Shown here piece after piece: positions 1-32,000 of a stretch of 32,000 nucleotides of DNA (the stretch's first letter is position 1; each line of letters opens with the position of its first letter). Made by a program: the position numbers and the translations under genes. Below the pieces are notes generated by a model. That model saw only the letters and a program-made list of their open reading frames with translations. It was not told the DNA's origin and did no database searches. The stretch comes from Candidatus Brocadia sp. (GTDB lineage Bacteria; Planctomycetota; Brocadiia; Brocadiales; Brocadiaceae): contig CP091279.1 in the NCBI GenBank assembly GCA_021650915.1, positions 2,280,001-2,312,000 of the forward strand. Reading direction: 5' to 3'.

Positions 1-185
1 ATAGTACACTATATTAAGTTGACAATTATCATTACGTTACGTAAGCAGTAACGCAATAAAATACCACATTTAGAAGGCAATTTCAAGGAAAACTTGCCTG
101 ATGATGGTTCCATTTTTGACCGGATAATTTTTTTCGATATGATTTTCTCTTTTGAAATCACGGGTACGCATCCATACCTGCTATT

Positions 186-1040
186 TTAAAAAAATCCATC
201 TCTTTTTACCTCCTCAATCTCAAACCGCTCATCCACTTTTTTCAAGTAACCCATGCACAACGCAGGGTCATGCTGAAAGATCAGGAGCCAGTGCTCTTCA
301 AACGCCTGTTGCAGTATTTTCTTTTTGTTCTCCAGGGTTTCCAGGGGGAATAAATCGTATCCAGAAATGTAGGGATACTGAAGATGTGCTGTGGTGGGGA
401 TGAGATCAGCCAGAAAAAATGCTATGCCTCCCTGGGATTCGATTTTTACACACTGATGATGACGGGTATGCCCTCCTGTTTTTATAAGCGAGACACCCAT
501 ATCCACCTCTATGATCTCTTCTTGTACGACAGAGAGCAACCCGGCGTCGGCTAATGGCAAAAAGTCTTCGGCCAGATAACTTGCCCTGGTCCTTTCATTG
601 GAGTTTATAGCAGCATCCATCTCGCCTTTCTGGACAAGATATCTTGCCTTTGGAAAGGTGGGTACAATTCCTTTTTTTTTATCCATGGTTGTATTGCCAC
701 CGGCATGGTCAAAATGGAGGTGGGTATTGATGACGATATCGATGTTTTCAGGTCGATAGCCAACGTGTTTAAGCGATTCCAACAAATGATATCCTTTATC
801 AATCCCATACCTTTGACAAAATTTTTCATCATGCTTTGATCCAATTCCCGTGTCGATCAGGATGTTATGGTGTCCAGTTGCAATCAAGAGGCAATGAAGC
901 GATAACCGTATCCTGTTCTTACTGTCGGGAGGATAAACCTTTTCCCATAGAACACGAGGTACAATCCCAAAAACCGCCCCGCCGTCCAGATACAGATCGC
1001 TATCATTTACCGGATAAATTGTAAATGTGCCCAGCTTCAT
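186..1040 (-). CDS. MBL-fold metallo-hydrolase (lactonase-like)
   Basis: Within ORF 186..1145. It has the HxHxDH zinc motif (THLHFDHAGG) and a later GGHTRHH. I place the start at ATG 1040 (MKLGTF...) because GGAGAAGGGGAAAG lies directly upstream on the minus strand. The track start at 1145 is a GTG with no RBS. Confidence 0.85.
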   Translation of the reverse strand: MKLGTFTIYPVNDSDLYLDGGAVFGIVPRVLWEKVYPPDSKNRIRLSLHCLLIATGHHNILIDTGIGSKHDEKFCQRYGIDKGYHLLESLKHVGYRPENIDIVINTHLHFDHAGGNTTMDKKKGIVPTFPKARYLVQKGEMDAAINSNERTRASYLAEDFLPLADAGLLSVVQEEIIEVDMGVSLIKTGGHTRHHQCVKIESQGGIAFFLADLIPTTAHLQYPYISGYDLFPLETLENKKKILQQAFEEHWLLIFQHDPALCMGYLKKVDERFEIEEVKRDGFF

Positions 1041-1230
1041 CTTTCCCCTTCTCCCTGAGGCGTGTACTCCTGCCAAGATAATATCCTGATAAAACCGGCT
1101 TGGGTCAGAACCGTGATGACTACGAATGGCCGGTCGTGTTAACACGATCTCCGGTACGACACCATGCCCAGAAATACAAATCCCTTGTTGGGCACCGGAG
1201 ATTGAAACTTTCCGGTAACCCTTACGTTTT

Positions 1231-1309
1231 GAAAAAAAGCAGGGGCGAAGTTTTTGCCAGTATGAACACGCACATATCCATACCGATTATGGCAAATGCT
1301 TCGCCCCTG
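1231..1309 (-). terminator. Probable rho-independent terminator of the acs operon
   Basis: Twenty-nt arms at 1240-1259 and 1290-1309 pair with 2 mismatches. On the minus strand they are followed by a T7 run (A-run 1232-1238 on plus). The site is about 140 nt downstream of the acsE stop. Confidence 0.6.
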
Positions 1310-1326
1310 TGAGTAAGGTTTTCATA

Positions 1327-1366
1327 CCTCTCCTTCATTCCCTCATCGAGAATGAGGGGAGAGAGG
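1327..1366 (-). repeat. Pyrimidine/purine-rich hairpin downstream of acsE
   Basis: Inner stem CCCTCAT (1340-1346) / ATGAGGG (1352-1358) and outer stem CCTCTC (1327-1332) / GAGAGG (1361-1366). The architecture and 5' arm resemble the hairpin at 8629-8672. Confidence 0.5.
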
Positions 1367-1448
1367 GCTGATTATGTTGATTGTGGCTTCGCGGTATCAA
1401 ATAAAAGTATGATTTTTCTAAGAAAAACACACCGTTTTAAGCATATTT

Positions 1449-2234
1449 TTATTTTCTGCATGCCGTCAGATAGGAATCACTGTAAAGATGCTGATTCATG
1501 ATAATCTCTGCGGTTATTGCGGCGTCCATTAAGTCCTTGTCAAGCACGTCCATGACTGCCGCATCCAGTCCGTAGGAGATTCCCATCGTCAGGAACACCC
1601 GAGCCAAAAGCCGCTTTTCCTTTGTTCCCTGCGAAAAGTTGCTCAACCCTACGTTCCTGTGTGGCGGCGGGTCAGAAATCATCTTAATCTGATTGAAGAT
1701 ATCAAACATGAGCGCTGGTTGCTTCTGATCAACATTAATAGGGAAAAGTATGGGATCAATGTATACCTTAGACAGCTCATATTCGTGCTCCACGGCCTTT
1801 TCAACAATCTTCATGGCAAATTCCATGCGACGTTCGACGTCCTGCGGAATGCCGGTTTTGTCCATGGTCAGACATATCAGTGATGCATTATATTCCTTGG
1901 CTATGGACATGAATTTATCCAATTCTTCCGGGTCCCCTTTTGAAGAATTGATTAAGATTTCGTTCTTTGCAACCGACAACCCTGCCTTTACCACATCAAA
2001 TTTCTGGCTATCAATGGCAATCGGCGTCTTTACCGTGTCCTGAACGACCTCAATCAGCCATTTCATTGCCTCGACAGGGTCAGCTGCAGCAGTGCCCACG
2101 TTCACGTCCAGAAAGCTCGCTCCTGCCTCCGTCTGTTTTATGGCAAGTTCCCTTACCGCCTTCGGATCTTTATTCTTTATCGCCTCTCGTACGTCTTTAA
2201 ACATACCATTAATGCGCTCACCGATCGAAATCAT
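1449..2234 (-). CDS. acsE: Methyltetrahydrofolate:corrinoid/iron-sulfur protein methyltransferase
   Basis: 261 aa, collinear with Moorella AcsE as I recall it (MxxIGERINGMF..., YIDPILxPxNV, GLSNxSQ, GLDAAxxD). ATG start with an AAAGGA upstream. Confidence 0.95.
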   Translation of the reverse strand: MISIGERINGMFKDVREAIKNKDPKAVRELAIKQTEAGASFLDVNVGTAAADPVEAMKWLIEVVQDTVKTPIAIDSQKFDVVKAGLSVAKNEILINSSKGDPEELDKFMSIAKEYNASLICLTMDKTGIPQDVERRMEFAMKIVEKAVEHEYELSKVYIDPILFPINVDQKQPALMFDIFNQIKMISDPPPHRNVGLSNFSQGTKEKRLLARVFLTMGISYGLDAAVMDVLDKDLMDAAITAEIIMNQHLYSDSYLTACRK

Positions 2235-2268
2235 CGTATGTTTATCCTTTCTTGAAAATTCTTACGCT

Positions 2269-3228
2269 TTAATATAAACGATCAATACACTTTTTCACCG
2301 TAGCAACGGCCTTGGGATGGTTCATACGGATAATATCAACGCCAGACTGCAACAAACCAACAGCCGTAATGGCCTCCCACATGGGCCCTCTCTCGTCCCG
2401 CGTTCCCCACTGAGGAACTTCTTTATCGTCAGATTTCGACTCCTTGGTTCTCCATGCCTCATGCCCGACGTCGCAGATCACGGGCATTGACATCATCTTA
2501 TCACCCGTAAGCGCAGCCAGACGTTCACGTTCCTGAATAGAATAGGTGTACTCCAAACCGTAGCCGAGGGCGCCGGTTGACTGGAACATCACGATCCGAT
2601 TGAGCGGAAAATCCATTTCTGACACAAGGATATTGACCTGTTTTGCAATATTGATATCTACCGGGGCCAAAGTAATGAGTGCATGTCCGTCCGCCAGGCA
2701 GGTGGCGGTAAGCGTCTTGTAATTATCCTGGGTAACCACCCCCATCAGACAACATTCCCCTTTTGCAGCCTGGCTTACCTTGGGCATGATCTCATTATCT
2801 TTTTCGTCGTGTTCGCATCCCCAGATAATCAGGGGAACGCCTACTGCGGCAAGGATCGACTTTACCGTTTTGACCGTTTGTTCTGCGGTTTTATTGCCCT
2901 TATCAGGATGAATCCCCTCCAATTTGAGGCAGATTAAATCGGCGCCGTACTGTTCCACGCATTTTTTTGCCCATTGTGCAGGGTCATGAAGGACATCCGC
3001 AAAAGGTTTTGTCAGGGTTTCCGGCCAGTCTTCCGGCGGCACGTCATAGACATCCATGGCAACCACGGGCTTTTGGCCGGGACTTCCCTCAAAATCCATA
3101 AAAGGGATACTTTTTGCGCCACCAACGGTAATCGTCTGCGTCCTCGTGCCTCCCTTGTCTTTTGTGGCGCCAAGGATAATTTCATTGACCGTACCCGACC
3201 ACTTGTCAGCTACATTTGGTATTTCCAT
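2269..3228 (-). CDS. acsD: Corrinoid iron-sulfur protein small subunit
   Basis: 319 aa. It has the strings LGATKDxGGTR, YGADLIxLKL, MPVICxVGxEAWRxKE and GxxWEAxTA typical of AcsD/CdhD. AGGAGA RBS lies 7 nt upstream of the ATG. Confidence 0.95.
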   Translation of the reverse strand: MEIPNVADKWSGTVNEIILGATKDKGGTRTQTITVGGAKSIPFMDFEGSPGQKPVVAMDVYDVPPEDWPETLTKPFADVLHDPAQWAKKCVEQYGADLICLKLEGIHPDKGNKTAEQTVKTVKSILAAVGVPLIIWGCEHDEKDNEIMPKVSQAAKGECCLMGVVTQDNYKTLTATCLADGHALITLAPVDINIAKQVNILVSEMDFPLNRIVMFQSTGALGYGLEYTYSIQERERLAALTGDKMMSMPVICDVGHEAWRTKESKSDDKEVPQWGTRDERGPMWEAITAVGLLQSGVDIIRMNHPKAVATVKKCIDRLY

Positions 3229-3320
3229 TCATTTCTCTCCTACCAATCCGTTCCATAACTAAAAAATCTCACTATGCTTGCCATGCTGCCGGCAAATCCA
3301 TTAATCAGGTTGTCATCAGC

Positions 3321-3346
3321 TGGTTCAATCGTCCACGATTGAACCA
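3321..3346. repeat. Perfect palindrome TGGTTCAATCG-tcca-CGATTGAACCA
   Basis: Read directly from the sequence: an 11-bp stem with a 4-nt loop, in the acsF-acsD spacer. Confidence 0.9.
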
Positions 3347-3412
3347 AAACATTTGGCATTCTTCTCATGACAAGCGCTAATTTCAAACTTGTTTATCCCA
3401 TTCAAAATGGGC

Positions 3413-3435
3413 GGTTCAATCTACAAGATTGAACC
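3413..3435. repeat. Second copy of the palindrome, GGTTCAATCT-aca-AGATTGAACC
   Basis: Read directly from the sequence: a 10-bp stem sharing the GGTTCAATC/GATTGAACC half-sites with 3321-3346. A half-site CGATTGAA recurs at 3458-3465. Confidence 0.9.
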
Positions 3436-3480
3436 AGCACAAAGGTTTTGCAAACTACGATTGAAATTCATCGCCCTCTA

Positions 3481-3583
3481 GTGTACAGACATATTAATAA
3501 CGAAACATATAAATGCTGTTTTGCAGCACTATATAACTATAATTGTCCACAATATATAATTCGTAATTAATATGTCTGTATAC
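3481..3583. repeat. 18-bp inverted repeat pair enclosing an AT-rich 67-bp core
   Basis: GTGTACAGACATATTAAT (3481-3498) against ATTAATATGTCTGTATAC (3566-3583), with 1 mismatch. The right arm ends on the stop codon of the cooC/acsF gene. Confidence 0.8.
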
Positions 3584-4374
3584 TAGGAACTGCCAGATAC
3601 GCTCTTTTCAAGCATGCTTGCCGGCAGGTGTTTCTGCAGAAACTTCCCCAGTTTCTGATAAAGCTCATTTTCACGGGAAATTTCAAACACCGAAGCGCCA
3701 CATGCCGCCGTATCATAAACCTCCTGATCAAAGGGAAAAATCGCAGCTATTTCAATCCCCAGGCTGCTTAACTTCTGCTGCAAATTTTCATGAATACCAT
3801 TCCGGGGAACCCGGTTTAAGATGCAAAACTTTTGTCTGATGGTAACCGGCAGCGAGTCGGCTAATGCAAGGATCCTTTGTAACGTCAACGCCCCCACAAT
3901 CGTTGGTTCACTGACGATCAGCAGGAGATCAACATTATTCGTCGTCCTGCGTGAGAGATGTTCCATCCCTGCCTCATTGTCCGTAACAATGAACGGATAC
4001 GTCGTCCCAACTTTATCCAGGTATTTGCGAAGGAGATTGTTCACGTAGCAATAGCACTTCGGCCCTTCCGGCCTGCCCATCGTTAAAAGGTCAAATTTCT
4101 CCTTTTCGAGAATCGACTCCTCGATCGCATACTCAATATACCGATCCTTTGACATCCCGGAAAAATCCACTTTTTTCTCCACGATGTCTTCACGAAGATC
4201 GGCAACGGTGTTTTGCACGTGCAGACCAAGCAATGAACCGAGAGACGCATTCGGATCGGCATCCACCGCGGAAACCGGCTTGCCAATCTCTTCGGTAATA
4301 TATCGAATAATAAGAGCGGAAAGGGTCGATTTTCCCGTTCCCCCTTTTCCTGCCACCGCAATATGAAAAGCCAT
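3583..4374 (-). CDS. acsF: CooC-type Ni-insertion accessory ATPase (AcsF-like)
   Basis: 263 aa with a deviant Walker A (GKGGTGKST) and a CxC metal motif (KCYCY). It starts 12 nt after the acsV stop. Confidence 0.9.
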   Translation of the reverse strand: MAFHIAVAGKGGTGKSTLSALIIRYITEEIGKPVSAVDADPNASLGSLLGLHVQNTVADLREDIVEKKVDFSGMSKDRYIEYAIEESILEKEKFDLLTMGRPEGPKCYCYVNNLLRKYLDKVGTTYPFIVTDNEAGMEHLSRRTTNNVDLLLIVSEPTIVGALTLQRILALADSLPVTIRQKFCILNRVPRNGIHENLQQKLSSLGIEIAAIFPFDQEVYDTAACGASVFEISRENELYQKLGKFLQKHLPASMLEKSVSGSS

Positions 4375-4386
4375 ACCTATTCCTTT

Positions 4387-6315
4387 TTATGAAACCATCA
4401 GTTCCTCTGCAACGGATGGAAATTTTTCAATATCGGTATGCGGCAAAAAGTTTGCCGATACATACTCCTCCATGTATTTATTATTGCTCATGAGATCAAA
4501 ATACGTCATCCGCGATGCAATGCTTCCGGCAACTTCATAGGCGTCTTTTGCAAGCAGGGTCATCTTCGCTCCAAGGACGGAGGTATTCCCCACAAACTGC
4601 ACCCTTGAAACGGATACGTCGGGAAGCATCCCAATGGTGATTGCGCTCCGTATGTCGAGATAATTTCCAAACCCGCCCGCAAGATAGAGATGTTCAATGT
4701 TATTTGCTTCCATTCCCATGGATTCAAGCAGGGTAGAGATTGCCGAATAGATCGCCGCTTTTGACCGCATGAGATTCTGAATGTCAGCCTGGGTAATAAC
4801 GACATCCCGTTTTGTGGCAGTTTCGCTCCTGTCAACGAGGATAAATTCATATCCATTGTCCGTCCTTCTCAAACGGTCTGAGCGGATTCCTTTCTGGAAA
4901 TTGCCGGTCCGGTCAATGACTCCGCTTCTGACAAGATTCGCCAGGCAGTCCAGAAGTCCCGACCCACAGATACCACTCGCCGGGGTGTCTCCTATAGTCT
5001 TGTACGTAACATCAAAATTTTTGGTAACCGACACCTTTTCAATAGCGCCCTTAGCCGCACGGGTGCCACAGGAGATGCCACTGCCTTCAAAAGAAGGGCC
5101 GGCCGATGCGGAACAGCACACCATCCAGTCTTTATTGCCCAGCACGATCTCACCATTCGTGCCAATATCAACAAGCAGCGACAACTTCTCTGCCTTGTCC
5201 AATCTGATTGCCAGGGCGCCGGAAGAAATATCGCCGCCCACATAAGCGCCAACACACGGGAGGGTATAGAGCAGGCCATTGTTATTCATTTTTATCCCTA
5301 CCTCATGCGCCCTTAACGGAGGCACAAAGCTTGCCGTTGGGAGATACGGCTCTTTTCTGATATTCGTAGGGTCCAATCCCAGGAGGAAATGGGTCATTAC
5401 CGTATTTCCCGCACACACCACCGCATGGATATCATGGATACTGAGGTGATTTCTCTTTACCAGGGTAGAAATGAGATGGTTAATGTCTTCAACAAGCACC
5501 TCCTGCATGAGCTCCATGGCGTTATTTTCAGCAGCGTACATAATCCTCTGAATATAATCGTCTCCATACTTAATCTGAGAATTGTAGGTTGCCTCAATAT
5601 CGATCGTCTCACCGCGGGAAAGATTCATGAGGTGTGCAACCACGGTGGTTGTCCCCACGTCTACCGCAACACCATAGTTTCCTTCGCTGACATTGCCACC
5701 CTGCATTTCCATAATTTCGACCGAAGAACCCCGGTATCCCAGCGTCACCGTCACCTTCCAGTCACTGTTCCTTACCATATGAGGAAGGCGTTTGAGAACA
5801 TCGAGATTTGTAGTCAGTTTTTCCAGCGGGATATGGGTTTTTACCATAATTTCCCTGCACAGTCGCTCATAATCCGCCATACTATCATCCAGGGTAGGTT
5901 GCGACAGTTCGAGATACACCTTCTTTACCAACGGGTCCCGCGGGAAATGTTCTACCTGCGCAGTGGCTGCTGCCAGGGAGCCAGAAAATTGAGGAAATTC
6001 ACTGACAAGGATTTGACTTTTATCAAGCTTCGATTCTTCGGGAATGATTACTTCCACGTTGCCCATTACCTTCGTACTGCATGCAAGGACATATCCCTTT
6101 TGCGCCTCTGATACTGACACATGCGTTGTAGGCATGCTTTCAATCATACCGGAACCCAGAATGACTTTACACTTGCCACACGTGCCGTCACCGCCACACA
6201 GGGCATTGATAAACAGATCCCCCTTATACGCGGCATCGAGGATCGTTTTCCCCTTCTCAATCTCTACGGTGACATCAACGGGAAAGAAGTGTACTTTACT
6301 GCGTGAGTTTTCCAT
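4387..6315 (-). CDS. acsV: Reductive activator of the corrinoid Fe-S protein (RACo/AcsV): 2Fe-2S ferredoxin domain plus ASKHA ATPase domain
   Basis: 642 aa. N-terminal plant-type ferredoxin cysteines (CGGDGTCGKCKV...C), then an actin-like ATPase body (VDVGTTT, DIGTNGE, LAGGFG). The acs operon context supports the call. Confidence 0.85.
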   Translation of the reverse strand: MENSRSKVHFFPVDVTVEIEKGKTILDAAYKGDLFINALCGGDGTCGKCKVILGSGMIESMPTTHVSVSEAQKGYVLACSTKVMGNVEVIIPEESKLDKSQILVSEFPQFSGSLAAATAQVEHFPRDPLVKKVYLELSQPTLDDSMADYERLCREIMVKTHIPLEKLTTNLDVLKRLPHMVRNSDWKVTVTLGYRGSSVEIMEMQGGNVSEGNYGVAVDVGTTTVVAHLMNLSRGETIDIEATYNSQIKYGDDYIQRIMYAAENNAMELMQEVLVEDINHLISTLVKRNHLSIHDIHAVVCAGNTVMTHFLLGLDPTNIRKEPYLPTASFVPPLRAHEVGIKMNNNGLLYTLPCVGAYVGGDISSGALAIRLDKAEKLSLLVDIGTNGEIVLGNKDWMVCCSASAGPSFEGSGISCGTRAAKGAIEKVSVTKNFDVTYKTIGDTPASGICGSGLLDCLANLVRSGVIDRTGNFQKGIRSDRLRRTDNGYEFILVDRSETATKRDVVITQADIQNLMRSKAAIYSAISTLLESMGMEANNIEHLYLAGGFGNYLDIRSAITIGMLPDVSVSRVQFVGNTSVLGAKMTLLAKDAYEVAGSIASRMTYFDLMSNNKYMEEYVSANFLPHTDIEKFPSVAEELMVS

Positions 6316-6450
6316 GTGTTTGACCTGAAGTGATCATTTTTAAATACCTTTGTCGTAATATCTTTTACAATCTTCTTTATTTGTGTACGTTTCGAAATAT
6401 ATCCTGGCTTTCCCCTTTTTTAAGGGGACATAGTTGCGGGCTACACTCTC

Positions 6451-7791
6451 TCATGCTTTCCATACCGTTTTCAGGTAGGATGGAAGACCGGAAGCTTCCC
6501 GCGGACCCACCAGGATTTCCCAGCCAAGGGTCTCCTGAAGTTTCCCGGACATCACGGCAACGAGACCGGGAATTATCAATTTCTTGTGCTTTACCTTGGT
6601 GTCAACCTGCGCATCCGTCATGGCCTTCGCAACCACCTTGTCATTTAATTTATCTCCGGAGTACGCAGTTAACACAGAAGTGCCGCCCGTATCGACCGAT
6701 AAAATATATGCAGGCACCCGGCTCGACTCAACCTCCCCCTCAACCGTATAATAGGTAAGTGAGAAGTTCGTGGTAAACAATATGGGGGAATCGTCCTTCA
6801 CGTCTCCAACGGCATACAACCGTGGTTCCACCTGTATGGGCTTTTGCGGATCCGTAAAGATATTTGTCCTGGCAGTAAGCAGGGGCATAATTGCCCACGG
6901 CTCGCATGCATTTACGGCAACAATACCGGCATACTTCAGCAAATAGGTGCTTGCCAGCGCAATTTCCTGGAATGGATCTTCATCACAGACAAAGGTAATC
7001 ATCGGAAATCCAAGGGCGCGAAAATTCTTCTTTAGGGCAAGTCGTCTCACCTTCGTAAGTTTTTGCAACACCTCTTTGGGATTGCCACCTCCCACATCTA
7101 AAATAATCTCCTCAACACCGGCCTTTTTGGCGCGTTCGGCAAGATCGGTAAGCTCTTCAAGTGCCTGAGCCGTTACGGTCATCGGGCACTTCTTTTCCTG
7201 CGCAAGCGCCGCCATTGCTTCACAGTTTCCTGCACCTGCGCCATGAATCAGGGGCCTCTTTTCAGCACAATTTTGCAGGGCAGCTTTCATATTGTCCGCC
7301 GACGCACTACTGAGAATAATATTTAAGTGAGAGCCGGCGCTTACCTTCTTTGCCGCCTCGGCAAATTTATCCGCAGCGTTGCTCTTGTTTATAATGGCGA
7401 TCAGATCAATCTCGATTTCCGTGCCAACGCGGGTAAGCTTCAGACTGTTAATCTTTTTTAACCGGTCGTTAAAGGCAGCCTCACTCAGGTCGTCATCGAT
7501 AGTAACGGCAACACCCGTAGGATGATAAAATTTCTCTTCATGTCTGAACAGGACATTTTCCTCACCCACCTGAACTTGTCTGGCGCCCGACCCGACCGTC
7601 ACGAGTTTAATGGGAGGGGCCGCAGCCGCTCCCAGCACCTTCTTCGCCTCTTCGCTTACATCCGGACAATCTGACAGGTTTGCCTTTTTCTGCGCCAATT
7701 GCATCGCAAACGCCAGACAGGTAGGCCTCCCACACTTTTTGCAATTTGTTTTGGGAAGGAGTTTGTAAATGTCTAATCCCGTTAGTGCCAT
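6451..7791 (-). CDS. acsC: Corrinoid iron-sulfur protein large subunit
   Basis: 446 aa. The N-terminus MALTGLDIYKLLPKTNCKKCGxPTCLAFAM carries the 4Fe-4S binding motif, and the length and collinearity match AcsC. Confidence 0.95.
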   Translation of the reverse strand: MALTGLDIYKLLPKTNCKKCGRPTCLAFAMQLAQKKANLSDCPDVSEEAKKVLGAAAAPPIKLVTVGSGARQVQVGEENVLFRHEEKFYHPTGVAVTIDDDLSEAAFNDRLKKINSLKLTRVGTEIEIDLIAIINKSNAADKFAEAAKKVSAGSHLNIILSSASADNMKAALQNCAEKRPLIHGAGAGNCEAMAALAQEKKCPMTVTAQALEELTDLAERAKKAGVEEIILDVGGGNPKEVLQKLTKVRRLALKKNFRALGFPMITFVCDEDPFQEIALASTYLLKYAGIVAVNACEPWAIMPLLTARTNIFTDPQKPIQVEPRLYAVGDVKDDSPILFTTNFSLTYYTVEGEVESSRVPAYILSVDTGGTSVLTAYSGDKLNDKVVAKAMTDAQVDTKVKHKKLIIPGLVAVMSGKLQETLGWEILVGPREASGLPSYLKTVWKA

Positions 7792-7928
7792 GCTCCACTA
7801 TCCTTTCACATAAAGAAACGTGCGCAGCATCAAATGAAGAACCACCCATTCACCCTCATTTATAAAAGAGAGGAACAAAGGTGGTTCTCCAACAAAACCC
7901 AAGTGATCGTGCGCAACTTACCATAATA

Positions 7929-8567
7929 CTATGCTTTTAAATCACCACTCGTCTGAATAATTTTACTGACCAATCCATATTTGAAGGCCTCTTCAGCGGA
8001 CATCCAGAAATTCCTCTTCGTGTCCGACTCTACCTTTTCCAGGGGCTGTCCCGTCTCAACAGAAATCAAACGGTTAATTTTTTCCCTGCATTTCAGGATT
8101 TCGCTGGCTTCTATCTGAATATCAGCCGCGGTGCCATGAATCCCTGTGGAAGGCTGATGAATAAGCACGCGGGCATTGGACAAACTGAACCGGTTTTCTC
8201 TTTTTGCACCCAGCAGGATAATCACCGCAGCGCTGGCAGCAACTCCCGCGCAGATCGCCTTGACCTTCGGTTTTATAAACCGCATCATATCAAAGATAGC
8301 AAAACCCGCATCAGCATCTCCGCCCGGAGAATTAATGAACATCTTAATATCCTCATTGCTCTCCCCTTCAAGGAGGATAAGCTGCGTCATGATCTGTTGT
8401 GCCATCTTCTTATTTACCTCGTCTGAAACCATAACCGTCCGCGTCTTTAACAATCGCGCGATCAGATCGCCTCCGGAACGCTTTTCCTTCTCCTCACCAG
8501 CGCCTTCTTCCTGCATACATAGAACCTGCCTCTTTCCAATGAAAGGGATCGGCATATCAAAGATCAT
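7929..8567 (-). CDS. clpP: ClpP-family protease subunit, atypical (Ser-His-Asn)
   Basis: 212 aa with FINSPGG, GVAASAA (Ser) and LIHQP (His). The position of E. coli D171 (ERDRFLSAPEAVEYGLVD) reads KRNFWMSAEEAFKYGLVS, so it is Asn. GGAG lies 7 nt upstream of ATG 8567. Confidence 0.9.
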   Translation of the reverse strand: MIFDMPIPFIGKRQVLCMQEEGAGEEKEKRSGGDLIARLLKTRTVMVSDEVNKKMAQQIMTQLILLEGESNEDIKMFINSPGGDADAGFAIFDMMRFIKPKVKAICAGVAASAAVIILLGAKRENRFSLSNARVLIHQPSTGIHGTAADIQIEASEILKCREKINRLISVETGQPLEKVESDTKRNFWMSAEEAFKYGLVSKIIQTSGDLKA

Positions 8568-8628
8568 GTATAAACTCCAGAATGAAAAACAGATAAAATT
8601 ACAGCAAACACTACGGTAAACAAATCAA

Positions 8629-8672
8629 CCTCCCTTCCATTCTCTCTTGTTGAAAGAGAGACAGAAGGGAGG
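8629..8672 (-). repeat. Two-tier hairpin between acsB and clpP
   Basis: CCTCCCTTC (8629-8637) / GAAGGGAGG (8664-8672) encloses TCTCTCTT (8641-8648) / AAGAGAGA (8654-8661). Confidence 0.7.
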
Positions 8673-8823
8673 TAACAATCAATATTCTTCGCGGGTTTGT
8701 AACTTGACGTACACGTACGGGAATTTCAAACCAAGACTCTACGGTCGCTTTACTCCCTCAGAATGACAAAGACAGTTTTATCCACCTTTTTGCCAAAAAT
8801 GCCTGCATTACCTTGGTACAATA

Positions 8824-11007
8824 CTAAAACATGGGCGCCATCGCCAGCGCCGGGTGGTTCACTTTCTGCATGTATGCCGCGACTTCATCCTCAGTCTGGG
8901 CAACCGTCTCATCAGCTATTTTATTAAGAAAATCTTCGAGCCCCAGTTCCGCAGCAGTTTTGGTCAGTGTTTCTGCCAACTCTTCCTTGAGCGCCTTGGG
9001 CATCCATACAACCCGTCCCAAACCGCCATCTGCTGAAATAAATTTTCTGCTGCCTAAATAAAATTTGCTGTGCCCCATAAAGCCTGGGGTCTGCAGACCA
9101 CCGCCCACCGTTCCGGCAAGCGTGGAAAATTTCATACCGCACGGCGTCATTTCGGTAAAGTCACGGTCTACCACCATGATCCCATTGGTCATGGGCAACA
9201 TCGCCGAGATACACTCAAAACAGCCACAACTGGTCATCGGGTCTGTCATAATACTATATAAACTCACCTTCTCCAGCGACCGGTTAGAACCGTTAAAGAT
9301 AAATGAATTCGTGCCCTCCCATTGTCCCAGGGTGTCATTCACAACCTTCCCCCTCTCGATCGGCTGGTTTGGCCCGGTTGGGTTGATCTCGTAGCCCGCC
9401 TTACCATCGAGCCAACTGACGGAGCCGCACAGGCCGGAACGTTCCGGCGTAACAACACAAATATGGGTGGGAGCAAAACTTTGACAGAGTGTGCAGCTAT
9501 AGAACAAGTTTACCGAGTCGTCCGTCATGCCCTTTAAACGCGCATCACGCTCTGCATACGCGGCGCGCACATCCTTTAATATCCTTTCCACATCTTCTCT
9601 CTTTGTATAAAAGGTGACCTGCACCTTGTCAACAATAGCTCCGAAATTGCTGTGGAACTGCGAGTGGATGATACTGCCGATGTGTTTGATCCTGAACCCT
9701 GCCTTAAAGGCTTCTTTGCTGATGCGATGACGGATGATGTCTCTTTGCCCCATATGGAACAGCCCCTGGGCTTCACCCAGGAACCGATGCATCTGGCGTT
9801 CAAAGATTGGCTCAAAATCGGGCTGCATCTTTCGCCCCGCCACTTCAACCATAATCCCAAGGGATACACCGGGACCCGGTTTAATGTCGTCCAGATCTGG
9901 CCCGATAACCTGTATTTTGCCGTCCTCTACCTCGTCAATTTCTTTGGTGCACACATATTCAAAGGCAGGGACGCCAGGGCCGCCAATCTCAATCTGCATG
10001 TCCTCTTTTCTGATACGTTCGCCCTCAAAAGCCGGGCCGTAAGGCACGGGGATATCCATTTTGTGTATAGAAATCTTCAGGCCGCGGACTTCAATGCATT
10101 TATCAACGATCTTGTCAACCGGCACCCTTGAAACCACATGTTCGTAGGTGCATACGCCCGTAGGCAATATTTCCGGAATGTCGATATTTGAAATCGTCGG
10201 GAAACCATAGTTAATAGCGCCCGCTGCGTTGGCATACTGCTCATCGGTCACGGCAGTTCCTATTGCCAGGACAAATGCAAAGATGCGGTTTTTGTTATAG
10301 AGGAGATTCCTCCTTGCTTCGCCTGGCGGCACATTTCCGAAGGAAAGGGCTGCCCGGTTGGCAAAACCCAGGGAATACACTGCAGCCGAGGTCTCTTTTC
10401 CAAAAGGCACCAGACGGGTATCCCACCCCATCTGGACGCCCTTTTCAGCCAGTTGCTCGGCAAACGACACCCCAAAATTATCTGATTGTATAAAAACGTA
10501 AAGATTCTTTTGCTGAAGCTCACGGGCAATCTTCACGGCCGTATCCGCGTCGGGCGCACACCCCACAATTGCGGCGAATCCCGGGGCCGTGCCGTCAACG
10601 AACTCAATGCCGCGCTCGCGCATGATAACGTCATCGGCGGCGCCAAGCCAGATGCCATCCACCGGATGAGGCCCGATTAAATATTTACAGGCCTCGTACA
10701 CTTCCTCTGCAAAAAGTGTTGCCATCCCGGCATCCAGGGTATGCCCAAGATAAGGGACCCAATGTTTTTCTGCCGGCAATGGCGGGAGCATGCTCCGCGC
10801 CATACCCAGAATATATTCGCAATCCTCCAGGGTTTTCACGGCAACGCCCGTCATCGAGTAAATGATGGGCAGATAATACGCCGTATTGGGAAACTCCACC
10901 TTACAATCACGCCCCTTTTGCGCAATCGCATCAGCCAGCTTTTTATCAGCCTTATCTACAATTTTATATGCGCCACGGATGGCGGCGGTACAGATAATTT
11001 TGGACAT
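8824..11007 (-). CDS. acsB: Acetyl-CoA synthase (A-cluster subunit)
   Basis: 727 aa, the length of Moorella AcsB. It has the Cys-Gly-Cys Ni-binding motif (TSCGCFECI) and upstream cluster cysteines (CTLCQSF...C...C). AAGGGGTG RBS is present. Confidence 0.97.
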   Translation of the reverse strand: MSKIICTAAIRGAYKIVDKADKKLADAIAQKGRDCKVEFPNTAYYLPIIYSMTGVAVKTLEDCEYILGMARSMLPPLPAEKHWVPYLGHTLDAGMATLFAEEVYEACKYLIGPHPVDGIWLGAADDVIMRERGIEFVDGTAPGFAAIVGCAPDADTAVKIARELQQKNLYVFIQSDNFGVSFAEQLAEKGVQMGWDTRLVPFGKETSAAVYSLGFANRAALSFGNVPPGEARRNLLYNKNRIFAFVLAIGTAVTDEQYANAAGAINYGFPTISNIDIPEILPTGVCTYEHVVSRVPVDKIVDKCIEVRGLKISIHKMDIPVPYGPAFEGERIRKEDMQIEIGGPGVPAFEYVCTKEIDEVEDGKIQVIGPDLDDIKPGPGVSLGIMVEVAGRKMQPDFEPIFERQMHRFLGEAQGLFHMGQRDIIRHRISKEAFKAGFRIKHIGSIIHSQFHSNFGAIVDKVQVTFYTKREDVERILKDVRAAYAERDARLKGMTDDSVNLFYSCTLCQSFAPTHICVVTPERSGLCGSVSWLDGKAGYEINPTGPNQPIERGKVVNDTLGQWEGTNSFIFNGSNRSLEKVSLYSIMTDPMTSCGCFECISAMLPMTNGIMVVDRDFTEMTPCGMKFSTLAGTVGGGLQTPGFMGHSKFYLGSRKFISADGGLGRVVWMPKALKEELAETLTKTAAELGLEDFLNKIADETVAQTEDEVAAYMQKVNHPALAMAPMF

Positions 11008-11029
11008 AAAAACACCCCTTTAAATCATT

Positions 11030-12991
11030 TTAATGATGTGCTGCTGGCTTGCATTCCCTTTCCAGCGCCCTTCTTTCAGCCATATCGTACAACTTCCTCT
11101 CCTTCTTCTCGTTAATACCAAGCGCATCACGCTTCTTTTCGATGTGATCCATGAGCATCTTCCCGATCTTCTTTAAATCCGACTCAAAATCCCATCGTGC
11201 GCCGCACATCTCTTCCATCTCCTTTGTCAGCAACCTTTGCATATCCGGGGCGCCTGCCACCGGAGAATTCATGCCAAAGACGGTATAAATACCAGAGGCC
11301 ACCAGAAATTGCCCGATAGCAATTGCCTTTTCGCTCATCCATTCCGTGCACGCACCCGCCACCGGCAATTCACTGATATCATTTCCCAACCCGCCCTCTT
11401 TCACCATCTCACTAACGGCAATCAGAATTCGGCTGTTATCGACACAAGCTCCCGAATGCAGCACCGGCGGTATCCCAACTGCCTCACACACCTCTCTCAG
11501 CCCCTGACCACATGCATCCTTCATCTCAGGAACCATCAACCCGTCAGAAGCGCATTGCCCTGCGGCACAACCCGTCGCCACCACCAGGAAATTATTTGCA
11601 ATGAGCTCTCTTGCCAGATTGATATACGACGGCTCACATACGCCCGCCTTGGGACTTGTGCAACCGGCAATACCCACCACGCCGCGAATCCTGCCGTTAA
11701 TAATATTATCATTTAATGGCCGGTAACTCGCCCGGTACCTGCCGCCCAGCATATATTTGATCGTCTCATGGCTGAACCCGGCAACGATATTCGGCTCAGC
11801 GCTGGCGGGGATAAACACCTTCTCTTTATCCCGGTTTTTGTAATTTGCAACGGCCATCATAACAATCTTCTTCGCCGCTTCAGTGGCATGTTCTTCCTCA
11901 AATTCAACGTGTTCTGCCCCGAAAATCTTGGCCTTCGACAAGGTAGTAATCAATTTCGTGTGAAACGATTTTGCCGCTTCTGCAAGCGACTGCATGACAC
12001 ACTGGATATCAACGACCATCGCTTCAACAGCGCCGGTTGCTATGGCCGCCTCCTGAATCGTCATATGCCCGGCCATAGGAATCCCATGCCGAACCAGGAG
12101 TTCATTGGCCGTGCAGCACAGTCCGGAAAGGACAATACCCTTCGCCCCAACCGCCTGCGCAGCCTTAGTAACTTCCGGATCGCCACAGGCCAGCACAATC
12201 GCCTCGGCAAGTTGCGGCTCATGCCCGTGGACAATGATATTCACGTGATCTTTCTTGATTACTCCCAGATTGGACCTTCCTGCTGTGGGTTTTGGGGTGC
12301 CAAACATAATATCCTGCAGTTCGGTCGCTATCATGCAACCACCCCAGCCGTCCGCCAGCGCCACGCGCATGGCCTGCAGGGTAAGGTTTCGGTAGTCCTG
12401 GTCTCCGCCCATCCCCGTACGGTGCAGGCTCTCTGTAACTTCACGGTCTATTGCCCGCGGGGCAATCCCTAGTTTTTCCCACACCTTCTGCCTGCTCTCC
12501 GGCGCCCGCTTGAGGAACAACAAGGTTCCATACGGTTTCCCGAATTCCATCAGCGCCATCTCACCCACTTCTTCAGCAATCTCATTAATCTTACGGTCCT
12601 TTGTCTTTATCCCAAAACACTCGGCAACCATCATGAGCTTCTCAACATCCTTAATCCGGTAGCCGGGAGCCTCACCCCGAGCGGTAGCAACCAGCAGATG
12701 GGCCGCCGCGCGCGCATGATCTGAATGGCATGCCGTGCCTGCCCCGCTCATGCGCAGGAAATGCCGCGCAGCAAAGGTATTGGCATCAGCGCCGCAAACA
12801 CCCTTCTTCGGACCTTTCCCAAAGGGGTCGATATTACACGGACCATAATTACAATGGCGGCAACACAATGCAAGACTACCATAGCCGCATTGAGGAAGTT
12901 GCGCCTGATACCGGTCGTACATAGTTTCCATTTTCATTTCTTTCATACGATCAAGCATAATCTCGTCTGCTGTTTTTTTCTTCTCTTCCAT
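11030..12991 (-). CDS. acsA: Carbon monoxide dehydrogenase catalytic subunit
   Basis: Within ORF 11030..13099. N-terminal B/D-cluster cysteines (CGYGSLALCCRHCNYGPC) and a CooS-like body (HGHEP, CTANE, GCTSPK). I set the start at ATG 12991 (MEEKKK), preceded by AAAGGAGGGG. The track start is TTG. Confidence 0.93.
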   Translation of the reverse strand: MEEKKKTADEIMLDRMKEMKMETMYDRYQAQLPQCGYGSLALCCRHCNYGPCNIDPFGKGPKKGVCGADANTFAARHFLRMSGAGTACHSDHARAAAHLLVATARGEAPGYRIKDVEKLMMVAECFGIKTKDRKINEIAEEVGEMALMEFGKPYGTLLFLKRAPESRQKVWEKLGIAPRAIDREVTESLHRTGMGGDQDYRNLTLQAMRVALADGWGGCMIATELQDIMFGTPKPTAGRSNLGVIKKDHVNIIVHGHEPQLAEAIVLACGDPEVTKAAQAVGAKGIVLSGLCCTANELLVRHGIPMAGHMTIQEAAIATGAVEAMVVDIQCVMQSLAEAAKSFHTKLITTLSKAKIFGAEHVEFEEEHATEAAKKIVMMAVANYKNRDKEKVFIPASAEPNIVAGFSHETIKYMLGGRYRASYRPLNDNIINGRIRGVVGIAGCTSPKAGVCEPSYINLARELIANNFLVVATGCAAGQCASDGLMVPEMKDACGQGLREVCEAVGIPPVLHSGACVDNSRILIAVSEMVKEGGLGNDISELPVAGACTEWMSEKAIAIGQFLVASGIYTVFGMNSPVAGAPDMQRLLTKEMEEMCGARWDFESDLKKIGKMLMDHIEKKRDALGINEKKERKLYDMAERRALERECKPAAHH

Positions 12992-13152
12992 CTTATTCCC
13001 CTCCTTTACAAGGTTCATAAATATCAGGCCTGCCGGAATAACCTTCGGTATACGGTCAGCCTGACTATCTGCCACAGTTGCCTGCGGTAAATAGAACAAA
13101 CTATTATAAATAGAAATAGATTTAAATCAAGGGAAAATACAAACCCTCACGT

Positions 13153-13923
13153 TTATTTTGTACAATCTTCCAGATTTTTCTTTATTAGCCTTACTTCGTC
13201 CAGCAATTGGCTGTTTTCTGAAAAGACTGCCTTTCCCACAATATCAGACTCAAGCACCTTTTCGTTATAGGAAATAAACCCCAGGACGGGAATCCCACTC
13301 AGTCCCTTTTCAATCAACGCCCGGTGTTCATCGGAAGCCACTTTATTACCTACCGCATAAATTGCCCTGAGACCGATATCATCCGCCAGTTTTTTAACCT
13401 GGAAAGCCGTCTGAATACTCTTGGAGCCTGGCTCTACAATCACAATCAATGCATTTACCGCCTTCACGGTGGCGCGTCCAAGGTGTTCAACCCCAGCCTC
13501 CATATCCACAATCACCACCTCATCCCTTTGCACAATCAGATGGCTAAGCAACGTCCTCAAAAAGGCGCTCTCCGGGCATGCGCAACCGCCCCCCCCGCGT
13601 TTCACTGCGCCTAATACCATCAGTTTTATCCCTTCCTGTTCCAGGGAAAGTTTGTCCGGCAGATCAGAAACGGTGGGGTTCAATTGAAAGAATTTTCCGT
13701 ATTCTTCGGACGTAGCGCCCGTGCGTTCCTTGATCAAATCCTTCATCTGACTGATTGGTACGATCTGCGATACATTTTTCACGCCCAATGTTACTGCCAA
13801 ATTGGCTACCGGGTCTGCATCTATCGCAATGACTTTTTTCCCGTTTTCCGCAAAAACCCTCGCCAGGGTTGCAACAAAGGTCGTCTTTCCAACGCCACCT
13901 TTACCCGAGACTGCAATTTTCAT
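13153..13923 (-). CDS. cooC: CooC-type Ni-insertion accessory ATPase
   Basis: GKGGVGKTT P-loop and a CxC motif (GGGCACPE). I set the start at ATG 13923 (MKIAVSG), preceded by GGTGAGGA. The track start at 13986 is TTG. Confidence 0.9.
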   Translation of the reverse strand: MKIAVSGKGGVGKTTFVATLARVFAENGKKVIAIDADPVANLAVTLGVKNVSQIVPISQMKDLIKERTGATSEEYGKFFQLNPTVSDLPDKLSLEQEGIKLMVLGAVKRGGGGCACPESAFLRTLLSHLIVQRDEVVIVDMEAGVEHLGRATVKAVNALIVIVEPGSKSIQTAFQVKKLADDIGLRAIYAVGNKVASDEHRALIEKGLSGIPVLGFISYNEKVLESDIVGKAVFSENSQLLDEVRLIKKNLEDCTK

Positions 13924-14070
13924 ACTATCCTCACCTTTACCTCTCACTTGATTTATGAAATCATTACAATTTAGTAATTGTATCAAAATTTACAAATTAT
14001 TGGTACAGGAAAAATTCAAAATGATGGCAAAACTTACCCCTTGATTTCCAGGCTTCTGTACCTTCTGAAA

Positions 14071-14124
14071 TGTGCCATGTCACGCGAGCTTGCTTTCACA
14101 CAAGTGTGCCATGACACACTTTTT
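14071..14124 (+). repeat. Degenerate copy of the GTGCCATGACAC hairpin family, followed by a T5 run
   Basis: TGTGCCATGTCAC (14071-14083), 20 nt, then GTGTGCCATGACACAC (14104-14119), then TTTTT. The last 27 nt match 18678-18705 except at 2 positions. Confidence 0.6.
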
Positions 14125-14295
14125 GGCTAGATTTTGCATCCGTCCATTGCCATCTTAAGGTGTTTTTTCTCTTTACCCTAATTGAAATTTTGGTAATATC
14201 TTATAGACAAAAAATGATATCGTTATTTTCCTGTATCTTTATCATGGTATTTTTATTGCTAAAAGACTCCGTAACGAATAGTTCGATAGAGTACC

Positions 14296-14386
14296 GTACG
14301 ATAAAGGCAAACCCTGAGTGATCAGGGGGCGCAAAGTAGTGGATCTTTAAACCTACAAGGAAGTGGTTTAGAAATACTATTTCCAG
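14296..14386 (+). promoter_or_regulatory. Candidate c-di-GMP-I (GEMM-I) riboswitch aptamer
   Basis: AAAGGCAAACC, then CCCTGA-GTGA-TCAGGG (a GNRA-capped hairpin), then GGGCGCAAAG at 14303-14336. A second hairpin follows (TAAACC 14348-14353 / GGTTTA 14365-14370, with AGTA/TACT closing). The boundaries are approximate. Confidence 0.7.
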
Positions 14387-14396
14387 GAATAAAGAC

Positions 14397-14455
14397 AGCC
14401 TTACTGCCAAAGATGGTGTGTTGAATATCTTGAGCGGTAAGGCTTTTTTATTTTG
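14397..14455 (+). terminator. Intrinsic terminator (expression platform of the riboswitch)
   Basis: AGCCTTACTGC (14397-14407) pairs with GCGGTAAGGCT (14434-14444) with one G-U pair. An inner AAGAT/ATCTT stem is present, and TTTTTTATTTT follows. Confidence 0.7.
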
Positions 14456-14484
14456 GCGGTAAATATCCATCAGCACCAAGGAAT

Positions 14485-14550
14485 TTCAACGTTTGTTGTA
14501 GAGCGACGAGGCTCGTCGCCCTACATTGAAAAAGTTGTCGAAGGCCTAAT
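14485..14550 (+). repeat. Short copy of a dispersed hairpin element (TTCAAYGTTTGTTGTAGAG...CCCTAC...CGAAGGCCTAAT)
   Basis: It shares both flanks and the GTAGAG/CCCTAC stem base with 24727-24850, including the same A/C mismatch. It lies in the 5' leader of the 14637 gene. Confidence 0.8.
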
Positions 14551-14636
14551 GTAATGACTTTGATCCGAGACTTTTACCGATCGCAAAAGCGTAAAAAATA
14601 TTTTGATGCTGTTCATTAAGAAAGGGAGGTCCGCAA

Positions 14637-17600
14637 ATGTTCCATAACCATTTTGTTTGTGCGGTATCTGCGAAACCATATCCTATTTTGAGATTCAAGG
14701 GCAATAAAATTATACCGGCGCTTTTGTTTTTTTGTGCATTTCTTCTCTTGGTTGTACGGCAAACGTATGCGCAAGACGCAACGCCTCCAACCGTAACCCA
14801 GACGAGCCCCGCCGGGAATGAGGCGGGAGTGGGCGTTAACCGCGCCATAACGGCAACGTTCAGTGAGCTGATGAACGCAAACACGATAACGATGGCCACC
14901 TTTAGCGTTACTGATGGAGTCGCATCGGTGGCGGGTACGTTGAGCTACCTGGACACAACGGTCACCTTCACGCCATCAAACGATTTGCCGTATTCTACCA
15001 GATATACGGCAACCATCACAACAGGGGTAACCGACCTGGCGGGCAATGCCCTGTCTTCAAACTACACCTGGAGTTTCACAACGAGCATAGCCTCTCCCGA
15101 GGGTTTACAGGCTTATTATACGTTCGATGAGGGAAATGGTACCGTGGTAAATGATTCATCGGGTAACGGGAATAATGGCACCATTACGGGTGCTACCTGG
15201 ACCACGGGTAAAAGTGGAGGCGGCTTGAGTTTTGATGGAAACAATGACTCTGTGACCGTTCCCCGTATGAATAATGACGAAGTTTCTGTTTGTGCATGGT
15301 TCTACAAAAATGCAAATGACACTACGCGGCATGATGCCATATTCAGCGGGCTGAGAGCTAGCTTAAATACGCAACTTCGTGAGGGTTTTGAATTGCGGTT
15401 TCCTGCAAGCGCCCCTGATAGAATCGAGTTCGTACTCGTGACACAAGATGGAAGCGGAAACAAATCGACGAGGATTGCGCAGGGGGATTTAGTCCACTCC
15501 GTAGGAAATTGGTATCACGTTGCAGGCACTTACAACAAGACAAGCGGAGAACAGAAGCTGTATGTCAATGGAGGACTCGTTCATACCCTGCTTCATGGGG
15601 CAGGAAATACCATTGTGCCCTTGACGCTTTACTCTGACATGCGGATAGGATATTCAAGGGTTAATAATGGTTATTTTCGTGGTGTTGTTGATGAGGTCAA
15701 ACTTTATAGCCGGGCATTGACCAACCAGGAAATATTGGATTTATTTAACAGCCCCACGGTAAGCACAACAAGCCCTGCAGAGAATGAGGCAGGGGTAGCA
15801 GTGAACAGCGCCATAACGGCAACGTTCAGCGAGCCGATGGATGCCAATACCATAACTACAGCCACGTTTACCCCTACCGATGGCGTGACACCGGTGACGG
15901 GCACGGTGAGCTACACGGGGACGACAGCCACATTTATGCCGTCAGGGAATCTGTCGTATGCCACAAACTATACGGCAACGATAACAACGGGCGCAACAGA
16001 CCTGTCGGGCGATGCTCTGACATCGGCCTACACCTGGAGCTTTACGACAGGAGCGGCGCCTCCCCAGGGACTCCTCGCTTATTATACGTTCAACGAGGGA
16101 AGCGGGACGGTTATAAATGATTCATCAGGTAACGGCAATACCGGCGCCATCAACGAAGCTGCCTGGACTACGGGCAGAAGTGCAGGCGGATTGAGCTTTG
16201 ATGGGCTTAACGATTATGTTTATCTTGGCAATCCGTTGTCTCTTCAACCAGGCGCAGTTTCCGTTTCTGCGTGGTTTAAAACCACCGACAGCAACGGGAT
16301 TATCATTCGTAAACGATCATACGGCTATGGTCTCGATGTATGGAATTCAGGAAGGATTTCTTTCTGGATTTATAATTCTGCAGCCACCTTATTCAGGGCA
16401 AGTTCCCTGCTTGCCTATCATGACAATCTATGGCATCATGCCGTTGGTGTCTATGATGGTTCCACGGTCAGGTTGTATATTGATGGCGCTCAGGTTGCCT
16501 CAGCGCCTGCGGGAACGATCTTTTACGGAGCGGGTGGAATTGCAATAGGCAGAGACGGAGATTCCAGCGGGTCGTATTACAGCGGCCTCATCGACGGGGT
16601 AAGTATTTATAATCGTGCATTGAGCAACCAGGAGGTATCAGATTTGTTTCATAATCCCGGATTGTTCGACACGATCCCCCCCGTGGTAAGTTCGACGAGT
16701 CCAGCCAGGGATGCAACGGGCGTGGCGCTTAACAGCGCTATCACGGTCACCTTTAACGAGGCGATGAATGCGTCGACGATAAACACGTCCACCTTTACCG
16801 TAAGCAATGGGGTAAGCGATATTGAAGGAACGGTGTCTTACCGTGGAGAAACGGCTACCTTCACCCCATCCAGCAATTTAACGTACGCCACATCATACAC
16901 GGCAAGGATTACCGGGGGTGTCAGGGACGCGGGCGGCAATGCCATGACGGGAAACTACTCATGGAGTTTTCTTGCAGGAGCGCCGGACACAACAGCGCCT
17001 GCGGTAAACTCAACACGGCCTGTCAGTACTGCGACCACGGTGGCAGTTAACAGCGCTATTACCGTAATATTCAGCGAGGTGATGGATGCGGCGACCATAA
17101 ACGCCTCCACATTCACCGTGCGCAATGAGAGCACTTCATCTGAAATTAGCGGGACGGTATCCTACAGTGGCGTGATCGCCACCTTTACCCCCTCAAGTAG
17201 TTTGGCGTATGCCACCCCTTACACGGCAACGATCACCACGGGGGCAAGGGACGCAGCAGGCAATGCCATGGCAGCAAACTACGCGTGGAGTTTTACCGCC
17301 GTGAGCGCACAGGAGGAAATGATACCCGACTGGACAAATGTAGTTTATAGCCCATTTCACCTCGTTCCTCCCACGACGGTTACCAATCCCGTACAGAAGG
17401 GAAGCGACGTAACAGAGTATCCGGCAGATATGGTTGCAGATACGTTTCTTTTTTACGAGAACAATACCTGGTATATGTTCAACGAAACCTTAGGCAGTGG
17501 ACATAATGGCGATCTTGCTGTTTCTCTGAGTTCCGATGGATTGCACTGGACGTATCAACAGATTGTGCTGAACGAGCCATTTCATCTTTCGTATCCTCAG

Positions 17601-18473
17601 GTATTTAAATTTGGCGGCACGTATTATATGATACCGGAAACGTCTGCCGTCAATGAAATGAGACTTTATCGGGCAACAAATTTCCCCTCTGCGTGGACGC
17701 GTGAGGCGACCCTCCTCAGTGGCAGTGCATTTGTTGATTCATCCATCTTCAGACACAACGGTAAGTGGTGGATTTTTACGGGCAATGCCACGATTAGTAA
17801 TTGTTACCTGTATTATTCTGACAATCTGACCAGTGGGTGGATTCAGCATCCCATGAGTCCGATTGTAACCGGCGATTCCAATAAGACGCGACCGGCCGGG
17901 AGGGCCTTTGTGTACGACAACAACCGGATTATTCGAACCGCACAGAACGGCGAATTCGTGAGGGTTTTTGAGGTTGATACCCTGACGACGACACAATATG
18001 CAGAGCATGAAATACCCGAGAGCCCCATTCTGAATAAAAGCGGGAGTGGTTGGAATGCAACGGGTATGCATCATTTTGATCCGTGGTGGACGGGAAATCA
18101 CTGGCTTTGTTCGGTTGATGGAAGAAGCGGTGATTTTCACAGCTGGTCTGCGGGGATCTATCTTTCACCGCACCCGTCTTCTCCGGATGGCATTATTAAC
18201 AGCCCTATTGATGCTGATGTAACGATCGACAAAGGGGACTCGGTGCTGTTTTCCGGCACGGGGAGTGATCTGGGCGGTAATCTGCCGCTGAGTTACCGAT
18301 GGAAGTTCAGTGCGGATTCCGGAATTCCTGATTCCCTGCAGAAAGATCCTGGTTTAACACAGTTCAATATAGCAGGCACCTTCACGGTCACCCTTACTAT
18401 TACCGATGCCGTGGGGATCTATGACCCTACCCCCGCGGTACGAACCATTTCCGTTCTGGACACCACACATTGA
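14637..18473 (+). CDS. Secreted multidomain protein: signal peptide, 4 bacterial Ig-like (SbsA/Big_5-like) domains, 2 LamG_3 domains, a GH43-like/GINT1_N-like beta-propeller, and a C-terminal PKD domain
   Basis: 1278 aa. AAGGGAGG lies 7 nt upstream of the ATG. The signal peptide ends TYA|QD. Four ~95-aa units read SPAxxxxGVxxNxAITxTFSExMxAxTI...YTATIT. LamG_3 signatures are YYTFxEGxGTxxNDSSGNGN...LSFDG. The propeller strings are ADTFLF...HLSYPQVF..YYMIPE..RLYRAxxFPxxW..WWIF. The PKD-like tail reads LSYRWKF...TFTVTLTITD. Domain names are from memory, not from a search. Confidence 0.85.
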   Translation: MFHNHFVCAVSAKPYPILRFKGNKIIPALLFFCAFLLLVVRQTYAQDATPPTVTQTSPAGNEAGVGVNRAITATFSELMNANTITMATFSVTDGVASVAGTLSYLDTTVTFTPSNDLPYSTRYTATITTGVTDLAGNALSSNYTWSFTTSIASPEGLQAYYTFDEGNGTVVNDSSGNGNNGTITGATWTTGKSGGGLSFDGNNDSVTVPRMNNDEVSVCAWFYKNANDTTRHDAIFSGLRASLNTQLREGFELRFPASAPDRIEFVLVTQDGSGNKSTRIAQGDLVHSVGNWYHVAGTYNKTSGEQKLYVNGGLVHTLLHGAGNTIVPLTLYSDMRIGYSRVNNGYFRGVVDEVKLYSRALTNQEILDLFNSPTVSTTSPAENEAGVAVNSAITATFSEPMDANTITTATFTPTDGVTPVTGTVSYTGTTATFMPSGNLSYATNYTATITTGATDLSGDALTSAYTWSFTTGAAPPQGLLAYYTFNEGSGTVINDSSGNGNTGAINEAAWTTGRSAGGLSFDGLNDYVYLGNPLSLQPGAVSVSAWFKTTDSNGIIIRKRSYGYGLDVWNSGRISFWIYNSAATLFRASSLLAYHDNLWHHAVGVYDGSTVRLYIDGAQVASAPAGTIFYGAGGIAIGRDGDSSGSYYSGLIDGVSIYNRALSNQEVSDLFHNPGLFDTIPPVVSSTSPARDATGVALNSAITVTFNEAMNASTINTSTFTVSNGVSDIEGTVSYRGETATFTPSSNLTYATSYTARITGGVRDAGGNAMTGNYSWSFLAGAPDTTAPAVNSTRPVSTATTVAVNSAITVIFSEVMDAATINASTFTVRNESTSSEISGTVSYSGVIATFTPSSSLAYATPYTATITTGARDAAGNAMAANYAWSFTAVSAQEEMIPDWTNVVYSPFHLVPPTTVTNPVQKGSDVTEYPADMVADTFLFYENNTWYMFNETLGSGHNGDLAVSLSSDGLHWTYQQIVLNEPFHLSYPQVFKFGGTYYMIPETSAVNEMRLYRATNFPSAWTREATLLSGSAFVDSSIFRHNGKWWIFTGNATISNCYLYYSDNLTSGWIQHPMSPIVTGDSNKTRPAGRAFVYDNNRIIRTAQNGEFVRVFEVDTLTTTQYAEHEIPESPILNKSGSGWNATGMHHFDPWWTGNHWLCSVDGRSGDFHSWSAGIYLSPHPSSPDGIINSPIDADVTIDKGDSVLFSGTGSDLGGNLPLSYRWKFSADSGIPDSLQKDPGLTQFNIAGTFTVTLTITDAVGIYDPTPAVRTISVLDTTH

Positions 18474-18668
18474 TCCCACGGTCAAGCTGGAATTTAAGTT
18501 TTGTGGACAATTAGTAATTGATAGAGGGAAATTATGCGGTAGTATCTGCCTTTGAAGGGAATATCGACACAACCTGACATCTGAAATGTCTTTGTGGCGC
18601 TGCTCCTTTACCCCATAAAACTCAGATCAACTTCTAGCTTTTTGAAACTCCTTCCATTGGTATTCCTA

Positions 18669-18708
18669 TGTGCCATGACACACAAGTGTGTCATGGCACA
18701 CTTTTCTT
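18669..18708 (+). terminator. Rho-independent terminator (perfect 15-bp arms) downstream of the 1278-aa gene
   Basis: TGTGCCATGACACAC-aa-GTGTGTCATGGCACA (18669-18700) followed by CTTTTCTTT. Confidence 0.7.
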
Positions 18709-19112
18709 TGGAGTATTCATACATATTCTTTGTCGTTTTACTATAATTTATTTTGTTTTTAATCCAAGCGAACAAAGTAACTTATAGCTAAACTGCGCCG
18801 TAATCCAATTCGCGTATCGGTATCATGGCATTTGTCTTGCGCAACTCCTAGGAATCATACGACAAAATTCACCCTAATACTGGTTGAGTTCGTTGCCTGT
18901 TACATGACGAAAAAGGAGGTGGCGAGAGACAAAGAAAAAAGGAGCGTAATGCCAGAACGCCAATACAAAAATTCCTGGCAAAAAACTGAAATATATTATA
19001 CCAAAAGATGAAGAAGTATTTGAAAAGGATCGTTGACAGAAATACGGCTATTTGCAAGACCTATCGAGCCTTGCAAGATATTTTTTGTTGATAGGAAGGG
19101 AAAGGAGTGAAG

Positions 19113-21917
19113 ATGAAAAACAGGAAATGGTTATGGTTCGTATCGTACTTGGCAGTTCCTCTCACATACATTGGGCTTGCTGGTATCTGCCTTTTCACAT
19201 CGCCTGATGCCTATGGCGAAGCCTGGTTCAGAGGCATCGTGGACAGGGACGGGAACGTTGGAAGGTACAGCTCTCTGGCAACCGATTCATCAGGCAACCT
19301 GCACATCGGTTACTATGACTATACCAATTCCGATCTCAGGTATGCAACCAATGCATCCGGCTCATGGGTAGCTACCACCGTGGACAGCACAGGTAGTGTA
19401 GGCGTAAATACCTCCCTGGAGCTTGATTCATCAGGCAAGGCGCATATCAGTTATGTGGATACAACGGGATACCTCAAGTACGCGACCAATGTGTCCGGAT
19501 CATGGGTAACTACCACGCTGGATAGCGGCAACGTCCAGGAAACCGATATAGCAATTGATTCATCCAATAACGTGCATATCAGTTACTGCAACAATGACGC
19601 CCTCAGATATGCGACGAATGTATCAGGCTACTGGGTAATAACCACCGTAGAAAGCGGTGCTGCACGCAATTGTTCCCTGGCAATAGATACATCAGATAAG
19701 GCACATATCGGTTATAAGAACAGTGGCCTCAGATATGCAACCAATGCATCCGGTTCCTGGGTAACAATCCCCATCGATAGTGCAGCGCACATTGACGATA
19801 ACTCCTCCATAGCAACAGATTCGTTAAATAATGTGCATATCAGTTACCGGGATTATGGTAATGCCGATCTCCAGTACGCTACCAATGCATCCGGCTCGTG
19901 GGTAACAACCACCGTGGATGCGGATAACGCCGGCAGCGATTGTTCCCTGGCGATAGATTCGTCAGATAAGGTGCACGTCAGTTATAAGAGTAATAGTGCC
20001 CTTAGCCGTGGCCTCAAATACGCGACCAATGAAACCGGCGCGTGGGTAACAATCACGGTGGATGAATATCATGATTACCGGTATAGCTCACTGGCGCTTG
20101 ACTCTTCAGATAAGGTATACATCAGTTACTATGAGTATGGTGACGGAGACCTCAAGTATGCGACGACAGGGCATGTTTCATGGGAGATAACCACGGTGGA
20201 TAGTAGTGGGAATGTAGGACAGTATAGCTCCCTGGCAATAGACTCTTCAGGTAATACCCATATCAGTTACAGGGATAATGGCAATGGCTATCTCAAGTAT
20301 GCGACCAACGCGTCGGGTTCGTGGGTAACGACCACGGCGGTCGCTAGTGACGCACGGGATAGCTCCCTGGCTCTTGACTCGTCAGGTAATGCACATATCA
20401 GTTACATTAGTGGCTCTCCTTCAAGCCTCATGTACGCAACCAATGCATCCGGTTCGTGGGTAATAATTCCCCTGGATATCACGAATTGGAACGATTTCAT
20501 CGGAGATACCTCCATAGCAATAGACTCGTCAGATGAGGTACATATCTGTTATCGGCTTACCCCTCATTATAGCCCGAGCACCCTCAAATACACAACCAAT
20601 GCCTCTGGCTCGTGGGTCACAGCCACCCTGGTCAGCACAGGAGTCGCTGGCTATACCTCTATTGTGACAGATTCGTCAAATGACGTGCATATCAGTTACG
20701 TAGATAACACGAATTACTATGGGCATCTCGAGTATATTACCAATGCATCAGGTTCATGGGTAACCACTACAGTAGATGACACTGCGAACGTAAACACAGG
20801 GACATCTCTCTCGCTTGACTTATCAGATAACGTGCATATCAGCTATCGTACAGGAAATAGTTACGACCTCAGATACGCAACCAACGCCTCTGGTTCGTGG
20901 GCAATAACGACAGTAGATGCAACGGGCATTAAGGGTGGTTATTCCTCCCTGGTGCTTGACTCATCAGGCAAGGTGCATATCAGTTACTACGATGAGGATT
21001 GGTATGGCCATGACCTCGAATATGCGACCAACGCATTTGGTTCGTGGATAACAACGACGGTGGACAGTTGGGGCGTTGTCGGAGAATATACCTCCCTGGC
21101 GCTTGATTCATCGGGCAAGGTGCATGTCAGTTACTATGATGGTGATAACGGAGACCTCAAGTATGCGATTATCTCTTTGTCTCAAACTCCTCCTCCGACT
21201 CCAACTCCAACGCCAAGTCCCACACCGAGTCCTACGCCAAGTCCTGCACCAGGCCCTTGTCCCGGGTCGCAGGCTTGTTATACCTTCGATGAAGGAAGCG
21301 GAGATAGTGCCGGAGACTCGTCGGGGAACGGTCATGACGGCGTCATCAATGGCGCAAGCTGGACAACCGGAAGGGACGGCAGCGGTCTGAATTTTGACGG
21401 CGTTGACGATGAGGTGTCAATCCCGGCCATGAATAGCGAGGAAGTTTCCGTGTGTGCATGGGTCTATAAGCATGCAAATGATCCGCTGGGATTTGATTTT
21501 ATCTTCAACGGGCTGAAACCGCATGGCAATCCACAATTGCGTGAGGGTTTTGCTTTAAAGTTTTTCAGAAGAAGCCCCAATTCCGTGGGTTTTGTCGTTA
21601 TAACACAAGACGCAAACGGAAAAAGGAGACAGAGGACTGCGTCGTACAATCTGATGAATTCCATAGGTGGCTGGCATCATATTGCAGGCACGTACAATAA
21701 GGCAACCGGTGAACAGAAGTTGTATGTCAACGGACAACCGGTGAAGACGGTAAGACATCCACCAGGGAACAGCATCGTACCGCAGACCTATTATCCTGAA
21801 ATGAAAATTGGGAATTCCTTGTTGAGAAATGGTTGTTTCAATGGCATTATCGATGGGGTGTGTATTTACAACAGGCCACTGAGCGATCAGGAGGTGCTGG
21901 ACGTCTACGATAATTGA
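19113..21917 (+). CDS. Secreted repeat protein: about 13-14 tandem ~45-aa YATNxSGSW repeats (putative beta-propeller), a Pro/Thr linker and a C-terminal LamG_3 domain
   Basis: Track ORF 19107..21917 starts at GTG. ATG 19113 sits 5 nt after AAAGGAG. The N-terminal hydrophobic signal ends AYG|EA. The repeat consensus is W(V)TTTVDSxGxVGxYSSLAxDSSGxxHISYxDxxNxDL(K/R)YATNASGS. The linker TPPPTPTPTPSPTPSPTPSPAPGP is at 21181-21266. The LamG domain is at 21273-21914. Confidence 0.85.
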   Translation: MKNRKWLWFVSYLAVPLTYIGLAGICLFTSPDAYGEAWFRGIVDRDGNVGRYSSLATDSSGNLHIGYYDYTNSDLRYATNASGSWVATTVDSTGSVGVNTSLELDSSGKAHISYVDTTGYLKYATNVSGSWVTTTLDSGNVQETDIAIDSSNNVHISYCNNDALRYATNVSGYWVITTVESGAARNCSLAIDTSDKAHIGYKNSGLRYATNASGSWVTIPIDSAAHIDDNSSIATDSLNNVHISYRDYGNADLQYATNASGSWVTTTVDADNAGSDCSLAIDSSDKVHVSYKSNSALSRGLKYATNETGAWVTITVDEYHDYRYSSLALDSSDKVYISYYEYGDGDLKYATTGHVSWEITTVDSSGNVGQYSSLAIDSSGNTHISYRDNGNGYLKYATNASGSWVTTTAVASDARDSSLALDSSGNAHISYISGSPSSLMYATNASGSWVIIPLDITNWNDFIGDTSIAIDSSDEVHICYRLTPHYSPSTLKYTTNASGSWVTATLVSTGVAGYTSIVTDSSNDVHISYVDNTNYYGHLEYITNASGSWVTTTVDDTANVNTGTSLSLDLSDNVHISYRTGNSYDLRYATNASGSWAITTVDATGIKGGYSSLVLDSSGKVHISYYDEDWYGHDLEYATNAFGSWITTTVDSWGVVGEYTSLALDSSGKVHVSYYDGDNGDLKYAIISLSQTPPPTPTPTPSPTPSPTPSPAPGPCPGSQACYTFDEGSGDSAGDSSGNGHDGVINGASWTTGRDGSGLNFDGVDDEVSIPAMNSEEVSVCAWVYKHANDPLGFDFIFNGLKPHGNPQLREGFALKFFRRSPNSVGFVVITQDANGKRRQRTASYNLMNSIGGWHHIAGTYNKATGEQKLYVNGQPVKTVRHPPGNSIVPQTYYPEMKIGNSLLRNGCFNGIIDGVCIYNRPLSDQEVLDVYDN

Positions 21918-21929
21918 CCTAAAGACCAG

Positions 21930-22003
21930 GGAGAGCGAAGCGATCCTTCGCTCTCCGGGTTATCTGTGCAATACAAATTCCTGATCTCCTGTAAGGAGTT
22001 TTT
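21930..22003 (+). terminator. Terminator region of the 934-aa gene (strong hairpin plus a small hairpin with a T-run)
   Basis: GGAGAGCGAAG-cgatc-CTTCGCTCTCC (21930-21956), then CTCCT-gta-AGGAG-TTTTT (21986-22003). Confidence 0.5.
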
Positions 22004-22230
22004 AATTAGTATTTGAACGGAAACCCACCAAAGCCAGGTAAAACAAGGCAAAGCAGGAGAAAATAGTTGATGAAGGGCATTGAATACAGTCATAAGAAAT
22101 GGGGTTCTTCTCCCAATTAGTCAATAAGAATTGAGAAGAAAATCCTTTAAATCATTGAAAAGAGTGGACATTTGGTGTTTCCTATAGATAGATATATACC
22201 GTTATAGAAACTATTTACAGGAGACCAGCA

Positions 22231-23066
22231 ATGTCCCCATTAAGTATATTACCATATTTTCCTTTTCAGCGGGTAAGAATTACGAAGCAAACTGTTTTTC
22301 CTGATGCTGAGATATCTCAGCTTACTGCCGTGCCCGATGAACGATTTCGTCCAATATGTCATGCGTGTAGCAGCAAAGCACAGCGCATTTACCGCCATGA
22401 CAAACGATTTTTGCGGGATCTGAATCCTGGTTCAGTTCGCGTATGGATAAATTGTTCGTATCGTAAGATAGCCTGTGAGTCATGCAATCGAATCGTAGTT
22501 GAAGGCTTGGGGTTTTTTTCAACCTTACAGTCGTGTTACGCATCGTTTAGCAGCGTATATTCACGAATTGTGTAAAGTGTTAACCGTAACCGAAGTTGCA
22601 AAACATTTTGGAATTAACTGGAAAACCGTAAAAACCATCGAAGAAGGATAAGGACGTCATCAAGGGTTCAAAATATCTTTTGTTAAAAAACAAGCGAAAT
22701 ATTCGCAGGAAAAAACACCGAGAACATCTCAAACAGCTCTTGTCGCTCAATGAAACCATAAATACCGTTCTGATTCTTAAAGATAAGCTCAAACATATTT
22801 GGACCTATACCTCACGGACGTGGGCCAGAAAAACCATTGATGAATGGAGCCTCCTGGCGAGAACGCTCAACTATTCCGTCGTGAATAAATTTGCAAATAT
22901 GCTTACAAAATACAGCTACGGAATCTTGAATCACTGTGACTATAAAATTCATACCAGTAAACTCGAAGGGGTTAATAATAAGATCAAAGTTATCAAAAGA
23001 AAAGCTTATGGATTTCATGACGAACGGTACTTTTCATTAAAAATTATACAAGCTTTTGCAAACTAA
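22231..23066 (+). pseudogene. ISL3-family transposase remnant (frameshifted, DDE core deleted)
   Basis: N-terminal zf-ISL3-like segment (CHACSS...H...FLRDL...CESC). A frameshift occurs at the T7 run near 22516, after which another frame reads PYSRVTHRLAAYIHELCKVLTVTEVAKHFGINWKTVKTIEEG* (HTH). The C-terminal frame (from 22632) reads DVIKGSKYLLLKN...LEGVNNKIKVIKRKAYGFHDERYF. The total is about 280 codons against about 400+ expected. Confidence 0.8.
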
Positions 23067-23068
23067 TT

Positions 23069-24708
23069 GGCCTGACTTTTTCCTCGATTTTATACATTAC
23101 ACTTTGTCAAGAGATGCGGATTAATTTCCCTTAGGATGTCTTCTTGTTTTTTACTCAGAGTTACTGTTTTTACGAATCTGTTTTTTGATTTTGGATCGGT
23201 GATGTACACTCGACACATCGACTCCATGGTTTCTATTGCCTCAGTTGCCTTTATTCCTATTTTCTTAAGTCTGTATTCAAGGACAGAGAGAAGTAAATAG
23301 GCGAGATAGCAAACAAAAATATGTCCCTTGACTCGATTAGTTAGCCAGAACCTTACCTTGTCCATTTCTAAAAGGCTTTTCATACATCGGAAGGATTTCT
23401 CTACGGTATCTTTTTCAAAATACCCCCTGATCATATCTTTTTCACTGAGATTCCTCGCCGAGAAGATTACCGATATTCCGTCATAGCGCCCTGCCAATGT
23501 CAAAGACTTGTAATTGGCCTTATTCCCGCTTATATATTTCTTCAGCCCCTCGCGGATATCCTTGTTCTGACCGATCTGTTGGAGGGCATGATCAATCTCG
23601 TCATATCTCCTCTCGCGAATCGCCTGCTTTTCTTTCTCGTTAAGACAAACGGCAAGATATCCATCAATCCCGTCTATCCGGTACCGTTTCTTCTTCACAT
23701 AGAAGGTGGCATTCTGAAGTCTTACTCTCTGCTTCATGGAGATGATATCCTCCCCCAGAACGTGATCGGCAACCTTCTTTAAATCTCCTTTCAACGCTAG
23801 CCCACATAACACTTCAAATCCCATCTCTTTGGCTTCTTTGATGTTCAATTGAGAAGAAACTCCTCGGTCCCATACAATACAGATGTCCTTGATATGCTGA
23901 CCTCTAAGATGAAGAAGAATGTCCGGCAGTGTCCTCGCATCAAAGATGTTTCCCTCAAATACTTTGTGAAATATTGGAATCCTTTCCCCCTGCGTTACCG
24001 CTAATCCAACCTGAATTTGCCGCTCCCTCCTCCCTTCCGCATTATGCCCACGCTTGGCCAGAGGGCAACATACCCCGTAAAAATAGATGTTCGTAATATC
24101 GTAAAAATACCCTTTCGCCGATAGATTTAAAATCTCTTTTAAACGTCCAAATATTTGCCATTGAATCTCCGCCCCTTTCATCCCCTCTACCGAATCGATT
24201 GCCTCGATCAATTTCTTGTACGTAACATCGGAAAGAGAAAGAAGACTACCCATCTCGGTCTTCTGATACCAATCTGCCATCCCCGTTAAACTATCTGGCG
24301 AAATGCAATGAGCATAGGCCAAGCTTAACAAATAGTCCCCATATTCCCCCAATATACCAGATAAATCAATTTGTCTTGCGATCTCGTCTAACATCAATAA
24401 GGGACCATAGATTGTCACCCGATCTATCGTGGAATTCGCCACCGACCCTGTTAAAATCGGTGTATCAGCTACTTCTTTACCCACATACCGGATATGCTTC
24501 TGGATAACCTTGCCGCCTACTCTTACATTTTCTACCTCGGCTAGGTAAATTGAGGCTCCTCGTTTTATCCTCCGTATAAAGCTCATAGTGCATATCGTAT
24601 ACACTACATGACGCTTTGCCAATATGCCTTTATGCTTAATTTGCCCCTATCTATTTATACTCCTTGTAATCCCGCTTTGTAGTGTATATAATTCAAGGAA
24701 AAGTCAGG
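23069..24708 (-). mobile_element. IS1634-like (IS4 superfamily) insertion sequence
   Basis: Terminal inverted repeats: CCTGACTTTTTCCTCGATTTTATACATTAC (from 23071) against the reverse complement of the right end, CCTGACTTTTCCTTGAATTATATACACTAC (ending at 24708). TAATT occurs at 23064-23068 and 24709-24713, a possible 5-bp target duplication if the left end is 23069. Confidence 0.75.
23090..24586 (-). CDS. IS1634-family DDE transposase
   Basis: Within ORF 23090..24622 (track start TTG). ATG 24586 gives MSFIRRIKRGASIYLAEVENVRVGGKVIQKHIRYVGK, a typical IS1634 N-terminus. It also has DITNIYFYG, VWDRG and a Y-x2-K-x3-E-x6-K block (GYFEKDTVEKSFRCMK). Confidence 0.85.
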   Translation of the reverse strand: MSFIRRIKRGASIYLAEVENVRVGGKVIQKHIRYVGKEVADTPILTGSVANSTIDRVTIYGPLLMLDEIARQIDLSGILGEYGDYLLSLAYAHCISPDSLTGMADWYQKTEMGSLLSLSDVTYKKLIEAIDSVEGMKGAEIQWQIFGRLKEILNLSAKGYFYDITNIYFYGVCCPLAKRGHNAEGRRERQIQVGLAVTQGERIPIFHKVFEGNIFDARTLPDILLHLRGQHIKDICIVWDRGVSSQLNIKEAKEMGFEVLCGLALKGDLKKVADHVLGEDIISMKQRVRLQNATFYVKKKRYRIDGIDGYLAVCLNEKEKQAIRERRYDEIDHALQQIGQNKDIREGLKKYISGNKANYKSLTLAGRYDGISVIFSARNLSEKDMIRGYFEKDTVEKSFRCMKSLLEMDKVRFWLTNRVKGHIFVCYLAYLLLSVLEYRLKKIGIKATEAIETMESMCRVYITDPKSKNRFVKTVTLSKKQEDILREINPHLLTKCNV

Positions 24709-24726
24709 TAATTTAGTGTGCAGGAA

Positions 24727-24850
24727 CTTCAATGTTTGTTGTAGAGGCGAAGCATTTGCTGATATCAGATTTGAATGTCATCTTAATATCCTGGACAGCA
24801 AATGCTTCGCCCCTACGTATGATCGCAAACAAAGTAGCCGAAGGCCTAAT
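24727..24850 (+). repeat. Long copy of the dispersed hairpin element
   Basis: Twenty-one-nt arms GTAGAGGCGAAGCATTTGCTG (24741-24761) / CAGCAAATGCTTCGCCCCTAC (24796-24816) with 1 mismatch. The flanks TTCAATGTTTGTTGTAGAG and CCGAAGGCCTAAT are shared with 14485-14550. The stem 16-mer GGGGCGAAGCATTTGC is shared with 1290-1309. Confidence 0.8.
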
Positions 24851-25050
24851 TTACGTGTCAGATCGGGACGGCAAATATTACCTTATGCGCAGGGTAGATT
24901 AAGGCGTTGGTTTTTATGCCGAATCCATCTTTACGGTATCTGTAAAATGGTGGATTTGCTCCGCGTAGACCACCCTACCGCTACCGTCAGAAAATCGCAC
25001 AAATATTAATGAAAATTTCTATCCATCAAACTTATTCACAGGAGTGACGC

Positions 25051-26961
25051 ATGGCCGAAGACATAAAACAGGGAGAAAGTTTTGAGTTTCAGGCAGAGAT
25101 TAAAAAATTATTAAACATCCTTTCCCATTCTCTTTACACCCATAAAGAGGTCTTTCTCAGGGAGCTTATCTCAAATGCCTCCGATGCGCTGACCAAGATG
25201 CGCTATTACTCCCTCTCAAATCCGGATTACGAGGGAAAGGACCTTCCTCTGGAAATTCATATCGACGTGGATGAAAAAAACAAGATCTTAACGATCAGCG
25301 ATACCGGTATCGGCATGACAAGGGACGAAGTGGTTCAGAATGTAGGGACTATTGCAAAATCAGGGTCGCTGGAATTTATCGCGAACCTGTCAGAGCAGGC
25401 CAGGAAGGACTCAAATATCATTGGTCAATTTGGTGTGGGTTTCTACTCGGTGTTCATGGTTGCCGATGAGGTCAGGATCAGGACGCGTTCGTACAACAAG
25501 GACGAACCGGCATGCGAATGGCATTCAGATGGTACGGGAAAATATTTTTTGAATCCCGTTGAGAAAGAAAAGCGAGGTACGGATATTGTCGTTCATCTCA
25601 AGGAAGACGAAAAGGAATATACCGATAAGTCCAGGATCCAGTCGATTATCAAGAAATATTCAAATTTTGTCAGCTTCCCAATTATGGTCTGTGGCGAAAG
25701 GGCCAACCAGATTACGGCCATCTGGAAGGAACCCAAAAAGAATATCACCGATGAGCAATACAACGAATTTTACAAGTTTATTTCAAACACGGAGGACACC
25801 CCGCTCTTCCGGCTGCATACCTCCGCGGAGGCCCCGATCCAGTTCTCCAGCATATTGTACTGTCCATCGATGAATTACGAGACGTACGGCTTTAAAAAAC
25901 TGGAACATGGACTACAGCTCTATTCCAACAAGATTCTGATTCAGTCCGATTGCAAGATGCTCTTGCCGGAATATCTGAGATTCATTCGCGGCGTGGTAGA
26001 CTCGGCGGATATTCCCTTAAATATTTCACGCGAAACCTTCCAGGACAACAGGATGATCCAGAAGATGAAGGGCATCCTTGTGAAGCAGATCATAACCCTG
26101 TTGCAGGAGTTGGACAAAAACGAGAAGGAAAAATACGAAACTTTTTGGAGACAATTTGGAAGGATTCTCAAGGAAGGCGTACACTTTGATTTCGAGAATC
26201 GCGACCCGCTGGCGCAACTGCTGAGGTTCAATTCCTCCCAATGCGCAGATGCCAGCGGCCTGGTCTCTCTGAAGGAATACGTGGGCAGGATGAAGCCTGA
26301 GCAGAAAGAGATTTATTATATAACGGCGGTGAATCGGGACACGATTGAAAAGAGCCCCTATCTGGAAATATTCCGCAAAAAAGAGGTAGAAGTGCTCTAT
26401 TTAACCGACCCAAATGATGAATTCATCCTTTCTGGTCTTCACGAGTTTGAGCAAAAACCCATTCGTTCCGCCGACCAGGCGAATCTGGATTTACTTAAGG
26501 ACGGCGACAAGAAGATTGTGGACGTCTCTGAAGAACCCCAAAATTATGAGGAAATATTCAAACACCTCCTGAAAACGGTGAAGGTAACCCTGGCGGACCG
26601 GGTCATGGACGTCAAGGAATCGAGCCGTCTGGTCGACAGCCCCTGTTGTCTCGTAAACCCCGATGGCGTACCCAGCGTCCACGTCCAGAAACTGATACAA
26701 ATGATGGACAGCAATTATAAGATATCCAAGAAGATTATGGAGATTAACCGCAAGAACCGGATGATCCAAAACCTGTCCCGGATGAACGAGAATCCCAGTT
26801 GCCAGCCGCTCATTGAAAAGATCGTACACCAGCTCTTTGAGAATGCATTGATGCAGGATGGGGTTGTCTTTGATCCCACATCCATGGTGCCGCGGCTGAA
26901 CGAACTTATGGAGGAACTGACAAAGGCCGTGCTTGGCGAGGGAAAGAAGATTATTATTTAG
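25051..26961 (+). CDS. htpG: Molecular chaperone HtpG (Hsp90)
   Basis: 636 aa with FQAEIKKLLxxxxHSLY, ELISNASDA, GQFGVGFYS and IPLNISRE. AGGAG lies 6 nt upstream. Confidence 0.97.
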   Translation: MAEDIKQGESFEFQAEIKKLLNILSHSLYTHKEVFLRELISNASDALTKMRYYSLSNPDYEGKDLPLEIHIDVDEKNKILTISDTGIGMTRDEVVQNVGTIAKSGSLEFIANLSEQARKDSNIIGQFGVGFYSVFMVADEVRIRTRSYNKDEPACEWHSDGTGKYFLNPVEKEKRGTDIVVHLKEDEKEYTDKSRIQSIIKKYSNFVSFPIMVCGERANQITAIWKEPKKNITDEQYNEFYKFISNTEDTPLFRLHTSAEAPIQFSSILYCPSMNYETYGFKKLEHGLQLYSNKILIQSDCKMLLPEYLRFIRGVVDSADIPLNISRETFQDNRMIQKMKGILVKQIITLLQELDKNEKEKYETFWRQFGRILKEGVHFDFENRDPLAQLLRFNSSQCADASGLVSLKEYVGRMKPEQKEIYYITAVNRDTIEKSPYLEIFRKKEVEVLYLTDPNDEFILSGLHEFEQKPIRSADQANLDLLKDGDKKIVDVSEEPQNYEEIFKHLLKTVKVTLADRVMDVKESSRLVDSPCCLVNPDGVPSVHVQKLIQMMDSNYKISKKIMEINRKNRMIQNLSRMNENPSCQPLIEKIVHQLFENALMQDGVVFDPTSMVPRLNELMEELTKAVLGEGKKIII

Positions 26962-27012
26962 TATCTTGATTGTATAGGAATTTTCATTTTATTTAAGCGG
27001 ATTTTTGGGTGG

Positions 27013-27036
27013 CATGGACAAACTTGTTTGTCCGTG
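27013..27036 (+). terminator. Hairpin downstream of htpG (weak T tract)
   Basis: CATGGACAAAC-tt-GTTTGTCCGTG forms an 11-bp stem including one G-U pair, followed only by TTT. It resembles a diverged member of the CATG-ACAC hairpin family. Confidence 0.4.
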
Positions 27037-27083
27037 TTTAACTTGAGAAATACATCGTTTTGATTTTTCAGGGAGAATTTTGA

Positions 27084-27662
27084 ATGTGTTTTTTGCGCTT
27101 TTGTGCGGTAGTTATTGGCCTAATTATATTCGTCCCTTTTTTAGCCTGCTACGGAACTCCCGGCTATCCGGGCATTCCCACTGCCAGGGCCGCAGATAAG
27201 CTTGATTCGAATACTTCGTCCAATCATCGCTTTACGGATAATAGTGACGGCACCGTAACGGATAACCTTACCGGATTGATATGGCTGCAGAATGCCAATG
27301 TCGCTGGAGCGAGAAACTGGACAGATGCCCTGGCCGACGTGGAGAACCTGAATAGAGACGGGACGATGCATGGAACTTCTGCTGGTGATAAGAGCAAGGG
27401 TGGTGGTCACCAAAATGACTGGCGTTTGCCGAATAGGAGCGAATTGTCAGGTTTGACTGATTCAAGTAACAATAATCCCGCACTGCCATCGGGCTACGCC
27501 AGATTCTTCAGCGGTGTGCAGTCGGATAGCTACTGGTCGGGTGACACCCTCAAGGGAGGGATAGCTTATGCATGGGTCGTGAATCTGAGCGACCACGGCA
27601 TCATGGACACAGCCAATAAGATTGAAACGTGCTATGTATGGCCTGTTCGTGCAGGAAAATAA
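27084..27662 (+). CDS. Secreted DUF1566 (Lcl C-terminal-like) domain protein
   Basis: 192 aa with a hydrophobic N-terminal signal. DGTVTDNLTGLIWLQ...W.DAL...DWRLPNRSEL...YWS matches the DUF1566 pattern. GGGAGA RBS is present. Confidence 0.8.
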   Translation: MCFLRFCAVVIGLIIFVPFLACYGTPGYPGIPTARAADKLDSNTSSNHRFTDNSDGTVTDNLTGLIWLQNANVAGARNWTDALADVENLNRDGTMHGTSAGDKSKGGGHQNDWRLPNRSELSGLTDSSNNNPALPSGYARFFSGVQSDSYWSGDTLKGGIAYAWVVNLSDHGIMDTANKIETCYVWPVRAGK

Positions 27663-27723
27663 TCACGAACTATTTCTTCCGGCCAGACAGCAAAAATAAG
27701 AAGGCCGTTGCGCGAAGACAATC

Positions 27724-29229
27724 TTAAAAATGGTACATTTCTCCATATTTACCCTTCAGGTAAGCAATGAAAGAATCTGTTTTCAGGGATGCGCCGGTGA
27801 TTTTCTTTGCTAATTCATCCAGCGTAAATTTACGGCCATGGGTATGCAGATGGGTGCGAAGCCAATCAAGCAGCCCATGAAATTCACCTTGCTCAAAGCG
27901 TTTGTCAAGATCGGGGATGTCTCTTTTGATCGTATCGAATAATTGTGCGGCAAAGATATTGCCGAGCGAATACGTTGGAAAGTAACCAAAGCTGCCATGC
28001 GACCAGTGAACATCCTGCAGGACGCCCAGCGCATCGTTTGGCGGCGCGATGCCAAGATATTCCTGCATTTTTTTGTTCCATGCCTCAGGCAGGTCGTTTA
28101 CTGGCAGACGTTCTTCGAGCAGGGCGTTTTCCAACTCAAAACGCATCATGATGTGCAGGTTATAGGTAATCTCATCCGCCTCGACGCGAATGAAAGAAGG
28201 TTCCACCCGGTTTACCCCGCAGTACATCTTTTCAACGGTTACCTTTCTGAACTGTTCAGGAAAAGCGGTCTGTAAGCGCGGCATGAAAAATTTCCAAAAA
28301 GGCCTGCTGCGTCCGACAAGATTTTCCCAGAGCCGCGATTGCGATTCATGAGCGCCGAGGGATGCGCCGTCCGCAAGCGGTGTCTGTTCGAGCTCGGGAC
28401 GGATTCCTTGGTTGTAGAGCGCATGCCCAACTTCATGCAGGGTTGCAAAAAAGGCGGCGGGAAAATAATCATGCAGAATGCGCGTGGTTATCCGCACGTC
28501 GTCCACGGAAAAAGACGTCGTGAATGGATGCGGTGAACGATCCTGGCGTCCGCGTTCAAAATCATAGCCCGTTAACCGTGCTGCTTCAATGCCAATATCC
28601 CACTGTGCCTGCTCATCAAACACCTGATGTAAAAAGGCGTTGTCCACGAGGTGCAATTTTGCTGAAATCGTCTGAACAAGCGGCACCAGTTCCCGTTTGA
28701 TTGTTTGAAAAATCGTTTTTACCTGGCTCGTTTTCATACCGGGTTCATATTCATCAAGCAGCGGGTCGTAGATACAATCCGTGTATCCAAGGCACCTGGC
28801 GTAATGTTTTTTCAGGTCAAGATTCCTTTGAAGATACGGTGCAAAGTCGGAGAATCGCGACTCATTCCTTGCCTTTCTCCAGGCTTCAAAGGCATGAGCG
28901 CTGGCATGGACAATCTCCGATACCAACGAAGACGGCACCCGGCGCGCCTTATCGTAGTCACGTTTCGTTACCCGGATAAGGCTTGCATCATCAGAATCAT
29001 ACGGCAGCCCCCCGGCATATTCATGCAGTTCACCGAGAAGGCGGCCAATGGCATCATCAATAAATTTTTCATGGGCAATATGGCTTAAGGTCGCAAGCTG
29101 CCTGGCGCGCGCCGCGGCACCACCGGAAGGCATATAGGTTTGTTGATCCCATCCGAGTACCGCCACCGCATGATTGATATCGTTTATTTCAGACAGACGC
29201 TTCTTCAAGTCATTGAGATTCTCTTGCAT
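27724..29229 (-). CDS. M32 (Taq-type) metallocarboxypeptidase
   Basis: 501 aa with the motifs HPF, DVRITTR, HEVGHALY (HExxH), HESQS, IRVEADE and GVLQDVHWS. GGAGGG RBS is present. Confidence 0.93.
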   Translation of the reverse strand: MQENLNDLKKRLSEINDINHAVAVLGWDQQTYMPSGGAAARARQLATLSHIAHEKFIDDAIGRLLGELHEYAGGLPYDSDDASLIRVTKRDYDKARRVPSSLVSEIVHASAHAFEAWRKARNESRFSDFAPYLQRNLDLKKHYARCLGYTDCIYDPLLDEYEPGMKTSQVKTIFQTIKRELVPLVQTISAKLHLVDNAFLHQVFDEQAQWDIGIEAARLTGYDFERGRQDRSPHPFTTSFSVDDVRITTRILHDYFPAAFFATLHEVGHALYNQGIRPELEQTPLADGASLGAHESQSRLWENLVGRSRPFWKFFMPRLQTAFPEQFRKVTVEKMYCGVNRVEPSFIRVEADEITYNLHIMMRFELENALLEERLPVNDLPEAWNKKMQEYLGIAPPNDALGVLQDVHWSHGSFGYFPTYSLGNIFAAQLFDTIKRDIPDLDKRFEQGEFHGLLDWLRTHLHTHGRKFTLDELAKKITGASLKTDSFIAYLKGKYGEMYHF

Positions 29230-29389
29230 ATGCCCTCCGGATATGTTACAAGTTCAGGGTAGTTACCGCTTCTCAGTGTCTTCAGAGATACATTTTTACA
29301 TTTTCGGTAAAAATATTTTTTATGAATAAGAAAAGTAATCATGCAAAGCCACAAAGAACCATATAAGAAAATAGCTAATAATGAACAAG

Positions 29390-29467
29390 GAATAATGAAT
29401 GTCGAAGGATAAGAAAACTTCATAATTCGAAATTCCATGTTCGACATTCATTATTCGTTTTTTTATG
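29390..29467 (+). repeat. Perfect 17-bp inverted repeat followed by a T7 run
   Basis: GAATAATGAATGTCGAA (29390-29406) / TTCGACATTCATTATTC (29440-29456), then GTTTTTTTAT. It lies in the AT-rich divergent region between the M32 gene and alr. Confidence 0.6.
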
Positions 29468-29655
29468 TATTTCGTAATGTGTCTTAGCGGCTTTGTGTGA
29501 GAAAACAAAAAGACTTCCTTTTCCAACCCGTTCGGGTCAGGATAAGAAAAAATAAAAATTGCCGGTACTATTCAATCATATAAGGATCAATAGTGCAAGG
29601 GGAGAGCAAACATCTCGGATCTTTTTGCAAAGTTTTTTAGAATAGTAAGATCATT

Positions 29656-30822
29656 ATGCACAGACCAACATGGGTTGAAATTGACCTGCATGCCTTACGG
29701 CATAATTTACTTGCCATACAAAGGAAGGTTGGTCCGCAGATCAAAATCATGGGTATTGTCAAGGCCGATGCCTATGGTCATGGGGATTACGAGGTAAGCA
29801 GGATTTTGTTAAAGCACGGGGTTGCAATGCTGGGGATCGCTATTCTTGAAGAGGCCATTCAATTACGGGATAAAGGCATACAAGCGCCGTTATTCCTTTT
29901 TGGAGGGATCTTTGAAGAACAAATTGATGACGTTATTCACTATAACGTAACCCCTTCCGTTTATGATTTGAAGCTTGCCGGAGTTTTATCGAAAAGGGCG
30001 CAGTATTTTCACAAGACCGTAAGCGTCCATGTTTACGTGGATACCGGCATGGGTAGTATTGGTGTGCGACACGACAAGGCTGTAGCGTTTGTGAAGTCTT
30101 TGCAAGAGATGAAAAATCTCTCCGTTGACGGAATCTATACCCATTGCTCTTGTTCAGACGAGAAGGAATCGGCGTATACCAATCTGCAAATCAGCAGGTT
30201 CAGGGACGTGCTGGCGCGTCTGGAGGTGGCCAAGATACCTATTCCGTTAAGGCATATGGCGAATAGCGGGGCCATTATCGGGTACCCGGATGCGTATTTT
30301 GCCATGGTCAGGCCTGGTCTTTCGTTATACGGACTCTATCCTTCAGATGGGGTATCAAGGGACATCGGAATAAGGCCGGTCATGTGTCTCAAGACGCGCA
30401 TTATTCATATCAAGGAGTTTGAGCCAGGCGATGTTGTTGGATATGGCAGGGCACATGTGGTCACGAAACGCACGAGCGTCGCAACCCTTCCCTTTGGATA
30501 TAACGACGGATATAACCGGCTGCTCTCTGGTCAGGGATTCGTTCTTATCCGGGGCATTAAGGCACCCATTATCGGACGGGTTTGTATGGACCAGTGTTTC
30601 GTGGATATAAGCCACATGCAGGGAGCAACCGTAGGAGACGAGGTTGTTGTGTATGGCCAGCAGGGACAGGAATCCATTTCCATAGAATCCGTTGCAAAAC
30701 AACTCAATACCATCCCGTATGAGGTTACGTGTAACGTGAGCAAACGCGTACCCAGGGTCTATATTGGAGATGAGGATGGAGTCAGGGCTACGTCAAGTAT
30801 AAGCGCAAGTACTGACACGTAA
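29656..30822 (+). CDS. alr: Alanine racemase
   Basis: 388 aa with the PLP-lysine motif VKADAYGHG, a typical N-terminus RPTWxEIDLxALxHN, and C-terminal MDQxxVD...YE. Confidence 0.95.
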   Translation: MHRPTWVEIDLHALRHNLLAIQRKVGPQIKIMGIVKADAYGHGDYEVSRILLKHGVAMLGIAILEEAIQLRDKGIQAPLFLFGGIFEEQIDDVIHYNVTPSVYDLKLAGVLSKRAQYFHKTVSVHVYVDTGMGSIGVRHDKAVAFVKSLQEMKNLSVDGIYTHCSCSDEKESAYTNLQISRFRDVLARLEVAKIPIPLRHMANSGAIIGYPDAYFAMVRPGLSLYGLYPSDGVSRDIGIRPVMCLKTRIIHIKEFEPGDVVGYGRAHVVTKRTSVATLPFGYNDGYNRLLSGQGFVLIRGIKAPIIGRVCMDQCFVDISHMQGATVGDEVVVYGQQGQESISIESVAKQLNTIPYEVTCNVSKRVPRVYIGDEDGVRATSSISASTDT

Positions 30823-30875
30823 AAAAGAAAAGGAATAAACTGGCTTTTTCAAAATGGTTCTTGTATAATAGTTTC

Positions 30876-32000
30876 ATGAACCATGAAGAGACACGAAAAA
30901 GCGTAGTACCATCGGGCGGTCTTCACGGCATTGAAGTAAGACCCATCCGTCGGGAAGAACGAACCCGATGGGACGAACTCATGCGCCAATACCATTATCT
31001 TGGGCTTCACTCTCTGATCGGGGAAAGCATCCGGTATCTGGCGATACACCAGGGACAATGGCTTGCCTTGATCGGATGGTCAGCAGCGGCGCTCAAATGC
31101 AAGGTACGAGACCGCTGGATAGGATGGCCTTGCTTTCTTCAGTACCGGCGGTTGTCTTTTGTTGCCAATAACAGTCGTTTCCTGATCTTCCCTCATGTCC
31201 GTATACCCAACCTTGCCTCTTATGTCCTCGCCCGGAATCTCAAACGATTATCCCGGGACTGGCAAACCATCTATAACCATCCGATCTATCTTGCAGAGAC
31301 CTTTGTCGATCCGCGCTCTTTCAAGGGCACCTGTTACAATGCCCAGGGCTGGGAGTTTCTGGGATATACCCGCGGGTTTGCAAAATGCGCTCACCGGTAT
31401 TATTTCCACAACCAACCCAAGATGGTCTTTGTTCGTCCTGTTCTTCCCGATGGGAAAAGAAAACTCTCTGAACCGTACCTCGAAACCCGAAACACCCCAA
31501 AGGAGGTAAAACCGATGCGCCTTTCTCTGAAAGATGCTGAATCACTGAAAGAACGATTATCCCAGATTCCTGATCCCCGTCTATCACGCGGCAAACGACA
31601 CAGAAAGCTCTCCGTCATGACCCTTTCTCTTTGTGCCCTGCTGTGTTCTGCCACAAGCTTTGCCGCTATCGCTGAGTGGGCAAAATCATGCAGTCAAAAT
31701 ATGCTCAAACGTCTCGGCTGTCGTCTGAACCCAAAGACCGGCATCTATGAACCTCCCAGCGAACCTACCATCCGCAGGTTCCTGCAAGACGTTGATGCCA
31801 AAGCGGTAGATACGGCCCTCTACGGCTGGCTTCAGTCCCTTGCCGGAGAAGATACTGCCCTTGCCATTGACGGGAAGACCCTCAAGGGCGCATACCAGGA
31901 AAACGGGCAGAAAATTCATCTCCTCTCTGCCTTTCTCCAGCAAAAAGGCGTCGTTATCGCCCAATGTCCCGTTGACCAGAAAACCAACGAAATCCCAACG
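30876..32000 (+). CDS. DUF4338 (DruA-like) domain fused in frame to an ISAs1-family transposase; 3' end lies outside the window
   Basis: This ORF is not in the supplied track because no stop occurs before the window end. My translation from ATG 30876 reads MNHEETRKSVVPSGGLHGIEVRPIRREERTRWDELMRQYHYLG...WIGW...VANNSRFLIF...PNLAS...ETFVD (DUF4338 pattern). It then reads IPDPRLSRGKRHRKLSV...AIAEW...PSEPTIRRFL...LAIDGKTLKG...DQKTNEIP (ISAs1 / DDE_Tnp_1-associated pattern). The frame is open for 375 codons. Confidence 0.8.
   Translation, partial: MNHEETRKSVVPSGGLHGIEVRPIRREERTRWDELMRQYHYLGLHSLIGESIRYLAIHQGQWLALIGWSAAALKCKVRDRWIGWPCFLQYRRLSFVANNSRFLIFPHVRIPNLASYVLARNLKRLSRDWQTIYNHPIYLAETFVDPRSFKGTCYNAQGWEFLGYTRGFAKCAHRYYFHNQPKMVFVRPVLPDGKRKLSEPYLETRNTPKEVKPMRLSLKDAESLKERLSQIPDPRLSRGKRHRKLSVMTLSLCALLCSATSFAAIAEWAKSCSQNMLKRLGCRLNPKTGIYEPPSEPTIRRFLQDVDAKAVDTALYGWLQSLAGEDTALAIDGKTLKGAYQENGQKIHLLSAFLQQKGVVIAQCPVDQKTNEIPT

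Follow-up and report, generated by a model that had tools for sequence, protein, structure and literature searches.

Upstream of a gene for a 1278-amino-acid protein of Candidatus Brocadia sp. lies a leader in which an earlier reading of the letters alone (hereafter the sequence-only reading) had proposed a c-di-GMP-I (GEMM-I) riboswitch with its own terminator. This locus raises the question of whether the leader holds a genuine aptamer of that class, and whether and in which direction binding of c-di-GMP could control the gene. All coordinates below refer to the whole stretch of DNA that was analysed (32,000 nucleotides, contig CP091279.1, positions 2,280,001 to 2,312,000; hereafter the window). 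We conclude that positions 14296–14454 are probably (roughly 70%) a transcriptional c-di-GMP-I ON riboswitch, located in the 5' leader of a gene whose product is a large secreted multidomain protein.

Identity and anatomy of the aptamer

Scanning both strands of the whole 32-kb window with 4227 Rfam families returned exactly one match above a gathering score, namely RF01051 (c-di-GMP-I) at 14296–14411 on the + strand (53.7 bits versus a gathering score of 35, E = 5.5e-8), which bore out the GEMM-I identity assigned by the sequence-only reading. The alignment covers model positions 1–87 of 87 and is not truncated. A family model built in this analysis from complete copies of the element (R1, described below) scored 108.7 bits over 14295–14415, and the region 14290–14460 had a folding z of -5.1 relative to dinucleotide shuffles. 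The match is far beyond chance, and 14296–14411 is a genuine, ordinary class-I c-di-GMP riboswitch aptamer of a Candidatus Brocadia MAG. Because it lies above the Rfam threshold, standard annotation pipelines would label it. Its parts, all on the + strand, are the following.

14296–14411, +: c-di-GMP-I (GEMM-I) aptamer, full length (RF01051, model R1)
14306, +: unpaired G equivalent to Vc2 G20, predicted ligand contact (RF01051 and RF03167 alignments)
14307–14332, +: first aptamer hairpin, P1 of Weinberg 2007 and P2/P1a in later naming (pair table)
14330, +: C equivalent to Vc2 C44, predicted interhelical Watson-Crick partner of G14398 (alignment)
14333–14335, +: AAA linker between the hairpins (direct sequence reading)
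14335–14405, +: second aptamer helix, P2 of Weinberg 2007, also P3/P1b (pair table)
14407, +: C equivalent to Vc2 C92, predicted Watson-Crick ligand contact (second unpaired position after the second helix, RF03167 structure line)

The letters on which the earlier proposal was built, AAAGGCAAACC-CUGA-GUGA-UCAG-GGGGCGCAAAG, were found at 14303–14336. The first hairpin consists of a 2-bp stem (14307–08/14331–32), an AAA internal loop (14309–11) and a 6-bp stem (14312–17/14322–27) capped by a GUGA tetraloop (14318–21; GNRA, GYRA-type), with all pairs standard; a 2-bp stem, a 3-nt internal loop, a 6-bp stem and a GNRA cap are the definition of this hairpin (Weinberg 2007). No 11-nt receptor accompanies the GUGA tetraloop in the window aptamer, and a GYRA-type tetraloop without that receptor is the usual combination (Weinberg 2007). 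The junction GGC at 14328–30 ends in C14330. Judged by alignment, C14330 and G14398 are the equivalents of the Vc2 C44-G83 pair, and both are present and invariant in all six complete copies of the element (hereafter family members); this interhelical pair is universally conserved in GEMM RNAs (PMC4744006).

The residues that contact the ligand in Vc2 are G20, A47 and C92, with A47 intercalating between the two guanines of the ligand (PMC4744006). Their equivalents in the window are G14306 (invariant in 12/12 relatives), A14333, which is the first base of a linker that is 'virtually always AAA' in GEMM RNAs (Weinberg 2007), and C14407 (conserved in 11/12 relatives and preceded by G14406). At the base of the second helix, 14335–45 is paired with 14394–14405, with a bulged G14339 and an AG bulge (14397–98) that contains G14398. 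Two mismatches interrupt this helix (U14340/U14401 and A14343/C14396), and both positions are standard pairs in most relatives. Its variable distal insert spans 48 nt (14346–14393) and differs in length and sequence among the relatives. A short outer closing helix is made of G14300-C14408, a C14299/A14409 mismatch, at which most relatives pair, and U14297-G14412.

The sequence-only reading had let the aptamer end near 14390; the RF01051 match extends to 14411, and the 3' strand of the aptamer is the 5' arm of the terminator. Neither of the departures from the consensus that it had flagged is of consequence. The U following CAAAG belongs to U14337-A14403, a compensated pair, and G in place of A at 14329 is natural variation, seen also in three other loci (L005b, L053 and L057).

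With the GEMM-I family as described (RF01051; Weinberg 2007, Sudarsan 2008), the window RNA shares two adjacent hairpins, the AAA linker, the GNRA tetraloop, the G20/A47/C92 equivalents, the interhelical C-G pair, the 5' regulatory position, a downstream gene related to the extracellular environment and an overlap of terminator and second hairpin, as in 78/322 GEMMs, whereas it differs by the G for A at 14329 ('GAC' junction), the two second-helix mismatches and the unusually long 48-nt insert. Vc2 of V. cholerae has the same core, GGCAAACC...GNRA...GG(A/G)CGCAAAG, and the same ligand-contact residues, but the second helix of the window aptamer is much longer. Vc2 carries a GAAA tetraloop with its receptor and is not known to have an overlapping intrinsic terminator.

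Relatives and covariation

Two NCBI MAG assemblies contain the locus; between their leaders there is one SNP, T14297C, which changes the closing-helix pair 14297/14412 from U-G to C-G. A longer closing helix seen in MFE folds (UACCGU 14292–97/AUGGUG 14413–18) was rejected, as it is not conserved and is broken by this sister-assembly SNP. Beyond this locus, the aptamer-plus-terminator module occurs in four further genomes (three Brocadia and one metagenome contig), where it precedes other genes for secreted LamG, Ig-like or protease proteins. The copies, including one that is truncated, are given by locus.

L005, 927–1043: Brocadia MAG-01r (L005a), before a subtilase-LamG protein
L005, 4591–4710: Brocadia MAG-01r (L005b), before a 538-aa protein
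L064, 2839–2936: B. sinica JPN1, directly before a LamG/Big_7 protein
L063, 363–460: B. pituitae, before a 186-aa ORF, then cadherin-like and Big_5/LamG giants
L054, 382–476: JGI metagenome contig, before an Hsp20-like ORF
L007: Brocadia WS118, truncated at the contig end

L054 was the one locus of the same sub-family among the seven returned by a pattern scan of metagenomes. The six family members are the complete copies (window, both copies of L005, L064, L063 and L054), and it is from these that the covariance model R1 was built. R1 recovered all six, the truncated L007, six more remote GEMM-I elements carried by metagenome contigs of high G+C content and a single weak match (L063 9068–9158, E = 0.81), which was included in the resulting alignment of 14 sequences.

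Standard pairs make up 95.1% of the cells of this alignment compared to 76.2% in shuffles, and 14 of the 20 pairs show changes on both sides, values reached by none of 500 shuffles; as the alignment was fitted to the model and includes the one weak match, these figures lean somewhat towards the structure. Register-shift (slide) controls, in which every shift dropped to 29–42% paired, support the structure unambiguously despite the model-fitted alignment. On covariation, too, the GEMM-I assignment of the sequence-only reading held. Changes on both sides affect five of the six pairs in the 6-bp stem of the first hairpin, among them 14315/14324 (U-A in the window, G-C in L005a and L005b), and seven of the ten second-helix pairs.

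Terminator, shared strand and proposed direction of the switch

Downstream of the second helix, and partly within it, lie the elements on which regulation would depend.

14397–14444, +: two-tier intrinsic terminator hairpin (RNAfold; relatives)
14444–14454, +: terminator U-tract UUUUUUAUUUU (U6AU4; direct sequence reading)
14397–14408, +: switching strand, common to the aptamer (second-helix 3' strand, G14398 and C14407) and the terminator 5' arm (overlap of folds)
14334–14382, +: alternative hairpin (full-length MFE fold)

The terminator has an 11-bp lower stem (14397–14407/14434–14444) and a 6-bp upper stem (14410–15/14426–31), with a predicted energy of -22.8 kcal/mol alone and -29.2 kcal/mol with the A/U-tract extension (RNAfold). 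The U-tract can pair with the A-rich stretch 14388–95 in the minimum-free-energy fold. A consensus terminator scan missed 14397–14444 owing to its loop limit of 8 nt. The terminator pairs are kept in five relatives, including changes from G-C to A-U at 14412/14429 and from U-G to U-A at 14405/14436. Predicted stability and compensatory changes in five homologous leaders both argue for the function that the sequence-only reading had given to the two-tier stem and U6AU4, that of a terminator.

Because both use 14397–14408, the aptamer and terminator folds are mutually exclusive. Five of the six family members carry the switching strand (AGCCUUACUGCC) unchanged, and the L063 copy departs from it by one base; its 5' partner strands vary. 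Neither this overlap nor the direction of the switch had been part of the sequence-only reading. In ViennaRNA folds, the aptamer is essentially the structure adopted by transcripts with 3' ends at 14411, 14420 and 14432 (at 14420, -37.5 kcal/mol with the aptamer enforced versus an MFE of -38.7 kcal/mol). With the 3' arm present, the terminator fold reaches -55.2 kcal/mol versus -44.7 kcal/mol for the aptamer, and it is the global minimum in all six family members by a margin of 13–20 kcal/mol. As the upper terminator hairpin is compatible with the aptamer fold and can coexist with it, termination would need only that the 3' arm invade the second helix.

In the alternative hairpin, UUUAAACC (14346–53) pairs with GGUUUAGA (14365–72) above a closing stem of 14334–41/14375–82. 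The sequence-only reading had described it as the second hairpin of the element, closed by AGUA/UACU. The complementarity is real and homologous to a hairpin of B. sinica, but that closure is wrong for the aptamer: the Rfam alignment pairs AGUA 14335–38 with UACU 14402–05 and not with UACU 14375–78, and closure by the latter appears only in the predicted terminator-state fold. The UUUAAACC/GGUUUAGA hairpin itself sits within the variable distal part of the second aptamer helix. As a component of the bound aptamer, the alternative hairpin was rejected, since enforcing it costs about 12 kcal/mol (-25.5 versus -37.5 kcal/mol); it would instead be made by the freed 5' strand of the second helix once the terminator forms. 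Its closing stem uses the window-specific insert, so the closure is not conserved, and it is probably incidental.

These folds suggest the following course of events. As long as the polymerase is between about 14411 and about 14433, the RNA made so far would hold the aptamer fold, and directly downstream of it the small upper hairpin of the terminator would form. Without ligand, the newly made 3' arm (14434–14444) would displace the 5' strand of the second helix and zip up the 11-bp lower stem, and transcription would halt at the U-tract. Bound c-di-GMP would lock the second helix and C14407, strand invasion would fail and the polymerase would read through into the gene, so that high c-di-GMP would turn the gene ON. 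The ligand should block termination because the bound aptamer and the terminator share 14397–14408. A terminator whose 5' side is in competition with P2's 3' side was described for 78/322 GEMMs, for which ligand-induced expression was predicted (Weinberg 2007). A proven GEMM-I ON switch acting by anti-termination is Bc2 of B. thuringiensis, upstream of cap (collagen adhesion protein) (Tang 2016, PMC4933901). Like the window element, it joins a GEMM-I aptamer to an intrinsic terminator ahead of a surface/adhesion gene, within its leader, and the same logic is predicted for the window; the two differ in phylum (Bacillota versus Planctomycetota), and their expression-platform sequences and regulated proteins are unrelated.

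Among the alternatives to an ON switch, the one that survives best, although we consider it unlikely, is that of a genuine GEMM-I aptamer that is weak or non-responsive, with the terminator acting mostly as a constitutive leaky attenuator and c-di-GMP having little effect in vivo. The window copy may indeed bind or switch less well than its relatives because of the two second-helix mismatches and the closing-helix C-A mismatch at 14299/14409, which the relatives lack. A terminator fold favoured by 10–16 kcal/mol points the same way, as does the precedent of B. thuringiensis Bc1, a GEMM-I RNA that is conserved and has terminators but shows hardly any response to c-di-GMP in vivo. However, the binding-site residues and the switching strand are intact in the window, and a single SNP is all that separates the leaders of independent assemblies, the SNP itself (T14297C, U-G to C-G in the closing helix) being as expected under selection for the aptamer fold.

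An OFF switch, in which binding of c-di-GMP promotes termination, is very unlikely. We infer the direction here from the overlap of the folds, and other bacteria do have GEMM-I elements of the OFF type, for instance those upstream of Clostridioides difficile flagellar genes. Such a switch would need an anti-terminator that is disrupted by the bound aptamer, whereas here the terminator 5' arm lies in the aptamer (14397–14408) and no alternative partner for the terminator 3' arm is predicted. An overlap of this kind has been interpreted as ligand-activated (Weinberg 2007).

We give still less credence to an aptamer that senses 3'3'-cGAMP, as GEMM-Ib does, or the ligand of the GGC-variant class. 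The c-di-GMP-I-GGC model RF03167 describes a very similar scaffold, gives the best E-value in E-value mode, ahead of RF01051, and clears its gathering score of 59 for the Brocadia relatives (60–68 bits); on the window, however, it reaches only 52.8 bits. The sole visible difference between the RF03167 and RF01051 consensus in the conserved core is G versus A at the A47 site (CGCGAAG versus CGCAAAG), and what 'GGC' stands for we presume from comparing these two Rfam consensus lines. The window reads CGCAAAG, and A is found at this site in all six family members; A14333, not G, sets the element apart from the variant model. On the score and on this base, membership in the GGC variant was rejected. 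As the distinguishing position is A in the window and in every relative, the binding site is canonical by sequence, and on this basis the Brocadia elements are canonical-site GEMM-I RNAs and the RF03167 calls cross-hits. The cGAMP-selective GEMM-Ib RNAs reportedly carry an A at the position equivalent to G20; here that position is the invariant G14306, which speaks against this class. The predicted ligand is c-di-GMP.

That there is no RNA element, the match being a chance one or part of a 92-aa mechanical ORF on the minus strand (14201–14479) that spans the stretch, is effectively refuted by the E-value of 5.5e-8, the lack of a Pfam match to the ORF, and the compensatory base-pair changes and insert indels not in multiples of three among the relatives. 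The earlier statement that no credible ORF covers the stretch had passed over this frame.

Putative regulated gene, surroundings and the Brocadia module

The c-di-GMP-I ON switch would act on the following transcription unit.

14455–14636, +: remaining leader, identical in two sister assemblies
14637–18473, +: regulated gene, encoding the 1278-aa protein (ORF, domain search)
18669–18700, +: perfect 14-bp hairpin followed by U-rich CUUUUCUUU

The remaining leader contains a G+C-rich hairpin (14503–14519) and, 7 nt ahead of the ATG, a good Shine-Dalgarno sequence, AAGGGAGG (14622–29); the promoter scan gave no + strand site here. The spacer of about 180 nt that separates terminator and start codon could accommodate an internal promoter that escaped detection. 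Transcription presumably starts upstream of 14296; a promoter scan of the + strand upstream of the aptamer found no sigma-70-like promoter. Four points stand against a strong response of this leader, namely the helix mismatches, the lack of a recognisable promoter, the 180-nt spacer and the Bc1 precedent.

The 1278-aa protein has four Big_5 Ig-like domains, two LamG (Laminin_G_3) domains, one GINT1_N-like domain and one PKD domain, and matches, at 100% identity, a hypothetical protein of Candidatus Brocadia sp. Its N-terminus resembles a Sec signal peptide (basic stretch, hydrophobic core, TYA-QD). Size, domains and N-terminus are consistent with the huge secreted protein foreseen by the sequence-only reading, and its description as putatively 'secreted glycan-binding or adhesin-like' is reasonable. 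A PDB sequence search with the GINT1_N-like domain gave no match, and NCBIfam gave only a TafC match below threshold. The hairpin at 18669–18700 is the probable end of the regulated transcription unit. No second riboswitch was found at 18400–19200, before the next LamG gene (E-value mode). The divergent upstream neighbours, a gene for a CooC-like ATPase and a CODH/ACS cluster, are in keeping with an anammox bacterium.

GEMM RNAs occur commonly in some 'Plantomycetes' orders, lie mostly upstream of genes connected with the extracellular environment and frequently have an overlapping terminator (Weinberg 2007). The window element adds little to RNA biology in this respect, as the family, its occurrence in Planctomycetes, the link to extracellular proteins and the terminator overlap have all been known since 2007. 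Among the close homologues of the 1278-aa protein, no riboswitch was found in the fetched flanks of L003, L004, L006, L009, L010, L013, L061 and L062, while L060 begins inside the gene and is uninformative on an upstream riboswitch. A blastn search of plasmids gave no match. Since several of the closest Brocadiaceae homologues have no riboswitch upstream, the riboswitch is associated with the class of gene and not with the orthologue.

The recurrence of the module before LamG/Ig-like genes suggests a direct c-di-GMP regulon for surface/matrix proteins of Brocadia. In its wider form, in which one module of aptamer and strand-invasion terminator has been copied before many large secreted LamG/Ig-like/protease genes and forms an ON regulon linking granulation-correlated c-di-GMP to matrix/surface proteins, we put this forward tentatively, as plausible but short of probable. 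In the searchable library, papers correlate c-di-GMP with EPS in anammox sludge, which is a correlation only, and none were found that link anammox bacteria to c-di-GMP riboswitches. If true, the regulon would be a direct molecular link from c-di-GMP to the production of extracellular matrix/surface proteins in anammox. Aggregation into granules is central to the use of anammox bacteria in wastewater treatment, and to our knowledge these bacteria cannot be grown in pure culture. The riboswitch-controlled secreted LamG/Ig-like proteins would be candidate effectors of c-di-GMP-dependent aggregation of Brocadia, and the element, as a compact natural switch of the ON type, might be put to use as a c-di-GMP reporter. 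Judging by a single tandem case, the module apparently also includes upstream promoter-like sequence.

Class assignment of the Brocadia riboswitches

The Rfam model of the c-di-GMP-I-GGC variant (RF03167) scored 60–68 bits, above its own gathering score of 59, on both riboswitches of Brocadia MAG-01r (locus L005, 927–1043 and 4591–4710) and on the elements of B. pituitae (L063, 363–460) and B. sinica JPN1 (L064, 2839–2936), and it won the clan competition on all four. The ligand-contact position A47 (Vc2 numbering) is A in all of these elements and G in none. Judged by this residue, annotation by score alone would wrongly label the canonical c-di-GMP-I riboswitches of these Brocadia as the variant class.

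Tandem cassettes and a recurrent 15-mer

Brocadia MAG-01r carries two riboswitch–gene units in tandem (L005 850–1090 and 4520–4755). Clear homology also extends over the approximately 70 nt preceding each aptamer (TTGTTATAT..TTTTGAyT..GGArAAGGrAATACrCTAT). The duplication apparently took in the aptamer together with its promoter region and terminator, as a single cassette.

Within the window, the quasi-palindromic 15-mer TGTGCCATGACACAC (TGTGnCATGnCACA) is confined to the surroundings of the riboswitch–gene unit, with seven matches to TGTGCCATGACACAC versus 0.78 expected when up to three mismatches are allowed. Copies and a related pair in another Brocadia are located as follows:

Window 14071–14085 and 14105–14119: two direct copies, approximately 180–225 nt upstream of the aptamer
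Window 18669–18700: inverted pair forming a perfect hairpin 3' of the regulated gene
L005 597–644: related inverted pair, approximately 300 nt upstream of the first MAG-01r riboswitch (L005a)

Possible roles of the 15-mer are as the operator of a dimeric regulator or as a REP-like element; the copies may also simply be terminators.

A further module copy and stray RNA matches

A module copy with identical switching strand and terminator was identified at 382–520 of locus L054, an A+T-rich metagenome contig (Ga0233425_10000619). Its target differs from the large secreted proteins seen elsewhere:

L054 540–977: small Hsp20/alpha-crystallin-like ORF, downstream of the module copy

The family covariance model built from six homologous modules (R1) also gave a weak match at L063 9068–9158 on the minus strand (14.5 bits, E = 0.81), which is probably noise and was taken into the alignment of R1 matches (A7) by automatic inclusion. 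A DUF805 RNA (RF03081, 69.7 bits) at 2538–2606 (minus strand) of a Bacteroidales MAG locus, L011, which had been taken in solely through a Big_5 protein match, has no relation to the riboswitch.

Leader and gene neighbourhood

The following features lie in the leader and around the riboswitch–gene unit in the window:

8824–13986, minus strand: CODH/ACS beta subunit, prismane/CODH-family protein, and CooC-like P-loop ATPase, upstream of the riboswitch and divergently transcribed
14503–14519: G+C-rich leader hairpin (GCGACGA/UCGUCGC) without U-tract, located after the riboswitch terminator and before the Shine–Dalgarno sequence
23090–24622, minus strand: 510-aa ORF with a DDE_Tnp_1 transposase domain, approximately 4.6 kb beyond the 3' end of the regulated gene

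The divergent genes are part of a Wood–Ljungdahl cluster, and sister assemblies carry an identical leader hairpin sequence. The stretch surrounding the transposase ORF is lower in G+C (0.385–0.43).
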